DNA of 64,000 bases, taken from NCBI GenBank assembly GCA_035556495.1, contig DATMEW010000123.1, positions 11,137 through 75,136 on the forward strand, given 5' to 3'. The DNA is from Xanthobacteraceae bacterium. Lineage in GTDB: Bacteria; Pseudomonadota; Alphaproteobacteria; Rhizobiales; Xanthobacteraceae. Below, in pieces: positions 1 through 64,000 of the stretch (positions are counted from its first letter, which is position 1; every line of letters begins with the position of its first letter). Both the position numbers and the translations under genes were made by a program. Under the pieces are notes generated by a model. It was given only the letters and a program-made list of their open reading frames with translations, did not search any database and was not told where the DNA came from.

Positions 1-1
1 G

Positions 2-1594
2 GGCGGTTTCGTGCTGAAGAAGGGCACCACCATCGGCGCGGCTGAGATCGCGGCGCTGAAGGAGGCCGGTGTCGGCCAGGTGGTGATCGCGCGGCTCGAT
101 CCCGGCGACGTGCCGGAGGACGAGGCCGCCGGCGTGCTCGCGCAGGCGCTGGCCGGCGAAGGCGTGCGGGTGGACCGGCCGTTCACGGGACGCTCGAACC
201 TGTTCGCGGATGCGGCGGGCGTGCTGGTGGTGGACAAGGACGCCATCGACGCCCTGAACCGTGTCGACGAGGCCGTGACCTTCGCGACGTTGCCCGCTTT
301 CAAGCCGGTGGTGGCGGGAGAGATGATCGGCACCGTGAAGATCATCCCCTTCGCGGTGGAAGCTGCGGTGCAGCAGCGCGCGCTGGATGTCATCCGCAAC
401 GCCGGGCCGCTGATGAAGGTCGCGCCCTATCGCATCCGCAAGGTCGGCGTGGTGTCCACCATCCTGCCGGGCCTTTCGCCCAAGGTGATCGACAAGACGC
501 TCAAGGTCACCGCCGAACGCCTCGCGCCGGCGGAGGCGGTGATCGTCGCGGAGCGGCGCGTGCCGCATGAGCAGGGAGCGCTGGCGAAGGCCGTCGCCGA
601 GGTGCTGCGCGAAGGCGCGGAACTGGTGCTGGTGTTCGGCGCTTCCGCCATCGCGGACCGGCGCGACGTGATCCCGGCGGCGGTGGAAGCCATCGGCGGG
701 CGCGTGGAACATTTCGGCATGCCGGTCGATCCCGGCAACCTCCTCATGATCGCCGATATCGGCGGCCGCCCCCTGCTGGGCGCGCCGGGCTGCGCCCGCA
801 GCCCCAAGGAGAACGGCTTCGACTGGGTGCTTTCGCGGCTGCTGGCCGGCCTGCCGGTGCCGCGCGAGCAGGTCACCGGCATGGGTGTCGGCGGGCTTCT
901 GATGGAGATCATCACGCGGCCCCAGCCTCGCGACGAGCCGGTGGCGGCCGATCAGCCGCATGTCGCGGCGGTGGTGCTTGCGGCCGGCAAGTCAACGCGG
1001 ATGGGCGGCCCCAACAAGCTGCTGGCGGACATCGGCGGCAAGCCGCTCGTGCGCATCGCGGCCGAGGCGGCGGTGGCGTCCCGCGCGAAGCCGGTCGTCG
1101 TCGTCACCGGCCATCAGGCGATCCAGGTCGCGGAGGCGCTGCACGGGCTCGATGTGCGCGTCGTTCATAATCCGGATTATGCGGACGGGCTCGGCGCGTC
1201 GCTGCGGACCGGGATCGCGGCCGTGCCGGCGGAAGCCGATGGGGCCATCGTCTGCCTCGCGGACATGCCGCAGGTCGATGCGGCGCTGATCGACCGGCTG
1301 GTCGGCGCCTTCGCCCCGGCGCGCGGCGCGCTCGCCGTCGTGCCGACCGTGAACGGCCAGCGTGGCAACCCCGTGGTCTGGGCACGACGCTTCTTTCCTG
1401 AACTCATGTCGATTTCGGGCGACATCGGCGCGCGTGAATTGATCGCCCGTTATGGCGAGGCGGTGCTTGAAGTGGCGATGGATGGCAGCGCAACGGCCAT
1501 CGATGTCGATACCCCCGAGGCGCTTGCGGCCGTCCGGGGCCACAGCGATCGCGGCGCGCGCGTTTCCGTCTCAGCGCCGCATGAGAACGCCTAG
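2..1594 (+). CDS. Fusion protein: molybdopterin-binding (MoCF/MoeA-CinA type) domain + MobA/MocA-like nucleotidyltransferase; 5' end cut by the window edge
   Basis: Frame stays open to position 2 (GGFVLKKG...). The C-terminal half has an NTP-transferase signature (VVLAAGKSTRMGGPNKLL ... CLADMP). The central part has a MoCF-type motif (LVLVFGASAIADRRDVIP). Confidence 0.7.
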   Translation, partial: GGFVLKKGTTIGAAEIAALKEAGVGQVVIARLDPGDVPEDEAAGVLAQALAGEGVRVDRPFTGRSNLFADAAGVLVVDKDAIDALNRVDEAVTFATLPAFKPVVAGEMIGTVKIIPFAVEAAVQQRALDVIRNAGPLMKVAPYRIRKVGVVSTILPGLSPKVIDKTLKVTAERLAPAEAVIVAERRVPHEQGALAKAVAEVLREGAELVLVFGASAIADRRDVIPAAVEAIGGRVEHFGMPVDPGNLLMIADIGGRPLLGAPGCARSPKENGFDWVLSRLLAGLPVPREQVTGMGVGGLLMEIITRPQPRDEPVAADQPHVAAVVLAAGKSTRMGGPNKLLADIGGKPLVRIAAEAAVASRAKPVVVVTGHQAIQVAEALHGLDVRVVHNPDYADGLGASLRTGIAAVPAEADGAIVCLADMPQVDAALIDRLVGAFAPARGALAVVPTVNGQRGNPVVWARRFFPELMSISGDIGARELIARYGEAVLEVAMDGSATAIDVDTPEALAAVRGHSDRGARVSVSAPHENA

Positions 1595-2293
1595 GCGAAT
1601 GTAGGGTTCGCCCGGTCTGCCGTCTTCCTTGAGATAGCCTGCGGCGGTGGACCATTCGAGCGCGCCGGTCGTCACGCCAGTCAGATGCAGGCCGAACCGG
1701 ATCTGCCGATAGACCGCATCGCCGCTGCTCTGAATCTCCGGGCCGATCCAGCCGAGCGGCTGGAACTTCCAACCCAGCGCCAGCCGTGCCGAATAGCCCA
1801 TGCCGATGGTGGAAGCGGAAACCGTTGCAGTGGCCATCAGCCTTTCGGTCGGCTCGAACCAGACGTCTGCGCCGAACCGCAAGCCGGTATGGTCGCCGCG
1901 CATGCGGTTGGCGGGGTCGTCCGGGTACAGGCGATGCGTCTGCGTTTCGGGGCCGGCATAGACGAAGGCTTCGAAGCGGTCGGCCTTGAGCCGCCAGCCG
2001 GGCAAGGCTGCGACATAGCGGTGGCGTCCGTAGACCGGCGCGCCGTTCGCTTCATAGCCATAGAGCCCGCCGCCCATCAGCAGCTTGAAGGTGAAGCCCG
2101 GGGCATCGAGGCCGCCGGGAGACCACAGCAGGCCGCCATAGAGCGCATGGCCGCCGCGCCAGAGTTCGGCTCCGCTGAACAGGAGATGATGCTGCTGCGC
2201 CTGACGTGACACATCGGGAGCGTCAGCTTCCGCGGGCATAACCCATGCGGTCAGCAGCAAGGCCGATATGCGGATGCCTGGTTTGATACACAC
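1571..2293 (-). CDS. BcsS-like outer-membrane beta-barrel protein (orphan, no other bcs genes nearby)
   Basis: Only the 3' part of the 708-aa track ORF looks coding. GTG at 2293 gives signal peptide MCIKPGIRISALLLTAWVMPAEA. Alternating aromatic/Gly-rich beta-barrel sequence (LWSPGGLDAPGFTFKLLMGGGLYGY...) resembles the BcsS family. The upstream extension is antisense to the LLM gene. Confidence 0.5.
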   Translation of the reverse strand: MCIKPGIRISALLLTAWVMPAEADAPDVSRQAQQHHLLFSGAELWRGGHALYGGLLWSPGGLDAPGFTFKLLMGGGLYGYEANGAPVYGRHRYVAALPGWRLKADRFEAFVYAGPETQTHRLYPDDPANRMRGDHTGLRFGADVWFEPTERLMATATVSASTIGMGYSARLALGWKFQPLGWIGPEIQSSGDAVYRQIRFGLHLTGVTTGALEWSTAAGYLKEDGRPGEPYIRLGVLMRR

Positions 2294-2530
2294 ATCACAC
2301 GACCGCAAGCCACCTGTCAGAAAGATTAAAGCTTGATGAAAATCTTTATGCAAGTGCAGGAACGCGAACCGCTCGTCGCAGGCAGGTCTGGCCATTAACG
2401 CCCGATATGTCCGATCAGCTCTGTGTTCGATAAGCTTCATGATCGAGTGGAAGGCGCGGCCATTGGCTGTTAAACAGAGGCTCAATGCGAGCCGGGGCGA
2501 ATGTTCGCCAGTGCGGCCAAGGGGGAATGA

Positions 2531-3748
2531 ATGAAAGTCTTTGTGTTCGATCTTCTGCCCTATGGAGAACATCTGGATGCGCTGGAAACCGGCTCCGCGC
2601 TGCCGTATCCGCTCGGTGGCTCGTATTTTAAATCCGATGTGGCGGTGCGGACTTATGCGGAGCATCTGGAGGCATGGGAAGCCCTCGACCGGTACGGCTA
2701 TGACGGCGTCGGCTTCAACGAGCACCACACCTCGCCCTATGGTCTGATGAATTCGCCGAACCTGATGGCGGCTGCCGCATCGCAGCGCACGAAGAACCTG
2801 TCGCTGTTGATTTACGGTAACCTGTTGCCGCTGCATCAGCCGCTGCGCCTCGCCGAAGAACTGGCGATGATCGACTGCCTCTCCAACGGGCGGCTGATCG
2901 CGGGCGTCGCGCGCGGCATTCCGCGCGAATATGCGGTGCACAGCATCCCGATGTCGGAATCCCGCGCGCGTTTCGAGGAAGCCTATGACATTCTCGTCGG
3001 CGCCTGGACGCAGGAGGTGTTTTCCTACGAGGGCAAGTTTCACAGCTACAGGGATATTTCGCTGTGGCCGCGTCCTGTGCAGCAGCCGCATCCGCCGATC
3101 TGGACGCCGATCACCGGCAGCAAGGAATCCATCGAATTCGCTGGCCTGAAGAACATGCCCATCACGCCGGGCGAGAGCACGGCGAGCGTCGCGGGCTTGC
3201 AGCAGGACATCATCCGCTACTATGCGAAATGTCTGGCGCAGGCCGGGCACAGGATGACCACGGGCCATCTCAGCATCGCCCAAAGCGCCTATATCGCCGA
3301 CAGCAAGGCGCAGGCCGTGCGCGAGGCGGGGCCTTATCTGCTGTATTTCAATCGCACCCTGTTCAGCCATGGCAACGTGACGGAGACGGCGTTGCAGCGC
3401 CAGACCGGTTACATGAGCGCGGCGTCCCATGACTATGTGCGGCCGGAGAATCTGCCGCAGGCCGCGCGCCTGCGCGAGAATTTCCGCAACATGACCATGG
3501 CGGATGTCGAGCGCCGTGCCGAGGACATGGCCTGGGGCACGCCGGACGAGGTCGCCGAGCGCATCATCGAGGCGGCGGACCGTGCCGGCGCGGAGACGGT
3601 TCATGTGCGCATGAACACCGGGGCCATGCCCCATGAGATGTTCATGGAGCAGATCCGCCGCTTCGCGGAACAAGTGCTGCCGCGGCTTCAGGCCCACAAG
3701 GTCAAGCTTGCGCCGGTGGTCGAGGAAGCGATCGCGGAAACGGTGTAG
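2531..3748 (+). CDS. LLM-class (luciferase-like) flavin-dependent oxidoreductase
   Basis: Motifs FNEHHTSPYG, LAEELAMIDCLSNGRLIAGVARG; SD GGGGGAA upstream of the ATG. Confidence 0.8.
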   Translation: MKVFVFDLLPYGEHLDALETGSALPYPLGGSYFKSDVAVRTYAEHLEAWEALDRYGYDGVGFNEHHTSPYGLMNSPNLMAAAASQRTKNLSLLIYGNLLPLHQPLRLAEELAMIDCLSNGRLIAGVARGIPREYAVHSIPMSESRARFEEAYDILVGAWTQEVFSYEGKFHSYRDISLWPRPVQQPHPPIWTPITGSKESIEFAGLKNMPITPGESTASVAGLQQDIIRYYAKCLAQAGHRMTTGHLSIAQSAYIADSKAQAVREAGPYLLYFNRTLFSHGNVTETALQRQTGYMSAASHDYVRPENLPQAARLRENFRNMTMADVERRAEDMAWGTPDEVAERIIEAADRAGAETVHVRMNTGAMPHEMFMEQIRRFAEQVLPRLQAHKVKLAPVVEEAIAETV

Positions 3749-3960
3749 TCAACACGGCGCGCCGGAAGGCAGGCTGGCCGGCGTTGGGCAGTTCGGGCGG
3801 GCGCGGTCGATGCGTCCGCCGGCACGCCTGCCGGTATGTCTCATGATGAGCAGGCGCGCCGTGGCGATATCGATCGATGCACGTTCATTCGGTCAGACCT
3901 GATGCTTGTCCGCATGAGTCCGCCTGGACGATGAGAGGTTGTCGCCAGGGCTTTTCCCCA

Positions 3961-3987
3961 CCCCCGGCTCAAGTCGGGGGGCTTTTT
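3961..3987 (+). terminator. Intrinsic terminator (plus-strand sense only)
   Basis: CCCCCG-N8-CGGGGG stem followed by GCTTTTTC. Confidence 0.45.
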
Positions 3988-3999
3988 CGGGATCGTGCT

Positions 4000-4464
4000 C
4001 TAGATCGTCGGTGCGACGATGAGGTCCGTTGTCGTCGCGCCCGTGCGGCGCTGGATCTCTTCGGCGATCCATTGCCGGTGGCAATGATGAGCGTCGCGCT
4101 CGTAGCAGAGCAGGCAGACCCGCCGGCCGGACCGCACGATGGATTCCAGTTCATCCATCTGTTCACGGGCCTGCGGCGTTTTCAGGTGCGCCGCGTAGAT
4201 ATGGAACAGCTCGTCCATTTTGCCGGCCCGCGCCGCAAGCCGGCCGTCCTTCGGCGTGCCGAGGCCGCGCAGGTGCAGATAGCCGATGCCTTGGGTGTCG
4301 AGTTCGGCGGCGAGCTGGCGCTTGGAGAAGCCGGGGCGGCGCGAGGCGGCAATCGCGCGGACATCCACCAGCAGATCGATTTTCGCGGCCGAGACTTCGT
4401 CGAGAAACGGCGCGGGCGGCGTCTTCTCGTAGCCGATGGTAAAAAGGCGGGGCTTCTTTGCCAT
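4000..4464 (-). CDS. DUF488 family protein
   Basis: Start MAKKPRLFTIGYE at 4464. Typical DUF488 motifs LVDVR...SRRPGFSK and LLCYERDAHHCHR. The track ORF's N-terminal extension runs into a repeat element. Confidence 0.75.
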   Translation of the reverse strand: MAKKPRLFTIGYEKTPPAPFLDEVSAAKIDLLVDVRAIAASRRPGFSKRQLAAELDTQGIGYLHLRGLGTPKDGRLAARAGKMDELFHIYAAHLKTPQAREQMDELESIVRSGRRVCLLCYERDAHHCHRQWIAEEIQRRTGATTTDLIVAPTI

Positions 4465-4631
4465 GGCCGGATGATAGGCCCGGTCCTCCTGCGCCAGAAG
4501 CGCGCGGATCGCAGGGCGGCTATCGAAGTTTGGCAGGGATGGCCGGAAAATCCGGCGGATCATGCGGAAAAAGTCAGGCCGGGCAGAGCCCGGCCTGATG
4601 AGTTCTGATCTGCTGGGCGGCGGACTTCCTG

Positions 4632-4678
4632 GAGCATGATCCTGAAAAGTGGAAACCGGTTTTCGGATCAGATCATGC
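4632..4678. repeat. REP/MITE-like imperfect palindrome (GAGCATGATC...GATCATGCTC), copy 1
   Basis: The 47-nt core matches the reverse complement of 41610-41656 with 4 mismatches (hand alignment). Confidence 0.75.
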
Positions 4679-4710
4679 TCGAACAAGAACTTTAGAAGTC
4701 CATGCCGCCA

Positions 4711-4736
4711 CTGAAGCCGGCTGTTGCCGGCTTCAG
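4711..4736 (-). terminator. Hairpin downstream of groEL (putative groESL terminator, no clear U-tract)
   Basis: Perfect 11-bp stem CTGAAGCCGGC-TGTT-GCCGGCTTCAG. Confidence 0.45.
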
Positions 4737-4766
4737 CATTTCAGGTTCGCTTGGGCGGCGGACTTC

Positions 4767-6428
<1,662 letters not shown>

Positions 6429-6450
6429 TTATGCAGATCGGGGGCGCGCG

Positions 6451-6765
6451 TCAGGCGGCCTTCTTGCGGGGGGCGTCCTGGGTCAGCACGCCCAGAATGT
6501 CGCTTTCCTTCATGATGAGGAGATCGACGCCGTCGATCTTCACCTCGGTGCCGGACCACTTGCCGAACAGCACCCGGTCGCCAGCCTTCACGTCCAGCGG
6601 AACCAGCTTGCCGGCTTCGTCCCGCGCGCCGGGACCGACGGCGATGACTTCGCCTTTGCTCGGCTTCTCCTTGGCGTTGTCCGGAATGATGATGCCGCCG
6701 GCGGTCTTTTCCTCGGCTTCGAGGCGCTTGACGACGACCCGGTCGTGAAGCGGACGGAATGTCAT
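6451..6765 (-). CDS. groES: Co-chaperonin GroES
   Basis: [29 protein letters not shown]...; 104 aa, ATG at 6765, 37 nt upstream of groEL. Confidence 0.95.
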
Positions 6766-6880
6766 GGGGAACTCCCTGATCCTTGACTGAAACGATCGAT
6801 GGCCGGGCGCGAAATCCAGTCCCGACTCGCGAGCGAGATAAGGAGGCAGGGATGGCACGCAAGACCCTCGGGCGGAATTT

Positions 6881-6907
6881 TTAGCACTCAAGCCGGTCGA
6901 GTGCTAG
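6881..6907 (-). promoter_or_regulatory. CIRCE element (HrcA operator) upstream of groES
   Basis: TTAGCACTC-N9-GAGTGCTAG, one mismatch to consensus TTAGCACTC-N9-GAGTGCTAA. Confidence 0.85.
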
Positions 6908-7088
6908 CAGAACGCGCCGGCGGCGAGTGTGCAGCGGGCGGCAGGCTCTGCTGGCGGGCAAGTCGAAATCCCGCCAGGTATCTGAATTTAATGGGCAATA
7001 TTCCATCGTTGATGCGGCCGGCGCGGCGCGCAGGGTTAACCCTGCCTGCCGAATTCCGGAGCGGATCGCGCGCCGGTGGGCTTCGAAT

Positions 7089-7892
7089 TCAGTTCGTGCC
7101 GCCGGTCTTGCGGGCCACGGTGTCGGAGGCCGGCTGCCCCGTATCGGCGGGCGCGTTGCGATAGGGCGGCCGGGGAATGCTGTTGTGGGCCGCGCGCAGG
7201 GCGGCGGACCAGCGTTCGCGCAGGTCGTGGAAGTAAGGCTCGCCGGGTTCGATCCGGTAGTCGAGTTCCGCCGCGCAGGCGTCGCGCCGCGCGATCATGA
7301 TATCGATCGGCATGCCGACGCCGAGGTTGGAGCGCATGGTCGAATCCACCGACACCAGCCCGATCTTCAGCGCGTCATAAAGATCGAGGTCGTGGGTGAT
7401 CGCCCGGTCCAGCACCGGCTTGCCGTATTTATGCTCGCCGATTTGCAGATAGGGCGTGTCCTCGGTGCATTCGATGAAGTTGCCGGCCGAGTAGATCATG
7501 AACAGCCGCAGCGGGCCGCCCCTGATCTGCCCGCCGAACAGGAACGAAACGTCGTATTTGACGTCTGCCGCAACCATCGCCGGCCCCTCGACGGCATAGA
7601 CTGCGCGGATGGCATGGCCCACACGCTGGGCCGCCTGGAACATCGTGGGTGCGTTCGTCAGCGTCTCGATCTCGCCGGTCTCCGGATTCGGCGTGCCTTC
7701 GATCAGCGTGCTGACGACGGACTGGGTCATGGACAGGTTGCCGGCGGTCGCCAGCGCCATGATATGCTCGCCCGGCTCGCTGAAGACATGCAGCTTGCGG
7801 AAAGTCGAGATATTGTCGAGGCCCGCATTCGTGCGCGTGTCCGCGATCATCACAAGGCCGTCGTGGACCAGAATTCCGCAGCAATAGGTCAT
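7089..7892 (-). CDS. Anbu-type proteasome beta-subunit homologue (Ntn hydrolase)
   Basis: Starts MTYCCGILVHDGLVMIADTRTNAG (Thr right after Met). The proteasome-like GNLS...TQ pattern follows. ATG at 7892. Confidence 0.65.
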   Translation of the reverse strand: MTYCCGILVHDGLVMIADTRTNAGLDNISTFRKLHVFSEPGEHIMALATAGNLSMTQSVVSTLIEGTPNPETGEIETLTNAPTMFQAAQRVGHAIRAVYAVEGPAMVAADVKYDVSFLFGGQIRGGPLRLFMIYSAGNFIECTEDTPYLQIGEHKYGKPVLDRAITHDLDLYDALKIGLVSVDSTMRSNLGVGMPIDIMIARRDACAAELDYRIEPGEPYFHDLRERWSAALRAAHNSIPRPPYRNAPADTGQPASDTVARKTGGTN

Positions 7893-8107
7893 GATTATCC
7901 GATCGCGACAGGGGCGGTTCGTTATAGCCGCGCCGCGCCGGCCCGAGCAACGGACAATGGCCTGCATATGGCGCCGTGCGTCGGAGGCGGCGGGCATCTG
8001 CCGGCAGTCCGCCGGAGTCTCGTCGGCCGGCTTGATGGGGCGCAGGCCAAAATGGCAGGATTCGGCCGGACAGACTCAATTTCCGCTCATTATCGGACCT
8101 CGCCATC

Positions 8108-8857
8108 ATGCCAGCGCACATTCCGCCCGCCGAAATCGTCACAGCCGGCATGCTGGTGATCGGTGACGAAATCCTGTCCGGACGGACCAAGGACCGGAAC
8201 ATCGGCCACCTCGCGGAGACCATGACGGCGGTCGGCATCGACCTGCGGGAGGTCCGCGTGGTCGCCGACATCGAGGAGGAAATCGTTGCCGCTCTGAACG
8301 CCCTGCGGAGCCGCTACAGTTACGTTTTCACCACGGGCGGCATCGGGCCGACCCACGACGATATCACCGCTGACAGCGTCGCCAGGGCCTTCCAGGTGCC
8401 GATTGACGTGGACCCCCGCGCGGTCGCGATGATGGAGGCGCGCTTCCCCGGCCGGCCGATGAACGAGGCCCGGCTGCGCATGGCCCGCATCCCCGAGGGC
8501 GCCGAACTGGTGGATGCTGGGGGCATGGGCGCGCCGGGCTTCTGGATCGGCAATGTGATCGTCATGGCCGGAGTGCCCGGCATCATGCAGACCATGCTGG
8601 CCGGGCTGGTGCCGAAGCTCGCCAAGGGCGCGAAAATCCTCTCGGAGACTGTCCGGGCGGATGCCCGGGAGGGCGATATCGGCACGGAACTCCGCGCCGT
8701 CGCCGAGGCGCATCCGGATGTGATGATCGGCAGCTATCCTTTCACCGACGAGGGCGGCCCCAATACCAACCTGGTCATCCGCTCCCGCGATCCCATGCGG
8801 CTGGAAGCCGCGCGGACGGCGGTGGTGACGATGCTGGCGGAGGTCAAGGCGCGATGA
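8108..8857 (+). CDS. CinA-like molybdopterin-binding (MoCF_biosynth) domain protein
   Basis: VIGDEILSGRTKDRN...TTGGIGPTHDDIT motif. Confidence 0.75.
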   Translation: MPAHIPPAEIVTAGMLVIGDEILSGRTKDRNIGHLAETMTAVGIDLREVRVVADIEEEIVAALNALRSRYSYVFTTGGIGPTHDDITADSVARAFQVPIDVDPRAVAMMEARFPGRPMNEARLRMARIPEGAELVDAGGMGAPGFWIGNVIVMAGVPGIMQTMLAGLVPKLAKGAKILSETVRADAREGDIGTELRAVAEAHPDVMIGSYPFTDEGGPNTNLVIRSRDPMRLEAARTAVVTMLAEVKAR

Positions 8858-9276
8858 TGGCGGCCGCACCCGATGCCGGTCCGGAGCGGGAGCTGGTGGT
8901 CCGCGTCGTCGCCATGCCGCGCGACACCAATCCCGCCGGGGATATGTTCGGCGGCTGGATTCTCAGCCAGATGGACCTCGCGGCCTATCTGCATTCCCGC
9001 AAGCTCTCGGCGCACCGGGTCGTGACTGTCGCCATCGACAACATCGTGTTCCACCGCCCGGTCTATGTCGGTGACTGCCTCGTCTGCTACGCGACCACGG
9101 AGCGGATCGGCCGCACCAGCATCACCGTGAAGATCGAGGCGCTGGTGGAGCGGGCGGCGGGCCACGCCGAGGAAAAAGTGACCGAGGGCCGGTTCGTCTT
9201 TGTCGCCATCGGTCCAGACCGGCAGCCGGTGCCGCTGCTGGCCGACCCTTCGCCGGGCGGCGACGGGCCGGCCTGA
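8854..9276 (+). CDS. Acyl-CoA thioesterase (hotdog fold, YciA-like)
   Basis: PRDTNPAGDMFGGWILSQMDLAA...VAIDNIVFHRPV; ATGA overlap with the upstream gene. Confidence 0.8.
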   Translation: MMAAAPDAGPERELVVRVVAMPRDTNPAGDMFGGWILSQMDLAAYLHSRKLSAHRVVTVAIDNIVFHRPVYVGDCLVCYATTERIGRTSITVKIEALVERAAGHAEEKVTEGRFVFVAIGPDRQPVPLLADPSPGGDGPA

Positions 9277-9387
9277 GTCCCGTTCGGGCGGTTGCGGGCT
9301 GTTGACGGCCGCCGCTGGAAGCACGAGACCGCTTGCGGCGCCCGGCTTCTTCGTGCTGACACAGCCGGAAAGTGTCTGGATGCAGCA

Positions 9388-9900
9388 ATGACTGACGAGC
9401 CTCATGACGGCGGGCTTCCGCCGAAAGCCTTTCCAGTGTCGTGGGATCAGTTCCATCGCGACGCCCGTGCGCTGGCCTGGCGGCTGGCGGGAGCCGGGCC
9501 GTTCGAGGCCATCGTCTGCGTCACGCGGGGCGGATTGGTGCCGGCGGCCATCGTCGCGCGGGAACTGGATATCCGGCTGATCGAGACCATCTGCATCGTC
9601 AGCTATCAGGGCCAGGTCCAGCAAAGCGAACTCAGCGTCCTGAAAGGGGTCGCAGAGAGCCTCAGCAGCGGCGGCGGCGAGCGGGTGCTGATCGTCGACG
9701 ATCTGGTGGATACCGGCAAGACCGCGCGGGTGGTGCGCAACATTCTTCCGAAAGCGCATTTCGCCACGGTCTATGCCAAGCCCATGGGCCGGCCGCTGGT
9801 GGACACCTTCATCACCGAAGTGTCGCAGGACACCTGGATCTTCTTCCCGTGGGATACCGGGCTGGCGTTCCAGCCGCCGATCCGCGCCGGCGGAAGCTGA
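9388..9900 (+). CDS. gpt: Xanthine-guanine phosphoribosyltransferase
   Basis: [16 protein letters not shown]..., PRPP motif [15 protein letters not shown]-terminal WIFFPWD. Confidence 0.85.
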
Positions 9901-9930
9901 CGGAGGCCGGCCTGATGGATAACGGCGGCG

Positions 9931-10016
9931 TGGTGCCCCCTGCCGGACTCGAACCGGCACGTCCGAAGGACTCAAGATTTTAAGTCTTGTATGTCTACCA
10001 ATTCCATCAAGGGGGC
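9931..10016 (-). tRNA. tRNA-Leu (anticodon TAA), long variable arm, encoded CCA
   Basis: Hand-folded cloverleaf: GCCCCCT acceptor, anticodon stem CAAGA/TCTTG with loop CTTAAAA, T-arm GCCGG-TTCGAGT-CCGGC. Confidence 0.9.
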
Positions 10017-10146
10017 AGTGCGGCCAGTTCTTAGCGGCAATCCCGCACAACTTGAAATCATTTCGAGCTGATTGGACGACGGCGGTCCGGATGGTATGGG
10101 TCGATGCGATATTCGCCCCCCGAACTGCCCGTTTCATCGAGGTGTC

Positions 10147-10572
10147 ATGACAAGCATTCGCAAGCGGATCGTACCGGGCGCCGGGACCGTGGCGGCGCTG
10201 GCGCTGGCCGGGATGCTCGCCGGCTGCGCCTCGACGCAGAATGGCGGCGGCGAGGGGCTTGCGACCGTCTTCGCCGATCCGGGGGAGTATCGCTATTACT
10301 CCTGCGTCCAGCTTGCCCAGGTCCATCGCGCGCAGAGCCAGCGGCGCGCCGAATTGTGGGCGCTCATGGTCCGCGCCGAACGCGCGCCCGGCGGCGTGCT
10401 CGCCAGCACGGTGGCCTATCGCGGCGACTATCTCGCCACCACCGGCCGCCTGAAATACATCAACGAAGCCCGCCGCGACCGCGACTGCGACCGCGAGGAT
10501 GCGCTGGAGGGACGGCCGCCGCTGGGCTCTCCTGCCGCGCGGGATGCCGGCCCCGCCGGGCCGAGAGCCTGA
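10147..10572 (+). CDS. Hypothetical lipoprotein
   Basis: Signal peptide with lipobox (ALALAGMLAGC) from the ATG at 10147. Confidence 0.5.
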   Translation: MTSIRKRIVPGAGTVAALALAGMLAGCASTQNGGGEGLATVFADPGEYRYYSCVQLAQVHRAQSQRRAELWALMVRAERAPGGVLASTVAYRGDYLATTGRLKYINEARRDRDCDREDALEGRPPLGSPAARDAGPAGPRA

Positions 10573-10701
10573 TCTTGGGTTCGAGCCCGCGCCGCTGAAG
10601 CGGGCTGTTTGATGACGTGAGCACACCCCGGCCCGAGGCGCGGCTTCCGCCGTGTCGGGCACGGCACTGGCCGCCGCGCCCGACATAGCGATCGCCGGCG
10701 A

Positions 10702-13065
10702 CTACAGTTCCACGCGCCGCAGCCGCAGCGCGTTGCCGACCACGCTGACCGACGACAGCGCCATCGCCGCCGCGGCGATCACCGGCGACAGCAGGATGCC
10801 GAAGGTCGGATAGAGCAGCCCCGCCGCGATCGGCACGCCGGCGGCGTTGTAGACGAAGGCGAAGAACAGATTCTGGCGGATGTTGCGCATGGTCGCGGCG
10901 GAGAGATGCCGCGCCCGCACGATGCCGCTCATGTCCCCGCCGAGCAGCGTGACGCCGGCGCTCTCGATGGCGACGTCCGAACCCGCGCCCATGGCGATGC
11001 CGACATCGGCGGCGGCCAGCGCCGGAGCGTCGTTGACGCCATCGCCGGCCATGGCGACCACGCGGCCCTGTTTTCGGAGCTTTTCCACCGCGGCGCTCTT
11101 GCCCTCCGGCAGCACATCCGCCTCGACCTCGTCGATGCCGAGCCGGCGCGCCACAGCCAGCGCGGTGGTGCGGTTGTCGCCGGTCATCATGACGATGCGC
11201 AGGCCGTCCTTCTTCAGGGCCTCGATCATGCCCGGCGTGGACGCCTTGACCGGGTCCGAGATCGCCAGCGCGCCGGCGGCCTTGCCGTCCACCGCGATAT
11301 AGATCGCGGTCGCGCCGTCGCGGCGCATCTCGTCCGCGGCGGCGTCCAGCGCGGCGGTGCCGATGCCGGTCTCGCCGAGGAAGGCGCTGTTGCCGAGCAC
11401 GACGCGGCGGCCGTTCACGGTGCCGAGCGCGCCCTTGCCGGTCGGAGAGTCGAAATCCGTAACCGGGTCGATGGTGAGGCCGCGCGCCTGCGCCGCCGCG
11501 ACGATGGCGGTCGCGATGGGGTGTTCGCTGGCGCGCTCCACGGCGGCCGCGAGGCCGAGGATGTCCGCCTCGTCGAAGCCGTCCGCGACGCGGATCGCGG
11601 TGAGGGTGGGGCGGCCCTCGGTCAGGGTGCCGGTCTTGTCCACCACCAGCGTATCGACCGCCTCCAGCCGCTCCAGCGCCTCGGCATCGCGGATCAGCAC
11701 GCCGTTCTGCGCGCCGCGCCCGACACCGACCATGATCGACATCGGCGTCGCGAGGCCGAGTGCGCAGGGGCAGGCGATGATGAGCACGCTGACGGCGGCG
11801 AGCAGCGCGAAGCTGAAGCGCGGCTCCGGCCCGACGCCGGCCCAGACGGCGAAGGCGGCCAGCGCCGCCACGATCACGGCCGGCACGAACCAGCCGGAGA
11901 CCCGGTCCGCCATGCGCTGGATCGGCGCGCGGGAGCGCTGGGCGCTCGCCACCATCTGCACGATCTGGGACAGCAGGGTGTCGCGGCCGACCCGGGTGGC
12001 GGTCATCACCAGCGCGCCCGAGCGGTTGATGGTGCCGGCGATGACCTTCGCGCCGGGCTCCTTGGTGACGGGCATCGACTCGCCGGTGACGAGGGACTCG
12101 TCCACGGAAGAACGGCCCTCGACCACCTCGCCGTCCACCGGCACCTTGTCGCCGGGGCGGATGCGCAGGCGGTCGCCCGCCACGATGGCGTCGATGGCGA
12201 TATCTTCCTCTCTGCCGTCGTCCCGGATCCGGCGCGCGGTCTTGGGCGCGAGGTCGAGCAGGGCGCGGATCGCCCCGGAGGTGGAGTCGCGGGCGCGCAG
12301 TTCCAGCACCTGCCCGAGCAGCACCAGCACGGTGATGACGGCGGCCGGTTCGAAATAAACCGCGACCGCGCCGTGGTGATCCCGGAACGCCGGCGGAAAG
12401 ATGCCCGGCAGCAGGGTCGCCACCACGCTGTAGCCATAGGCGACGCCGACGCCGAGGGCGATCAGCGTGAACATATTCAGGTTGCGCGTGACCAGCGACT
12501 GCCAGCCGCGCACGAAAAACGGCCAGCCCGCCCACAGCACCACGGGGGTCGCCAGCGCGAATTGCAGCCACGCGGAGGTGCGGCCGTCGATGCCCAGGGC
12601 TATCACCCGCTCCATACCGATGATGTGGCTGCCCATCTCCAGCAGGAAGACCGGCAGGGCAAGCGCCAGCGCGATCCAGAACCGACGGGTGAAATCGGTG
12701 AGTTCGGGATTGGGGCCAGTGTCGGCGGAGGGCATTTCCGGCTCCAGCGCCATGCCGCAGATGGGGCAGGAGCCGGGACCCTCCTGCCGGATTTCCGGAT
12801 GCATCGGGCAGGTGTAGATCGCGCCTTCGACGACCGGCTCCGGCTCGCGGGGCGAGAGATACTTGTCCGGGTCGGCGGCGAATTTGGTCCGGCAGCCGGC
12901 CGAGCAGAAGTGGAAGGTCGTGCCGCCGTGGTCGTGATGGTGCGGGGTCTTGGCCGGGTCCACCGTCATGCCGCAGACGGGGTCGAGGACCTTGTCCGCT
13001 GCCGGTTCGGGCGCGGCGTGATGGCCGCCGGAGCAGCAGGAGGGGGTCTGCGCAGTTTGGCTCAT
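10702..13065 (-). CDS. copA: Copper-translocating P1B-type ATPase with N-terminal TRASH/YHS-type and CPxxxxCPxCGM metal-binding motifs
   Basis: CPC transmembrane motif ([13 protein letters not shown]), DKTGT phosphorylation site, MMTGDN and GDGVNDAP motifs; divergent csoR neighbour. Confidence 0.92.
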
Positions 13066-13110
13066 CGGGTGGTCCTCGGTCCTGTGGGTCGGGTCTGGCG
13101 CTTGATCTTT

Positions 13111-13127
13111 ATACCCTGGGGGGGTAT
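13111..13127. promoter_or_regulatory. CsoR-type operator in the copA/csoR divergent promoter region
   Basis: ATACCC-TGGGG-GGGTAT inverted repeat, 10 nt upstream of the csoR ATG. Confidence 0.55.
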
Positions 13128-13136
13128 CTATTCTCC

Positions 13137-13412
13137 ATGCAGAATGACGTCAAGAGTTCCTGTCTGAAACGGCTGAAGCGGATCGAGGGGCAGGTGCGCG
13201 GCCTCGCCGGCATGGTCGAGGACGACCGCTATTGCATCGACGTTGTGACCCAGATCGCCGCCGTGCGCGCCGCCTTGCGCAAGGTGGAGGAGGAAGTGTT
13301 GCAGGACCACGTTGCGCATTGCGTGGAGCACGCCATCCGCAGCGGGGATCAGAGGGAGCAGCGCATCAAGGTGGCGGAACTGATGGAAGTTCTGGCCCGC
13401 GCCGGTCGCTGA
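13137..13412 (+). CDS. csoR: CsoR/RcnR/FrmR-family metal-sensing repressor
   Basis: [35 protein letters not shown]...HVAHC pattern. Confidence 0.85.
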
Positions 13413-13485
13413 TAATTCACTTTAAGAATGATATATTTGATTTTAATATCAGTATTTTATCAGATTATTCTGATAGATTAGATCA

Positions 13486-14670
13486 TCATTCGATCCAGCG
13501 ATAGATCCAGTCCTGCCGGGCCAGCAGGCGCGGCCCGTCCAGCATCCGCATGACGATATTCCGGGCGAGCGCCTCGGGACCGCCGAGGTGGTAGATGCGT
13601 CCCTGCCGCCGCGCGGCGGACTGGACTGCCGCCGTTCGCCGCTGCCTGAGCCGCTCATAGGCGCGCAGGCCGGCGGCCGGGTCGCGGTAGCCGGCGAGGG
13701 AGGTGGCGAGCACGGCGGCATCCTCGATGGCCATGCCGGCCCCCTGAGCGAGGAAGGGCAGCATGGGGTGGGCGGCGTCGCCCAGCAGGGTCGCCGCGTC
13801 GCGGCCCCAGACCGGCAGCGGCGGCCGGTCGTACAGTCCCCAGACCTGCCAGGCGTCTGGGATGTCCAGCAGGTCACGGAGCGCCCCGGCGGCGCGGACA
13901 GGCACGAAGGCCGCCTGCATCTGCTCCCGGGTCCGGGCGCTGCTCCAGCCCTCCGGCGCGCGGACGTCGGCGCGGATTGCCACGACATTCACCTCGCGGC
14001 CCTGCCGCACCGGGTAAGCCACCACATGGGCGTCGCGGCCGAGCCAGAGCGCGACCTCCATGCCGCGCAGACCCGCGGGGACCTGCGCCGCATCCAGCGT
14101 TGCCCGCCACGCCACCCGCCGGGCGAAGCGGGGCGGCTGCCGCCCGTGCAGGAGACTTCGGACTTCCGACCACAGCCCGTCAGCGCCAATCAGCGCCGTG
14201 CCCTGAAACGCGGCGGTGTCCGTGCGGCAGGAAACGCCGTCCGTCTCAAGGGCCATGCCGGTAACGCGCTGGCCGAGATGCAGCGCGATCCGCGGATCGC
14301 GCCCGGCCGCCTCCGCCAGCACGGCCTGAAGATCCGCGCGGTGGAGCACCCAATAGGGTGCGCCATGGCGCGCCTGCACGGCGGCGCCGAGGGGCACCCG
14401 CGCCAGCACGCTATTGGAGCGGGCGTCGCGGATGGTGACGCTGTCCGGCGTCGTGGCGACCGCGGCCAGCGCATCGCCGAGCCCGAGGGCGATCAGGACG
14501 CGGGTGGCGTTGGGAGACAACTGGATGCCCGCGCCGGCCGTATCGAGGCGTGGAGCCTGTTCCAGCAACGTGACATTGCAACCGGTCCGGGTCAGCGCCA
14601 GCGCGGCTGTCAGCCCGCCGATGCCGGCGCCGGCGACGATGACGGTGCGGGGAGGATCGTTCACGGCCAC
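13486..14670 (-). CDS. FAD-dependent monooxygenase (salicylate hydroxylase/UbiH-like)
   Basis: GxGxxG (VIVAGAGIGGLTAALAL) and the C-terminal GDAAHPMLPFLAQGAGMAIEDA motif. Confidence 0.8.
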   Translation of the reverse strand: MAVNDPPRTVIVAGAGIGGLTAALALTRTGCNVTLLEQAPRLDTAGAGIQLSPNATRVLIALGLGDALAAVATTPDSVTIRDARSNSVLARVPLGAAVQARHGAPYWVLHRADLQAVLAEAAGRDPRIALHLGQRVTGMALETDGVSCRTDTAAFQGTALIGADGLWSEVRSLLHGRQPPRFARRVAWRATLDAAQVPAGLRGMEVALWLGRDAHVVAYPVRQGREVNVVAIRADVRAPEGWSSARTREQMQAAFVPVRAAGALRDLLDIPDAWQVWGLYDRPPLPVWGRDAATLLGDAAHPMLPFLAQGAGMAIEDAAVLATSLAGYRDPAAGLRAYERLRQRRTAAVQSAARRQGRIYHLGGPEALARNIVMRMLDGPRLLARQDWIYRWIE

Positions 14671-14695
14671 CTCCGCCGCCTGTCCGGCGGGTATG

Positions 14696-14938
14696 TCAGG
14701 CGGCGTCGCGCAGCGCGCAGTCGGCCGGGATGGCGTCGTGGGGATCGAGCTTCGGATTCAGCCGGTACAGCGTCGAGCAATACGGGCAGATGATCTCGTT
14801 CTCGTCGCCCATGTCGAGGAAGACATGGGGATGGTCGAACGGCGGCTTGGCGCCGACACACATGAATTCATGGGCGCCGATCTCGATGACCGGCACACCG
14901 GCGTCGTTGTGGAAATGGGGAACGATATGGTCCGCCAT
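14696..14938 (-). CDS. Zinc-finger (zf-CHCC, NDUFS6-like) small protein
   Basis: HPHVFLDMGDENEIICPYCSTLY motif; ATG at 14938. Confidence 0.65.
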   Translation of the reverse strand: MADHIVPHFHNDAGVPVIEIGAHEFMCVGAKPPFDHPHVFLDMGDENEIICPYCSTLYRLNPKLDPHDAIPADCALRDAA

Positions 14939-15217
14939 GGGAAAGCTGCCTTTGCGCGGCAGGAAGGGCGTGGCCTGCCGCCGGTTGTCGCTGCGTCGGG
15001 CCGGACCATATCCACCCAATTAACCGATTTCTAGAGCCTTTTCGGTTTTGATGGGATCTAGGCCGAGGCTCTATGCTTTTGATTTGCCGCGTTTTCTTCA
15101 AGCGCAACGATAGCCTTTCGCTTGGAGAAAAACGCCGGTTTCACCGGCTGGCCGGAAGGCGCGGCCGCCAGACGGGAGATGCAGGCCGTGAGGCGGGCGT
15201 TACGGTACCGGTCCGGC

Positions 15218-16345
15218 ATGGAGGGCAGGCAGCGGCGTGTCGCGGTGCCGCTGCTGATCGCGCTCGCATTGGCCGGCGCGCTGGCATGGCTCGGCCCTCA
15301 CGCCGTTGATGCCGGCCGGTGGCTGGCGATTCAGGACGATCCGGTGGCGCTGGCGGACCGGGAAGTGGCCGCCCGGCTCGACGCGGGAACCGCCATAACC
15401 GAGACCGAGGCTGCGCTGGCGGCGGACGACGCCGAGCTTGCCGCGAGCTTCGTCGAACTGGCGGACGAGCGAGGGCTTGCCATTCCGGACATGCTACGCC
15501 GGCGCGTCACGGAAGCGAACGGCGCGGCGGCCGTGGCCGGCCGCTCCGCCGGCAGCTTCGCGCAGGGCCTGATCACCGGGGAGCCGGAGGACCTGGCCGG
15601 CCTTGCCGGCACGCTGACCGGCGATCTGTTCGTGTTCGGCGACATTCGCGACGTGGTGCGGGAGGGCTCCCGTTTCGTGGCGGGACAGGAGGTGGACCAA
15701 CTCGTGCTCGGCCTTGCCGGCGTCGGCCTCGCGATCACCGCAGGCACCTATGCCACCCTCGGGGCGGGCACGCCGGCGCGGGTCGGTCTCACCGTCGCCA
15801 AGGCGGCGCGCAAGACCGGGCGTCTCAGCGCCGGCATGGCGTCGTGGCTGACGCGCTCCGTCCGCGAGGTGGTGGACTGGGCGGCCCTGCGCCGCGCCGC
15901 CGGCGAGGCGACGCTGGCGGACCCGGCGGCAGTGGCGCGGGCGACCCGCGCGGCGGTGAAGGTCGAGAAGGCGGAAGACCTGCTGCGCGTCGCCGGAGAT
16001 GTCGGCCGCATTCAGGGCCGCGCCGGCACGCGGGCGGCGCTGGACGGCCTGAAGATCGCGGAAGGGCCGCGTGACGTCGCCCGGCTCGCGAAGCTGGCGG
16101 AGGCCAAGGGCGGCAAGACCCGCGCCATCCTCAAGGTCGCGGGGCGCAGCGCCATCGTGCTCACCAGCGGCCTGTTCAATCTCGTGAGCTGGGTGTTCTG
16201 GGCGCTGGCCTGCATTCTCGGCCTGTGCTCGTCCATGAAAGGCACCGCCGAGCGGCTGATGCTGCGGCATCTGCGGCGCAAGAAGGCGCGCCGCATGGCT
16301 GCGGCTGCCGCCGCCACGCAGATGGCGACTTACGTGCGGGCGTGA
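15218..16345 (+). CDS. Hypothetical membrane protein (N- and C-terminal TM segments); start uncertain
   Basis: MEGRQRRVAVPLLIALALAGALAWL N-terminal TM segment; C-terminal hydrophobic segment LFNLVSWVFWALACILGL. Confidence 0.4.
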   Translation: MEGRQRRVAVPLLIALALAGALAWLGPHAVDAGRWLAIQDDPVALADREVAARLDAGTAITETEAALAADDAELAASFVELADERGLAIPDMLRRRVTEANGAAAVAGRSAGSFAQGLITGEPEDLAGLAGTLTGDLFVFGDIRDVVREGSRFVAGQEVDQLVLGLAGVGLAITAGTYATLGAGTPARVGLTVAKAARKTGRLSAGMASWLTRSVREVVDWAALRRAAGEATLADPAAVARATRAAVKVEKAEDLLRVAGDVGRIQGRAGTRAALDGLKIAEGPRDVARLAKLAEAKGGKTRAILKVAGRSAIVLTSGLFNLVSWVFWALACILGLCSSMKGTAERLMLRHLRRKKARRMAAAAAATQMATYVRA

Positions 16346-16358
16346 TAGCAAGTCGCCC

Positions 16359-17105
16359 ATGCCGAGCTTTTCTCACAACGATATCGATATCGCCTATCTC
16401 GACGAGGGTGAGGGCGAGCCCATCCTCCTCATTCATGGTTTCGCCTCCAACAAGGAGGTGAACTGGGTGCGGCCCGGCTGGGTGGATGTGCTGGTCAAGG
16501 ATGGCCGCCGTGTCATCGCCCTCGACAATCGCGGCCATGGCGAGTCCTCGAAGCTGTATGAGCCGTCGGATTATCACACCGATCTCATGGCGGGGGATGT
16601 CCGCGCGCTGCTCGATCATCTGCGGATCGAAAGCGCGGATGTGATGGGCTATTCGATGGGCGCGCGCATCACGGCGTTTCTGGCGAAAGCCGCGCCTGAC
16701 CGCGTGCGCCGCGCCGTGCTCGGCGGTCTCGGCTATCATCTCATCGACAGCGTCGGCCTCAGCCCCAAGATTGCCGAAGGGCTTGAAGCGCCGTCGAGGG
16801 CGGACGTGACCGATCCGGAGGCCCATGTGTTCCGCAGCTTCGCGGAGCAGACCCGCTCCGACCTCAACGCGCTGGCCGCCTGCATCCGCGGCTCGCGCCA
16901 GCGCCTGTCGCCCGAGGAGATCGCCGGCATCGCCATGCCGGTTCTGGTCGCGGTGGGCACCAGGGACCGCGTGGCCGGCCCGGCCGCCCAGCTTGCGGAG
17001 GTGTTTCCGGACGGTGCGGTGCTGGATATTCCCGACCGGGACCACATGCTGGCGGTGGGCGACAAGGTCTACAAGCAGGGCGTGCTGGAATTTCTCCGCA
17101 GATAG
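16359..17105 (+). CDS. Alpha/beta-fold hydrolase
   Basis: ILLIHGF...NRGHGES...GYSMGARI nucleophile elbow. Confidence 0.85.
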   Translation: MPSFSHNDIDIAYLDEGEGEPILLIHGFASNKEVNWVRPGWVDVLVKDGRRVIALDNRGHGESSKLYEPSDYHTDLMAGDVRALLDHLRIESADVMGYSMGARITAFLAKAAPDRVRRAVLGGLGYHLIDSVGLSPKIAEGLEAPSRADVTDPEAHVFRSFAEQTRSDLNALAACIRGSRQRLSPEEIAGIAMPVLVAVGTRDRVAGPAAQLAEVFPDGAVLDIPDRDHMLAVGDKVYKQGVLEFLRR

Positions 17106-17242
17106 TGGGATGGCTCCCCCGGCGGGACCATAAAGTCGCCGCCGCCGGTTGGAACGGCAGAATTTTCGCCTTATATCCTCGCGACGCGCCGGACATTCTT
17201 CGGAATATCCTCAGGCGACATCGTTTTTCTCCGGAGAGCGCC

Positions 17243-18067
17243 ATGGCACAGCAATCCGCCCGGCCGACAGGAGCGTTGGACAAGGTCGACCCCGTCTGGG
17301 CGCGCATTCGCGTCGAGGCGGAGGAGGTCGTGCGGCGCGAGCCTGAACTTGCGACCTTCATCTATTCGACCATTCTGCACCACGACACGCTGGAAGCGGC
17401 GGTGGTCCATCGCATCGCGGAACGGCTGGACCGCCCGGACATTTCCGGCGAGCTGATCCGGCAGGTGTTCATGGATGGGCTGGCGCGGGAGCCCGCCATC
17501 GGCATGGCGTTCCGGGCCGATATCGTCGCCACGGTGGACCGCGACCCGGCGGCCGACCGGTTCCTCGACCCGGTTCTGTATTTCAAGGGCTTTCACGCGA
17601 TCCAGACCCATCGGCTGGCGCACTGGCTGTGGCACCAGAACCGGCGCGACTTCGCGATGTATCTGCAAAGCCGCTCGTCCTCGGCGTTCCAGACCGATAT
17701 CCATCCAGCCGCGCGCATCGGCCGCGGCATCTTTCTCGACCACGCCACGGGGCTTGTCGTCGGCGAGACGGCGATGATCGAGGATAACGTGTCCATGCTT
17801 CAGGACGTGACCCTGGGCGGCACCGGTAAGGAGGATGGCGACCGCCATCCCAAGATCGGCCATAGCGTGCTGATCGGGGCCGGCGCGAAAATTCTCGGCA
17901 ATATCGAGATCGGCCATTGCGCGCGGATCGCGGCCGGCTCCGTGGTGCTCAAGCCGGTGCCGCCGAATTCCACGGTGGCGGGCATCCCGGCCAAGGTCAT
18001 CGGAGAGGCCGGTTGCCCCGAACCGTCGCGCGCCATGAACCAGATGTTTTACGATACCAATCCGTGA
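17243..18067 (+). CDS. cysE: Serine O-acetyltransferase
   Basis: SATase N-terminal helices plus hexapeptide repeats (DIHPAARIGRGIFLDHATGLVVGETA...GDRHPKIG). Confidence 0.9.
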   Translation: MAQQSARPTGALDKVDPVWARIRVEAEEVVRREPELATFIYSTILHHDTLEAAVVHRIAERLDRPDISGELIRQVFMDGLAREPAIGMAFRADIVATVDRDPAADRFLDPVLYFKGFHAIQTHRLAHWLWHQNRRDFAMYLQSRSSSAFQTDIHPAARIGRGIFLDHATGLVVGETAMIEDNVSMLQDVTLGGTGKEDGDRHPKIGHSVLIGAGAKILGNIEIGHCARIAAGSVVLKPVPPNSTVAGIPAKVIGEAGCPEPSRAMNQMFYDTNP

Positions 18068-18095
18068 CGCAGCGATTGCGAGAGGGGAAGTTTCT

Positions 18096-18311
18096 GTGAA
18101 CGCTCAGGATATCCGGAAGATCGACAGCTATCTCAAGCGGCTGTTCAACAACAAGTCGGTGCGTGTCGTGGCGCGCCCCAAGAAAGACGATTCCGCCGAG
18201 GTCTATGTCGGCGAGGAGTTCATCGGCGTGATCTTCGTCGATGACGAGGACGACGACCGCTCCTTCAACTTTCAGATGGCCATTCTGGAGACCGACCTCG
18301 AAGAGCTGTGA
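18096..18311 (+). CDS. DUF3126 family protein
   Basis: IDSYLKRLFNNKSVRVVARPKKDDSAEVYVGEEFIGVIF...; GTG start; conserved partner downstream of cysE in alphaproteobacteria. Confidence 0.7.
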   Translation: MNAQDIRKIDSYLKRLFNNKSVRVVARPKKDDSAEVYVGEEFIGVIFVDDEDDDRSFNFQMAILETDLEEL

Positions 18312-18333
18312 TCTCGAAGCCATCCAGCGCATG

Positions 18334-18370
18334 AAAAGGCCGCCGGCTGTGAGAGCCGGCGGCCTTTTTG
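18334..18370. terminator. Bidirectional intrinsic terminator
   Basis: 12-bp stem AAGGCCGCCGGC-N7-GCCGGCGGCCTT flanked by an A-run and a T-run, between convergent genes. Confidence 0.7.
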
Positions 18371-18387
18371 TTGTCCTTGGGCGGGTC

Positions 18388-19122
18388 TTAATGCGGATGC
18401 GCGCGGATCGACTGAACGAGCTTCTCGATCGTGGCGGCAGTCTCCTGCCAGTCGTCCAGCCAGTCGCGCGGGAAACGGATCGTGATGTCGGCCTCGCCGA
18501 TACGTTGCTCATGCAGGCAGGTGCCCGGCACACCGCCGGCGGCAGGCCGGGTGCAGCGCACGGCAAAGGCATCTGGCCGGTCCGCCTCGATGATGTAATC
18601 CTCGCCGCGATACGGCGTATCGTCCCGGAACGGGATGAGGATCAGGCCGCCGGGGCCGGCGCTTCGCTCCGCCGCGACATAGCGCGGATAGATCGTGCGC
18701 CGGCGCTCCTGCGGGGACAGCGTGCCGGCAACGGCCGCGATAGTCATGAACACGCGGTCCGGCGCGCGGATCTCCTCCAGCGGCGTCTCGCTGCTGATGT
18801 TGGTCTGGGCCGCCGCATCCGGCGGCGCGAGGGAGGGCCACATGAAGGTCAGGTCCATCCGCGCATGGTTCCCGGGATTGCGCTGGACGGACTGGCGGAT
18901 CGCGGCGGGGGGAATGTTGAAGCCGACGCCGCCGACGGTGACGGGAAGGCTCGGCGCATCCTGGGCGACCAGAGCGCTCGGCCAGCGCGGCCAGAACACA
19001 TAACCCGCGAAACCGATCGCGCAGACCGCGGCGGCGATCAGCAGGATCAGCGGCAGGACCAGCCATGGGCTGGATGTCGCACGGCGCCGGTGGTTATGGC
19101 GGGGAGCTTTGGCCGGCGGCAT
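18388..19122 (-). CDS. Hypothetical membrane-anchored periplasmic protein
   Basis: Basic N-terminus followed by a TM segment (WLVLPLILLIAAAVCAIGFAGYVF). Confidence 0.45.
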   Translation of the reverse strand: MPPAKAPRHNHRRRATSSPWLVLPLILLIAAAVCAIGFAGYVFWPRWPSALVAQDAPSLPVTVGGVGFNIPPAAIRQSVQRNPGNHARMDLTFMWPSLAPPDAAAQTNISSETPLEEIRAPDRVFMTIAAVAGTLSPQERRRTIYPRYVAAERSAGPGGLILIPFRDDTPYRGEDYIIEADRPDAFAVRCTRPAAGGVPGTCLHEQRIGEADITIRFPRDWLDDWQETAATIEKLVQSIRAHPH

Positions 19123-19279
19123 TCAGGCAACCACATTAGCCACATTCTTGCGGCGATATCGGAGCGGCGGCAGGCCACACGATTCGCGCTTCCGCGTCCA
19201 CCACTCATACGGCGCAGCTTTGCGTTGATTTCGGCGGGAAGATGACGCCTATTGGCATGCCGCTCGGAGGATGTTCAGG

Positions 19280-19561
19280 ATGCGCAGCATAGTGGTAGCC
19301 GGTTCCGTTCTTATGACCACGATAGCAGCAGGTCCGCTCGCTCTGGCGGCGGACTATCCCGTTTCCCAGCAGCGCGCCGCGCGTCAGGTGGCGAGCGAGC
19401 ATCATGTGCGCCGGGAGATCGTCGAGGTGCAGCCGTCCTGCTACGTGCTGGACAAGGCATTTGAGGCGAATCGGCCGACCATGCCCAGCCGGCAGCATGT
19501 CTATCCCTTCTATGTCGAGCGCCGCCTGCCGTGCGATCCACGGGATCGCCGGTTCCGCTAA
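19280..19561 (+). CDS. Small hypothetical secreted protein
   Basis: Signal peptide MRSIVVAGSVLMTTIAAGPLALA; GGAGG lies 9 nt upstream of the ATG at 19280. Confidence 0.4.
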   Translation: MRSIVVAGSVLMTTIAAGPLALAADYPVSQQRAARQVASEHHVRREIVEVQPSCYVLDKAFEANRPTMPSRQHVYPFYVERRLPCDPRDRRFR

Positions 19562-19664
19562 CAGGGCCGCGCCGGGCCGTGTGTTTACCCTAAATTAAGG
19601 ATGTGCTGGCGCCTGGCCGCTTCCGGGAGAACAATGTCGCGCGTGTCGTCGTTGGGATCGCGCC

Positions 19665-20021
19665 ATGACCCTGTTTCCGCTGTCGCCTGGGGCGCTTGAA
19701 TCCTTCGCCACCGTCGCGCTCGGCTTTGCCGTCGCGGGCGTGCTGGCGACGGGCTATCAGCTTGTTGCGCGCCGGCCGGCGAGCTTCGCACTGCTGGAGC
19801 AGGCTCCCCGCGGAGGAGCTTTCGCGGCGGTGCCGTTCCTCGTCTTTGCCGCGCCCTTCGTGATCATGCGCGCCACGCTTTGCGCCCCCAGTGCGGGCGA
19901 CTTCCGGCGCTTCCAGCTTGTGATGGGAACGACGATCTTCGCCAGTTGCTGGAGCCTGATGTCCGGCACGGCCGTGACGATGCTCGCGCGCCCGCTGATG
20001 AGCTTTGTCGCAGGCGGATAA
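19665..20021 (+). CDS. Hypothetical integral membrane protein
   Basis: Three or four hydrophobic segments; no recognisable family. Confidence 0.4.
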   Translation: MTLFPLSPGALESFATVALGFAVAGVLATGYQLVARRPASFALLEQAPRGGAFAAVPFLVFAAPFVIMRATLCAPSAGDFRRFQLVMGTTIFASCWSLMSGTAVTMLARPLMSFVAGG

Positions 20022-20101
20022 GCCGCCGCCACCGCCACTGAAACACTCGCAAAATACGCCGCGCCATGGCAGTTTCCCGGCCGAACGGGGGAAGCATTTT
20101 C

Positions 20102-20632
20102 ATGGCGATTTACGAGATCGACGGGCGCAGCCCGGAGCTGCCGGCGGATGGCCGCTACTGGATCGCGGACAGCGCCGATGTCATCGGCAGTGTCCGCCTC
20201 AGGCAGGATGCCAGCGTCTGGTTCGGCGCGGTGCTGCGCGGCGATAACGAATGGATCGAGATCGGCGAGCGGTCGCAGATCCAGGACAACGCCACCGCCC
20301 ATACGGACCCGACATTCCCGCTCACCATCGGCCCGGATTGCGTGATCGGCCATAACGTCATCCTGCACGGCTGCACCATCGGCGCGAATACGCTGATCGG
20401 CATGGGCGCGGTGGTGATGAACGGCGCGCGCATCGGCGCCAATTGCGTGGTCGGCGCGGGTGCGCTGATCACCGAGGGCAAGGAGTTTCCGGACAATTCG
20501 CTGATCGTGGGTTCGCCCGCGCGCGTGCTGCGCCCGACCGACGAGGCGGCCCACGCCATGGTCGCGTTCGGCGCGGCTTCGTATGTGAAGAAGTCGCAGC
20601 TCTATGCGCGCGCGCTCAAGCGTCTCGGCTGA
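20102..20632 (+). CDS. Gamma-carbonic-anhydrase-like hexapeptide-repeat protein (YrdA/PaaY type)
   Basis: [31 protein letters not shown]...[13 protein letters not shown] pattern. Confidence 0.85.
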
Positions 20633-20641
20633 GGCGGAGAC

Positions 20642-21097
20642 TCAGCCGAAGTAGCGGCCCGCGGTGCCGAGGGCGATCGTGATGAGGCCCAGCGGCAGGT
20701 TGACGGCGATGATGCCGCGAATGCGGTTCAGGCGCGCCGCGGCGGCCGGCCAGTCCTGCCCGTCCACCGCGCGCTTGAAGGCGAGCCATGGGCCGTGGAA
20801 CAGCCAGGCGAACAGTCCCATCATCACAAGCCCGGTGCCGTTCATGAGATGGATATGCAGTCCTGCGTTCTTGAAGCCGCCGAACACCGCGAAGATCATC
20901 CAGTAGCCGGTGGCGAGCAGCAGGATCACGGCAGCCCAGACCCAGGGGAAGAAGCGGCCGAATGTGCCGCGCATCAGCCGCAGCCGCTGCGGCGGCTCCA
21001 GCAGCCCCAGCGAGGGCCGCAGGCAGAGATAGACGACGAACATGCCGCCGACCCAGACCACTGCGCTGAGGGCGTGGAGGATGATCGCAAGCGGCAT
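20642..21097 (-). CDS. CopD-family/DUF2269-like membrane protein
   Basis: Four TM segments; N-terminal ILHALSAVVWVGGMF motif; ATG at 21097. Confidence 0.55.
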   Translation of the reverse strand: MPLAIILHALSAVVWVGGMFVVYLCLRPSLGLLEPPQRLRLMRGTFGRFFPWVWAAVILLLATGYWMIFAVFGGFKNAGLHIHLMNGTGLVMMGLFAWLFHGPWLAFKRAVDGQDWPAAAARLNRIRGIIAVNLPLGLITIALGTAGRYFG

Positions 21098-21304
21098 CAA
21101 GGCGGTGGCGTTCACGGGACAGTCTCCGGGATGGATGAACGGCGGATATGGCCGCCGGACGTATCGCTGCCGCAACTATAACCACACGGCGTCGCACATT
21201 CGCGCGTCTTTCACCGTCTTGCCACGCTGCAAGACGTCGCGCGCGTCGTTCAGCGTCGATGCGCTTGTCGCCCGGGCATCGGAATGCCGGCGTGACGGCG
21301 AGGA

Positions 21305-21342
21305 ATAAAAAAGGCGACCGGCCCCGGGGAAGGCCGGCCGCC
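21305..21342 (-). terminator. Intrinsic terminator downstream of the BTLCP gene
   Basis: Minus-strand GGCGGCCGGCC-N8-GGCCGGTCGCC followed by TTTTTTAT. Confidence 0.65.
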
Positions 21343-21447
21343 CGTGACCCGGTTCTGGGACGGGGGAGGGGAGTGTGACCGGATCACGTGTCTCTAGGGG
21401 TGTCCTTGTCGTTGGCGCCGGCACGGGCCGGCGGGTTCAGCCGTTGG

Positions 21448-22068
21448 TCAGCGCGAGCTTGCGGTGGCGACTTCCGGACGGCTGTCGCCGAGCGAGACCC
21501 ACACATTCTGGTCGGTCTGCGACTGCCGCTTCACGTAACGATAGCCGGTGTCGGACCACAGCAGGATTTCGTCGTTCTGGTTGTCGAGAATGAACTCGCC
21601 CTTGTCGGTGCGCACGGTGAGCACGGCATGGCCGTCGCCCCGAGTGTCGCGCACCACGGTGATGAGCAGCGCCTCGCGCGGCCAGCCGGCCTGGATCAGC
21701 ATCTTGCGCTTGAGCAGGACATAGTCCTCGCAATCGCCATAGCCATCGTCCGGATAGGACCACTTCTCGACCGTGTTCCAGTGCTCCAGGTCGGTCATGG
21801 GCTTCACGTTGGTGTTGACCCAGGCGTTGATGCTGGAGAGATCCCGCCAGGCTTTCTTCGTCAGCACCACGTCGCGCGCGGCGGTGCGGCCGGCGGTGCA
21901 TTCGCTGCGATTCTCGGCGCAGAATTCCACCCAGCCGATCGGCGCCCGCGAGGCTTCCCCGACCGCCACATAGAGCGGCCGTTCCGCCGCCGCCGGCGCG
22001 ATGAAGGCGATGAGCAGCGCCAGTGCGCCGCCCCATCTCATCGCCAGGCTTTTGCCCGTTGTTGTCAT
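21448..22068 (-). CDS. Bacterial transglutaminase-like cysteine proteinase (BTLCP, LapG-like), secreted
   Basis: Signal peptide. The YGDCEDYVLLKR (catalytic Cys) ... GHAVL ... ILDNQ pattern is typical of peptidase C93. Confidence 0.85.
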   Translation of the reverse strand: MTTTGKSLAMRWGGALALLIAFIAPAAAERPLYVAVGEASRAPIGWVEFCAENRSECTAGRTAARDVVLTKKAWRDLSSINAWVNTNVKPMTDLEHWNTVEKWSYPDDGYGDCEDYVLLKRKMLIQAGWPREALLITVVRDTRGDGHAVLTVRTDKGEFILDNQNDEILLWSDTGYRYVKRQSQTDQNVWVSLGDSRPEVATASSR

Positions 22069-22242
22069 TATACGCCCCAGTCCCGTTTGACTGGAGCAAT
22101 GTGGCAGGGATGCTTTGAGTTGCCGCTAAGTCGCCATAGTTGTTTTGAGCAATGCTTGAGTAAAACCGGAAACCATTTGCGCGATTACTTTGAATAGAAT
22201 TTGATTCAAATTTTACGCATCGGTTTTAGGCGCGCAGCCCGG

Positions 22243-22275
22243 TGCCAAAACCAAAAGGCCCGCATGGCGGGCCTT
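22243..22275 (-). terminator. Intrinsic terminator downstream of the PilZ gene
   Basis: Minus-strand AAGGCCCGC-loop-GCGGGCCTT followed by TTGGTTTTGG. Confidence 0.6.
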
Positions 22276-22399
22276 GGACGGGACGGACGGGGAGAGGGGC
22301 TTTAAGTTCTGCGCCGGAAAGGTCCATGCGGCATGGCGTTTCGGGGCGAAACGGCGCGGGGAAATCCCGCGGATGGCGCGCGTATGGCGACCGGCGCGG

Positions 22400-23056
22400 T
22401 TACGTTTCGGTCACGCTGTCTTCGACAAAGTCCGGATGCTGAAGCCGCGTGAACTCCACCGCGATGCCTTCCTCCAGATGGCGGACGACACGGGCGGGCA
22501 CTTTGCCGAGACTCACCAGCATGCCGATCTCCGGCCGGATGGTGACGGCGAGGGCGGCGCCGGAAAGCGACAGGTCGATCAGCCGGCCCGTGATCTGCTG
22601 GCCATCCGCAAGCGTGAGCCGCGCCGCGGTTCTTCCCGGCATGGTGCGGTCGTGGCGGCGATCTTCCGGAAGATCGAGGATTTCCCGGTTGGCGAGCCAG
22701 GTGAGCTGGGCGGCCAGCTTGTCGCGCTTGCGCGGCGTTGCGAGGATCGTCATCGCAAAGCCGTTGTCGATGTGGCGCGCGATGCGCCCTTCGAGACGGC
22801 CGAGGTGATCGACATAGGCGATCACCCGCTCGCCGATCTCCCCGATGACCGGCGCGATGATGGCCAGTCCGCCGGGAGAGATGTCACGCACCTGACAGGG
22901 GAATTCGCGGCGATCCTGCAACATGTAGCGGCCGAGCAGGTTCACCGCCACGCGCTGGTGACGGCGGCGCTCGCTCGGTGAGCTTGATGTGACAGGGGCT
23001 TTTTGCGCGAAGGTCATGCGTAACCGCTGCCTGGGAGTGTTCCGCTTGGCGAACAC
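22400..23056 (-). CDS. PilZ domain protein (two PilZ-like halves)
   Basis: RRRHQRV...DISPGGLAI (RxxxR / D-x-S-x-x-G) and a second DLSLSGAAL motif. Confidence 0.75.
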   Translation of the reverse strand: MFAKRNTPRQRLRMTFAQKAPVTSSSPSERRRHQRVAVNLLGRYMLQDRREFPCQVRDISPGGLAIIAPVIGEIGERVIAYVDHLGRLEGRIARHIDNGFAMTILATPRKRDKLAAQLTWLANREILDLPEDRRHDRTMPGRTAARLTLADGQQITGRLIDLSLSGAALAVTIRPEIGMLVSLGKVPARVVRHLEEGIAVEFTRLQHPDFVEDSVTET

Positions 23057-23114
23057 CCTAAGGCTGCATTGTTAACGGTGTGTTTAACGGTGTCATGACC
23101 GTTAACTTTATCGC

Positions 23115-23810
23115 TCAGGTTTGTCGTCCCCCATCATAAACGATGAAATTGCGCCGCCGCCGGTCGCTGTCGCCGGGGGGCGGGGGCGGGAGCCGGTCTT
23201 GGGCAAAGCGCCTCTTGAGGTGCAGCGCGGGTCCCGTGAGGATTCGCTCGAACGGGCGCGGCTGGGGGCCGATGGCGAAGAGCGGCCGTCGCGGGTCGAT
23301 ATGAGCGCCCACGAAACGGAAGCCCTCAAGCATCAACTGCGATGCCGGCCGCGCGCCGGACCAGTAAGGCACGGGGCCGGAAATGGCCAGCGCGCCCAGC
23401 ATGCGGCTGCCGACATGGCCGTCGTGGCGCAGCGGAAGCAGAAGAAACTCGACATGTGCCGTGCCGCCGCCGGCGGCTGGCGCTTCACTTGCCGCCGCGG
23501 TGGCGGCCCCGACCACGCCGACGCGGTCCTCGGCCACCGAGGCCAGCATGACATCCAGCTCCTCGCGGCTGGCGGTGTGCCAGAGCCGGACGAAATCCTC
23601 GCCCTTGAGTTCACGGCAGAACAGCGCACAGACGCGGGTGCCGGCGAGCCTGAACAGCGCCGGCCGGCCCGGGCCGCCGGCGAGGATGAAGGTATCCGCC
23701 AGCGCGCTCCGGATTGCGCCGGGATCGATCGCGTCCCGGTCGGGTGCGGCCTGCGAGCCGCGCTGCCGATCCCAGTGGTCGAAGACCTGGCGGATGGCCG
23801 GATGTCTCAT
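23115..23810 (-). CDS. PAS_5 (DUF1457) domain protein
   Basis: FDHWDRQRGSQAAPDRDAIDPGAIRSALADTFIL...FRLAGTRVCALF pattern; ATG at 23810. Confidence 0.65.
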   Translation of the reverse strand: MRHPAIRQVFDHWDRQRGSQAAPDRDAIDPGAIRSALADTFILAGGPGRPALFRLAGTRVCALFCRELKGEDFVRLWHTASREELDVMLASVAEDRVGVVGAATAAASEAPAAGGGTAHVEFLLLPLRHDGHVGSRMLGALAISGPVPYWSGARPASQLMLEGFRFVGAHIDPRRPLFAIGPQPRPFERILTGPALHLKRRFAQDRLPPPPPGDSDRRRRNFIVYDGGRQT

Positions 23811-24036
23811 CTCCACGCCGTGTCCCTGTTGTCGCGCGCCGGCGCAGAATCCGTCCCCCGATGGGACGACTCGGCAGCGGCCACGTCTCATGACAGGGAC
23901 AGAGCAGGCGGCGTGCCTTGACAACCGCAGGGGATCGACCGTCCCCGGTTACGTTTAGGTAAGGTTAACAAATCTGATCCAGGGCGGCTGGGCGCTTGCT
24001 CCGCTGCGGCATCCGCTTTATGTCGCGGCCAGCCAA

Positions 24037-24795
24037 TTGCGGAAGAGCCCGGTGGAACCGACCAGACCTGCCGTTTCGGGACGTGAGCCCGTTCTGAACG
24101 TTCCGGCGGTGATTCTGGCCCTCATCCTGGCCTTTGTCGCCGTCCATGTGCTGTTCTGGATGGTCCTGCCGGAGCGGGAGGCCACGGCCTTTCTGCTCCG
24201 CTTTGCCTTCATTCCGGCCCGCTACGATCCTGCCGCGATCCCGAGCGGCATCCTTCCGGGCGGCAGCGGTGCTGATATCTGGACTTTCGTCACTTACGCT
24301 TTCCTGCACGCCGACTTCAGCCATCTCTTCTTCAATTCCGTCTGGCTGCTGGCTTTCGGTTCTCCCGTGGCGCGGCGCTTCGGAACGCAGCGGTTTCTGG
24401 TTTTCTTCGCGGTGACGGCGGCGGCCGGCGCGGCGCTGCATCTCGCGGTCCACCCCGGGGATTTCGTTCCGGTGGTCGGGGCGTCGGCCGCTATCTCGGG
24501 CGCGATGGCGGCGGCGCTGCGGTTCGTCTTCCATGGCGGGGGTCCGCTCGGCCTGCTGCGGCCGGGCCTGGATGGCGGCTCCTATGCGGTTCCGGCGCAG
24601 CCCTTGCGGGAGAATCTGCGCGACAGTCGCGTGCTGCTGTTCGTGACGGTCTGGTTCGGCGTCAACATCGTGTTCGGTCTGGGCGGCATCGGCGTGCAGG
24701 AAGAAGGTCAGACGGTCGCGTGGATCGCCCATATCGGTGGTTTTGCGGCGGGACTTCTACTATTCCCGATGTTCGATCCCGTCGGCCGCGATTGA
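24037..24795 (+). CDS. Rhomboid-family intramembrane serine protease
   Basis: YAFLHADFSHLFFN, GASAAISG (catalytic Ser) and HIGGFAAG (catalytic His) motifs. Confidence 0.85.
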   Translation: MRKSPVEPTRPAVSGREPVLNVPAVILALILAFVAVHVLFWMVLPEREATAFLLRFAFIPARYDPAAIPSGILPGGSGADIWTFVTYAFLHADFSHLFFNSVWLLAFGSPVARRFGTQRFLVFFAVTAAAGAALHLAVHPGDFVPVVGASAAISGAMAAALRFVFHGGGPLGLLRPGLDGGSYAVPAQPLRENLRDSRVLLFVTVWFGVNIVFGLGGIGVQEEGQTVAWIAHIGGFAAGLLLFPMFDPVGRD

Positions 24796-24946
24796 CGCGC
24801 GCGGAGCGCGGGTTTGGTTCCATTCTGCGGCCTGCGGAATTGCAGGCCAGCATTCGCGCGCATGCATTGGCACGCGCGTGCGTTGTGTTAGCATCCCAAT
24901 CAACTTCCGTATGTTGACGTGAGACGGAAGGACAAGGGAGGCAAAC

Positions 24947-25378
24947 ATGACCGTGAAGGTTATTCTTGGCGAGAAGGGCCGCGATGTTGTGACCATTGCG
25001 CCATCGGCCACTCTTCAGCAGGCCGCTTCGCTCATGACGGCGCGCCGCATCGGAGCGCTTGTCGTGCTCGGCGCCGACCAGCGCGTGGTCGGCATCATCT
25101 CGGAGCGGGACATCGTTACGGAAATCGCTGAGCGGGGCGCGGCAACGCTCGATGAGCCGGTGTCCGGCTGCATGACGCGTGAAGTCATCACGGTCTCGGA
25201 GACCCTTGCGACGGAAGAACTGATGGAGGTCATGACGCAGCGCAAGGTGCGCCATCTGCCGGTTCTCGAACACGAACGGCTGGTGGGGATCATCTCCATC
25301 GGAGACGTCGTCAAGCGGCGCGTCACCGATATGGAGCAGGAATCCGCCGCGCTACAGGCTTACATCCGCTCCGCCTGA
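24947..25378 (+). CDS. CBS-domain pair protein
   Basis: Two CBS repeats (IGALVVL...GIISERDIV; VRHLPVLE...GIISIGDVV). Confidence 0.85.
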   Translation: MTVKVILGEKGRDVVTIAPSATLQQAASLMTARRIGALVVLGADQRVVGIISERDIVTEIAERGAATLDEPVSGCMTREVITVSETLATEELMEVMTQRKVRHLPVLEHERLVGIISIGDVVKRRVTDMEQESAALQAYIRSA

Positions 25379-25702
25379 GACGGATCGTGGACGGGCGGCC
25401 CGGCTACCCGTCCACAAGCTTTGACCGATGCGGCTTGCGGTAGCAACCGCGATGCGCCGAAGCCTCGGCTTTGATGGAAACATCGAATGATGATTGAAGC
25501 ATCGAAGCAAGCCGGGGCTTTATTTCTTCGGTTTATTTCTTTGCAGCGTTTTCCTGACGCGATCCGCCTTGCTTCAAAGCGTTAGCGCTGTTCGCGGCAG
25601 CCGGCCACGAAAGTCGATCTCGCGAGAGCCGATCTTGCGAGCGGACGATCACCGAAGCCGGTGCTCGCGCGGGCCATGCTCACCCAGGCGCTTCTCAATG
25701 GG

Positions 25703-26695
25703 TCACCCAAGAGCTTCCATGGCCTGGGTGATGGCTTCCATCGCGCGCTCGGTCGCTTCGGCGCCCTGGGCGATGGCCTCTTCGGCGCGGTTGAACTCGA
25801 ACATCGCGATGGGGCCGAGGCGCGGCTGGATCATGATGTCCGGCGGATCGCCGGCGAGGCGCGCGCGCGTGATGCGATCCTGCATCACGTTATAGGCGTC
25901 GATCATCACCGCCGGGATTCCGGGTGAGCCGTCGCGGCTGAAGAATTTCCGCTTGATGAACCGTTCCACATTCACGATGCCGCGCCAGCCTGCGGGCTCG
26001 GGCTCGGGCTCGATATCGGAGACGTTGTCGGCTGGCTCGTCCTCGCCATAGGCGGCGAGGGTCCCGCCGCGGCCGATCAGGTCCGCGTTGAGATTGACGG
26101 CGATCATCAGCCGCGCATCGAGCGAGCGACCGGCCGAGATCGGAACCGGGTTGACCAGCGCGCCATCCACCAGCCAGCGGTCGGCGATGCGCACAGGCGA
26201 GAAGATGCCCGGCAGGGCATAGGAGGCCCGCAGGGCATCGACCAGCCGTCCGCGTGTCAGCCAGACCTCGTGGCCGGTTTCGAGTTCTGTGGCGACGGCT
26301 GCGAAACGGACCGGCAGCTTCTCGATGCGGATGTCGCCGAGACCGGCCTCCAGATGCCGGAGCAGCCGCTGGCCGCTGATGAGGCTGGAGCCGGAAAAGC
26401 TGACGTCGAGATACTGGATGATGTTGCGGCGGGTGAGCGAGCGCGCCCACTGCTCCAGCGCATCGAGCTGGCCCGCCGCGTAGCAGCCGCCGACCACCGC
26501 GCCGATGGAGGTGCCGGTGATCACATCAGGCTTGATGCCGTTGGCGACGAGAGTCCGGATGACGCCGATATGGGCGAAGCCGCGCGCCGCCCCGCCGCCG
26601 AGCGCAAGGCCGATGCTTGGCCGACGCGGCGTTGCCGTTTGCGAAGCCTCCACGGCTCGATCGCCCCGGACATGGCCGAGAAAGCTACCCAACAA
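25703..26695 (-). CDS. Patatin-like phospholipase
   Basis: GGGAARG oxyanion motif, GTSIG nucleophile, DGALVNPVP; start codon uncertain (TTG at 26695). Confidence 0.85.
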   Translation of the reverse strand: MLGSFLGHVRGDRAVEASQTATPRRPSIGLALGGGAARGFAHIGVIRTLVANGIKPDVITGTSIGAVVGGCYAAGQLDALEQWARSLTRRNIIQYLDVSFSGSSLISGQRLLRHLEAGLGDIRIEKLPVRFAAVATELETGHEVWLTRGRLVDALRASYALPGIFSPVRIADRWLVDGALVNPVPISAGRSLDARLMIAVNLNADLIGRGGTLAAYGEDEPADNVSDIEPEPEPAGWRGIVNVERFIKRKFFSRDGSPGIPAVMIDAYNVMQDRITRARLAGDPPDIMIQPRLGPIAMFEFNRAEEAIAQGAEATERAMEAITQAMEALG

Positions 26696-26868
26696 GACCC
26701 CATATCCTCCGTGTCTGCATCATCGGTTCCAAGACATGACGAGACAAGGGCCTGTTCTATACATGTTGACGCGGGCAGCCATCGCCTTAACGCATGGACG
26801 GGCGGTTGTCCGGATTGCGGCGCTTTTCGCGGCTTGAAATCGCCGCGATTCCGGAACACAACCCGCCC

Positions 26869-27909
26869 ATGATCGCAAAGGCTGCCCTCTGTCGCCCCAT
26901 GTCGCTGGCGGCGCTGACACTTGCCTTGGCCACGGGTGTCCTGCCGGCCCTTGCGCAGATGGGGCCGGGCGGCGCCGCGGCCTTTACGGGCGCGCCCTCC
27001 GGTGGCGCTCCGGGGTTCAGCCCGGACTCGCCGATCCAGAATCTTGCTCCGCCGGCCGGCGTGCTGGCTCCGGCGCCGCTTCAGCCGCCTCAGTTTCCCG
27101 ATGCGCCCCCGCAGCAGGCGTTGCCGCCGGTGCCGAGCGGGCAGGGCATGCTGACCATGGCCGCCCGTTTCGGCCGCGACCAGCCGACCATCACCGGCGG
27201 GCTGGTCTGGCGGATCTATGACGGCCGGGCCGAGCCGAACGGCAGCTTCAAGCTCATTCGGGAAGAAAAAGCGGCCGCGCCTTCGCTGGCACTGCCGCCG
27301 GGCAGCTATTTCGTGCATGTGGCGCTCGGGCTCGCCAACACCGCCAAGCCCGTGCAGGTGCGCGCCAACGAGCAGATTCGGGAAACCTTCGACGTGCCGG
27401 CCGGCGCTCTGCGTATCGAGGGCCGCGTGGGCGACGTTAAAATCCCGGAGAACCAGATTTCATTCGATCTCTATCAGGGCAGCCAGTTCGACGGCACCGA
27501 CAGCTACGACCGGCGGCCGCTGGCGCAGAACATGTCTTCCGGAGATGTGGTGCCGTTGCCGGAGGGGACCTATTACATCGTCTCCAACTATGGCGACGGC
27601 AACTCCGTCGTGCGTTCCGATATCCGGGTCCAGATCGGACGGCTCACCGACATCACCGTCACCCATCGCGCGGCGGTGATCACGCTCAAGCTGGTCGGCC
27701 AGAGCGGCGGCGAGGCGCTCGCGAATACCGCATGGTCCGTCATCACGCCCGGCGGCGACGTCATCAAGGAAGCCATCGGCGCCTTTCCGCGCTTCGTGCT
27801 GGCGGAGGGTGAATACCGCGCCCTTGCCCGCAACGAGGGCAAGATGTTCGAGCATGAATTCCGCGTCATCACCGGTGTCGATGGCGAGGTCGAGGTGCTG
27901 GCGCGTTAG
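26869..27909 (+). CDS. Secreted protein: Pro-rich linker followed by three tandem ~90-100-aa beta-rich repeats
   Basis: Signal peptide MIAKAALCRPMSLAALTLALATGVLPALA; internal repeats described in the findings. Confidence 0.5.
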   Translation: MIAKAALCRPMSLAALTLALATGVLPALAQMGPGGAAAFTGAPSGGAPGFSPDSPIQNLAPPAGVLAPAPLQPPQFPDAPPQQALPPVPSGQGMLTMAARFGRDQPTITGGLVWRIYDGRAEPNGSFKLIREEKAAAPSLALPPGSYFVHVALGLANTAKPVQVRANEQIRETFDVPAGALRIEGRVGDVKIPENQISFDLYQGSQFDGTDSYDRRPLAQNMSSGDVVPLPEGTYYIVSNYGDGNSVVRSDIRVQIGRLTDITVTHRAAVITLKLVGQSGGEALANTAWSVITPGGDVIKEAIGAFPRFVLAEGEYRALARNEGKMFEHEFRVITGVDGEVEVLAR

Positions 27910-27948
27910 TGTTGATGCCGCAGCGCCGCAGCGCGGGGTTGCGCCCGT

Positions 27949-29256
27949 TCAGACCCCGCCTGCCTTTCCCGTATTTGCATTCGTCGCCAGCGGCAGGAAC
28001 ATCAGCGCCACCAGCGTGATGACCGCCGAGACGGCGATATAGGCGCCGACGGCGCCGGCGCCGTAGGTCGAGGCGAGCCAGGTCGCGATATATGGCGCGA
28101 GCGAAGCGCCGAGAATGCCGGCCAGATTGAACGTCATCGACGAGCCGGTATAGCGCAACGCGGTTGGGAAGGGAGCGGAGAGCACCGTGCCGAGCGGCGC
28201 ATAGGTCAGGCCCATGGCGGCGAAGCCGAGAACGAGGAAGGCGAGAATGCCCGGCGTGCCGCCGTTCTGCAGCGCGCTGGTCCCGAGGCCCAGCAGCAGG
28301 ATCGCCACCGTGGCGACGATCATGGCCTGGCGCAGGCCGATACGATCTGCAAAGCCGCTGGAGAAAGGCATTGTCAGCGCGAAGAACACGACGCCGACCA
28401 TCTGGAGGATCAGGAACTGCTCGCGGCTGTATCCCAGTTCGCGCGTGCCCCAGCTCAGCGAGAACACCGTCATGATGTAGAACAGCATGAAAGTGGCCAG
28501 CGCCGCGAATGTACCCAGCACCAGGCTCAGCTTGTAGTTCTTCAGCAGCACCAGCAGCGGCACCGCGACCCGTTCCGCCTTTGCCATGGCAGCGACGAAT
28601 TCCGGCGTCTCCGAGATGCGCAGCCGGATCAGCAGGCCGACGACCACGAGAACGAGGCTGGCGACGAAGGGAATGCGCCAGCCGAAGCTCATGAAATCCG
28701 CCTCCGACATCGTTTCGGTCAGGATCAGGAACGTGCCGGTGGCGAGCAGGAAGCCGGCCGGCGCGCCGAGCTGGGGAAACATGCCGTACCAGGACCGCTT
28801 GCCGGCCGGCGCATTCTCCGTCGCCAGCAGGATCGCGCCGCTCCATTCGCCGCCGAGACCGAAACCCTGTCCGAACCGGCATAGCGCCAGCAGCAGCGGG
28901 GCGAGCACGCCCACGGAATGATAGGTCGGTAGCAGGCCGATGGTCACGGTGGAGATGCCCATGACCATCAGCGAGGCGACGAGCGTGGCCTTGCGGCCGA
29001 CGATGTCGCCGAAATGGCCGAACACCGCCGCGCCGAAGGGGCGGGCGAAAAAGGCGATGGAGAAGGTCGCGAAGGATTGCAGCAGCGCCGTGGTGGAATC
29101 GCCGGCAGCGAAGAATAGATGGGGAAAGACGAGAACGGCTGCGGTCGCGTAGATATAGAAATCGAAGAATTCGATGGTCGTGCCGATCATGCTCGCGACG
29201 AGCACGCGGCGCTTGGAATTGCCGCGCGGAGTGGCATCGTTGGTCATCGGCATCAT
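27949..29256 (-). CDS. MFS transporter, metabolite:H+ symporter (MHS) family
   Basis: SMIGTTIEFFDFYIY and GHFGDIVGRK motifs, 12 TM segments; the start may be 29277/29256/29247. Confidence 0.85.
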   Translation of the reverse strand: MMPMTNDATPRGNSKRRVLVASMIGTTIEFFDFYIYATAAVLVFPHLFFAAGDSTTALLQSFATFSIAFFARPFGAAVFGHFGDIVGRKATLVASLMVMGISTVTIGLLPTYHSVGVLAPLLLALCRFGQGFGLGGEWSGAILLATENAPAGKRSWYGMFPQLGAPAGFLLATGTFLILTETMSEADFMSFGWRIPFVASLVLVVVGLLIRLRISETPEFVAAMAKAERVAVPLLVLLKNYKLSLVLGTFAALATFMLFYIMTVFSLSWGTRELGYSREQFLILQMVGVVFFALTMPFSSGFADRIGLRQAMIVATVAILLLGLGTSALQNGGTPGILAFLVLGFAAMGLTYAPLGTVLSAPFPTALRYTGSSMTFNLAGILGASLAPYIATWLASTYGAGAVGAYIAVSAVITLVALMFLPLATNANTGKAGGV

Positions 29257-29320
29257 CCGAAAGTTGCGAATATTCACCTTACAACTAGCGCCGAAACCTT
29301 TCGTCTTTGTTCCTGCCTCA

Positions 29321-29349
29321 GGAAAACGCCGGCCGCGAGGGCCGGCGTT
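29321..29349 (-). terminator. Putative thrS terminator
   Basis: AACGCCGGCC-N5-GGCCGGCGTT followed by TTTCC on the minus strand. Confidence 0.45.
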
Positions 29350-29373
29350 GGAGGATGACCTGTCGGGGCGGAC

Positions 29374-31350
29374 TCAGGGGAGGCTCGCGGCCTTCTTCCG
29401 CTTCAGGTCGGGCGGCAGGGCTTCCTCGGTGAGGGCCGCCAGCGCCTCGTCGAGGCCCATGACCTGCTGGCCCTGATGCCCGAGGCGGCGAATGGAGACG
29501 GCGCGGTCCGTTGCTTCCTTGCGGCCGACCACGAGCAGCGCCGGCACCTTGGCGAGCGAATGTTCGCGGACCTTGTAGTTGATCTTCTCGTTGCGCAAGT
29601 CGAGTTCGACACGCAGGCCACGCGCCGCCGCCAGCGCCGCGACTTCCCGGGCATAGTCGTCGCCATCGGACGTGATGGTGCAGACCACGGCCTGGACCGG
29701 CGCGAGCCATAGCGGGAAGTGCCCTGCGAAATGCTCGATCACGATGCCGATGAAGCGTTCGATGGAGCCGCAAATGGCGCGGTGGATCATCACCGGCATC
29801 TTCTTGTCGCTGTCGCTGTCGATATAGAACGCGCCGAACCGCTCCGGCAGGTTGAAGTCCACCTGCGTGGTGCCGCACTGCCAGTCGCGGCCGATGGCGT
29901 CGCGCAGCACGTATTCGAACTTGGGTCCGTAGAACGCGCCTTCGCCGGGATTGATCTCGGTGCGGATCTGATTGCCGCCCTTGGCGGCGATCTGCTCCAG
30001 CACCTCGCCCATGATGGTTTCGGCATGGTCCCATGCGGCGTCGGAACCGACGCGCTTCTCCGGCCGGGTCGAGAGCTTGATCGTCAATTCGCCGTCGAAG
30101 CCGAAATCGGAATAGGCCGAGAGGATCAGGTCGTTGATCTTCAGGCACTCCTCCGCCATCTGCTCCTCGGTGCAGAAGATATGAGCATCGTCCTGGGTGA
30201 AGCCGCGCACGCGCATGAGGCCGTGCATCGCGCCGGAGGGTTCGTAGCGATGCACGACGCCGAATTCGGCGAGGCGCAGCGGCAGGTCGCGATAGCTCTT
30301 GAGACCATGCTTGAAAATCTGCACATGGCCGGGACAGTTCATCGGCTTGAGCACGAACCAGCGCTTGTCCTCGGCATCGTCGCCGGCGGACTGTGCGGCA
30401 AACATATTCTCGCGATACCACTGCCAGTGGCCTGAGGTTTCCCACAGCACGCTGTCGAGGATCTGCGGCGCGTTCACCTCGCTGTATTCGCCCGTCAGGC
30501 GGCGGCGCATATAGGCGATGACCTCCTGGAAGATGGTCCAGCCTTTGGCGTGCCAGAAGACGACGCCGGGGCCTTCCTCCTGGAAGTGAAACAGGTCCAT
30601 CTCGCGGCCGAGGCGGCGGTGGTCGCGCTTCTCGGCTTCCTCAAGCTGTTTGAGATGCGCGTCGAGCTGCTCCTGCTTCGCGAAGGCGGTGCCGTAGATG
30701 CGGGTCAGCATCGGGTTGGCGGCGTCGCCGCGCCAATAGGCGCCGGCCACCTTCATCAGCTTGAAGGCGTTGCCGACCTTGCCGGTCGAGGTCATATGCG
30801 GGCCGCGGCAGAGGTCGAACCACTCGCCCTGCTTATAGATCTTGATGGTCTGGTCCGCCGGGATGGCGTCGACCAGTTCGACCTTGAAGGCTTCGCCCTT
30901 CTCGGCAAAGACGCGCTTGGTTTCTTCGCGGGACCAGATTTCCTTGGTGAAGGGTGCATCGCGCGCGATGATCTCGCGCATCTTCTTCTCGATGGCGTCG
31001 AAATCGTCGGGCGTGAATGGCTCGTTGCGGAAGAAATCGTAGAAGAAGCCGTTCTCGATCACCGGGCCGATGGTGACTTGCGTGCCCGGCCACAGGGTCT
31101 GCACGGCCTCGGCCAGCACATGGGCGCAGTCGTGCCGGATCAGTTCCAGCGCGCGGGGGTCGTCGCGGTTGAGAAACTCGATTTTCGCATCGGCCTCGAT
31201 AGGGTCGGCGAGGTCCGTCACCACGCCGTCCAGCGCCATGGCGACGGTGCGCTTGGCGAGCGAGGGCGAAATGTCCTGCGCAATTTCAAATCCGGTGATG
31301 CCGTTGGGGAAGTCCCGGCGCGCGCCGTCGGGAAAGGTCACTGCGACCAT
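29374..31350 (-). CDS. thrS: Threonine--tRNA ligase
   Basis: TGS domain start ([11 protein letters not shown]), class II motifs, full length 658 aa. Confidence 0.97.
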
Positions 31351-31456
31351 GCTGATCTCCTCTGCTCACTCGCTGCCTACGAATGCAGGTAAGCGTCGGC
31401 GGCTGGATTAATGGAGCGACAGCGCGGACGCAACACCGCAGGCAAAGGTGGCAGCA

Positions 31457-31813
31457 TCACGCCTCGGCAGGGCCGGCGGGCGGAACCGTATTCACGCCGC
31501 GCCAGCGGGCATAGCGCCAGGGCGTTACGGCGGAGGCGTCCGCCGGCAGGCATTCAGGCACGAAGTCGAGGCCGGACGTGCCCCAGGGATGGCAGCGGCA
31601 GAGCCGGCCCAGTGTCATCCAGCCGCCGGCCCAAAGGCCGTGGCGCTGCAATGCCTCGTCGGCATAGGCCGAGCAGGTCGGCAGATGGCGGCATTCGTAT
31701 CCGATCAGCGGCGAGAGCGTGTATTGATAGACCTTCACTGCGCCGCGCGCCGCCATCCGGGGCCCTTTTTCGGCCGCGCGCCAGAGATGCTCAATAGGAT
31801 TTCCGTCATTCAT
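31457..31813 (-). CDS. yidD: Membrane protein insertion efficiency factor YidD
   Basis: YQYTLSPLIG..CRHLPTCSAYA..A...G...G.....RL.RCHPW motif; the true start may be internal. Confidence 0.85.
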   Translation of the reverse strand: MNDGNPIEHLWRAAEKGPRMAARGAVKVYQYTLSPLIGYECRHLPTCSAYADEALQRHGLWAGGWMTLGRLCRCHPWGTSGLDFVPECLPADASAVTPWRYARWRGVNTVPPAGPAEA

Positions 31814-32009
31814 GGGAACTTCCCATTTGCTTCCGGCGCGGCGGCGATGCGGAGAAATTCCCGCCGCCGCTGTGCCATTTGCGCACTAGACGCAACTCTG
31901 CCCTGCATTTAACTTTTTTTAAGATGGGGTCCAGAATTGGGGTCCACGAGCCGCGGAAATTCTGATCGGTCGCGAAGAAGGCCGGCGGAAGGTCAGGCGG
32001 TAAGGGGGA

Positions 32010-33353
32010 ATGATGATCCGACGTGCATTTGTCGGACTGGCGCTGCTGTGCAGCGCCGCCGACCTTTCTGCCGCAGAGCAGGTGCTCGCGGTCGCCGCTT
32101 CCAAAGCGCAGCCCGCTGTCGCAAAAACATTGGAACCGCAGGCCGCCATGGCTTTGCCGGACGCGCGCTCGCGCGCCATGATATTCGAATGGCGGCGGGA
32201 AGGACCCGTGGCCGATTGTGGAGCGGACTGCCGCACCTGGATATCCGCCATCGGTGCGATCACCGCGGATACCGCCCGGGATTTCGAGAATTTCGCAAAG
32301 GACGCCCGCGTGCGCGGCGCGACGGTGGTGCTGGACTCCGAAGGAGGCTCGGTTCTTGGCGCGCTGGCGCTGGGCCGGGCCTTCCGCCGGCTCGCCATGA
32401 CGACGTCCATCGGACGCAGCGTGTGGCTGCCCGAGGAGCAGGGCGAGCGGCGCTCCCGCCTGCTGCCGGACGCCTATTGCGAATCCATGTGCGGCTTTGC
32501 GCTGCTGGGCGGCGCGCGGCGCCATGTTCCGCCTGAGGCGCATGTGATGGTCCATCAGATCTGGCTCGGTGACCGGCGCAGCGACGCCGTCGCCGCCACT
32601 TATTCCGCCGAGGACCTTGTGCTGGTTCAGCGCGACATCGGCAGTCTCGCGCAATATACCGTCGAAATGGGTGGAGATATCGATCTGCTGGAAACCGCCC
32701 TGCGCATCCCGCCCTGGGAACCCATGCGCACCCTGAGCAGGGACGAGGTCGGCCGGATGCGGCTGTCGACGGTGGACGAGCCGTTCGAGAAAGCTCCGCC
32801 CGCGTCTGCCACGAATGCGGCCCCCGCCGCTGCGGTGGTTCCCGCCGCGCTGCACGGGGGCACAATCAACGAGCATGGCTGGACGCTGGTGCGCGGGGAG
32901 CGAGGCAGCATGCTGGCGCGCCGCCATCCGCTGACGGTGGAGGGAGAGAATATCGGCCGTTTCGATATCGTCCTCACCTGCGGCGCCAGCCGCGATCAGA
33001 TCGCGGTGCATTATACGGAGACGCGCTCGGGGCAGGATGCCAGCCGGCCTCCGGCGGCGCTGCGGGAGGTCACCATGAGTTTGGGGCGGACCACGGTGAA
33101 GCTGGATATCGCTTCCACCCAGCCGCAGCGTCCGGCCCGGCTCAGCAGCCGGGCGCAGGGCGTGGTGGCGCTGAATGCGATCCAGGAACTGGCGAAATCC
33201 TCGGGCCGGGTCCTGACGGTGGCGACAGCCAATGCGGGCGGGGGCAGAACCTCCATCCGTGTCGGCACCAGCGGCCTTACCGGCAATTTCCCGCAATTCG
33301 CGGCGGATTGCGCCGGCCTCGCTCCCTCCAAAAGCGCGCAACTCGCGAACTGA
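32010..33353 (+). CDS. Hypothetical periplasmic protein (N-terminal ClpP/NfeD-like fold suspected)
   Basis: Signal peptide MMIRRAFVGLALLCSAADLSA. VVLDSEGGSVLGALALGRAF...CESMCGFALLGG resembles COG3904-type proteins. Confidence 0.4.
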   Translation: MMIRRAFVGLALLCSAADLSAAEQVLAVAASKAQPAVAKTLEPQAAMALPDARSRAMIFEWRREGPVADCGADCRTWISAIGAITADTARDFENFAKDARVRGATVVLDSEGGSVLGALALGRAFRRLAMTTSIGRSVWLPEEQGERRSRLLPDAYCESMCGFALLGGARRHVPPEAHVMVHQIWLGDRRSDAVAATYSAEDLVLVQRDIGSLAQYTVEMGGDIDLLETALRIPPWEPMRTLSRDEVGRMRLSTVDEPFEKAPPASATNAAPAAAVVPAALHGGTINEHGWTLVRGERGSMLARRHPLTVEGENIGRFDIVLTCGASRDQIAVHYTETRSGQDASRPPAALREVTMSLGRTTVKLDIASTQPQRPARLSSRAQGVVALNAIQELAKSSGRVLTVATANAGGGRTSIRVGTSGLTGNFPQFAADCAGLAPSKSAQLAN

Positions 33354-33372
33354 GCGGTTCCGCGAGCTGGGC

Positions 33373-33849
33373 TCAGCCGCTGACTGCCGCGGCAGGCTTT
33401 GTTTCCGCGCCGGATGTCCGGGCCTGTTCGATCCGGTCGATGGCGTCCACCACGGCGTCGAAGGTGAGTAGCGTGGAGGCGTGTCGGGCCTTGTAGTCCC
33501 GCACCGGCTCCAGCACGGCGATGTCCTTCCAGCGCGGATCGTTTGGCGGCTGGCCGTTGTCCTTGAGCATGCGGCGCACGGCCTCGCGCAGGGCGCGCAG
33601 CTCCCCGGCCCGGGCGCCCACGACATTGCGCGCCATGATGGACGACGATGCCTGTCCCAGCGCGCAGGCTTTCACGTCATGGGCAAAATCCGTGACGGTA
33701 TCCCCATCCATCCGGAGGTCGACCGTGACGGTGGAGCCGCAGAGCTTGGAATGGGCCGTGGCGCTGGCGTCGGGATTTTCCAGCCGTCCCAGCCGGGGAA
33801 TGTTGCCGGCGAGTTCGAGAATGCGGGTGTTGTAGACGTCGTTCAGCAT
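33373..33849 (-). CDS. IscU/NifU-N-like iron-sulfur cluster scaffold protein
   Basis: YNTRILELAGNIP...HSKLCGSTVTVDL...KACALGQASSSIM pattern. Confidence 0.8.
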   Translation of the reverse strand: MLNDVYNTRILELAGNIPRLGRLENPDASATAHSKLCGSTVTVDLRMDGDTVTDFAHDVKACALGQASSSIMARNVVGARAGELRALREAVRRMLKDNGQPPNDPRWKDIAVLEPVRDYKARHASTLLTFDAVVDAIDRIEQARTSGAETKPAAAVSG

Positions 33850-34092
33850 GGGAAATCAAACCGATTGCTGCCCACCGGGCGCAGATTGCCTTGGCGCATG
33901 GAACCCTTATATAGAAGCCGCATGGCGGGTTGCACAGGTCTTCCCGCCATGCGGACCGCTCGGCCTGTCGCCGGGCGATCCGGATGACACAGGGCGTCCG
34001 ATAGCGCCGCATCCGCCGGGCGGGTGCAGGCCATGTGATCGACGCGAAAACCGGTGACACCTCCGGCTCCGGCCGGTCGAACGGAGACGATC

Positions 34093-34731
34093 ATGGACGC
34101 CATGTCGAAACTGCGCTCTTCTGCTGCGACGGCCGCCGTCGATGCTGCCGGCCCTCTCGTGCCGCGCCCGTCCCGGGAAGAGGCGGAAGCGGCCGTGCGC
34201 ACGCTCATCGCCTATCTCGGCGAGAATCCCGATCGTGAAGGCTTGCTGGATACGCCGCGCCGTGTCGTCGAATCCTACGAGGAGCTCTTCGGGGGCTATC
34301 GCCAGTCGCCGGCGGAGGTGCTTCAGCGGACCTTCGGCGAGATCGGCACCTATGACGATTTCGTGCTGGTGCGGAACATCCGTTTCTCGTCCCATTGCGA
34401 ACATCACATGATCCCGTTCTACGGGCAGGTGCATATTGCCTATCAGCCCGTGGAGCGGGTGGTCGGCCTGTCGAAGCTCGCTCGGCTTGTCGAGGTTTTC
34501 GCCCGCCGGCTCCAGACTCAGGAGCATCTCACCTCGCAGATCGTCACCGCGATCGAGGAAACGCTGGCGCCGCGCGGCGTCGCCGTGATGATCGAGGCGG
34601 AGCATATGTGCATGTCGATCCGCGGGGTCGAAAAGGCCGGCGCCTCGACCGTGACCACCCAGTTCACCGGGGTGTTTCGCGAACAGGCCGAGCAGCAGAA
34701 CCGTTTCCTCTCGCTGGTGCGTCCGCGCTGA
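34093..34731 (+). CDS. folE: GTP cyclohydrolase I
   Basis: [12 protein letters not shown]..., [21 protein letters not shown] motifs. I chose the ATG at 34093 (GGAGA 5 nt upstream); a GTG at 34054 is also open. Confidence 0.92.
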
Positions 34732-34772
34732 CGACAAGCGCGGCGCGGCCGGCCGCGTTCAGGATTTCAGTC

Positions 34773-35237
34773 GTGGCAGATTCATCTTTTGCGCTTCCGG
34801 GTTCGGCTGCTGAGGTCGAGGAAGGACTCGTTCTCAGCCCAAAGTTCGGTCCGGACGGACTGCTGACCTGCGTCGCGACCGATGTCGCCAGCGGCGACGT
34901 GCTGATGGTCGCCCATATGAATGCCGAGGCGCTGCGCCGGACCATCGAGACCGGGCAGGCGTGGTATTACAGCCGGTCCCGCAAGGCGCTCTGGCGCAAG
35001 GGCGAAAGCTCCGGCCATGTCCAGTCCGTGGCCGAGATGCGGGTCGATTGCGATCAGGACGCCATCTGGATCAAGGTCCGTCAGGAGGGGCCGGGCGCCT
35101 GCCACACCGGCCGGCGCTCCTGCTTCTATCGTAGCGTATCCGCGGGGCGGGGCGGCGGGCCGATCACGCTGGCCTTTGTCGATGCCGACAGGGGCTTCGA
35201 TCCCGCACGGGTTTATGGCGACAAGCCGCAGACCTGA
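34773..35237 (+). CDS. hisI: Phosphoribosyl-AMP cyclohydrolase (monofunctional)
   Basis: MVAHMNAEALRRTIETGQAWYYSRSRKALWRKGESSGHVQ...DCDQDAIWIKV...GPGACHTGRRSCFY; GTG start inferred. Confidence 0.85.
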   Translation: MADSSFALPGSAAEVEEGLVLSPKFGPDGLLTCVATDVASGDVLMVAHMNAEALRRTIETGQAWYYSRSRKALWRKGESSGHVQSVAEMRVDCDQDAIWIKVRQEGPGACHTGRRSCFYRSVSAGRGGGPITLAFVDADRGFDPARVYGDKPQT

Positions 35238-35250
35238 TCGATCGCCGGCT

Positions 35251-36153
35251 TCACCGGCCGTGGTCCCGCATGCTGTCTTCCGCCTGCCGCGCCAGTGCCA
35301 ACACGCGCTGCGCCCGTTTCAGATGCGGCATGTCGATCATCCGGCCGTGAAGGCTGACCACGCCGGCGTCGGGCGCGGCGGCGAAGACGGCCGCGATCTC
35401 CTGTGCCTCGCCGATGGCGGCAGGGCTCGGCGTGAAAGCCTCATTGATGGTCGCGACCTGTCCGGGATGGATCGCCAGCATGCCGGCGAAGCCGTCGAAC
35501 ATGGCCTGGGTCGCGATGGCGGCCAGCCCGTCCGTGTCGCCCAGGCGGGCATAGACGGTTTCGTAAGCCGGCACCTGCGCGGTGGCGGCGCCGGCGAGGC
35601 AGAGGCTGCGGGCGAGGCGGCAGGGCTCGATGAGGGACCCGTCCGCGTGGCGGCTGGCCTGCGCGCCGAGGTCCGCGGCGAGGTCCTCCGCGCCCCATGT
35701 GAGGCCGGCGAGGCGCGGGCTGGCGTTGGCAAAGCTGCCTGCGGCGAACAGCGCAGGCCCGGTCTCGATGGCGAGCGCGAGAAGGCCGACGCAGCCTTCC
35801 GGCAGCCCGGCCTGCGCTTCGTGGACGGTGAGTTTGGCGTCCAGATGGGCAACCGCCTGGCCGCCGACGGCCTTCGGCAACAGGATCAGATCGGGTTGCA
35901 TCGGCACGATGGCGGCGAGGTCCAGTTCGATATTATCGCTGTCGAGCGGGTTGACCCGCACGATGAGGCGCGGCCGCTCCGGCGCGAGCCCTGCATGTTC
36001 CAGAAAGGCCGCGGCGCGCTGGCGGGCGGTCGCCTTGGCGGCGGTCGCGACCGAATCCTCCAGATCGAGGATCAGCGCGTCGGCCCCGCAGCCGAGGGCC
36101 TTCTCCATCTTCCGTTCGGAATCCGCCGGAATGAACAGCAGCGAGCGCATCAT
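35251..36153 (-). CDS. HpcH/HpaI aldolase / citrate-lyase beta (CitE)-like acyl-CoA lyase
   Basis: MRSLLFIPADSERKMEKAL..GADALILDLEDSV motif; ATGA overlap with the upstream MaoC gene. Confidence 0.85.
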   Translation of the reverse strand: MMRSLLFIPADSERKMEKALGCGADALILDLEDSVATAAKATARQRAAAFLEHAGLAPERPRLIVRVNPLDSDNIELDLAAIVPMQPDLILLPKAVGGQAVAHLDAKLTVHEAQAGLPEGCVGLLALAIETGPALFAAGSFANASPRLAGLTWGAEDLAADLGAQASRHADGSLIEPCRLARSLCLAGAATAQVPAYETVYARLGDTDGLAAIATQAMFDGFAGMLAIHPGQVATINEAFTPSPAAIGEAQEIAAVFAAAPDAGVVSLHGRMIDMPHLKRAQRVLALARQAEDSMRDHGR

Positions 36154-36650
36154 GACGCGGCCGGCCGCTTGTTGATGAAAGCCTGACGGCGGCATTCGGC
36201 CACCAGCTTGTCGTTCTGGTTATAGGCGCGGTGGTGGAATTCGACGATGCCGGCGTCCGCCCGAGATTTCGATTCGCGCACTGAGAGGATCTCCGTGGTG
36301 CAGCGGACGGTGTCGTTCTCGAACAGCGGGTGCGGGAATTTCACCTCCGTCATGCCGAGGTTGGCGATGGTCGTGCCGACCGTGAGGTCCGTGACGGAAA
36401 TGCCGATCATCAGTCCCAGCGTGAACAGCGAATTCATCAGGGGCTGGCCCCATTCGGTCTCCTGTTCGCAGAACACGCGGTCGATATGCAAAGGCTGCGG
36501 ATTCAGCGTCATGTTGGAGAACAGCATGTTGTCCATCTGCGTGACGGTGCGGCGCAGCCGATGGTCATACAGCGTGCCGGCGACGAAGCCTTCGAGATAC
36601 AACCCGCCTCGCGGATGGCGGTGTGCGGTGTCCGGGGCGGGAGCAGTCAT
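36150..36650 (-). CDS. MaoC-family (R)-hydratase/dehydratase
   Basis: Hotdog-fold motif NPQPLHID...; 166 aa. Confidence 0.85.
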   Translation of the reverse strand: MTAPAPDTAHRHPRGGLYLEGFVAGTLYDHRLRRTVTQMDNMLFSNMTLNPQPLHIDRVFCEQETEWGQPLMNSLFTLGLMIGISVTDLTVGTTIANLGMTEVKFPHPLFENDTVRCTTEILSVRESKSRADAGIVEFHHRAYNQNDKLVAECRRQAFINKRPAAS

Positions 36651-36755
36651 CGGCGTCCTCCAAGTGTCGTTAACGTCTGGTTTACCATAATGCCTCTAGC
36701 TGACTAACCATGTATCGCAGGATGTGGCGCTGCGGACGGACATCGGGGCGGGCAT

Positions 36756-37679
36756 ATGACGGTCGAGGCGACGTCTTCTCCCTCGTTTATCTCGGGCCTT
36801 GTGGGAACGATCCGCAAGGCGGCGCAGGCTGCCGGCGCGAGCTTTGAACATCTTCTCGCGACGGCTCGTGTCGAATCCGGCCTCAATACTGCCGCGCAGG
36901 CGCCGACCTCTTCGGCGCGCGGGTTGTTTCAGTTCATCGACCAGACCTGGCTCGCGACCATGAAGGACGCCGGGCCGGCGCTGGGCTATGCCCGCTATGC
37001 GGATGCCATCGATCGCACGGCGTCCGGTGCCTATGTGGTGCCCGACCCGGCTGCGCGCGCCGAGATCATGGCGCTGCGGGACGATCCGGCGGCGAGCACC
37101 GCCATGGCGGGCGCCTTCACGCAGGGCAACGCGGAGACGCTTGCGCGGCAGCTTGGGCGCTCCGCAACGGGGGGCGAATTGTATATCGCCCATTTCCTCG
37201 GCGCGGGCGGGGCCGGCCGGCTCATCACGCTGGCCGCCAACGAGCCGGATGCTTCCGCGGCCGCGGCCTTTCCCCAAGCGGCCGCTGCCAACCGTTCGAT
37301 TTTTTACGACCGTCAGGGCAGCGCGCGCGGCGCTGCCGATGTTTATCAGCGGCTCGTCGGCCGTTATGATTCCGCACGCGCCGCTGTCTCCGGCGTGACG
37401 GGCGGCGATGCGCAAGCGGTAGTCGCTGGAGCACGCCCCGCGCCGATAGCCTCGTCCACGACGCTTGCGGCCATGGACGAACCGCCGCTCACCCTTGGCG
37501 ATTCCGGGCCGGCTTTTCACGGACTGTTCCGCACGTCCCAGCAGCGGACGGTGGCGCCGGTCGTGGCGGCGCTGTGGTCGAGCCCGACCATTGCATCTTC
37601 GCAATCGCAGCCCGCAACAACCGGCGGGACGCTCGACCTGTTTCGTGATGACGGCCTCCAGCAGACTGCGCGCAACTGA
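36756..37679 (+). CDS. Lytic-transglycosylase-like (SLT-type) protein
   Basis: ARVESGLN...SSARGLFQFIDQTWL and ELYIAHFLG motifs. Confidence 0.55.
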   Translation: MTVEATSSPSFISGLVGTIRKAAQAAGASFEHLLATARVESGLNTAAQAPTSSARGLFQFIDQTWLATMKDAGPALGYARYADAIDRTASGAYVVPDPAARAEIMALRDDPAASTAMAGAFTQGNAETLARQLGRSATGGELYIAHFLGAGGAGRLITLAANEPDASAAAAFPQAAAANRSIFYDRQGSARGAADVYQRLVGRYDSARAAVSGVTGGDAQAVVAGARPAPIASSTTLAAMDEPPLTLGDSGPAFHGLFRTSQQRTVAPVVAALWSSPTIASSQSQPATTGGTLDLFRDDGLQQTARN

Positions 37680-37829
37680 TCCTTCCGGAATTCCCAGCGC
37701 ATCCGCGCGAGATCATGGCTAACCGGACGCAAACATTCATGCTGAACGCTTTGTTAAGCGCTGGCTGATAGGCTTTGTTCGTCGGTGCTTTATCCGGCGG
37801 GTTGGTGATCCGAGTAGCGTGGCGTCCCC

Positions 37830-39008
37830 ATGATCGTCCGACATTTCCTCCAGTGGATCCGGACAGCAGGCGCGGTCGAGCGGGCCGATGCAGCTTCGGC
37901 GCTGGTCCGGGCTTTTCTCCATTCGAACCTCTCGGTTGACGATCGCGCCGCCGCCGAAGGCGCGATGCTGATGCTGCTCGACGATCCGTCGCCGCTGGTG
38001 CGCCGGGCGCTGGCCGAGGCGTTGGCTTCGAGCGAAGATGCGCCGCCGGTGCTGATCCATGCGCTGGCGGCGGATCAGCCGGACATTGCCGCGATCATCT
38101 ATGAATCTTCGCCATGTCTGGCGGAGGCCGATCTGGTGGATGCTCTGGGGGCCGGACAAGCTGCCGTCCAGGCGGCCATCGCGCGCCGCGCCACGCTGTC
38201 GCGCGCGGTCTGCGCCGCCATTGCCGAGGTCGGTTCGGCCGAAGCCTGTTTGCTACTGCTCGAGAATGCCGGCGCCGTATTGTTGCAGTTCGCGCTGGAC
38301 CGCATCGTGGCGCGCCATGGCCATCTGGCGGCGATCCGCGAGAATCTGCTGGAGCGCGAAGATCTTCCCGCCACGACGCGGCAGGCGCTGCTGACCCAGC
38401 TTTCCGACACCCTGGCAAGATTTGTGACAGGGCGAGCCTGGCTCGATGCGGATCGTGCCCGGAGCATCGCGCGCGAAGCTCGCGACAAGGCCACGGTCAC
38501 TGTTGCCGCAACGACCGCTCCGGGCGAAATGCGGCTGCTGGTCGGCCGTCTCCGGGAGAATGGCGAACTCACCGCCGGTCTGATCCTGCGGGCGTTGCTC
38601 TCCGGCAATACGATGATGTTCGAGGATGCGCTGGCGGAACTGAGCGGCTTGCCGGTCAGCCGCATCTGCGCGCTGGTCTATGCCCGAAACGGGGCGGGGC
38701 TGCGCGCCGTCTATGACAGGGCAGGGCTGCCGCCGGCGGTTTACCCCGCTTTTCACGCGGCTATCGAGGCCATCCGGGAGCAGGGCTTTGTCGGAGATGA
38801 AGCCGGAAGCTCCCGCCTGCGTCGCCGCATGGTCGAGCGCGTGCTGGTGCATTGCGAGCAGGAAATGCCGGGTGAAGTCGAGCCGCTGCTCGTGCTGCTG
38901 CGCAAGTTCGCCACGGAAGCGGCGCGCGACGAGGCGCGGACGTTCTGCGACGATCTCGTTGCGGAAGATGCGATCAGCATCGATGCCGAGATGCGGCTGG
39001 TGGCCTGA
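37830..39008 (+). CDS. DUF2336 domain protein (HEAT-like repeats)
   Basis: LLDDPSPLVRRALAEALASSEDAPPVLIHALAADQPDIAA pattern. Confidence 0.7.
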   Translation: MIVRHFLQWIRTAGAVERADAASALVRAFLHSNLSVDDRAAAEGAMLMLLDDPSPLVRRALAEALASSEDAPPVLIHALAADQPDIAAIIYESSPCLAEADLVDALGAGQAAVQAAIARRATLSRAVCAAIAEVGSAEACLLLLENAGAVLLQFALDRIVARHGHLAAIRENLLEREDLPATTRQALLTQLSDTLARFVTGRAWLDADRARSIAREARDKATVTVAATTAPGEMRLLVGRLRENGELTAGLILRALLSGNTMMFEDALAELSGLPVSRICALVYARNGAGLRAVYDRAGLPPAVYPAFHAAIEAIREQGFVGDEAGSSRLRRRMVERVLVHCEQEMPGEVEPLLVLLRKFATEAARDEARTFCDDLVAEDAISIDAEMRLVA

Positions 39009-39045
39009 CGCGCCTTCGGCGGCGATGGCCGCCGTCCGGCCGTCC

Positions 39046-39606
39046 TCAACCGGTCTGGATGACGTCCCGCAGATAGTCCGGCCGGTGCCGGTTGCTGGTC
39101 GCGAGAAACTCCTCGGTCACGTCGCGAAGGCGTCGCGTCAGGGCCAGCGCCAGATCGGTCACGTCGCCACGCGCGCTCTCGCGCACGATGGCCCGAATCG
39201 CATCAACATGCTGGTCTACCAGTTCGCGGGGAATATCCTTCATCTCCAGCGTGTGCTCGATCAGTCGGCAGAGGCTGCGGGCGATGTCGGTTACCGCGGG
39301 AAAGCCGAAGGTGGTGGCTTCGCCTTTGATGTCGTGGGCGGCGTGGAACAGCCCATCCCTCGTTTGCGGCAGAAAGCCGGACCTGTGAATGGCGGCGCGC
39401 GCGTCTTCCAGACGCTCGCATTCTGCATTCATCCAGGCGGGAAAATTCTCGGAGAGTTCGGACAGGGCGAGTTCGGCCCGCGCAACCGCGTCGTCCGCTT
39501 CCGCGCCTGGCGGCAGTTCCGTCACGGCGCTGCGCAGCGTGTGGGGCGGAGTGATGACTTCATAGTCTCCATAGGTCACGATCGAAGGCTTGCCGGGATT
39601 TGACAT
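39046..39606 (-). CDS. Hpt (histidine phosphotransfer) domain protein
   Basis: LFHAAHDIKGEATTFGF phospho-His motif; the start could also be 39621. Confidence 0.7.
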   Translation of the reverse strand: MSNPGKPSIVTYGDYEVITPPHTLRSAVTELPPGAEADDAVARAELALSELSENFPAWMNAECERLEDARAAIHRSGFLPQTRDGLFHAAHDIKGEATTFGFPAVTDIARSLCRLIEHTLEMKDIPRELVDQHVDAIRAIVRESARGDVTDLALALTRRLRDVTEEFLATSNRHRPDYLRDVIQTG

Positions 39607-39617
39607 GGTCTGGCTCC

Positions 39618-40163
39618 TCAATCCGCGATCTTCGCCTTGTCGAGCAGCGAGATCGGCTTGACGACATCAGCCTTGCCGCCGTTGCGGCGCTCCGGTCCGA
39701 CATAATTTGCATTCGTCGTGCGTCGCCGGTCTGGCCCGAAATAGGTTTTTGTTCGAATGAAGGGGCGAGGGTTCACAACGATGTTCAACACCCGTTCGTA
39801 AAGCGCCTTGGCGGAGATCGGCTTGGCCATGAATTCCGTCACGCCGGCATCACGGGCGGCGATGACGCGCCGCTTCTCGGAATGGCCCGTCAGCATGATG
39901 ATGGGTACGTAGGGGTTCGAATTCGCCCCCGGCTGGCGGATCATCTGGGTCAGTTCAAGGCCGTCGAAAATCGGCATCACCCAGTCGGTGATGATGATAT
40001 CCGGCATATGGTGGGTGAAGGCTTCCAGGCCCGCGCCGCCGTCCTCCGCTTCATAGACCTCGCGGGTGCCGAAGCCATGCAGCAGGGTGCGGACGATTCG
40101 CCGCATGTGGGCATTGTCGTCCACCACGAGAAAGCGAAGCTTGTTGAATTCGATACGCAGCAT
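39618..40163 (-). CDS. Single-domain CheY-like response regulator with Arg-rich C-terminal extension
   Basis: VVDDN...IIITDWVMP...MLTGH...FMAKP receiver signature; tail ...YFGPDRRRTTNANYVGPERRNGG. Confidence 0.9.
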   Translation of the reverse strand: MLRIEFNKLRFLVVDDNAHMRRIVRTLLHGFGTREVYEAEDGGAGLEAFTHHMPDIIITDWVMPIFDGLELTQMIRQPGANSNPYVPIIMLTGHSEKRRVIAARDAGVTEFMAKPISAKALYERVLNIVVNPRPFIRTKTYFGPDRRRTTNANYVGPERRNGGKADVVKPISLLDKAKIAD

Positions 40164-40376
40164 GGGCCGCCGCCGATGAGCATGTGCCGCCCATCCGGCC
40201 AGGGACAGGAAGAAGCCGTTAACAGCCGCAGGCAGACTAGGGCCGGGCGCTTAAGGAAAAGTTGCAGTGCGCTGCCATTGCTGCGCTGCACCTAAAAGTG
40301 GTGGCGCGGGCCTTTGCAATTGATTTCCCCCGGTCGGTCTGGCAGCAATTCGGTTCCCGTCAACGTGAGCCTTGTC

Positions 40377-41558
40377 ATGAAGCGCAGCACTGACCGTATC
40401 CTGACCACCCATGTCGGCAGTTTGATCCGTCCCGATGAGCTTCTGAAATTCCTTGATGCTCAGCGCAAAAAGCAGTCCTACGACGAAGCAGCCTATGCGG
40501 AATGCCTGACGCGCACCGTCGCAGAGGTGGTCGCCCAGCAGGCGAAGGTGGGTATCGATATCCCCAGCGACGGGGAGTTCGGCAAGGCGATCAGTTGGTC
40601 GCAATATGCGCTCGACCGGCTCAGCGGCTTCGAGCGCCGGCCAGTGGCGCGCGATGCCAATCCTTTCAATCGGGGCGCGGACAGAACCAGATTTCCGGAA
40701 TTCTATGCGGAGCTGGACGCCAAGGACGGCATCTCCAATCCGAGCGACTCCGTCGCGGTGGGCGAGGTGAAATATACCGGGCAGGCCGCGCTCCAGCGCG
40801 ATATCGACAACATGAAGGCGGCGATGAAGGCCGCCGGGGTTGAGGAAGGCTTCCTGCCGGTTGCCGCGCCCTCCAGCGTGATCCCTGACCGCAAGAATGA
40901 ATATTACAAGGACGATGAGGAGCTGTTCCAGGCGATCGCGAGGGCGATGAGCACGGAATATAAGCAGATCGTCGATGCTGGGATCGTCGTGCAGCTCGAT
41001 GACGCCCGCGCCGCCGTGACTTACGACCGTATGGTGCCGCCTGCCACCAAGAGCGATTACCTCAAGTGGCTGGAGCATCAGGTCGACACCATCAACGCGT
41101 CGCTGGAGGGCATTCCGGAGGACATGGTGCGCTATCACGTCTGCTGGGGTAGCTGGCCTGGCCCGCACACCACCGACATTCCCTTCAAGGACATCGCCGA
41201 TATCATCCTGCGGGTGAAGGCCGGCGCCTACGTGATCGAGGGCGCGAACCCGCGGCACGAGCATGAATGGAAGGTATGGGAGACCGTGAAACTTCCGGCG
41301 GGCCGTGTCGTCATTCCCGGCGTCATCAGCCACGCGACCAACGTGGTCGAGCATCCGGAGCTGATCGCGGAACGCATCGTGCGTTACGCCAAACTGGTGG
41401 GGCGCGAGAATGTCATCGCCGGCACGGACTGCGGCTTTGCGCAGGGGCCGTTCCACCGCCGCGTCCATCCGTCCGTGATGTGGGCGAAGTTCGAGGCGCT
41501 TGCCGAGGGCGCGAAGCTCGCCAGCCAGCAGCTTTGGGGCCGCGCCGCCGCGGCCTAG
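40377..41558 (+). CDS. Cobalamin-independent methionine synthase II (MetE C-terminal-like) family protein
   Basis: ILTTHVGSLIRPDEL...IPSDGEF...HVCWGSW...; ATG at 40377. Confidence 0.8.
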   Translation: MKRSTDRILTTHVGSLIRPDELLKFLDAQRKKQSYDEAAYAECLTRTVAEVVAQQAKVGIDIPSDGEFGKAISWSQYALDRLSGFERRPVARDANPFNRGADRTRFPEFYAELDAKDGISNPSDSVAVGEVKYTGQAALQRDIDNMKAAMKAAGVEEGFLPVAAPSSVIPDRKNEYYKDDEELFQAIARAMSTEYKQIVDAGIVVQLDDARAAVTYDRMVPPATKSDYLKWLEHQVDTINASLEGIPEDMVRYHVCWGSWPGPHTTDIPFKDIADIILRVKAGAYVIEGANPRHEHEWKVWETVKLPAGRVVIPGVISHATNVVEHPELIAERIVRYAKLVGRENVIAGTDCGFAQGPFHRRVHPSVMWAKFEALAEGAKLASQQLWGRAAAA

Positions 41559-41609
41559 GGTCTGATCCAACTGCGTTGAATCAGACCCGTCGGTTATCTT
41601 TTTGTTTGT

Positions 41610-41656
41610 GCATGATCTTTTCCGAAAACCGGTTCCCACTTTTCGGGATCATGCTC
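41610..41656. repeat. REP/MITE-like imperfect palindrome, copy 2
   Basis: 43 of 47 positions identical to the reverse complement of 4632-4678. Confidence 0.75.
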
Positions 41657-41683
41657 TAAGGCGGTTTGTCACGAAACGGGAAA

Positions 41684-41707
41684 GCCCGCGCCGGTCGCGG
41701 GCTTTTT
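41684..41707. terminator. Intrinsic terminator between convergent metE-like and nadK genes
   Basis: GCCCGCG-N5-CGCGGGC followed by TTTTT. Confidence 0.6.
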
Positions 41708-41834
41708 CAATTGGCGGACTTGCTCATCGCAAGACTTGCTCACCGATGAAGAAGCATCCGCGGATGGGGCGGTCCGTGGAGCAGCGCTGTCCGTGGTCTC
41801 CGTTGGCCTGCTCAGCCGGCGGCAGCAGAGGCTC

Positions 41835-42617
41835 TCAGTAAACGAACTGCTCGCGCAGGATGCGTTCGTCCAGGCTGTGGTCGGGATCGAACAGCAGCGG
41901 CATGCCGATGGTGCGGTCCATCCTGATATCCACGGCCTGGACATGACGGACCTCGTCATGGTCGGCCACCGCGGCGACGGGTCGCTTTTCGGAATCCAGT
42001 ACCTCTACGCGCACGGCCGCGCTGTCCGGCAGCAGGGCGCCGCGCCAGCGGCGGGGCCGGAAAGGGCTGATCGGCGTGACCGCCAGCAAGGAGGCGTTGA
42101 TCGGGATGATCGGCCCCTGCGCGGACAGGTTATAGGCGGTCGACCCCGCCGGGGTCGCCACGAGAACGCCATCGGCGGCAAGCTCCGGCAGCCGCTCCTG
42201 ACCATCGACGAGAATGCGGAGCCGGGCGGCCTGATAGGTCTGCCGGAACAGGGAGACCTCGTTGAAAGCATGAAACTCCTGCATCGCGCCGTCCCGTCCC
42301 ACGGCGCGCATGAGCAGCGGATGGATCGTGGTGGTGTGGGCCTGCGTCAGCCGGGCATGCAGATCGTCCTCGGCATATTCGTTCATGAGGAAACCGACGG
42401 TGCCGCGATGCATCCCATAGATCGGCCGCCGCATGGTCATGAAGCGGTGCAGGGTCTGAAGCATGAAGCCGTCGCCGCCGAGCGCCACGATCACGTCGGC
42501 CTCGTCCGGATTCGCGCTGCCGTAGCGCGCCACGAGCCGTTGGCGGGCTTCCTCCGCTTCCGCGCTGGGGCTGGCCATGAAGGCAATGCGCTCGTAGCTT
42601 GGGATTTCGGATGTCAT
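41835..42617 (-). CDS. nadK: NAD kinase
   Basis: [13 protein letters not shown] (GGDG) and NEVSL...[18 protein letters not shown] motifs; ATG at 42617. Confidence 0.9.
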
Positions 42618-42667
42618 GGGAACGGCTCGCAGGGGCGCGTCGGGCGTCCGGCTGCCTTGGGGAACAG

Positions 42668-42988
42668 ATGGATCGCGCAATCCTCGTCTATACGACCTAT
42701 CCCGCCCTTGTCGAGGCAGAGCAGGCCGGCCGGGCGCTGGTGGAGCGGGGTCTTGCCGCCTGCGCCAACATCCTGCCGGGCATGGTGTCGATTTACGGCT
42801 GGCAGGGCCAAATAGAACGCAGCGAGGAAGTGGTGATGCTCGTCAAGACGCGGGCGGGGCTAGAAGGTGAGGTCTGCGCGGCCGTGAAGGAGATGCATTC
42901 CTACGATACGCCGGCTGTGCTCGTTCTGCCGGTGGGGCATGTCGATCCGGATTATCATGCCTGGATCGTCGCCCAGACCAAGCGCTAA
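42668..42988 (+). CDS. cutA: Divalent-cation tolerance protein CutA
   Basis: [33 protein letters not shown]...[13 protein letters not shown]. Confidence 0.88.
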
Positions 42989-43015
42989 GGAGCCACGCCG
43001 GCTTTTCCAAACGGG

Positions 43016-43090
43016 TGGTGCCGGATGAGGGGATTGAACCCCCGACCTTCGGTTTACAAAACCGCTGCTCTACCGCTGAGCTAATCCGGC
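43016..43090 (-). tRNA. tRNA-Thr (anticodon TGT), encoded CCA
   Basis: Hand-folded: GCCGGAT acceptor, GCTC/GAGC D-stem, anticodon loop TTTGTAA, T-arm GGGGG-TTCAATC-CCCTC. Confidence 0.9.
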
Positions 43091-43253
43091 AATAGGGCCG
43101 TTTTTATTGGTATTTCAGCGTGTTGCAAGGGAAATAACGGTCCGCCGGACGCGCACATACCGCGAACATTGCGGTCAAGCGCCGACACAAAAAGGGGCAC
43201 AGTATGTTCTTGGAATGTTCTTGGGTAAAGAGAGCCTGCAATATGGAGGTCTC

Positions 43254-43523
43254 ATGCTGTCTCGCACCCAATTCCCCAGCCCGTGGTCCGTGACCGAACA
43301 CGAGGAAAGCTTCGACGTTTGTGACGGCTCCGGCCGCTCGCTTTTCTACGTCTACTTTGACGACGATGCCGTCCGGGCAAGCGTTCGGAATCGGATGACA
43401 AAGAAGCAGGCGAGAACGCTCGTGGACGCACTGGTGACGCTGGCCCCGCCAGACCGACGGATCAAGTCCAGCGTCCCCGATCAGCGGTTGCCTATCGCAC
43501 GATTGCCGGCAGGCGAGCCCTAG
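43254..43523 (+). CDS. Hypothetical small protein (host or prophage-end cargo)
   Basis: GGAGG 5 nt upstream of the ATG. The pattern PWSVTEHEESFDVCDGSGRSLFYVYFDDD...KKQARTLVDAL recurs in Rhizobiales hypothetical proteins. Confidence 0.4.
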   Translation: MLSRTQFPSPWSVTEHEESFDVCDGSGRSLFYVYFDDDAVRASVRNRMTKKQARTLVDALVTLAPPDRRIKSSVPDQRLPIARLPAGEP

Positions 43524-43915
43524 CGCAGGAATTCGCGCAGCCAAATCTTGATATGGCCCAGGTTGGTGACGCCGAGCCATATGAGGTTGATGGCTCCAGT
43601 AACGACGGCGGTGACGAAGACCATTCCGAGTGCGACCTGTGCTCGGAAGCCCTTCATTTCATCGACATCGGGCTTCATGATCGCGACGCTGGCGGTGACA
43701 CTGGTGACGTCCCGCTTCATTTCCGCCAAGTTCGAGCGGACTTCCTCAAGGGCCTCGTACTGCTCTTTCCGGTTTTCGGAGGCGCGCCCCTGCTCCTTGA
43801 GGATGAGCTGGTTTTGCCCCTCGATCCGGCCGAGCGCCTGGGCGAGATCCAGCAACAGACCCGTGGGTTCGACATTCGGCGGCCGGTCGCCGTCATTGGT
43901 GCCGTTCACAGGCAT
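43520..43915 (-). CDS. Coiled-coil protein with C-terminal TM segment (DUF1515-like; possible spanin/lysis accessory)
   Basis: Heptad-like region LILKEQGRASENRKEQYEALEEVRSNLAEMKRDV plus TM segment VALGMVFVTAVVTGAINLIWLGV; last gene of the lysis cassette. Confidence 0.45.
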   Translation of the reverse strand: MPVNGTNDGDRPPNVEPTGLLLDLAQALGRIEGQNQLILKEQGRASENRKEQYEALEEVRSNLAEMKRDVTSVTASVAIMKPDVDEMKGFRAQVALGMVFVTAVVTGAINLIWLGVTNLGHIKIWLREFLR

Positions 43916-44121
43916 CCCCGGCGCTCAAGAAATCGGTTGTGCTCCATGATCTGGCGAATGGTTTCTGGCGTGTCGGAACGGGACGGGCGGATTGGTTCCT
44001 GACCCGCGCACACCGCGCTAGTCCCTGAACCACTTGTCGTCTGACACCCTGCCAGCAGCAACATCCCGACGAGCATCATCGCGGGCCTTCCGGCCCTTGT
44101 CAGCGGACTTGGTCTCAGCAT
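43906..44121 (-). CDS. Small lipoprotein, outer-membrane spanin (Rz1-like) candidate
   Basis: Lipobox MLLLAGC. The gene overlaps the 3' end of the upstream gene in another frame. Confidence 0.5.
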   Translation of the reverse strand: MLRPSPLTRAGRPAMMLVGMLLLAGCQTTSGSGTSAVCAGQEPIRPSRSDTPETIRQIMEHNRFLERRGCL

Positions 44122-44311
44122 CGTCCCATTTCCTTTGCGTCCGGCGGGAGCCGTCCCGGTTGCCCTTGTGATAGACGGAGAGGGCCGCAGCGGCCGTCAG
44201 GGCGGCGGCTAGGGCGTATTTGCGGAGGGGCGGGAAGAACCACGCCAGCGCGCCAGCAGACGCCATCACGGCCCCGCCAAGGCCGTACCAGGTCCAGATG
44301 GAATCCCACAT
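44018..44311 (-). CDS. Holin-like protein (two TM segments, highly charged C-terminus)
   Basis: GLGGAVMASAGALAWFF and YALAAALTAAAALSVY hydrophobic segments, then a K/R/D-rich tail; directly downstream of the endolysin gene. Confidence 0.5.
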   Translation of the reverse strand: MWDSIWTWYGLGGAVMASAGALAWFFPPLRKYALAAALTAAAALSVYHKGNRDGSRRTQRKWDDAETKSADKGRKARDDARRDVAAGRVSDDKWFRD

Positions 44312-44314
44312 GGC

Positions 44315-45196
44315 TCAAGCCATATCGGGAATGGCGACAGGCGCCGGCTGTCGGTCCTGCCGGGCTTGCCACCAGCGACGGCCGGCCTTGACCAGCAGGT
44401 AGCCGCCATAGCCGAGGCCAGCCACAATGGCCGCGCCGAGGGCGATCCGGACAGCCCAATCGGGAAGGGCGGCAAGGTCGGACAGGCGGGCGGTCACGGT
44501 GTCGAAATTGGCCCACGCCAGACTGCCGAGACCGGACAGGCTCGTGCCGGACTTGGCTTCCTCGACGGCAACCTTGCCTTCGGGGGTCTTGCTGATCTTG
44601 GTATCGGCTTCCGTCGCCTTGGCAGCGCCCGCGCCGGCCGTGGCCTTGCCGGGGACGGACCCCATGGCCCACGCCTGTCCGCCAGTCCGGACCTCCCGGA
44701 CCCGATTGGTCCAGCCCTTGCCAAACGTGCCCCACGTCTTGAGGTCACGGAGGAAGGCCATCCGCTGGTCGCAAATACTCCCGATCAGCGCGTCATGGTC
44801 CGGGTGCTGGTCTACGCCATCGAGAGTCTTCGCCCCAACCAGCCCGTCAATCAGCCCGGAATATAGGCCATCTGCCCGGAGCGCCCGTTGCAGCCAGCGG
44901 ACGGACTGCGCCACGCCCGAGTTCACCGCCCCGTCGAACACGACATAATCGACGCCGAGCGGCAGCCGGTCCCCGGCGATCTTGTCCCAATATTGAGTCT
45001 TGTAGATCGCGTCCCGCTCCTGAGAGGTGAGGTTCCGGACGGACTGTGTGGGCAGACCACGCTGCCGGCGATAGGCGTCATAGGTGGTCTGAATGATGCC
45101 TTGATTGGTCGCCCCGCCGGGGTCTTTCGGATGGTGAACGAAGCCGCCTTCATGCCGGAGCACGCGCGAGAGCGCGGCAGAATAGTTCTGCTTCAT
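44315..45196 (-). CDS. Endolysin: glycoside hydrolase family 108 + PG_binding_3 domain with an extra C-terminal TM segment
   Basis: RHEGGFVHHPKDPGGATNQGI (GH108), YWDKIAGDRLPLGVDYVVFDGAVNSG (PG-binding), C-terminal IALGAAIVAGLGYGGYLLV. Confidence 0.88.
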   Translation of the reverse strand: MKQNYSAALSRVLRHEGGFVHHPKDPGGATNQGIIQTTYDAYRRQRGLPTQSVRNLTSQERDAIYKTQYWDKIAGDRLPLGVDYVVFDGAVNSGVAQSVRWLQRALRADGLYSGLIDGLVGAKTLDGVDQHPDHDALIGSICDQRMAFLRDLKTWGTFGKGWTNRVREVRTGGQAWAMGSVPGKATAGAGAAKATEADTKISKTPEGKVAVEEAKSGTSLSGLGSLAWANFDTVTARLSDLAALPDWAVRIALGAAIVAGLGYGGYLLVKAGRRWWQARQDRQPAPVAIPDMA

Positions 45197-45211
45197 GGCT
45201 TCCTTTCGGGC

Positions 45212-45239
45212 AAAGAAAAAGCCGCCCGGAGGGGCGGCT
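45212..45239 (-). terminator. Strong intrinsic terminator after the low-G+C moron gene
   Basis: Minus-strand AGCCGCCC-CTCC-GGGCGGCT followed by TTTTTCTTTG. Confidence 0.7.
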
Positions 45240-45264
45240 GTTAGCTTAGATATCGGGAGACAAA

Positions 45265-46038
45265 TCAGGCCAGAATTTCTTGGCTAATCTTCCACGCCAT
45301 TCTCTCGTAAAAAGGCATATCGTAATGCAATGACGCCTCACCCCATGGGGCGTCAGGACTCGTCCACGTCACATCACCAAAGGCACAGATGTGCGAACTG
45401 CTAATCTCGGACTTATAACGCTTGAGCGCTCTCTGGTAATGATCCCTGTAGAAGCCCGAGTATACTTCGGCGCCCAAATACGCCTTCGCATCCTGCATAG
45501 TCCCGCCACGTACCGAAATTGCAGTAGGCGGACAGTCCAAAAGGATAACCTTCGCATGAGGCTGATGGCTGGCGATGATGCCAGACAGACTCTTAAGCCC
45601 ACGGCCGAACGCCCTCGAATATAGCCTGTCACCAGGTTGGATCCGTTTAAACCGCTTCTCCAGAAGCCTTCGAAGGTCTGGCTTATCGTGGAGTTCCACG
45701 CCAATCGAGAGAAGCTTCCCATCCAACATAATCAGGGACGGATAACTGTCTCGCCAGAAGTCGATGATTATAGCATCGAAGTCAGTGTTAGTTAATGTTT
45801 GCGTGAAGCGCCCAGATGCCTCGTATCTCATGCGCTTCAACACGTCGTCGTGTTCTTCGACGGCGCTATAAGCATCTCCGAGCGCGGAAGCAAGATCAGA
45901 CCCATTAAACTGGGAAAGGGGGTCAAACATCGCGGTAGGAATGCGATAAATTTGTCCTGCCTGGGTGGCTCCAGGTAACTTGAGCGTCACATGTTGAGCA
46001 TTGCACCCGCCGATGAATAACGCTGTCTTCAACATCAT
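45265..46038 (-). CDS. Hypothetical protein, low-G+C moron (alpha/beta fold suspected, DUF6270/SGNH-like at best)
   Basis: Clean 257-aa ORF of non-shadow composition, bracketed by an AT-rich leader and a terminator; motifs LFIGGCN, AIIIDFWRD, KVILLDCPP. Confidence 0.6.
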   Translation of the reverse strand: MMLKTALFIGGCNAQHVTLKLPGATQAGQIYRIPTAMFDPLSQFNGSDLASALGDAYSAVEEHDDVLKRMRYEASGRFTQTLTNTDFDAIIIDFWRDSYPSLIMLDGKLLSIGVELHDKPDLRRLLEKRFKRIQPGDRLYSRAFGRGLKSLSGIIASHQPHAKVILLDCPPTAISVRGGTMQDAKAYLGAEVYSGFYRDHYQRALKRYKSEISSSHICAFGDVTWTSPDAPWGEASLHYDMPFYERMAWKISQEILA

Positions 46039-46313
46039 CCCCCCCCCCGCGCAACGTTAGACGAAGCTCATCAACTATCGCAATGGAAAATTGTCGCATA
46101 TAACTATTAATTATACTGTATAACTACGCTTCCCTATCGATCCGCTTTAAACACACGTCTTGCTAACTCTTTTTATTCATTCCTATCAGGTCGTCCTGCC
46201 CATGTTTGCGCGCATCATATGCTGATAGCTCAGTATTGGCATCCGGGGACAAAGGGTCAGTATCTTTCTTGGAGAATGTCGCCGGCTTCTGGACCCGAAC
46301 GAAGACCATTTTA

Positions 46314-48239
46314 TCACTCGATTTCATAGGTTATGTCCATATACGCAAGTTGGTCGTCACCACTAAACGGATACGACGTATCATCGCGGGTGATGTACGC
46401 TTTGTTATCGCCACCAACAAGCAGCGCACGCAAAGAAGCGCCAGTTACTCTTACCTCAATGCCGTTTCGAGAGAAGGTGCCGTTTTTTGGGGTGAACGGA
46501 AGCGTTGCCATCAGATAACCGGAGGCTGTTCCGACTGACGCGCTGTCGATCTCGAGATGAACAGTGACCCATTTGCCGATTTTCTTATATCGCGCAGCGG
46601 CGACGGTCAGGGTGCCCGGCGTGCCGCTCCCGACACTCAACGTTGGAGTCCACGTCCTCGTCCACTCAGAGGACTCGAAAACGGTGAGCTGTCCTCCGGA
46701 ACTGTCGAGGATGTCGGCCGTACAGCCTTCAAATTCTGGGTCGAATACTTGGATGTCCTGTGCACCGCTTGCGACGCGTAGACCGAATTCAGGGGCGACG
46801 CCCGGCCCTTTGCGAACTCGCAAAGTCATAATCCGTGCATGGGAATAATCCTCAAGGACATCCACGCCGCCAGAGCCGTCGTTGTTCTCGTTGAGGCTTA
46901 TCGCGTCTCGGAGGTTCACTTCCCACGAGCCGGCGCCAGCATTGCTCCGGAGAATAACAGGCCGTTCCGTTCCGTTCGTCCCGTCGATATTAAGTTTTGA
47001 TAGGGCGATCTGGTCGATGCCTAGATCCGCTCCGATCTTGCAGTCGTTTACAAACCGGAAGTCGAAGGACAATGCGCCAGCGACACCGTTGTAATCCTCC
47101 GGCTGCGTGATCTTCAGCCCGGTTCCGAGAGGACAGCTGTCTAGATACACGCCGTCCATATAGATGGCCGTGATCTGGTGGTCCTGGGCTTCACCATCGA
47201 ACGCTTTAGCAGGATCAATCAGAATGATTTCATCTCGGCACATGCCGAAATGGCCGCCTGATTCCCACCAAATGCCGTCAGCGCATGTGATCCAGATATT
47301 CTTGGATAAACGCCCGTTGATCTGTTGCCCTCGCCACTCGGAAAGACCGAAGTGGATTTCGGAGGGGATAATCCCTCCGAGAGTACCGCCTGCCCGGAAT
47401 GGAGATTTCTCGATTTTCAGTAAGTACGAGTTGGCGCGGTATTCAGCGAACGCCGCGTCCGAAGCCATCTGGAACTGTGTGAACTCGTGACCGCCACCGC
47501 CGATAAGCGTCATACAGGCGTAATGGGCGTACAGGCCGACGTTATGAACTTTGGCAGCGAAGACATCATGGAGAACGAGTGCGCGCCCTGTGTTTGTGTC
47601 CGCTGTCGCGTAGATGTTGAAATCGCGGAGGTCGATTGCACCAACGTTGTGCTGGTTTTCCTCCGGTGAGAAATTCAGAAAGTCTCCTTGATCGTTGCTG
47701 TCGATCAAGAAATATGTCGTACCCGTTCCTCTGATCTGAGTGTGGTCTTGACGAAACACAGGAAATGCTCCGGGGGACGCAACCCGAATACTCCCCGGCA
47801 AATCAAATACCAGCGACTTTTTGCCAAGCAGAGCTGCCTTAGCGCACATATTCGAGATGCGCAGCTGATTATCAGTGATACTGTCGTCAACAACGTCATA
47901 GTCGCTGGCGCGAATTTCGTCGGACCATCGCTGTTCATTTGAGCGGCGGACTGTCCCATCATTAACCGCGAACTTTCCCAGCGCGGCCACATCCTTGAGC
48001 GCAATGGAAGTGCTCTCGTCGCTCGGCGTGACGTTGGCGGCGCCGACCACGTTATCAACCGTGTCCCACGCAGTTTCGTAGTCAGAACTTGTCTGCTTGC
48101 GGAGAATGGTGCCCGCTGCGCCGCCAGTGGCGACGCCAGCGCCTGTAGCGCCGGCCGGGCCATCAGCGCCGACTGGCCCACGCAGGAAATAGGACAAGCT
48201 GATAGCTGCCCCGCCCGAGGGCTGGCTGAATCGAAGCAT
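46314..48239 (-). CDS. Tailspike / receptor-binding depolymerase (pectate-lyase-type beta-helix)
   Basis: N-terminal collagen-like GPVGADGPAGATGAG. IRASDYDVVDDSITDNQLRISNMCAKAALLGKKSLVFDLPGS resembles the Pectate_lyase_3 N-terminus. Long beta-rich body. Confidence 0.7.
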   Translation of the reverse strand: MLRFSQPSGGAAISLSYFLRGPVGADGPAGATGAGVATGGAAGTILRKQTSSDYETAWDTVDNVVGAANVTPSDESTSIALKDVAALGKFAVNDGTVRRSNEQRWSDEIRASDYDVVDDSITDNQLRISNMCAKAALLGKKSLVFDLPGSIRVASPGAFPVFRQDHTQIRGTGTTYFLIDSNDQGDFLNFSPEENQHNVGAIDLRDFNIYATADTNTGRALVLHDVFAAKVHNVGLYAHYACMTLIGGGGHEFTQFQMASDAAFAEYRANSYLLKIEKSPFRAGGTLGGIIPSEIHFGLSEWRGQQINGRLSKNIWITCADGIWWESGGHFGMCRDEIILIDPAKAFDGEAQDHQITAIYMDGVYLDSCPLGTGLKITQPEDYNGVAGALSFDFRFVNDCKIGADLGIDQIALSKLNIDGTNGTERPVILRSNAGAGSWEVNLRDAISLNENNDGSGGVDVLEDYSHARIMTLRVRKGPGVAPEFGLRVASGAQDIQVFDPEFEGCTADILDSSGGQLTVFESSEWTRTWTPTLSVGSGTPGTLTVAAARYKKIGKWVTVHLEIDSASVGTASGYLMATLPFTPKNGTFSRNGIEVRVTGASLRALLVGGDNKAYITRDDTSYPFSGDDQLAYMDITYEIE

Positions 48240-48254
48240 GGCGATGTCTCTGAG

Positions 48255-48638
48255 TTAGAAGGCGACCGGGTTCGGCCGGAAGGTCACGACGCCGTGCGCC
48301 CACGCGGTCACGACGCCGTTTGCGTCCTCTGAGGCGAGGTCGCAGACGTAATCGCCGCGCAGGTTGATGGGCGGATGGACCATGATATTCAGGACGCAGG
48401 GATTGCCGTCGTCATCGTCACCGATGGACAGGCTTCCATCGTCCGTGGAGAGGGTGAGGCTGGGACTGGTTGCACCGTCGCAGGCGCGGAAGGTCATCCG
48501 GAAGGAAAGGCCGGTGAGGTCTGTCGGCACACCCGCCGCGCTGAAATAGATGGCGGAGGACCACGTTGCATTCGCGGCAATCTCGCCGCTGACTTCCATC
48601 AGCGCGCCGCCGCTGCCATATCCGGAGCGGGCCAGCAT
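48255..48638 (-). CDS. Hypothetical phage protein (beta-rich, tail-associated by position)
   Basis: Position between the tail fibre and tailspike genes; its start overlaps the stop of the upstream gene. Confidence 0.45.
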   Translation of the reverse strand: MLARSGYGSGGALMEVSGEIAANATWSSAIYFSAAGVPTDLTGLSFRMTFRACDGATSPSLTLSTDDGSLSIGDDDDGNPCVLNIMVHPPINLRGDYVCDLASEDANGVVTAWAHGVVTFRPNPVAF

Positions 48639-49600
48639 CAGCGGTCACCCCACACGGCCACGGTGATATAGTCCGTGCCGCTATCGGAGACGCCGGTTCC
48701 GGGATTCTGAATCTCGAACCTGACAGTCGTGGTGGTCAGCGCCTTGACATAGATCGTGCGGGTGGAGGTCGCGGAAGATTGATATCCGAGAACAACCGGG
48801 AACACTACCGTGGACATTGCGTTCGTCAGCGTCAGCGTCAGGTCGCCGGTCGAGTTCTTGACCAACCCAGAAAAGCCGAATTGCTGCTCGATGGTATAGG
48901 TGCCGTTGGACGTATTCTTGATAAGCGCCCAAGCCTTCGGGACGGCGGGGTGGTGGATCATCATCGCCGGGGGAACGAACGTGTCGTTATCGGTCGCGGC
49001 CTCCATGATGGCTTGATCGGCCTTCTGGCCGGTTGTCATCACGTCCTGCCATTCGCCGTCCTCGTAGCCCTCGAAGCGGTCATTGTCCGTGTTGTATCGG
49101 AGCTTGCCATCATCGGGACTGCCGGGGCGCTGCGCCGTGGTGCCAGCGCCGATCTGGGTGCCGGCCGGTCCGACCAGCAGGCCGGTGACGTTGGCGACCT
49201 CTCCGGCCAGCCCGTTGACCTCGCCCTGAGAGGGCACGCCCAGATTGGTCCGGGCCGTCCCGGCGTCCGTGGCCCCGGTGCCGCCGAATGGAATGCCGAG
49301 GGCGCCCGCACCGAGGGGAATGCCGGGGTCAATGTCGTCGCCGCTGTAATCCGCCAAGGACGAGCCGTCCGCCTTTTTGGCGACGATCTTGTAGGAGGCT
49401 GGCGCGATATATCGCTTGGGACAGACGCCGGAAGTAGAAATCACGATGGGGTTCGCGGCCGGAACTGCCAAATCAGCGTCTGAGAACAGCGCGAGCGGCG
49501 TTGTCGTCTGGGCCGCGTAGATGTAGAGTTTCGCCCCAGCGAGCGGCAAGCCGTTTTCATCAACGACCGGCAAGAGCGAATTACGGATGAGCACTGCCAT
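48638..49600 (-). CDS. Tail fibre protein
   Basis: N-terminal DENGLPLAGAKLYIYAAQTTTPLALFSD and IPFGGTGATDAGTARTNLGV motifs, common in phage fibres. Confidence 0.6.
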   Translation of the reverse strand: MAVLIRNSLLPVVDENGLPLAGAKLYIYAAQTTTPLALFSDADLAVPAANPIVISTSGVCPKRYIAPASYKIVAKKADGSSLADYSGDDIDPGIPLGAGALGIPFGGTGATDAGTARTNLGVPSQGEVNGLAGEVANVTGLLVGPAGTQIGAGTTAQRPGSPDDGKLRYNTDNDRFEGYEDGEWQDVMTTGQKADQAIMEAATDNDTFVPPAMMIHHPAVPKAWALIKNTSNGTYTIEQQFGFSGLVKNSTGDLTLTLTNAMSTVVFPVVLGYQSSATSTRTIYVKALTTTTVRFEIQNPGTGVSDSGTDYITVAVWGDR

Positions 49601-49612
49601 TACGGGCGGACC

Positions 49613-49644
49613 TCAAAAGAAAAGGCCGCCGGGCTGGCGACCTT
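49613..49644 (-). terminator. Intrinsic terminator (minus-strand sense) between the opposite-strand cassette and the tail-fibre gene
   Basis: Minus-strand AAGGTCGCC-AGCCC-GGCGGCCTT (one mismatch) followed by TTCTTTTG. Confidence 0.5.
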
Positions 49645-49705
49645 GTTAGTTCTCGACTCTAGGTTGTGAGGTGCGGTACCCTCCCTGAATTGTGGGAGGG
49701 GCGCG

Positions 49706-49999
49706 ATGTCGAAATATGTGGTGAGCTACGATCTGCGGCGCGAAGTCACTTCAACGGACTGGTATCGACTACACGAGACGTTAAAAACCGCCGTCGATTA
49801 CTGCTGGCCGCTCCAGTCAATCTGGATTATTGAAACACCGAGGACCCCAGCTGACATCATAGGGGTCCTTCGCTCGCAAGGCGTCATTGATGATAACGAC
49901 GGCATCATCGTTCTTGAGATCACGGGGAAAGGGGCTTTCCGGAGGGTCGCCAGCCAGGAAACGGCCAACTGGCTTGCCCAGCACCTTTACCAAGTCTGA
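49706..49999 (+). CDS. Stand-alone Cas2/VapD-like ferredoxin-fold small protein (hypothetical)
   Basis: GGGAGGG SD 5 nt upstream; by-eye alignment to the Cas2 consensus (YVVSYDL / PLQSIWIIE / DDNDGIIVLEI). Confidence 0.5.
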   Translation: MSKYVVSYDLRREVTSTDWYRLHETLKTAVDYCWPLQSIWIIETPRTPADIIGVLRSQGVIDDNDGIIVLEITGKGAFRRVASQETANWLAQHLYQV

Positions 50000-50052
50000 C
50001 ATTGACGTGTTCCTTATGAAAAGGCCGCCCAGAAGGACGGCCTTGGAAATAG

Positions 50053-50292
50053 TTGGAGAGCGAATTGACAACCTTTGAGATTGCCCTTTTGAGCATTTCG
50101 GCGGGTATTCTTATCGCGTTGTTAGTTGTGGTCTGGCTTCTTCTGGAAATCCATCACTTGATACGCGTCTGGATGCTGGATTGGGGGAAGAACCCTATGT
50201 ACGCCACCGGAAGCGAGTTGCGAGAGGTCAAGGATGAACTCTCTCGCGCTGCCGATTATATGAGAGTCTGGAAGCGCGAATCCTATGACTGA
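50053..50292 (+). CDS. Small single-pass membrane protein
   Basis: TM segment IALLSISAGILIALLVVVWLLL; TTG start (50053 or 50065). Confidence 0.45.
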   Translation: MESELTTFEIALLSISAGILIALLVVVWLLLEIHHLIRVWMLDWGKNPMYATGSELREVKDELSRAADYMRVWKRESYD

Positions 50293-50533
50293 CCTTCCTC
50301 GTTGGGCATTCTGGCTGGCGAATGCCAGCGTCATAGTTCTCATCTATCTTTTTGCCCAAGTGGCCAATGCCGCCGGATGGCAAATCAGCCTCGGATTCGG
50401 TGTCGGGGCTTTGTATATGTTCTGCCTTTTCCGTTGGCACTACGGCTGGTGGCCGGACTTCAATATGGACGGTGAGGACGACGCCAATTCCCAGCTTCCC
50501 CGCATAGACCCCGACCGCACCAACTATCGCTGA
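50285..50533 (+). CDS. Small two-TM membrane protein with acidic C-terminal tail
   Basis: WAFWLANASVIVLIYLFAQV and ISLGFGVGALYMFCLF hydrophobic segments; 8-nt overlap with the upstream ORF. Confidence 0.45.
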   Translation: MTDLPRWAFWLANASVIVLIYLFAQVANAAGWQISLGFGVGALYMFCLFRWHYGWWPDFNMDGEDDANSQLPRIDPDRTNYR

Positions 50534-52452
50534 TCATTCAGCAGATAGGAGTTCGCCCCGGCGATGGCGGCGGCGTCTCTAGTTGGTCGTGCAGCAACCG
50601 ACGCCTGCCGGCGGCCAACGGCCTCAATTGCGCGGGTAAGCTCCTTCATCGAATCCGGATTTGTCAGCAGTTCTCCGAGAACCTCGTCCGACCTGGACCG
50701 AAGAGTGTCGCGGATTTTCTTCGGAACCGTACCGATTGCCCGCCGCAGCAGGCTAACCGGCGGCGCTCCTGAGAACGCATCCATAATGAGGTCGCCAGCG
50801 ATCCCATCTGCGTCCTGACGTTCAGCGAGACGACGCGCTGTAGCAGAGTTGCCCAGTGCACGACTGGTCAATTCGGAAGAAGTCACCTCGAAGTTGAGTC
50901 TGTCCGCCCATTTGGCCGCTGCCGCCTCGTCCGGCATGATAGCGGCAACCTTCGACCTCATCTCGGGCGAGCGGAAATACTTGGTCATATCCCCCAGCTT
51001 CGCCGGGTCATTGCCCATCTTGCCAAGCATGGATGAGACAGCGCCTATGCGGAAAGCCTCCCGTTCAGCCTCAGGCATATGTTGCAAGGCCGCCCGAAGC
51101 TCCTCCGCACCTATCTTGGTATCGAAGATTCTGCGACCTTCCTCCACCGCGTCCAAATATCTGGATGGACCAGCCCAAGCATCACGAGCCTTCGCATAGG
51201 CCGGATTATGTTGATCGACGACGCCGATTAGGTCATCACGCATTGCGGAGAGGACGCGCGACTGATTAGCATTCCCCTTGCGTACGGCTTCTCCAACTAT
51301 ACCGTCTACCTGCTTCTTCCACGCGTCGATCTGGACCATGAGAGGCGCGTTTCTAACGTCTGCAATCCCATATTCGGTCTGTAGAGTTCTTCGGAAATCG
51401 GGGCTGCGTAGAACATGCTGGCCCCAGCCAGTGCTGGTGATCCGGTTCCAAACCTGCTCGATTTCTGGGGCGGTTCGAGCATTGAAGTTGAAGGCTTCAT
51501 CATAGAGGGGACGGGCAGCTTTCGCCCTTTCTGCCATAGTTTCCTGAATGGCCTGATGTGCAGTCTTGCTGGTGCCCGTCAGTTGGCGTAGGTCAGTGCT
51601 CAAGCGCGCCATCTGTCCCTGCTGACGACCTGTCAGGGCAGGGACCACAATAGTCCGGCCGGCGCCGGGCGTCTGAGCGACCCGTTCAACGAGCCCACGG
51701 ACGTTCTCGCCGCCAGCATCGGCCAGCGCCGCAACACCGGGGCGGGTCGCTTGCAAACCCTGCGTGCGAGCCATAAGAGCCGCCGGAGTGTCAGCGTCCC
51801 GCATAATTGCCCGACCGAGGTCGGCGGCTACATTTGCGCGCGGGGATATAGCTCCGCGAACAGCGTTTGCCGTCGCGCCGACACCTCGTGCTAGACCGGG
51901 GACGATTGCACCAACGGCTAATCCAGTGGCCCCGCCTTCTAACGCTCCTTGGGCGCGACCGCCGGGGTTCGCTTCGCCGGCTCCATAGGTTGCGCCGCCC
52001 CCAGCGCCACCCAGCATCATCCGGGCGACGGTAGGTAGCTTGGAGATGCCAGTTGCTGCGGCGGCTGCGCCAGTTGCAGGTAGAGCCGCCAGCGTTCCGG
52101 CAACAGCCCCGCCAATCTCGCCGGGCACCTTGATAGCTGTGGGGATCTGCTGGTCGCGGCGCTTTTCAGCGGCGAGGTTTTCCTCGTAGGTCCCGTTGCC
52201 GGCAAGCTCATTCGCCTTGGCTGATAGTTCATCAGCCCACCCGAATGTCATTCCAGAAGCCAGAGAACGAACCGCATCGTCTACATAGCCAAGAACGCCC
52301 TTGGACTGCTGCGGCACCGGGCGCCAGTCCTTGCCATCGAAGGCCAACATTTCCTTGGTCTGGGGATTAACGGCGGTTTTGGCCTTCTGCCAATTGCCGT
52401 CATCACTGAGAAACATCGTTTCCCCGGTTTGGTCATTGACTGCGATAGGCAT
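50524..52452 (-). CDS. Large internal virion/ejection protein (hypothetical)
   Basis: Position after the LT-domain protein, as for P22 gp20/gp16; Ala/Gly-rich hydrophobic stretch near the N-terminus. Confidence 0.5.
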   Translation of the reverse strand: MPIAVNDQTGETMFLSDDGNWQKAKTAVNPQTKEMLAFDGKDWRPVPQQSKGVLGYVDDAVRSLASGMTFGWADELSAKANELAGNGTYEENLAAEKRRDQQIPTAIKVPGEIGGAVAGTLAALPATGAAAAATGISKLPTVARMMLGGAGGGATYGAGEANPGGRAQGALEGGATGLAVGAIVPGLARGVGATANAVRGAISPRANVAADLGRAIMRDADTPAALMARTQGLQATRPGVAALADAGGENVRGLVERVAQTPGAGRTIVVPALTGRQQGQMARLSTDLRQLTGTSKTAHQAIQETMAERAKAARPLYDEAFNFNARTAPEIEQVWNRITSTGWGQHVLRSPDFRRTLQTEYGIADVRNAPLMVQIDAWKKQVDGIVGEAVRKGNANQSRVLSAMRDDLIGVVDQHNPAYAKARDAWAGPSRYLDAVEEGRRIFDTKIGAEELRAALQHMPEAEREAFRIGAVSSMLGKMGNDPAKLGDMTKYFRSPEMRSKVAAIMPDEAAAAKWADRLNFEVTSSELTSRALGNSATARRLAERQDADGIAGDLIMDAFSGAPPVSLLRRAIGTVPKKIRDTLRSRSDEVLGELLTNPDSMKELTRAIEAVGRRQASVAARPTRDAAAIAGANSYLLNDQR

Positions 52453-54047
52453 TATTCAATGATCCGAAAGCCAGCGGGCGGCGTCGGGATAGCAGGCGCC
52501 ACGGCCCCATCTTTCGGCGTGCCGGTCTCGCTTCCCAGCCAGTTGAAATCTCCCATGGACGGGCGCCGGCCTTTGTATCCCCGGAGCGTGCCGTGTTCCT
52601 CGAAATACTGCACCATGGCCTGCGTAGATTCTCCCATGGATTTGATGGTTTCGAAAAGACGGCGGACGCGCTTTACATTTTCTTCCGGCTTGAGGCGAGG
52701 ATTGAACGCGCGTGCGATCAATCGGTCGCCTTCCTTCTCGGTGAACTGCGCACCGAGAATTTCTCGCAGCGACCGCTGGACAACTTCCTCCACCCCTTCC
52801 CGGGCAATGGTCCCTTGCTCGTTGATGAACGGCTGGAGGAAATCGGGAAGCACACCAACAGCGCCGGTGACATTGCCGCCCTTTTCGAGAATGCCCAGCG
52901 CCTCGTTAAGCTGGGTAAGCTGCTTGGCCGAGTCCGCAAAGCCTGACGTGTTCCATCGGAGATAGGTGTCTGCGAAAGATTCGTCGATCTTCTTCTGGCC
53001 CGGCGACAAGCTTTCGCCGCCGACGGTTACATTCGTTGCGCCGGCCTTCCGCAGGTCTCGCTGGAAATCCATGTAAGTGCCGGGGAAACCCTGACCCTTC
53101 GCGAACAAATACTGCCTGACAGCTTCCGGTGTCTTGTTCTGCTCGAACTCCTGCGCCAGTAGCGTTTTAGCCACGTCTTTCATATTCGCGGGGAGGTTCG
53201 GATTTGCCATGGCTCCGATGAGCTGCTGGGCACGCAGCGACAGGTTCATTCCGCCGCTGGGCTGTCCGGAAGTCGGGCCATTCGCCTGAGGTGTGCCGGG
53301 AACGACATACTGCGCCGGACGCGCATTCGGGGGGATTGCTGCCGGGTCGGCGTCGTTCGCCGTGACGCCAGCAGCCTGAGCGAACCGCTGTCCATACTGC
53401 TGGACAGACGTGCCGAGCTGGTCCTTGGCGTTCGGGTTGTTCATCCCGCCTTCGCCGGCAAACCACGCGCGGGCAGCACCTTCCGGACCGTATTTTGCGG
53501 CATACTGGCCGAAGCGATGTTGAAACACCGCGTCCTGCGCCTGCGGATCAGCGAGGAATTCCTGCGGCGTCATCCGCCGACCAAGGGCAGCCTGCGTCCA
53601 CTCCGGAATATTGTTACCCATGACCTGATATTTGCCATAGGCCCGATCACCCGATTTTGTTACGAGCGGCCCCAAGGCATCATATCTGCCGCCGGACTCG
53701 ATCCCGGCGATGGCGTTGCCCCAAGATTGCGGGTCACTGGCCGACTGTCCGGAAGCTCCTGCGGAAGGTTGTCCGGTCAACGCGCTGAGAAAGTTCTGCC
53801 CCGCCTGCGCCTGTAGACCACGGGTGCGCTCTGCCTCCTGCAAGCCCATGACCTTGAGGCCAGCGTCCAGTTGACCGGCCCCCATCAACTGGTCGATTGC
53901 CGATCCGTAATTACGGGATTGCAACGAGCGACCAGCATCCTGCACCAGGCCCTCTTTGCGCCACGTATCCCCGCGACTATAGCCTTTGTCGAAAGCCGAC
54001 AGGGCGTCGAGGATCGACGGGACCGGGATGCTGAACTGGTTTGCCAT
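52452..54047 (-). CDS. Internal virion protein with lytic transglycosylase (SLT/lysozyme-like) domain
   Basis: AIAGIESGGRYDALGP...GKYQVMGNNIPEWT motif. Confidence 0.75.
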   Translation of the reverse strand: MANQFSIPVPSILDALSAFDKGYSRGDTWRKEGLVQDAGRSLQSRNYGSAIDQLMGAGQLDAGLKVMGLQEAERTRGLQAQAGQNFLSALTGQPSAGASGQSASDPQSWGNAIAGIESGGRYDALGPLVTKSGDRAYGKYQVMGNNIPEWTQAALGRRMTPQEFLADPQAQDAVFQHRFGQYAAKYGPEGAARAWFAGEGGMNNPNAKDQLGTSVQQYGQRFAQAAGVTANDADPAAIPPNARPAQYVVPGTPQANGPTSGQPSGGMNLSLRAQQLIGAMANPNLPANMKDVAKTLLAQEFEQNKTPEAVRQYLFAKGQGFPGTYMDFQRDLRKAGATNVTVGGESLSPGQKKIDESFADTYLRWNTSGFADSAKQLTQLNEALGILEKGGNVTGAVGVLPDFLQPFINEQGTIAREGVEEVVQRSLREILGAQFTEKEGDRLIARAFNPRLKPEENVKRVRRLFETIKSMGESTQAMVQYFEEHGTLRGYKGRRPSMGDFNWLGSETGTPKDGAVAPAIPTPPAGFRIIE

Positions 54048-54790
54048 CAGTAGATGCGTCCCATCAGAGCATTGGTGGCACCGCCGCCACCGAACCCCCC
54101 GGCGAGATTGCCGAGCGTGCTTCCAAGGCCACCGAGCCCGCCGACGCCACCCAGCGCCATACCGGCAAGGTTCATGCCGAGGCCGGCGATATTTCCAGCG
54201 CCAGCAGCCCGCGCACCGGCACCGGCCACCATGCCATCTGCAATCGTGCCTGCCGCGCCAAGCTCACCCTGATAGGCGGACTGGCGGGCGGAGAACTCGT
54301 TGTTGAGGCCCGTTCCCGTGGTTCCAACCTGCGCGCCCGTGGCCTGCAAGCCCTGACCACCAAGGCCGGACAGACGATCCAGCCATCCGCCGAATTTCTG
54401 CGTGGCGTAATCCTGCCCGAAGCGGTTGAGCGATTTCAGGGTGCCGCCGCTGTTCAGCAGGCCCTGCGCCGCTCGATTGCCCGTGATGGCGTTGCTGCCC
54501 TGCGTCAAACCTTCCATATAACCCGGCGAGGCGCGGAAGGTATCGAGGGCTGCCGCCTGCGCCTCCGGTCCTGCCAGGCCGAGCGCGGCCAGATAAGTCT
54601 GGTATCCCTGCTGGCCTCCCTGGACATATGGATCATAAGAACCAGCGAGCTGGGCGAACTGATCCCGGCTTTTCTCGCCGGCAAGGATCATCCGCTCGTT
54701 GGCTTCCTGCTGCTTGCGGTATTTGTCCGCAGCCGCGGCCTGCGCGGTCTTATCCGCGTCGGCACCGGAGAATACGTCAAAGAATCCCAT
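54047..54790 (-). CDS. Gly-rich ejection/internal protein (hypothetical)
   Basis: Position; C-terminal GGVGGLGGLGSTLGNLAGGFGGGG. Confidence 0.45.
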   Translation of the reverse strand: MGFFDVFSGADADKTAQAAAADKYRKQQEANERMILAGEKSRDQFAQLAGSYDPYVQGGQQGYQTYLAALGLAGPEAQAAALDTFRASPGYMEGLTQGSNAITGNRAAQGLLNSGGTLKSLNRFGQDYATQKFGGWLDRLSGLGGQGLQATGAQVGTTGTGLNNEFSARQSAYQGELGAAGTIADGMVAGAGARAAGAGNIAGLGMNLAGMALGGVGGLGGLGSTLGNLAGGFGGGGATNALMGRIY

Positions 54791-54792
54791 GG

Positions 54793-55104
54793 TCAGGTAT
54801 CCATACGGCCAGAGGTGCGAAGGGCGGCCAGAAGGGCGTTGTGGGCGGTGGAGATTTCCGCCTCGTCTGCGGTGTCCGGGTCAAGGTCCGGCTGGGCAGG
54901 CATCACCGGGAAGGTCTTGGCGGTCAGGTCAGAGGACAGCGTGTCGATGCGCTGATTGATCTCAGTCAGGCTGGTTTCGGTCCCGCCGCCCTGTGCCTTG
55001 AGCGCGTCTTGCAGCGCGTAGATCAGCCGTTCCAGCCCCTCCAGATAATCGGAGAGGTTCGGATCGATATCGACGCGCGGCAGCGTCGTCCTGCGTGTTG
55101 CCAT
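54793..55104 (-). CDS. Short coiled-coil protein, tail-needle (gp26-like) candidate
   Basis: Follows the gp10-like gene as gp26 does in P22; heptad-like LERLIYALQDALKAQ; C-terminal NALLAALRTSG resembles fibre/needle termini. Confidence 0.35.
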   Translation of the reverse strand: MATRRTTLPRVDIDPNLSDYLEGLERLIYALQDALKAQGGGTETSLTEINQRIDTLSSDLTAKTFPVMPAQPDLDPDTADEAEISTAHNALLAALRTSGRMDT

Positions 55105-56516
55105 TACAGTTTCAGCGGCCGGACAGCGGCGTCTGCGGCGACAAGGCCGCGCGCAACGGGGTCGGAGACGGACAGCTTCCAGACGCGGCCCTGAGGCCCA
55201 AAGCGGCCGAGGCGACGGCTGGTCACGCGGGTCCGATACTGGCCCCGCTTGCCGAGGGAGACGTGGCGGGTGATTGGGAAGGTCGATCCGCCATCATTGG
55301 ACCACGACAGCATGACCACCGGATCATATCCCTGATCGGTCGGTAGCAATCGGCCATAGCCCGTCGCCATATCGAAGTGCATCGCATCCACAATCCCGCC
55401 GTTCGGAAAGGCGTGCATCGTGGGCGACACCACGTCCCAGATCATCGGCGCGCCGGCCTCGGTCGTCGTGTCGGAATCGAAATAGTAGACATTCCCGCCG
55501 AAGCGGTCGGTCACGATGGTCTTGCCCCACGCCTGGAAGGCGTTGGAGTGTCGCCAGCGGGTCTTTTGATGGCTCCTGCGCCGGTGCCAGACGCCCGTTG
55601 CGGCATCGTAGGAATAGGACCAGTTCGAGCCCGTGATGTTGTAGAAGCTATGGCCCTGACTGGCCCACGCCATGGCCTCGATGGCTTCCGGGTTCGGATC
55701 GGCCTCGATGGCGCGCTCCACCTCGTGATTGCTGATCCGTGTCGGGGTGTAGCCGTTCAGCCGATAGACAATGCCATCAGAGCCGACGAACAGGATTGAG
55801 CCGTCCGTCGAGACAACCGAGTGTTTCGCCAGCAGGCCCTTGGGAATGGTGCTGGACCCAGAACGCGGGCGGAATGGGTCCTCGGCGTCTCCGGTCGGTG
55901 CCCAAACCTCCGTGACCTTGGTCCCGAACAGGAACAGCTCGGACCGATCGACAAAGCCGCGCACCAGCCGATCTGGAAGTTGCTCCGCTGTATAGAACGA
56001 CAGGCCGTCGATGATCGTCGCTTCCGACTGCTCGGAATAGTACCAGCGGCCGGTGCTCCCGAAATAGAGGACGTATCCGACGAGATAATCCACGGAATTG
56101 GTATCGTACGGAAGATCCGGATCAACAATCCGCGTCACCGAGTCAGACGCAATGACGTAGCAGCCTACATCGGTCTGCACTACGATCTGCGGAATCGTCG
56201 CCTGATTGCGCGTGATCGTGACCTTCGACGCGCCGGGTATGGTCCCGATCCGCGTCATTGCCCCGTCAGATGTCAGTTTCCACGCGCTGGACGAATGCAC
56301 CAGATAGGCGCATTGCAGGTCGTCGCAGTAAATCGCGCCACGGCACGGCGTATCCGGACCGGAGGCGAAGGGCAGGGTGCCATCACAGGCCATCACGCCA
56401 AGCATCCCCTTGGCATCCTCGCCCAGCTTCTCGGCATACGCATTCACCAGCGAGGTCACGCCCATAAAGGCGTATTTGCCCCGGTTGGTCTGGAATGCGA
56501 TGGGAACGGCGGTCAT
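55104..56516 (-). CDS. Packaged-DNA stabilisation / tail hub protein (P22 gp10-like)
   Basis: 470 aa (P22 gp10 is about 470 aa); position; C-terminal pattern R..RLGRFGPQGRVWKLSV resembles the gp10 end; ATGA overlap defines the start at 56516. Confidence 0.55.
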   Translation of the reverse strand: MTAVPIAFQTNRGKYAFMGVTSLVNAYAEKLGEDAKGMLGVMACDGTLPFASGPDTPCRGAIYCDDLQCAYLVHSSSAWKLTSDGAMTRIGTIPGASKVTITRNQATIPQIVVQTDVGCYVIASDSVTRIVDPDLPYDTNSVDYLVGYVLYFGSTGRWYYSEQSEATIIDGLSFYTAEQLPDRLVRGFVDRSELFLFGTKVTEVWAPTGDAEDPFRPRSGSSTIPKGLLAKHSVVSTDGSILFVGSDGIVYRLNGYTPTRISNHEVERAIEADPNPEAIEAMAWASQGHSFYNITGSNWSYSYDAATGVWHRRRSHQKTRWRHSNAFQAWGKTIVTDRFGGNVYYFDSDTTTEAGAPMIWDVVSPTMHAFPNGGIVDAMHFDMATGYGRLLPTDQGYDPVVMLSWSNDGGSTFPITRHVSLGKRGQYRTRVTSRRLGRFGPQGRVWKLSVSDPVARGLVAADAAVRPLKL

Positions 56517-56875
56517 CGGCCCATCACGTCGTTGGTTCGCAGGGTCAAAGGACGAATGCCTCGCGGTGCCGATAGGCTGGACAGCGCCCGTTCCGCCTCT
56601 CGCATGGCAGCCATGGCCGTCGCCTGATCCATCAGACCGAAAGACGGCGCGATGGCCAGACCGATCCTGCGCGACAAGGCCGTGAGGTAGGCCGGAGGGA
56701 TCGCCATGGCCGACCCATTCCAAATCGGCATGTTGAGGGCCGCGAGCAGAGTAACCTCACCCTCGACCGTCTCCTTTGCCCAAGCCAGGTCATCCGGGCT
56801 CGGCATTTCCTCCGCTGCCACAAGGCCCAAGTCCTTGAGCATACGGGTTGCCAGATCGGTCAGTGAGTAGGCCAT
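56513..56875 (-). CDS. Head-to-tail adaptor candidate (gp4-like by position)
   Basis: Position only. Confidence 0.35.
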   Translation of the reverse strand: MAYSLTDLATRMLKDLGLVAAEEMPSPDDLAWAKETVEGEVTLLAALNMPIWNGSAMAIPPAYLTALSRRIGLAIAPSFGLMDQATAMAAMREAERALSSLSAPRGIRPLTLRTNDVMGR

Positions 56876-57597
56876 ATCTCATCCCGAAGCTTGGGGGAGA
56901 GGGCGATAACGTCCACGTCCTCGTGCGCGATTGCCGCGCTCAAGAGACCGCCGGATCGGTCGATCATGATGTCAGGGCACGACCGGAGCAGCGCCGCGAG
57001 GAAGTCCACCTGACACAACATGTCAGGGCTGGTCAGGAAGTCCTTTCCGCCGCATTCGACCCTCACGAGGTCGTCCAGCGGGCGGCAGTTGCCATAGGCG
57101 TGAGTCATTCGGTCGAAATTGCCTTCGCAGCCGTAGAACAGGACGCGCCTGTGACCGCGCTCGAATGCAATCATCGGGGCCGTGGTGGCGGTCGTCGGTC
57201 CGTTCAACAGCCCGTCGTCGCCTCCGACATGGACAGCCTCAACATCCGCGTTTTGGAGCGTAGCAAACACGTCGGGGTGGCAGGACGTGGACAGGATCGC
57301 CCGTTCGGCACCGCGGGCCATGCGGGCAATCGCGGGAAGCGGGTCCACACTCAGGAATGCCGCGTCAATGCCGTTCTCGCGGCACCAGCGCCATGCCCCA
57401 TTGATGGCCCATACCTCCGCTTCGATGGACCGCAGTTCCTCGACGTGGCCTAGAATAGACGGGCCACCGCCAACGATTGCAACGTCAGGAAGGCGGGCCT
57501 CCCCCAGTCGGGGAAAGCCCAGTTTGATGGCATGGACCCGGTGACGCGCCAGAATTTCCTCCGACGCGCCGCCGATAGCCTGCACCTGCATCTTCAT
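56860..57597 (-). CDS. DUF115 / MptE-Maf-like protein (putative glycosyl/nonulosonate transferase type)
   Basis: VAIVGGGPSILGHVEEL...EVWAINGAWRWCRENGIDAAFLSVDP ... GPTTATTAPMIAFERGHRRVLFYGCEG matches the DUF115 layout. Confidence 0.55.
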   Translation of the reverse strand: MKMQVQAIGGASEEILARHRVHAIKLGFPRLGEARLPDVAIVGGGPSILGHVEELRSIEAEVWAINGAWRWCRENGIDAAFLSVDPLPAIARMARGAERAILSTSCHPDVFATLQNADVEAVHVGGDDGLLNGPTTATTAPMIAFERGHRRVLFYGCEGNFDRMTHAYGNCRPLDDLVRVECGGKDFLTSPDMLCQVDFLAALLRSCPDIMIDRSGGLLSAAIAHEDVDVIALSPKLRDEIWPTH

Positions 57598-57806
57598 GCG
57601 CTGGGCAGGATGCCCTTGAGTTTCAGCGCCTCGACGACCTGCTGGACCACCGTGACGGCAGTTGCGATGGTTGCACCCGTCGCCAGCGTGACTACCGTGC
57701 CATACTGGGCAACAGGGGTCGCGCCGTGAAGGGAAATCAGGTCCGACGCGGACTGACCCAATACGGTGCCTTCGGCGCCGCCGTCAGAGAGTTGCTTGGA
57801 AGCCAT
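57594..57806 (-). CDS. Small Gly/Ala/Thr-rich head-associated protein (hypothetical)
   Basis: GTVLGQSASDLISLHGATPVAQ motif, recurrent downstream of phage coat genes. Confidence 0.4.
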   Translation of the reverse strand: MASKQLSDGGAEGTVLGQSASDLISLHGATPVAQYGTVVTLATGATIATAVTVVQQVVEALKLKGILPSA

Positions 57807-57821
57807 GATGAAAACTCCTGA

Positions 57822-59072
57822 TTAAGCGCTGGCCGTGCCGGAAAGGCGGGTGGCGAGGCGGGGGTCAACGGTCTTGACGCCGTAGAGAACGTCCAGACGC
57901 CAGGAACTCACGTCATTCGTTCCATCGTAGAACGGGATGACGCGAACCGAGTAGCCCTTGTAGGACTTGCGGGAGACATCGACGGCACCCGGCGGCCTCA
58001 CCATAGGCACCATGACCAGCGAGAAGGCGTTCTTGTGGAACACCAGGTTCTGCGGGTAAGCGGTACCTCCGGTGCCAACTTTGGCAATGGTCGTGGTGCC
58101 ATCGGTCGGAGCCTTGTCCACCGTCTGGTGAGCGCCGGACGTGATGATCGGCGGGGAAATCTTGATCGCCGTATCTCCGGAGCTGGTAGCCGTGTCCTCA
58201 AGAACCACAAACTGTTGCTTGTGCGCCAGCTTGGCCTTGGTGACAGGGTTGACCGCGTACACATCGCTCAATTCCAGGACGTCGCCCTTGTTGAGCGACG
58301 AGGAACTCCAGCCATCCGTGGACAGGTACATGTAACCGGTGTCCTTGGTGGCTTCCCATGTCGTGGAAAGGACGCCATTGCCGGCCGGAGCGTCTGCAAC
58401 TGCCGAAGTGGTAGCGGCCGCGCCGACAGTGTGGGCCTGCACGTTCTGCGACGAGTAGGTGTCCACATTACCGATCATGCCGAGGCGTCCACGCCTGTAG
58501 GCATCCTTGGCGACATCCTGCATATACAGAGCAGTCTGCGAGCCGAGCATACCCCACTGATCAGAAGGCGAAAGGACGGAACTGCGGTTGTCCTGCGGTA
58601 CCGCGCCGAGGTCCAGACGCTCCGGAGCCAGGGCGAAGTCCTTGAAGGAATCAACCGTTTGACCCGGCGTGCCGACCCAGTTCCATACATCCTTGTAGAG
58701 CGAAGTCAGGTCCCGGTCGATTTCGTTCGCAAGCTTGATCATAGCCGGCTTGATGATGCGCTCGGAGAGGTCCTTGATCTGCAAGGTGAGGTCGGAAGAC
58801 GAGAACTTGAAGTCCACGCCCTTCTGCTGGTCCACAGTGACGTTCAGCTTGCCTTCCACAACGTCCTGAATCTCGACAGTCGGGCCGCTGCGGACGGTGA
58901 AATCGGCAGGACGGCGGACGGAGATAGTTTCGCCGACCGTGTAGCCGTTGATGCGCTTCGAGAATTCTTCCTCGTAGCCGCGATAGACGAGACCGCCCAT
59001 CACGCAATTGTTTTCGAGGATACCAACGGCTTCCGCCGCAATGATATCCGCAGTCAGGGTCGTGTTAGCCAT
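57822..59072 (-). CDS. Major capsid protein, P22 coat (gp5) family
   Basis: C-terminal NLVFHKNAFSLVMVPM...GYSVRVIPFYDGTNDVSSWRLDVLYGVKTVDPRLATRL is typical of P22_CoatProtein. Confidence 0.85.
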   Translation of the reverse strand: MANTTLTADIIAAEAVGILENNCVMGGLVYRGYEEEFSKRINGYTVGETISVRRPADFTVRSGPTVEIQDVVEGKLNVTVDQQKGVDFKFSSSDLTLQIKDLSERIIKPAMIKLANEIDRDLTSLYKDVWNWVGTPGQTVDSFKDFALAPERLDLGAVPQDNRSSVLSPSDQWGMLGSQTALYMQDVAKDAYRRGRLGMIGNVDTYSSQNVQAHTVGAAATTSAVADAPAGNGVLSTTWEATKDTGYMYLSTDGWSSSSLNKGDVLELSDVYAVNPVTKAKLAHKQQFVVLEDTATSSGDTAIKISPPIITSGAHQTVDKAPTDGTTTIAKVGTGGTAYPQNLVFHKNAFSLVMVPMVRPPGAVDVSRKSYKGYSVRVIPFYDGTNDVSSWRLDVLYGVKTVDPRLATRLSGTASA

Positions 59073-59087
59073 GGTTCAGATGCCTTT

Positions 59088-59921
59088 TCAGCCGGCACCC
59101 TTCCGCCTTGCTTCCCAATAGGCGGACGCGTCATCCGACTTCGCCAGCGAGGCGAGATTGGTCGGAGGCGACGCGCCACCATTGACGGAGGCGAGCGGGG
59201 CGGGTGCTTTGGTTTGGGTTCGGGGTGAGGGGAGATTGAGGGACGCTTCCATGCGTCCGATCTCCCGCGCAACCTCGCGGGGCGACAGGCGGTTCAGGTG
59301 TTGCGCCGTCGCCGGGTTCTTGGCGAGGTGATAAAGAAGGAGAGGGCCTTGATCGCTGTCCAGAAGCTCGTCGCGGACGGCATCGGAAATCCGGCCGCCG
59401 GACTGGGCATATCGCTCAACCGTCTCGTCATAGTCAGCAATGCGACCCCGCAGTTCGTTGACGCCCTGATCAAAGGAATCCGTCAACTCCTGCCGTTGCG
59501 CTTTGTGCTGATCTTCGAGCCGTGAGATTCGGTCTGCGTTCAGTTCCTCGCGAATGGCCCGTCGCGCATCGTATGCGGTCTTGGCCTGCATGAAGGCGAA
59601 GTAATCGCCATTGAAGTCAGCCTCAACAGGTTCACGATCAGCCTTATCCTTCTCGGCAAGCTGAGCCTTGAGATTGTCGATCTCCGTGCTCATCGCCTGC
59701 ACGCGCCGCTTCATGCGGTCTGTGCGGGACGGTCGGCGCGGCTTCTCGGCATCTCCGGCTTCGCTCTGCGCGTCGTCGGTGTTCGGCTGGTCGGTCTGCT
59801 GTTGCTGGCTCTGTTCGAGCTGCTGCTGATCCACATTCTGCGGGGCAGCGGCTTCGGTTGTGGTCGCGCCTTCGGTCGGCGCACCCTCAGGGGCGGCCGT
59901 CACGTCAGTTTCGGTGCTCAT
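59088..59921 (-). CDS. Scaffolding protein
   Basis: Acidic, Gln/Glu-rich, coiled-coil sequence located between the portal and coat genes. Confidence 0.65.
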   Translation of the reverse strand: MSTETDVTAAPEGAPTEGATTTEAAAPQNVDQQQLEQSQQQQTDQPNTDDAQSEAGDAEKPRRPSRTDRMKRRVQAMSTEIDNLKAQLAEKDKADREPVEADFNGDYFAFMQAKTAYDARRAIREELNADRISRLEDQHKAQRQELTDSFDQGVNELRGRIADYDETVERYAQSGGRISDAVRDELLDSDQGPLLLYHLAKNPATAQHLNRLSPREVAREIGRMEASLNLPSPRTQTKAPAPLASVNGGASPPTNLASLAKSDDASAYWEARRKGAG

Positions 59922-59934
59922 TGTTGGCCCAATG

Positions 59935-59955
59935 AAAAAGGCCCCGAAGGGGCCT
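59935..59955 (-). terminator. Intrinsic terminator with C(UUCG)G tetraloop between the portal and scaffold genes
   Basis: Minus-strand AGGCCCC-TTCG-GGGGCCT followed by TTTTTC. Confidence 0.6.
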
Positions 59956-59990
59956 GCCATCGTGCGGAAACCGGCTGATCCGATGTCCTG

Positions 59991-62075
59991 CTACGAAGTC
60001 TGTTGCGGCGCGCTTTCCCGCGCCTGCTGTGTCTGCCAGGCTGTTGCGGCACGGAGGGCCATTTCTTCCTCCTTCACGCCGGCCTGAATGAGGGCGACGG
60101 CCAGCCGGGTCTGCTGGTCCATCTGCATCTTCTCGCGCTCAAGCATGATCTTAACGGAAAGCTCACGCTCGGCTTGCTGAGCGTCCATAACCGCCTTCTC
60201 CTGATCGAATTGCAGCTTGGCCTGCGCCTGCTGCGCATCCATCTCCGCCTTGATGGCGGCCGGGTCCGGAGGCTGCTGCTGCGCCTGCTGTAGAGCTTGC
60301 TGGATCTGCTCCGGCTCCATGCCCTGCTTTTCCATTTCCTCCATCATAAGGATTTGAGGCGGCATGGTTGCTCTAATGCGTTTGGCGATATCGTCCGCCA
60401 TCGGCCAGTCCTGCGACTTGGCAACAAGGTCCATGACAATCGGCCCAACTGCCGGGGCAGCTTGGATGAAGCTGGTCATGCCTTCGCGGGCTTCCTCTCG
60501 CCGTGTGGCATAATTCGGGCCGACCGTCGCAACCACGTCATAGGAACCGATGGTCACGTCGTTCAGGTAGCCCTCACCATTCGCCCGGTTGATCTCGATG
60601 ATATCGAGCTTGCCATCCTCGCCCATGATCCGGATTTTGCGCTCGGTATCATAGACGTGCGGAATAAGGTCCGCGATGATCTGGCCAGTCCGGCGTACCG
60701 CGCGGGCGAAGTTGTCGATGAACAGATATGAGCCAAGGTCGGACTGGCGCTGGCGAGCCACGATAGCCCGCCCTGATGTCTCATTGGACCGCGCGCCGAG
60801 GCTGGCGTCATAAATGCCCGTGACTGCTTTCAGGTCCTCCTGCGCCATCTCCAGACCCTGGAGGATGCCCTGCGATGACACTGGCGGCTGGACGCGCTGC
60901 GGGCCGGTTCCTCCGTTCTTTGAGTCCGGCTCATAGACGAGATAGGGCAGATTCTGGCTGTTCGCCTGCTCCCACATCTCCTGGTATTTGGCGAAGTTCG
61001 TCTCGGTCCCGATGAACGGGGCTTTGGGCTGTAGGGCTACCGTCTCAGTGTGAGCGGAATGGAAATAGTTGACCATCCGCTGCGGGTCGATGGCGTCACG
61101 GACAATGCCCTTGCGGATGACCTTGCGGCCGATCCGGATTTCCTCACCCAGAACCGGGACAATCGGGATATGCCGGCCGATCCAATCATCCTTGGACAGG
61201 ACATTGGAAGCCGTGATCAGGTAGCGAACAACCTTATGTCCGGGTCGCTTCTCGACACGCGCACCGGAGCGCACCGCGATATCCGATAGCGCAGCCTTGT
61301 CCTCCGCGTCTGTGATGTCATCAACACTGCCGTCCGGCAGCAACACAATCGTGCGCTGGATCGGCTCACGGACCCAGTATTCCGCGACTCTAACAAAATC
61401 GGCATCCACCCACGACGAATTGTGCGTCCATGTGGCGTCGTCGAAGTCGGAAGGCGTGATGTCAGGATATTTCTTTTGGAACAGCGCCCGGCTCATATCA
61501 ACCGGGACAAAGCAATACCGCGCATCCTCCCGGCTGGGCAGCTTGGAATCCGGATCCCATAGCACCGAAATGCCATCGTCGACCGGCGCGATCCGGATTT
61601 CCTGGTTCAGCGTCGTGTCGTCTGCATACTCGGTCGTGACACGCCAATGGCCGATGCCCGCGGCAACCTGACTGTCCGCGGCGCGGAAGTAGATGGCGGG
61701 CGCATCGGACCTGTTCTCGATATACCGCGACAGGCCGGAATATAGGTCCGCCACCTTCTCATCCGCACCGTTATCGACGGGCACGAATTTCAGGCTAGGC
61801 TTCATCTGCCTGATGTCGCCGGTCACCTTGTGGACGAACTGCGGCAGGCGATTGACGGTCAGAGTGGGGCGGCCTTCCGCCTCACGCTTCCTCTTTTGCT
61901 CTGCGTCCCATTGCGCGTTATCCTCGTTCGCGAGGAATTCCAGATCCTCATACGCGCGCCGGATGTTCTCCCGGTCCATTTCGTGCGCGCGGTCCCAGTC
62001 GTCGCGGGCGCGCGCCAGAATGTTCCGCGCATCACTACCCGAATAGGCGGTGCGCGTCGTGTCAAAGTCTGCCAA
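59991..62075 (-). CDS. Portal protein (P22-like)
   Basis: RAYEDLEFLANEDNAQWDAEQKRKREAEGRPTLTVNRLPQFVHKVTGDIRQMKPSLKF pattern; 694 aa; position after terL. Confidence 0.88.
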   Translation of the reverse strand: MADFDTTRTAYSGSDARNILARARDDWDRAHEMDRENIRRAYEDLEFLANEDNAQWDAEQKRKREAEGRPTLTVNRLPQFVHKVTGDIRQMKPSLKFVPVDNGADEKVADLYSGLSRYIENRSDAPAIYFRAADSQVAAGIGHWRVTTEYADDTTLNQEIRIAPVDDGISVLWDPDSKLPSREDARYCFVPVDMSRALFQKKYPDITPSDFDDATWTHNSSWVDADFVRVAEYWVREPIQRTIVLLPDGSVDDITDAEDKAALSDIAVRSGARVEKRPGHKVVRYLITASNVLSKDDWIGRHIPIVPVLGEEIRIGRKVIRKGIVRDAIDPQRMVNYFHSAHTETVALQPKAPFIGTETNFAKYQEMWEQANSQNLPYLVYEPDSKNGGTGPQRVQPPVSSQGILQGLEMAQEDLKAVTGIYDASLGARSNETSGRAIVARQRQSDLGSYLFIDNFARAVRRTGQIIADLIPHVYDTERKIRIMGEDGKLDIIEINRANGEGYLNDVTIGSYDVVATVGPNYATRREEAREGMTSFIQAAPAVGPIVMDLVAKSQDWPMADDIAKRIRATMPPQILMMEEMEKQGMEPEQIQQALQQAQQQPPDPAAIKAEMDAQQAQAKLQFDQEKAVMDAQQAERELSVKIMLEREKMQMDQQTRLAVALIQAGVKEEEMALRAATAWQTQQARESAPQQTS

Positions 62076-62081
62076 GTGGTG

Positions 62082-63371
62082 CTATCCGCCCATCCATGAG
62101 CCGGGCCGGCGCCCGACAATCATCTTCGGAACCAGTTTCCCGCGCGGTTCTTCGTAGGCAACCGCCATCAGGCCGAACGCATCGGCCGCATGGCTCGACC
62201 AGTCATGCTCCGGGCCAAGGCCGATGTTGCGGGCCTCGTCCTTGCGTTCGTGGTAGTAGCCAAGCGCATCACGACCCGCTTCCGTTGCCGCGTCGTTGAA
62301 CCAGCATTTATGGAAAATGCGCCGAACTGCTTCGATCCGCATCGAAGCCGCGCCCTTGCCCTGGTTCGGGACAACCTGAACCTCGAAGCCGGCATCGCGA
62401 ATGTGGTCCTCGTATCGCTTGCCGGTGATGTTGTTTTCGTTCACGCCGTCGTGCGGCAAGATGCAGCTCGCAGCCTGATAGCCTCGCGATCGAAGCTCGT
62501 TGACGTAATAGGCGAGCACCTGCCCGACGCCCTCGATGTAGTCGAGGACAAGAATGCGGTCGCCGGCCCACTGCACGATCCATATCGCCATGGCGTCGGC
62601 CTGCGCCCCGGAGCCGCCAAGGTCGAACACGGCCCTGATCGGCAGGAGCGGATCGGCAGACACGTGACCGATGCGGCCGGAGGCTTTGGCCTCTGTCAAG
62701 TGGCGGGCGAAATAGGCGCCCTCGAATGCCTTGGCGTATCCACCTTCCCAGATGTGCTCATAGCGATCCGGATAGCGAGCCTGGTCTAGCTTCCGCTCAT
62801 CTTCAAGGACCGATGGAAACCACGGGTTGTCCCGCCAGTTCGCCTCAATGACGATGGCGTTATCCGGCTTTTCGCCTCGCAGGAAGGCGTCGATTGCATC
62901 TTTCGGCCGACGCGGATTCCATGAAGCCCAGATTTCCGAACCTTCCGCGCGGATCGTCGGCCGGAGAAGCGTCAAGCTGCGCTCACTGAGCGTCTGCGCC
63001 TCCTCGATCCACGCCCGATTGAAACCTTCCAGCGATTTGATCGTCTCTGCGGTGTGGTCCTGCATACCCTGAAACAGGATGACGCCGCCGCCTGGTGTAT
63101 TGATCTGTTCGCGCTGGCAATCGAAATGCGGCCCAAACCCGAGGGCCTGCACCTTGTCCTCGATCAACCGTTTGGCCGACTCCTTGAGGCTCTTTTGCAC
63201 CTCGCGGATGCAGACTGAGCGGAGGCCGGGGTTGGCGTAATGGTCCTCGACCAGCATCTCTGCGAAGAAATGCGACTTTCCAGACCCGCGCCCGCCGTGC
63301 GCTCCCTTGTAACGAGCAGGGGCCAGCAGGGGCTGGAAAGCCCTAGCTGTCTCGATTTGCAGGATCGACAA
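62082..63371 (-). CDS. terL: Terminase large subunit (Terminase_3/PBSX type)
   Basis: Walker A GGRGSGKS; the nuclease half contains DLGGSG...DAMAIWI. Confidence 0.92.
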   Translation of the reverse strand: MSILQIETARAFQPLLAPARYKGAHGGRGSGKSHFFAEMLVEDHYANPGLRSVCIREVQKSLKESAKRLIEDKVQALGFGPHFDCQREQINTPGGGVILFQGMQDHTAETIKSLEGFNRAWIEEAQTLSERSLTLLRPTIRAEGSEIWASWNPRRPKDAIDAFLRGEKPDNAIVIEANWRDNPWFPSVLEDERKLDQARYPDRYEHIWEGGYAKAFEGAYFARHLTEAKASGRIGHVSADPLLPIRAVFDLGGSGAQADAMAIWIVQWAGDRILVLDYIEGVGQVLAYYVNELRSRGYQAASCILPHDGVNENNITGKRYEDHIRDAGFEVQVVPNQGKGAASMRIEAVRRIFHKCWFNDAATEAGRDALGYYHERKDEARNIGLGPEHDWSSHAADAFGLMAVAYEEPRGKLVPKMIVGRRPGSWMGG

Positions 63372-63732
63372 TGACGCGCTCGATGCGCTGGATCTGGATG
63401 GGCTTACCGTCCGGCCCGGAATGCTCCACGTCCTGCTTGTCGCGCCAGTCGCCGGTTCCGGTGTTCTTGAGGGCGAATATGGACGACGTGACCACTGGTC
63501 CGATCTCCGCCGCCATCAGCCGGCGCTCAAGGAAAAGCTGCCGTTTGGCCTGTCCAACCTTTACAGCGTCGGAAAAGTCTTTGTGTTGGGCCTGCCATTC
63601 GTAGGCCGTGTCGCGATGAAACCCTAGTTCAGCCATCGCCGCCGTCAGAGAGAGTCCTTCGGACATCAGGGCGACGACCTTCCCGCCCATATCCTCCGTG
63701 TATTTGGAGGGACGCCCGATACGTTCAGCCAT
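63343..63732 (-). CDS. terS: Terminase small subunit (HTH)
   Basis: GRPSKYTEDMGGKVVALMSEGLSLTAAMAELG...DTAYEW; overlaps terL by 29 nt. Confidence 0.75.
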   Translation of the reverse strand: MAERIGRPSKYTEDMGGKVVALMSEGLSLTAAMAELGFHRDTAYEWQAQHKDFSDAVKVGQAKRQLFLERRLMAAEIGPVVTSSIFALKNTGTGDWRDKQDVEHSGPDGKPIQIQRIERVIVDPANRDS

Positions 63733-63767
63733 TCAGTCCTCTGTAAGAGAGTGAGAGGGGAGGTAGT

Positions 63768-63986
63768 TCACCGCGGCGAACCGTTGGGATGGCGGGTAAT
63801 GGCAACGTTTGCCCACATTGCATTCGACCGATGATTGCGGAGAACAAACGTCTTGTCGGGTCCGTCCGGAAGCTCACTGTCCAGAATGTCCGAATATGCC
63901 TTGGCCGCAGCCCGAACTCGGGACATCGCCATATTTTGCTCGTCTGTGGGGTTCAGGTACTCATAAGTGGTCGGGTCAAGCGTCAT
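63768..63986 (-). CDS. Small phage protein, Acb2/Tad1-hairpin-like (hypothetical)
   Basis: Y.YLNPTDEQ...VR...LPDGPDKTFVLRNHRSNAMWANVAITR resembles the two-helix hairpin motif (P.GR.ksLA.TKLEEA.MWA.KAI). I prefer the ATG at 63986 over the TTG at 63998. Confidence 0.4.
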   Translation of the reverse strand: MTLDPTTYEYLNPTDEQNMAMSRVRAAAKAYSDILDSELPDGPDKTFVLRNHRSNAMWANVAITRHPNGSPR

Positions 63987-64000
63987 GTGTTCACCCAATG

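Follow-up and report, generated by a model that had tools for sequence, protein, structure and literature searches.

The window that we analysed, a stretch of 64,000 nucleotides from a Xanthobacteraceae MAG, carries a P22-like prophage for which a profile search identified a portal protein (P22_portal, 3.9e-198), a P22 coat protein (3.2e-49), and a terminase. Within its minus-strand late genes there is a short interval, here called the slot, that is bounded on one side by a late gene for a 642-aa protein (50524..52452, minus strand) and on the other by a tail-fibre-like gene for a 320-aa protein (48638..49600, minus strand), the first late gene past the slot. The slot holds three small genes on the plus strand, g1 (49706..49999), g2 (50065..50292), and g3 (50285..50533), together with two hairpins, T1 and T2. 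An earlier note on this DNA had reported open reading frames at 49706-49999, 50053-50292, and 50285-50533, and all three exist, with products of 97, 79, and 82 aa. It had also described them as the only plus-strand genes inside about 20 kb of late genes, which holds: by a GC3-based gene pick, g1 to g3 are the only credible plus-strand genes at about 43.5-64 kb. Two further antisense or edge ORFs in the same range are doubtful. The G+C content of g1, g2, and g3 is 54%, 50%, and 56%, while most of the neighbouring late genes that we checked lie at about 60-66%, so the reported drop in composition is real but shallower (50-56%) than the 47% that had been given. The G+C content of the tailspike-like gene is 55.7%, and the tailspike/DUF6270 region (45.2-47.8 kb) is as low in G+C as the slot.

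The 642-aa gene comes after the P22-like portal, coat, and head-completion genes, occupies the position of P22 gene 16 as the last gene at an ejection position, and overlaps g3 with its 3' end by 10 nt, as had been noted before. Its product matches phrog_5880 at 1e-109. We refer to this gene and to a second one, encoding a 531-aa protein, as ejection-protein genes because of their position and size; BLASTP found no significant similarity between the 642-aa protein and P22 gp16 or between the 531-aa protein and gp20, and PDB sequence searches with the two proteins were empty. The placement of the three genes between ejection and tail-fibre genes is thus borne out as to position, but not by similarity of the 531-aa and 642-aa proteins to gp20 and gp16. 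Among 50,697 phage records, the 642-aa protein had three distant matches only, at 25-27% identity; one comes from a Rhizobium phage and the other two from Microcystis phages, and each carries the annotation hypothetical. Megablast with 12 kb surrounding the slot, and tblastn with g1 and with g3, gave nothing against the same records, and a metagenome scan with the 642-aa alignment gave nothing beyond the already known relative L006. On the other side of the slot, the 320-aa gene matches the PHROG tail-fibre families phrog_11355, 37013, and 10316 at 1e-4 to 2e-3, as well as several structural families of unknown function, and a gene of equal length (320 aa) is found at the matching position in L006 and L007. 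By comparison of the P22 map with the virion module of the window, the slot corresponds to the interval between P22 genes 16 and 9, which in P22 holds sieA and immI; in the P22 genome, sieA lies 22 nt past gene 16, on the opposite strand. The equivalence of the two intervals proposed in the earlier note is therefore supported by both the P22 map and the P22-like virion module.

The slot products themselves resemble none of the P22 proteins encoded there. As the earlier note had judged, no similarity to SieA, Mnt, Arc, or Ant was found with Pfam, PHROGs, NCBIfam, or PADLOC, or with BLASTP and hhalign against SieA; for the three products, Pfam, PHROGs, and NCBIfam returned no ribbon-helix-helix homology of the Arc/Mnt kind and no Ant homology, and PADLOC and NCBIfam returned nothing meaningful. 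Rfam found no family in 49-51 kb. A scan of 49000-51000 for sigma-70-like promoters found none, with a consensus that may not fit alphaproteobacterial promoters.

The first gene of the slot, g1, is preceded by a ribosome-binding site (GGGAGGGG at 49694-49701) and encodes a soluble 97-aa protein that matches phrog_1090 at 3e-13 and has 71 homologues, in Alphaproteobacteria. Its AF2 model (pLDDT 89) has a b-a-b-b-a-b-a fold, and the Foldseek matches against the PDB include Cas2 structures (E 2e-3 to 5e-2, probability up to 1.00), among them 6k2e at E 2e-3, as well as BPSL1038 (7vxr, TM 0.67/0.74); TM-scores to Cas2 structures are moderate, at 0.45-0.67. A phmmer search of g1 against the PDB found Streptococcus pyogenes Cas2 at E 0.018. 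No match of g1 itself to Pfam Cas2 (PF09827) was seen at E<=0.1, and hhalign of the g1 family against the type I-E Cas2 of E. coli gave nothing; a wider family profile gathered 810 representatives, and of 65 that were sampled, 16 match CRISPR_Cas2 (PF09827), the best at 7.5e-7. Against viral predicted structures, Foldseek returned just weak, uncharacterised matches. Residues Y8, D9, and D65 vary little or not at all across the family; D9, which is invariant, is the aspartate that ends beta-1. Through the fold model, Foldseek, phmmer, and the remote homologues, the earlier suggestion that g1 is Cas2/VapD-like is thus supported, and g1 is a stand-alone member of the Cas2 superfamily. We found no cas1 gene or CRISPR array beside g1 in the window or in the other loci examined, and no conserved co-directional partner such as a VapX-like antitoxin across about 25 loci; its neighbours are phage genes in the window and transposase, toxin-antitoxin, or phage genes elsewhere. 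An addiction-toxin role has been put forward for stand-alone Cas2 homologues carried by mobile elements (PMC3506569), and one stand-alone Cas2-like protein, BPSL1038, is a DNase (PMC10491678).

The distribution of g1 homologues shows that the gene travels. Three IS1595-family elements carry one just inside the left terminal repeat (L014, L021, and L023); flanking IS1595-type inverted repeats with a DDE_Tnp_IS1595 transposase are seen in L014 and L023, and in part in L021. Two of the three elements have 8-bp target duplications. The g1 homologue is the sole constant passenger of these elements, as the cargo beside it varies (PIN with a 260-aa gene, Panacea with a 119-aa gene, or DUF3800). In L016-L018 as well, a transposase adjoins g1. 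One might read from this that the main role of g1 is tied to mobile DNA and not to host protection, either as an accessory of the IS1595-family transposase in the manner of Cas1-Cas2 or as a Cas2 decoy that disturbs CRISPR adaptation, the phage copy being a by-product of transposon traffic; earlier work has likened Cas2-like genes to DNA-cleaving enzymes on mobile elements (PMC3506569). We consider this reading rather unlikely, since g1 is intact in the window, L001, L025, L029, and L030 with neither a transposase nor a terminal-repeat remnant, and since the slot copies in the window, L001, and L029 share 80-83% identity, and that of L025 51%; both observations argue for a benefit that is independent of the transposase. 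Delivery of the window copy by an IS1595-family element was considered separately and ruled out, because a fuzzy search of 45-55 kb of the window (up to 7 mismatches in 26 nt) found no IS1595 terminal repeat, and the slot contains no transposase. We regard g1 as an independently mobile accessory gene (a moron), probably encoding a small nuclease or nucleic-acid-binding protein that benefits the mobile elements that carry it.

The other two genes encode small membrane proteins. For g2, an open reading frame runs from a TTG at 50053 (50053-50292, 79 aa), but a start at the TTG at 50065 (75 aa), behind GGAGAG and as in the public annotation P0084, is more likely. The product is predicted to have one membrane helix followed by a charged, coiled C-terminal half. 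The only database match is the identical 75-aa annotation on the same contig, and tblastn against loci L001-L114 found no match. We nevertheless treat g2 as coding, because its GC1/2/3 values (0.51/0.37/0.62) follow the expected pattern with GC3 above GC2, because it has a ribosome-binding site, and because it is coupled to g3, with 8 nt (ATGACTGA) shared between the g2 stop and the g3 start. On these sequence grounds, g2 is an orphan gene that appears to be unique to the window phage.

The 82-aa product of g3 is predicted to form a two-helix membrane hairpin. The AF2 model places helices at 6-30 and 32-55 (pLDDT 82-95), in agreement with two helices by hydropathy, and the tail that follows is of low confidence; it is also the conserved part of the protein (FRWHYGWWPDFNMDGEDxxNxxLPRIDPxRTN), and tryptophan-rich, interfacial segments are present. 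The earlier description of g2 and g3 as coupled small membrane proteins is accordingly upheld by the overlapping stop and start codons and by the predicted helices. Twelve homologues of g3 were found, with shorter relatives in L035, L036, and L058, and the changes among homologues are mostly third-position and synonymous, in the conserved tail too, a pattern of selection at the protein level. The family was seen at the slot position only: in every locus examined, the g3-type gene runs toward the last large gene at the ejection position, and the two overlap convergently by 4-100 nt. We regard g3 as the resident gene of the slot. It had no match in PADLOC, PHROGs, or Pfam, no similarity to SieA (BLASTP E 25; hhalign probability 0.2%), and the SieA motif FxRYPxEAxxFNK is absent from the g3-family alignment. 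The sole piece aligned by hhalign pairs YGWWPD of g3 with FGRYPG at the start of the FxRYP motif, which at a probability of 0.2% is no evidence of relationship.

Small membrane proteins with charged tails in a phage genome could also serve the lytic cycle, whether as a holin/antiholin pair, in regulating lysis, or by assisting the ejection proteins at the membrane, rather than being accessory genes expressed in the lysogen. The close linkage of g3 to the 642-aa gene speaks for this, as does the endolysin (44315-45196), which is unusual in having a C-terminal hydrophobic segment. A lytic role is nonetheless most improbable. No late gene shares the strand of g2 and g3, which lie 5 kb from the endolysin with a late-direction terminator on either side, and they are missing from many relatives that have a 642-aa homologue, including nearly all of the distant ones sampled; moreover, a 97-aa two-helix holin-like gene and an embedded lipoprotein gene already adjoin the endolysin, and g2 and g3 are therefore not needed as a holin.

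The terminators that bracket these genes are the two hairpins. T2 (49612..49644, minus strand) occupies the gap that separates g1 from the start of the tail-fibre gene and consists of a 9-bp G+C-rich stem at 49622-49644 followed by UUUUCUUUU; the terminator scan reports it as a minus-strand stem at 49644-49622 followed by TTCTTTTGAG. Its minimum free energy is -15.3 kcal/mol on the minus strand, with no comparable hairpin on the plus strand, so the minus-sense terminator that had been described before the tail-fibre gene was recovered by the scan. The 70 nt that contain it (49590-49659) are 100% identical in L006. T1 (50021..50044, minus strand), described earlier as a hairpin separating the first gene from the other two, is likewise real and has a 10-bp stem followed by UUUUCAU on the late strand. 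It reaches -20.4 kcal/mol on the minus strand (z -3.98, equalled by 0/200 shuffles) and -15.9 kcal/mol, with no U-run, on the plus strand of g1 and g2; because it folds better on the minus strand and is followed by UUUUCAU there, T1 also resembles a terminator in the late direction. It separates the module of g1 from that of g2 and g3. About 30 nt of T1 are nearly identical in L006, with one 1-nt gap, and L035 has a near-identical copy between its g3-like gene and the tail-fibre gene, followed by TTTTTGATTC in the late direction.

To see what occupies the slot elsewhere, we used the homologues of the 642-aa gene that are present in 79 viral contigs. The slot is empty in many relatives that retain such a homologue, and g3 is absent from L037, L039, and nearly all of the distant relatives sampled, in most of which the following gene begins 4-10 nt further on. 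The slot genes are not ordinary virion or assembly factors. In L006, a relative with 92% identity, an unrelated 70-aa gene replaces g1 and g2 is absent; both hairpins are kept there, and g3 starts 28 nt past T1. Conversely, g1 occupies the slot in L001, L025, and L029, next to an ejection-position gene with no or marginal similarity to the 642-aa gene, and beside unrelated two-helix genes. The interval from the last ejection-position gene to the tail-fibre gene is a hot spot for accessory genes.

The same survey bears on how the three genes relate to one another. In four phage slots (the window, L001, L025, and L029), a small two-helix gene follows g1 on the same strand, recalling E. coli, where ghoS precedes ghoT, a gene for a 57-aa membrane toxin. 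With GhoS also among the Foldseek matches of g1 (2llz, TM 0.54), g1 might be a type V antitoxin RNase of the GhoS/GhoT kind that cuts the mRNA of downstream membrane toxins, here g2/g3. An hhalign comparison of the g1 family with E. coli GhoS covers 71 columns at 27% identity, with E 0.013 for this single comparison and a probability of only 3%, and Pfam GhoS does not match g1. The linkage between g1 and a membrane gene fails both ways: in at least 12 loci (insertion-sequence contexts L014, L021, L023, and L016-L018 among them, but also L003, L013, and L030), g2 and g3 are lacking and no membrane gene lies downstream of g1, and g3-type genes occur with no g1 in at least seven (L006, L008/L009, L010, L035, L036, L040, and L058). 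The two-helix genes that follow g1 in the four slots are mutually unrelated, and L006 has an unrelated gene in place of g1 beside the same g3. As g1 and g3-type genes are each found without the other, pairing a soluble RNase with a membrane toxin lacks the linkage that it requires, and we consider it very unlikely. Two suggestions in the earlier note, a three-gene cassette and a possible toxin module, are likewise not supported: the trio co-occurs nowhere else among the loci examined, and g1 and g3 are each found separately. The trio is three separate add-on modules rather than one functional unit.

From the position and architecture of the slot, we infer that it has an exclusion or defence function. 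Only a subset of P22-like phages carries SieA, whose gene invariably lies in the interval from gene 16 to gene 9, and the mutations that allow escape from it are located in gp16 and gp20 (PMC10883804); the superinfection exclusion of HK97 and the exclusion membrane proteins of Tuc2009 and TP-J34 have been cited as similar in mechanism (PMC10883804). By analogy of position and architecture, g3 is a candidate non-homologous analogue of SieA. The reading that we favour, and to which we give an even chance, is that g3, perhaps together with g2, would block DNA injection in this way, and that g1 is an independent accessory gene of nuclease type. The g3 protein, presumably expressed from the prophage in the lysogen, would sit in the inner membrane as a helical hairpin with its conserved acidic, tryptophan-rich tail probably in the cytoplasm, and would keep incoming phages of related kinds from passing DNA through their ejection-protein conduit; g2 may have a role as a partner or modulator that is peculiar to the window phage. 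In the lytic cycle, transcription of the late genes would continue past the 642-aa gene and run antisense over g3 up to T1, which could silence g3. The g1 protein, captured into the slot independently of g2 and g3, keeps the beta-1 aspartate and may benefit mobile elements by addiction, defence, or counter-defence.

Small phage and prophage proteins with one or two membrane helices can block DNA entry, and small membrane proteins at the slot position could equally be abortive-infection effectors or toxins. On that account, g3, with or without g2, would be a prophage-encoded pore or depolarising peptide that infection triggers, and it would not act by blocking DNA injection. Both products are small and hydrophobic, g3 being a hairpin, with tryptophan-rich interfacial segments, their stop-start overlap could pair an effector with an inhibitor, and they are oriented like prophage accessory genes and optional among relatives. 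A function tied to the ejection proteins is favoured over such an effector because of the strict positional coupling of g3 to the last ejection-position gene, which persists across gene families in which mutual similarity is faint or undetectable. In addition, g3-type genes often lack a possible toxin-restraining partner (L010, L035, L036, and L040) and g3 has no PADLOC match, so that we regard an effector as unlikely.

A bolder form of the exclusion reading is that the slot holds two undescribed activities, a non-SieA class of exclusion protein (g3) and a Cas2 lineage working with or for mobile elements (g1). Here the cytoplasmic tail of g3 (WHYGWWPDFNMDGED...LPRIDP) would make contact with the conduit of ejection proteins where it ends at the inner membrane, convergent late transcription would silence the gene, and g1 would be the constant passenger, beside the terminal repeat, of IS1595-family transposons that insert at the T-runs of terminators, a living partnership of Cas2 with a DNA-cleaving enzyme outside CRISPR. 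We hold this combined reading to be doubtful.

Exclusion of the SieA type is known solely among the P22-like phages that infect Enterobacteriaceae, and the way in which SieA acts against very divergent ejection proteins is unsettled (PMC10883804). If g3 is indeed an exclusion protein, a second, unrelated, and much smaller membrane family would stand at the sieA position in alphaproteobacterial P22-like prophages, and it would offer an independent system, with a short conserved tail that is easily mutated, for asking what exclusion proteins recognise. The g1 gene adds a sizeable family of stand-alone Cas2-like proteins that Pfam lacks (the wider superfamily search gave 810 representative clusters). 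The association of this family with mobile elements, in phage accessory-gene slots and IS1595-family elements, is unusually clear, which bears on the old proposal that Cas2 started out in mobile elements, as a toxin or an accessory factor. Even if neither function proves true, the locus is a clean case of modular gene exchange between conserved hairpins.

Compared with known systems, g1 shares with Cas2, VapD, and BPSL1038 the predicted b-a-b-b-a-b-a fold, a conserved Y-D ending beta-1, an S/T in beta-2, and a length of about 90-100 aa, and like BPSL1038 it stands alone in a genome region that has no CRISPR. It differs in having no nearby cas1 or CRISPR array, no VapX-like partner, and a score below the Pfam Cas2 threshold, and in being confined to Alphaproteobacteria, where phages and IS1595-family elements carry it. 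Passenger-carrying insertion sequences have been described before (PMC3129680, citing Siguier et al. 2009 on the IS1595 family), and g1 homologues are carried between inverted repeats with a transposase just as in the IS1595-family transporter insertion sequences, whereas the window copy has neither transposase nor repeats and behaves as a phage accessory gene. The arrangement of a small Cas2-like protein followed by a small membrane-protein gene recalls GhoS/GhoT, but the parts are unlinked across genomes and the similarity to GhoS is not significant database-wide.

The closest known parallel for g3 is P22 SieA, which it matches in its slot between the gene-16 position and the tail genes, on the opposite strand and convergent with the last ejection gene (at a 22-nt gap for P22 sieA and a 10-nt overlap for g3). 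Like SieA, g3 is predicted to be a small protein integral to the inner membrane, occurs in only some of the relatives, and has its best-conserved motif at the C-terminal end, past the last helix and predicted to be cytoplasmic. The two proteins share no sequence similarity and differ in size (162-164 aa with 3-4 helices in SieA, 82 aa with 2 helices in g3); g3 belongs to an alphaproteobacterial host and is preceded by the coupled orphan gene g2. Exclusion proteins of the HK97 gp15, Tuc2009, and TP-J34 type are not expected to be homologues of g3 and differ from it in acting against long-tailed phages. HK97 gp15 is itself an accessory gene (moron) among tail genes, and it is with the morons of lambdoid phages that the slot as a whole agrees, in its opposite or independent transcription, lower G+C content, flanking hairpins, gene-for-gene replacement between conserved flanks, and presence or absence among relatives. 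We see no difference in kind from these genes, and we place the window slot in the same category.

The host chromosome reaches a tRNA-Thr (TGT) gene at 43016-43090, which marks the junction of host genes with the lysis end of a prophage and is likely the prophage integration site; beyond it, all late genes lie on the minus strand. The P22 kinship of the prophage head genes is firm, with matches to P22_portal (3.9e-198) and the P22 coat protein (3.2e-49); the prophage also encodes a large terminase. In close relatives the counterpart of the gene at 55104-56723 matches PF11134, the P22 gp10-type stabilisation family. Past this gp10-position gene come, in order, late genes for proteins of 103, 247, 531, and 642 aa, three plus-strand ORFs, and genes for a 320-aa tail-fibre-like protein, a 127-aa protein, a 641-aa tailspike-like protein, a DUF6270 protein, and a GH108 endolysin. 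In P22, gene 16 is followed by a 22-nt gap, sieA on the opposite strand, and then mnt, arc, ant, and gene 9. As sieA, mnt, arc, and ant thus lie between genes 16 and 9, the earlier note was correct to place the three ORFs at the P22 sieA/immI position, and both gene order and the P22-like head genes agree with this. The 531-aa and 642-aa proteins have no significant similarity to P22 gp20 and gp16, so the label “ejection protein” reflects their position and size.

Several other features of the prophage were observed. A 245-aa late gene between the coat and gp10-position genes (56860-57597) has a sub-threshold MptE-like match (PF01973; 4.6e-5, 23.7 bits against a cut-off of 34.6), which is unexpected at a head-completion position. 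A 304-aa plus-strand ORF (54041-54955) that shadows the glycine-rich 247-aa gene and the 103-aa gene was preferred by composition-based gene picking, and is almost certainly an antisense artefact of high G+C. The lowest prophage G+C (46-52%) occurs at 45265-46327, a stretch flanked by the tailspike-like and endolysin genes that contains a 54-aa ORF and a DUF6270 gene (257 aa, 5.4e-10) and is probably another acquired accessory gene, here on the late strand. The lysis region (43906-45196) has no classical holin upstream of the endolysin (44315-45196), whose C-terminal segment is hydrophobic. The gene that follows the endolysin (44018-44311) encodes a holin-like or spanin-like protein of 97 aa that has two helices and a charged tail; its 3' end is overlapped by the 5' end of a 71-aa lipoprotein-like ORF (43906-44121).

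The slot between the 642-aa gene (50524-52452) and the tail-fibre-like gene (48638-49600) does contain the three plus-strand ORFs claimed, at 49706-49999 (g1), 50053-50292 (g2), and 50285-50533 (g3), although both a GGAGAG box and the public annotation favour TTG 50065 as the g2 start (75 aa). The overlap between g2 and g3 is 8 nt (ATGACTGA), and that between g3 and the convergent 642-aa gene is 10 nt, as had been noted. The G+C of g1, g2, and g3 is 54%, 50%, and 56%, respectively, compared with about 60-66% for most late genes checked. A terminator scan recovered the minus-sense terminator T2 between g1 and the tail-fibre gene (stem 49644-49622 and a T-run; -15.3 kcal/mol on the minus strand). 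The hairpin T1 between g1 and g2 (50021-50044) was also confirmed; on the minus strand it folds at -20.4 kcal/mol (z -4.0) and is followed by UUUUCAU, while the plus-strand fold is weaker and lacks a U-run. Given this folding and these T/U-runs, both are predicted to be terminators in the late direction, and the slot would lie at a transcription boundary.

The earlier note treated the trio as a single exclusion, defence, or toxin cassette, and this unity did not survive comparison with L006, a homologous locus whose 642-aa protein is 92% identical. From the tail-fibre start across T2 to about 49659 the two loci match at 100% identity, after which L006 has an unrelated 70-aa gene in place of g1. 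The 30-nt T1 hairpin is then identical save for a 1-nt gap, g2 is missing, and g3 starts 28 nt past T1. A copy of T1 also lies between the g3-like and tail-fibre genes of another locus, L035. Together, this exchange and the L035 hairpin show that the slot consists of three modules around conserved late-direction terminators: A is g1 or an alternative to it, B is the optional g2, and C is a gene of the g3 type. The parts are unlinked across genomes.

For g1, the proposed Cas2-like identity held. Sequence searches gave weak Cas2 matches (E 0.018 and 0.5) and a match to phrog_1090, a family of unknown function (3e-13). The AlphaFold model (pLDDT 89) has a b-a-b-b-a-b-a ferredoxin-like fold, Foldseek against the PDB placed Cas2 structures on top (6k2e, E 2e-3), and the best superposition was with BPSL1038 (TM 0.67/0.74), a stand-alone Cas2/VapD-like DNase (PMC10491678). 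There are 71 close homologues, all about 97 aa and alphaproteobacterial where an organism is named, and 810 relatives emerged when 1.84 billion representative proteins were searched with a profile; Pfam CRISPR_Cas2 was matched by 16 of 65 sampled remote relatives (best 7.5e-7). Little or no variation occurs at Y8 and D9 (the end of beta-1), S38, W40, and D65. Nothing resembling cas1 and no CRISPR array was found near g1, which is predicted to be a stand-alone Cas2-superfamily protein.

The distribution of g1 shows that it is mobile independently of the other two genes. Three other sets of prophages, in all of which the last ejection-position gene has no or marginal similarity to the 642-aa protein, carry it in the same slot: L001 (a Mesorhizobium MAG, 80% identical), L025/L031 (Paracoccus), and L029. 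The small two-helix gene beside g1 differs each time. In IS1595-family elements of 2.5-2.9 kb, homologues also lie 80-110 nt inward of the left terminal repeat; these elements have inverted repeats of about 26 nt as ends (GGCGATTATATAC.TTGCAAACACGG), variable toxin-antitoxin or defence-like cargo, and a transposase at the other end. This cargo is a PIN and a 260-aa gene in L014 (4928-7780), Panacea and a 119-aa gene in L021 (4918-7428), and DUF3800 in L023 (4891-7360). Perfect 8-bp target duplications flank the elements in L023 (TTTGCTTT) and L014 (TTTATTTT). As all three elements directly follow the T-run of a G+C-rich hairpin, terminators may be their insertion target. An IS1595-family transposase adjoins g1 homologues in L016-L018 as well; no transposase or terminal-repeat remnant was found around g1 in the window. 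Stand-alone Cas2 homologues on mobile elements, possibly addiction toxins, have been described by Makarova et al. (PMC3506569).

In other phages, homologues of g1 also occur by packaging genes, upstream of the small terminase gene (L030:4830-5126) and by an IS1595-family transposase that abuts a portal gene (L016:1599-5294), so the family has more than one phage insertion point. Outside the phage slot, g1 homologues very often precede a convergent ORF of 45-73 aa that is rich in lysine and proline and has motifs like F.EAARE.G.DEDE or L..TPP.PHK (L005:6327-6506, L013:5281-5433, L016:5297-5476, L017:5702-5839, L018:5278-5454, L021:5310-5462, L030:5113-5334). The window lacks one; this ORF may be a conserved partner or the end of the neighbouring operon.

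The other two products are membrane proteins, as had been proposed, and a GhoS/GhoT-like pairing of g1 with them is tempting. It fails because g1 and the membrane genes are unlinked across genomes, and no toxin logic joining the trio was upheld; most simply, g1 would be an independent accessory gene with putative nuclease-type activity. No homologues of g2 were found in the databases or comparison loci searched; it is supported as a real gene by codon-position composition, a ribosome-binding site, and its overlap with g3.

The resident gene of the slot is g3, for which 12 homologues were found. In all loci retrieved, the gene is convergent and overlapping with the 3' end of the 642-aa-type gene, and its partners vary between a soluble protein of 70 aa (L006), a membrane protein of 94 aa (L008/L009), and none (L010). 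The family has two hydrophobic helices (AF2 6-30 and 32-55, pLDDT 82-95), and its tail, FRWHYGWWPDFNMDGEDxxNxxLPRIDPxRTN, is strongly conserved. Most substitutions fall at third positions, and different loci encode the tail with different synonymous codons, so it is the protein that is conserved. Some members have N-terminal extensions rich in arginine, which suggests a cytoplasmic location for both ends and thus for the tail. One homologue (L010:877-1200) has an additional C-terminal hydrophobic helix past the tail. Elsewhere, a 641-aa gene (L009:6294-8219) is reduced to a 70-aa remnant (L008:6294-6506) beside an intact g3 homologue, indicating that g3 can outlive its neighbour.

In a survey of 25 of the 79 viral contigs with 642-aa gene homologues, the slot held a small convergent membrane gene in L034, L035, L036, L040, L041, L049, and L058, several being related to g3 via the two-helix hairpin. 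It was missing in L037, L039, and almost all of the distant relatives sampled, in which the following late gene mostly comes within 4-10 nt. This pattern indicates an accessory rather than structural gene, and none of the trio is a virion component. A lysis role for the membrane genes is unlikely, as their orientation and optional presence among relatives argue against it and a separate holin-like gene adjoins the endolysin.

The best-supported reading, by analogy, is that module C (g3) is a functional counterpart of SieA, the P22 superinfection-exclusion protein. Late transcription would run antisense across g3 up to T1, which could switch it off in a simple way during lytic growth. The analysis adds two families with predicted functions: one is Cas2-like and associated with IS1595-family elements and the accessory-gene slots of phages, and the other occupies the sieA position and is unrelated to SieA. 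A small protein of the inner membrane, SieA has its most conserved motif facing the cytoplasm; its gene is convergent after gene 16 in only some P22-like phages, and it blocks DNA injection via an interaction involving gp16 and gp20 (PMC10883804). While g3 has no detected sequence similarity to SieA, fewer helices, and half its size, it shares every architectural and positional trait listed for SieA.

Follow-up and report, generated by a model that had tools for sequence, protein, structure and literature searches.

Genomic context of the Cas2-like gene

The window analysed here, a stretch of 64,000 nucleotides from the genome of a Xanthobacteraceae bacterium, contained a podovirus-like prophage. 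Its minus-strand genes, found from about 43.1 kb to the window end and next to a tRNA-Thr gene (43016–43090), encoded terminase, a P22-type portal, scaffold, major head protein, Hc3, ejection proteins, tail fibres and a GH108 endolysin; the prophage location proposed in a first-pass annotation was borne out by the terminase, portal, head, ejection, tail-fibre and endolysin genes. A solo gene of the Cas2 superfamily (49706–49999, plus strand; phrog_1090) started with ATG and encoded 97 amino acids, with the reading frame and translation exactly as previously read.

The gene was located on the strand opposite to the late genes, between a minus-strand tail-fibre-like gene (48638–49600; PHROG tail-fibre matches) and a minus-strand gene for an internal virion or ejection-type protein (phrog_5880; 50524–52452). 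The phrog_5880 neighbour was also present beside the gene in two related loci (L001 and L013). A sister phage (L079; 84–90% nucleotide identity) encoded both flanking proteins with 94% and 92% amino acid identity, respectively, and had no Cas2-like gene. On the left, the slot was bordered by a terminator-like hairpin (49622–49644, minus strand), consisting of GGTCGCCAGCCCGGCGGCC and a subsequent T-run on the minus strand. This hairpin was detected in a terminator scan and was identical in the sister phage, and homology between the two phages picked up again at position 49659. On the right, the border was formed by a conserved hairpin (50021–50046; GGCCG-N10-CGGCC), 31 nt of which were 97% identical in the sister phage. 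Between the same two hairpins, the sister phage carried an unrelated 92-aa open reading frame.

Downstream of the right hairpin were two small plus-strand genes, TM1 (50053–50292; 79 aa, one hydrophobic segment) and TM2 (50285–50533; 82 aa, two hydrophobic segments), the latter overlapping the TM1 stop by 8 nt. The earlier description of the adjacent proteins as membrane proteins held insofar as each contained uncharged hydrophobic stretches of 18–19 residues, as judged with a crude hydrophobic-window test only. TM1 had no family match in Pfam, PHROG or PADLOC, was not found in the sister phage and is a separate insertion. TM2 had a homolog with 67% amino acid identity in the sister phage, where it abutted the right-border hairpin; it is a backbone gene of the phage group and independent of the Cas2-like gene. 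Since the sister phage keeps TM2 without the Cas2-like gene, the gene and its membrane-protein neighbours are not obligate partners.

The Cas2-like gene is an autonomous single-gene moron in a hairpin-bounded slot. As with other phage morons, the slot is flanked by hairpins and its content differs between near-identical phages. Like the sieA/immI morons of P22, the gene is opposite-strand cargo between ejection-protein and tail genes, and we take the slot to be the equivalent of the P22 sieA/immI site; the difference is that the cargo in the window is a Cas2-superfamily protein. No copy of the gene was found by tblastn in 50,697 isolated phage genomes.

A scan for sigma-70-type promoters of the gene found none. 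The 5′ leader contained a hairpin (49679–49700, plus strand; CCCTCCC-tgaattgt-GGGAGGG) with a folding pair probability of 1.00, the 3′ arm of which was the Shine–Dalgarno sequence, 5 nt upstream of the ATG. Such a hairpin recurred with differing sequences in most close relatives. Because shuffled controls also paired often in this comparison, which used mononucleotide shuffles and related loci, the evidence is suggestive only, and we regard the leader hairpin as a candidate translational brake.

Conservation and sequence relationship to Cas2

Homologs of the 97-aa protein (n = 71) shared 50–85% identity with it, and nearly all were likewise 97 aa long. The phrog_1090 match covered the full length (E = 3e-13), and comparison with the 80% identical L001 copy gave a dN/dS of 0.12, i.e. 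purifying selection. The gene is intact, real and conserved. The family comprised at least 765 representative clusters at E ≤ 1e-3. Conserved residues were Y8, D9, L10, S38, W40, D65 and W89, and the C-terminal helix carried an invariant Trp. D9, which aligned to the Asp of Cas2, was conserved to at least 90% in both a close-family profile (A1) and a broad profile (A2). Across 125 sequences, Y8, D9, S38 and D65 were near-invariant at a mean column identity of 30%. One apparent relative (P0080) was discarded as a spurious repetitive match.

The protein did not reach the cut-off of the curated Cas2 models (PF09827, PF09707 and TIGR01573). No Cas2 match was obtained with Pfam at E ≤ 10 and no Cas2 model match with NCBIfam; PADLOC likewise returned no model match and does not include the family. 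The only Pfam line, HECW_N (E = 0.073), was taken as chance. Among the 125 profile relatives, 34 matched PF09827 (CRISPR_Cas2) at E ≤ 0.01, with a best E value of 7.5e-7. The top PDB sequence match of the protein itself was Streptococcus pyogenes Cas2 (4qr0; phmmer, full length, E = 0.018), with an alignment that spanned residues 5–83 in the same register as the by-eye alignment of the first-pass annotation. Searching the PDB with the family profile placed the Cas2 structures 7mi4 and 4es1 at the top. In an hhalign comparison with canonical Cas2 proteins sampled beside cas1, the probability was 88% (E = 3e-6, 67 columns); YDL aligned with YDV, S38 with the S of QYSVF and D65 with the D of DHDS. 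A significant Cas2 match needed the broad profile: with the close-family profile, Cas2 was found in the PDB only at E = 0.88 and scored 3.5% in hhalign against canonical Cas2, neither of which was significant. The nearest ESM Atlas cluster carried the automatic name Cas2 domain protein. Cas2-superfamily proteins thus came first in the profile searches, as the first-pass annotation would have it, and no unrelated family matched better.

An open reading frame beside Cas1 in genome G245 was at one point considered a true Cas2 matched by the family profile. This claim was withdrawn because the frame had no Pfam Cas2 call and no β1 YD segment, and there was no array nearby.

Predicted structure and comparison with known Cas2-fold proteins

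The AlphaFold (AF2) model of the protein (pLDDT 93.7, pTM 0.83) contained β1 (residues 2–9), α1 (16–27), β2 (31–36), β3 (39–44), α2 (48–57) and β4 (66–71), and an extra helix near the C-terminus (84–93). The predicted fold is a ferredoxin-like β-α-β-β-α-β core with a C-terminal helix. The five Cas2 elements aligned by eye in the first-pass annotation sat where it had placed them, as judged from the strands and helices of the model and from the phmmer and hhalign registers.

The best structural match was BPSL1038 of Burkholderia pseudomallei (7vxr; Z 10.8, rmsd 2.3 and 85/86 residues in VIA; TM 0.69/0.77), with 9% identity in the structural alignment. Nine Cas2 chains were listed by VIA at Z 8.6–9.3, and Cas2 chains overall were at Z 8.0–9.3 (rmsd 2.2–3.0, 76–87 residues aligned). 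Nearly all of the top 28 Foldseek matches were Cas2, and Foldseek against the BFVD viral structures gave no convincing match. VapD structures had Z scores of 7.5 (3ui3), 7.4 (6zn8) and 7.1 (9kan), and GhoS (2llz) of 7.4. Generic ferredoxin-like folds (ACT, HMA and S6) also appeared at Z 7–8, so that the structural signal alone is modest and the case for homology is that of structure and sequence profiles combined. An ACT-like protein (2nyi) had been the closest fold in a wide VIA search with a weaker model (pLDDT 83.8), which was resolved by the refolded model. In the structure comparisons, too, Cas2-superfamily proteins came first and unrelated families were not better. The protein is a Cas2 relative at the superfamily level. 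To this extent the Cas2/VapD-fold reading of the first-pass annotation stood; the protein failed the curated Cas2 models, and its nearest structural neighbour was BPSL1038 and not VapD.

Experiments have established BPSL1038, which comes from a CRISPR-free host, as a dsDNA endonuclease (PMC10491678). It has been assigned to the 'Cas2/VapD nuclease sub-family' and has the active-site motif D11(X20)SST (Commun Biol 2023, PMC10491678). The 97-aa protein resembled it in its predicted β-α-β-β-α-β-α topology with the extra C-terminal helix, its length of about 90 aa, its solo occurrence in a CRISPR-free host, and an Asp at the end of β1 together with a hydroxyl residue on the β2–β3 turn (here D9 and S38). 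The two proteins differed in their motif, which here was D9-X28-S38 within L-Q-S and lacked the SST triplet, and there was no detectable sequence homology (7vxr was absent from the phmmer and hmmsearch matches at E ≤ 10). The 97-aa family was found on prophages, IS1595 elements and plasmids, whereas the description of BPSL1038 gives no mobile context (PMC10491678). With Cas2, the family shared the fold, the Asp at the end of β1 and the register of the Y-D, Q-x-S-x-F/W and D-S/G motifs, and it differed in having a C-terminal helix where Cas2 has a strand and tail.

The predicted pI of the protein was 5.6, i.e. mildly acidic, which is uncommon for a nucleic-acid enzyme. It could have kept the Cas2 scaffold without catalysis and serve to bind nucleic acids or a ligand, as a small regulator might. 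The many binding roles of ferredoxin-like folds such as ACT, HMA and S6 would fit this explanation, as would the dispensability of Cas2's own nuclease activity in adaptation (PMC8987985). However, the near-invariant residues Y8, D9, S38 and D65 occupy exactly the active-site positions of Cas2, and we consider a purely binding role unlikely.

CRISPR context

Neither cas genes nor a CRISPR-like repeat family were found in the window, which confirmed the previously stated absence of cas1, other cas genes and repeat arrays there. The Pfam Cas1 and Cas2 models found nothing in the whole host assembly (98.7% complete), with the Cas2 model applied at E ≤ 1. The gene at 49706–49999 belongs to no CRISPR-Cas system. 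Its family was never seen beside cas1 or an array, in contrast to Cas2; for strong relatives, cas1 was nearby in 0/16 cases. CRISPR-bearing carriers had a separate canonical Cas2 beside Cas1, and the family member was elsewhere in the genome. Cas1 was present in 8/32 carriers (25%) and in 89/368 non-carriers (24%), and carriage of the gene is unrelated to Cas1 presence. Since prophages, plasmids and insertion sequences (ISs) carry the gene in hosts with or without CRISPR, its role is probably independent of CRISPR.

These data also bear on the suggestion in the first-pass annotation that the protein is a decoy, i.e. a Cas2 mimic that would bind to the Cas1 of the host and prevent it from acquiring spacers against the carrier element. 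Solo Cas4 proteins in phages are a precedent for hijacked adaptation proteins, the predicted fold matches Cas2, and the gene was confined to mobile elements, which stand to benefit from such an activity. However, the host had neither Cas1 nor Cas2, and carriers were no richer in Cas1 than non-carriers. The C-terminal helix with its invariant Trp is unlike the Cas1-binding tail of Cas2, and the active-site residues were conserved, although a pure decoy would not need them. The decoy function was thus unsupported, and we regard it as very improbable.

Neighbourhoods of relatives

Genomic contexts of relatives were read at 38 loci. Among 120 neighbours at 31 loci, the IS1595 transposase was the sole recurrent neighbour (8/120), and neither an antitoxin-like nor a cas partner was conserved. 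Relatives also occurred on small plasmids and in defence islands of plasmids; on three plasmids, copies with about 30–34% identity were found beside genes for Abi, entry exclusion, WYL and type I restriction–modification proteins. Two natural proteins of the family had tandem domains (P0092 and P0201). A single example (P0104) was a triple-domain protein fused to a ComEA-type HhH DNA-binding domain (2duy, E = 2e-4).

The first-pass annotation had pointed to solitary Cas2-fold toxins such as VapD. As a VapD-type toxin of a toxin–antitoxin or addiction module, the protein would stabilize the prophage, IS or plasmid, and its antidote would be an RNA, a tiny peptide or a distant gene. VapD toxins (VapXD, VapD-VapW) resemble the family in their solo Cas2 fold, the β1 Asp and carriage on plasmids or other mobile DNA, being classically plasmid-borne (PMC8987985); the candidate tight translational leader would also be typical of toxic genes. 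However, VapD ranked structurally below both Cas2 and BPSL1038, and a VapX- or VapW-like antitoxin gene was adjacent at 0/31 loci of the family. The gene alone fills the slot in the window and is cleanly swapped in the sister phage, and in type-A IS units its start lies 60–80 nt from the terminal inverted repeat (IR), which leaves no room upstream. The cassette had no Rfam match. A conserved stretch downstream in IS copies, examined as a partner RNA, was a small protein gene present only in four type-A units. A toxin of this type is therefore possible but unlikely.

Another Cas2-fold protein, GhoS, is the type V antitoxin of GhoST, and a GhoS-like RNase could control the mRNA of the downstream small membrane proteins. 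Besides the fold, the arrangement of the phage loci fits this idea: all five podovirus-type loci had one or two small two-TM open reading frames downstream on the same strand. However, these frames showed no mutual homology by BLAST between phage loci, and IS-borne and plasmid copies lacked them. In the window a conserved hairpin parts the gene from TM1, and the sister phage has TM2 alone. The pairing is not conserved, and we give a GhoS-like function very little weight.

About a third of the copies (11 of about 34 genomic loci) were linked to ISs. Eight relatives were located in IR-bounded IS1595 units (L003, L005, L006, L007, L010, L012, L064 and L069) of 2.4–3.1 kb, which contained terminal IRs, a DDE_Tnp_IS1595 and Zn-ribbon transposase and extra open reading frames; target site duplications (TSDs) of 6–8 bp were observed in 6/8. 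The ISs have thus moved with the gene as a passenger. One IS co-cargo gene was the PADLOC candidate PDC-M04A. Passenger-carrying ('transporter') ISs of the IS1595 family were reportedly described by Siguier, Gagnevin and Chandler in 2009, and the eight units resemble them in combining IRs, TSDs and a transposase with extra open reading frames. We found no description of Cas2-like passengers of ISs in the literature. The window copy differed in that no IS ends were found around it with up to 7 mismatches and no transposase was present; the set of IRs, transposase and TSD that marks an IS1595 passenger was seen among the eight units and not here.

The protein might be an accessory of IS1595 transposition, a Cas2-like DNA-binding dimer that would aid the DDE transposase much as Cas2 provides a scaffold for Cas1, with the phage and plasmid copies as leftovers of IS insertions. 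In support of this, the transposase was the only recurrent neighbour, the gene was retained in two differing IS architectures and in the deep branches L064 and L069 while other cargo varied, and IS1595 was twice as frequent in carriers (17/32) as in non-carriers (91/368). However, most IS1595 elements did without the gene: it accompanied only about 5 of the roughly 300 transposase copies counted in 401 genomes, and the host's sole IS1595 lacked it. Copies in the window, L001, L013 and plasmids were intact and under purifying selection, yet had no transposase or IS ends. We consider an accessory role improbable. A related reading, in which the Cas2-like genes are selected, recurrent IS1595 passengers that work with the DNA transactions of the element and the phage copy is a captured derivative, appears to us to have a similarly small chance of being correct. 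Such a passenger might bind DNA ends as a dimer next to the transposase, or it might be a nuclease favouring the element.

Proposed function and significance

Classical toxin–antitoxin, GhoS-type and anti-CRISPR decoy functions are disfavoured. The best explanation, which we give about an even chance, is that the 97-aa protein forms a dimer and is directed at DNA, as a nuclease or as a binding protein, in conflicts between genetic elements. D9 at the end of β1 (in Y-D-L) and S38 on the β2–β3 turn are retained active-site positions of Cas2 and BPSL1038, with the invariant D65 preceding strand 4. A homodimer may bind DNA and would probably cut it via a paired Asp/Ser site, in keeping with the tandem-domain relatives and the one HhH fusion; the predicted fold and two conserved residues are no proof of catalysis. 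Synthesis may be kept at a low level because the ribosome-binding site would be sequestered in the leader hairpin. The carrier could gain in mobile-element conflicts if incoming DNA were excluded or damaged, or if persistence of the element were aided; the defence-type neighbours on the three plasmids and the IS co-cargo gene PDC-M04A fit such a role.

New here are the carriage of the gene as a single-gene moron, the IS1595 carriage of its relatives, the lack of a conserved partner and the independence of carriage from Cas1. The family is uncharacterized, has no model in Pfam, NCBIfam or PADLOC, and is spread as a lone gene by prophages, plasmids and cut-and-paste transposons. Should the protein turn out to be active as a nuclease and to confer exclusion or defence, it would add a one-gene conflict module.

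Cas2 is universal in CRISPR adaptation, but we know of no established purpose for its conserved nuclease site. In its proposed ancestry, a VapD-like toxin came together with a transposase (PMC8987985), an idea with few extant examples. If the Cas2-like genes are indeed selected IS1595 passengers that take part in the DNA transactions of the element, they would represent a present-day counterpart of the 'transposon plus Cas2-like toxin' partnership from which the CRISPR adaptation module has been proposed to originate. If they act with the IS1595 transposase, they would provide an experimental handle on the cooperation of a Cas2-type protein with a DNA integrase outside CRISPR.

The gene and its place in the prophage

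The open reading frame (ORF) at 49706–49999 on the + strand starts with ATG and has 97 codons, and its translation agreed with the protein quoted in the first-pass annotation, which had read it as a solitary Cas2/VapD-like protein in a prophage. Several results show that the gene is genuine. Among 5.8 billion proteins, a word-indexed search retrieved 71 homologs with 50–85% identity, nearly all exactly 97 aa long; those with names were from Alphaproteobacteria, for example Ancylobacter, Parvibaculum and Paracoccus. The protein matched phrog_1090 (PHROG, function unknown) end to end (E = 3e-13). The dN/dS was 0.12 against the 80%-identical copy at locus L001 and 0.10–0.30 in the remaining computable pairs.

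The − strand late region of a podovirus-like prophage takes up the remainder of the window from approximately 43.1 kb and adjoins a tRNA-Thr, which bears out the prophage assignment. The late genes encode a terminase, a P22-type portal, a scaffold, a major head protein, Hc3, ejection and internal virion proteins, tail fibres and a GH108 endolysin. Between a tail-fibre gene (48638–49600) and an ejection-type gene (50524–52452), a + strand islet holds the Cas2-like gene and two small hydrophobic ORFs (TM1, 50053–50292; TM2, 50285–50533), the membrane-protein neighbours proposed earlier. A sister phage contig (L079) had 84–90% nucleotide identity on both sides of this slot, and homology broke exactly at window positions 49659 and 50291. 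The slot is bounded by conserved hairpins (49622–49644 and 50021–50046), between which L079 has an unrelated 92-aa ORF in place of the Cas2-like gene; it lacked TM1 and kept TM2 (67% amino acid identity). The comparison shows a moron slot with exchangeable content, occupied in the window by the Cas2-like gene and nothing else; TM1 arrived as another insertion, and TM2 belongs to the backbone. At L001, L019, L022 and L013, the gene occupied the same tail-fibre/ejection junction and was followed by unrelated small two-TM ORFs. A classical toxin-antitoxin module is weakened as an explanation by this clean single-gene swap and by the lack of a conserved partner, and the sister phage likewise weakens a GhoS-type pairing.

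Elsewhere in the late region, a DUF6270 protein (45265–46038, − strand) is encoded just past a 641-aa tail-fibre-like protein (46314–48239, − strand) that had no PHROG or Pfam match. Of the 641-aa protein, L079 retains just a short N-terminal stretch, which suggests that the receptor-binding end has been exchanged.

The leader of the window gene folds into a CCCTCCC/GGGAGGG hairpin that buries the ribosome-binding site, and anti-SD/SD hairpins of differing sequence precede most close relatives. Leader pairing exceeded that of shuffles overall (combined p ~1e-5), with controls also pairing often and the loci being related, so that the hairpin is only suggestive of translational control.

Relationship to Cas2

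Pfam, NCBIfam and PADLOC yielded no curated model for the protein itself. Its best phmmer match among all PDB chains was S. pyogenes Cas2 (4qr0; residues 5–83, E = 0.018). When a profile built from 42 close homologs was run against 1.84 billion representatives without word indexing, 765 proteins were retrieved at E ≤ 1e-3, mostly of approximately 90 aa. Pfam CRISPR_Cas2, matched individually by 34 of 125 profile relatives (best E = 7.5e-7), was the sole recurrent family in the Pfam scan of these relatives. The top PDB matches of the 125-sequence family profile were the Cas2 chains 7mi4 and 4es1. When the family was compared by hhalign with five canonical Cas2 genes taken from beside cas1 in carrier genomes, the probability was 88% (E = 3e-6, 67 columns); the match of the shallow close-family profile alone to Cas2 was not significant. 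The hhalign register (YDL with YDV, S38 with the Ser of QYSVF, D65 with the Asp of DHDS) was the same as that of the earlier by-eye alignment. Y8, D9, L10, Y19, S38, W40, D65 and W89 were near-invariant in the 125 sequences, which had a mean column identity of 30%. D9 and S38 hold the positions at which Cas2 and BPSL1038 have their active site (PMC10491678).

An AlphaFold model obtained with a deep alignment (pLDDT 93.7, pTM 0.83) had the predicted topology b1-a1-b2-b3-a2-b4-a3. In a Foldseek search of the PDB, the first 28 rows were almost all Cas2 (best E = 8e-4). After VIA re-alignment, BPSL1038 ranked first (Z 10.8, rmsd 2.3, 85/86 residues), ahead of nine Cas2 chains (Z 8.6–9.3) and then VapD (7.1–7.5) and GhoS (7.4). 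Unrelated ferredoxin-like domains also reached Z 7–8; the structural match alone would thus be weak, and it counts because the sequence evidence agrees with it. Several independent lines converge on Cas2 likeness. The protein represents a separate branch of the Cas2 superfamily, most resembles BPSL1038 in shape and is not Cas2 sensu stricto. Of the original Cas2/VapD-like assignment, the Cas2-superfamily part stands; the protein is not demonstrably a VapD, which scored below both BPSL1038 and Cas2.

Solitary proteins and CRISPR context

Solo Cas2-fold proteins are known, namely VapD, GhoS and BPSL1038. No CRISPR-like repeat family was found in the 64-kb window, as the first-pass annotation had stated, and the Pfam Cas1 and Cas2 models matched nothing in the host assembly (98.7% complete, 178 contigs). 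In a sample of 401 genomes from the host's class, the family was present in 33, always as a single copy. Cas1 was detected in 8 of 32 carriers vs 89 of 368 non-carriers (the Cas1 tally takes in the non-carrier G040, and the IS1595 tally the non-carrier G240, both flagged as unpublished and used by presence/absence count only). None of 16 strong copies had cas1 nearby. Five CRISPR-Cas carriers had a canonical Cas2 beside Cas1, as recognized by Pfam, and the family member elsewhere in the genome, unseen by Pfam. The window-type gene is not a displaced cas gene. An anti-CRISPR decoy, which would interfere with host adaptation, is weakened by the CRISPR-less hosts and by the lack of association with Cas1.

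Two other protein types were encountered. Proteins of 180–220 aa at L041, L043, L046, L050 and L051 carried GYF_2 (PF14237) at the N-terminus and a match to family profile positions ~15–85 toward the C-terminus; they lacked the b1 YD segment and may be a separate fused family. Genome G245 encoded two copies of a Cas1-like gene (L078, contig C22, 3555–5789; Pfam Cas1, E = 5e-42), with no CRISPR array within 12 kb of L078 and no canonical Cas2 in the genome; this is possibly a cas1-solo element. Three genes downstream, a 134-aa ORF matched the family profile weakly (E = 6e-9) and did not match Pfam Cas2.

Carriage by IS1595 elements and plasmids

Loci were collected by pattern scan (22) and from the genome sample (16). 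All-against-all clustering gave one recurrent neighbour, an IS1595-family transposase (DDE_Tnp_IS1595 plus zinc ribbon). When the 120 nearest neighbours from 31 loci were pooled and scanned with Pfam, no other recurred; the rest were assorted housekeeping and regulatory genes. At L003, L005, L006, L007, L010, L012, L064 and L069, the Cas2-like gene lay inside 2.4–3.1 kb units whose terminal inverted repeats (IR) share the core TTATATAC. Direct target duplications flanked six of these eight units (TTTGCTTT, TTTATTTT, ACGTGCTG, ATTATTTT, ATCCATTA and at least GCGAAT). The gene order was IR-Cas2like(+)-x-Tnp(−)-IR or IR-Tnp-Cas2like-x-IR, and the third ORF varied between elements; in L012 (6459–7217, + strand) it encodes a DUF3800 protein (phrog_3732; PADLOC candidate defence family PDC-M04A, E = 3e-20).

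IS-linked copies accounted for 11 of approximately 34 genomic loci and were found in five or more lineages beyond the window's clade. In the genome sample, approximately 5 of approximately 300 IS1595 transposase copies had the gene beside them, and chance adjacency was estimated at ~0.02 of 16. On these figures, some IS1595 lineages carry the gene facultatively but with a strong preference; passenger-carrying elements of this family are already known. Two observations weaken a role as transposition accessory factor: the gene is rare among IS1595 copies, and there are copies of it with no transposase that are intact and under selection. The window copy had no IS end and no transposase nearby, and the host's sole IS1595 (L024, G000:C162, 2675 bp), situated on a different contig, does not contain the gene. 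Being alone on a short contig, the L024 transposase has the placement expected of a collapsed repeat. In a phylogenetic tree, the window copy grouped with L001 (99/93) inside a clade (97/99) also holding six close IS copies; the tree is unrooted and does not indicate the direction of phage–IS transfer.

A small conserved gene of 50–60 aa, convergent with the Cas2-like gene, was seen at L010 (6080–6232), L012 (6329–6490), L003 (6327–6506) and L058 (6496–6666), in each case on the − strand and only in IS1595 units with the transposase on the opposite strand. Its motif was F-K/I-E-A-A-R-E-L-G-x-D-E-D-E-x-x-W/F-E, and its DNA was more conserved than that of the Cas2-like gene. At L012 (~5870–5890), L003 (~5905–5927) and L010 (~5670–5688), the unit was inserted in a T-run after a GC-rich hairpin (e.g. 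CACCGGGGCCCTTTTGCTTT|IR), which suggests that insertion favours intrinsic terminators or T-rich sites.

Distant copies (~30–34% identity) were also located on 4.8-kb ColE1-type plasmids and in plasmid islands beside WYL, entry-exclusion, Abi, type I R-M and NucS genes. Widespread ColE1-type plasmids, pSZECL_e (L070, 4863 bp) and approximately 25 of identical size from Klebsiella, Enterobacter, Citrobacter and E. coli, carried a 95-aa family member, a 432-aa 'ATP-binding protein' and a 145-aa hypothetical protein; the Cas2-like ORF was unannotated in many of these records.

Putative activity and role

The natural proteins P0092 and P0201 had two tandem copies of the domain and P0104 had three; such repeats are consistent with a dimeric working unit like that of Cas2. 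The first repeat of P0092 lacked the YD motif. P0104 terminates in a DNA-binding domain of the ComEA-type helix-hairpin-helix class (2duy, E = 2e-4; 8dfk, E = 1e-3), a single fusion that nevertheless points to DNA. BPSL1038, the best structural match, is a nuclease that cuts dsDNA in vitro (PMC10491678). The mildly acidic pI of the window protein (5.6) counts somewhat against a nucleic-acid enzyme.

No description of the window family or of a Cas2-like IS passenger was found in the searchable literature. We are highly confident of the gene, its homology and fold, its lack of CRISPR context and its mobility; its activity and role we infer. With roughly even chances for the reading as a whole, this solo Cas2-superfamily protein would probably act as a dimeric DNA-binding or DNA-cutting enzyme, and as one-gene cargo it may serve conflicts between mobile elements or their persistence.
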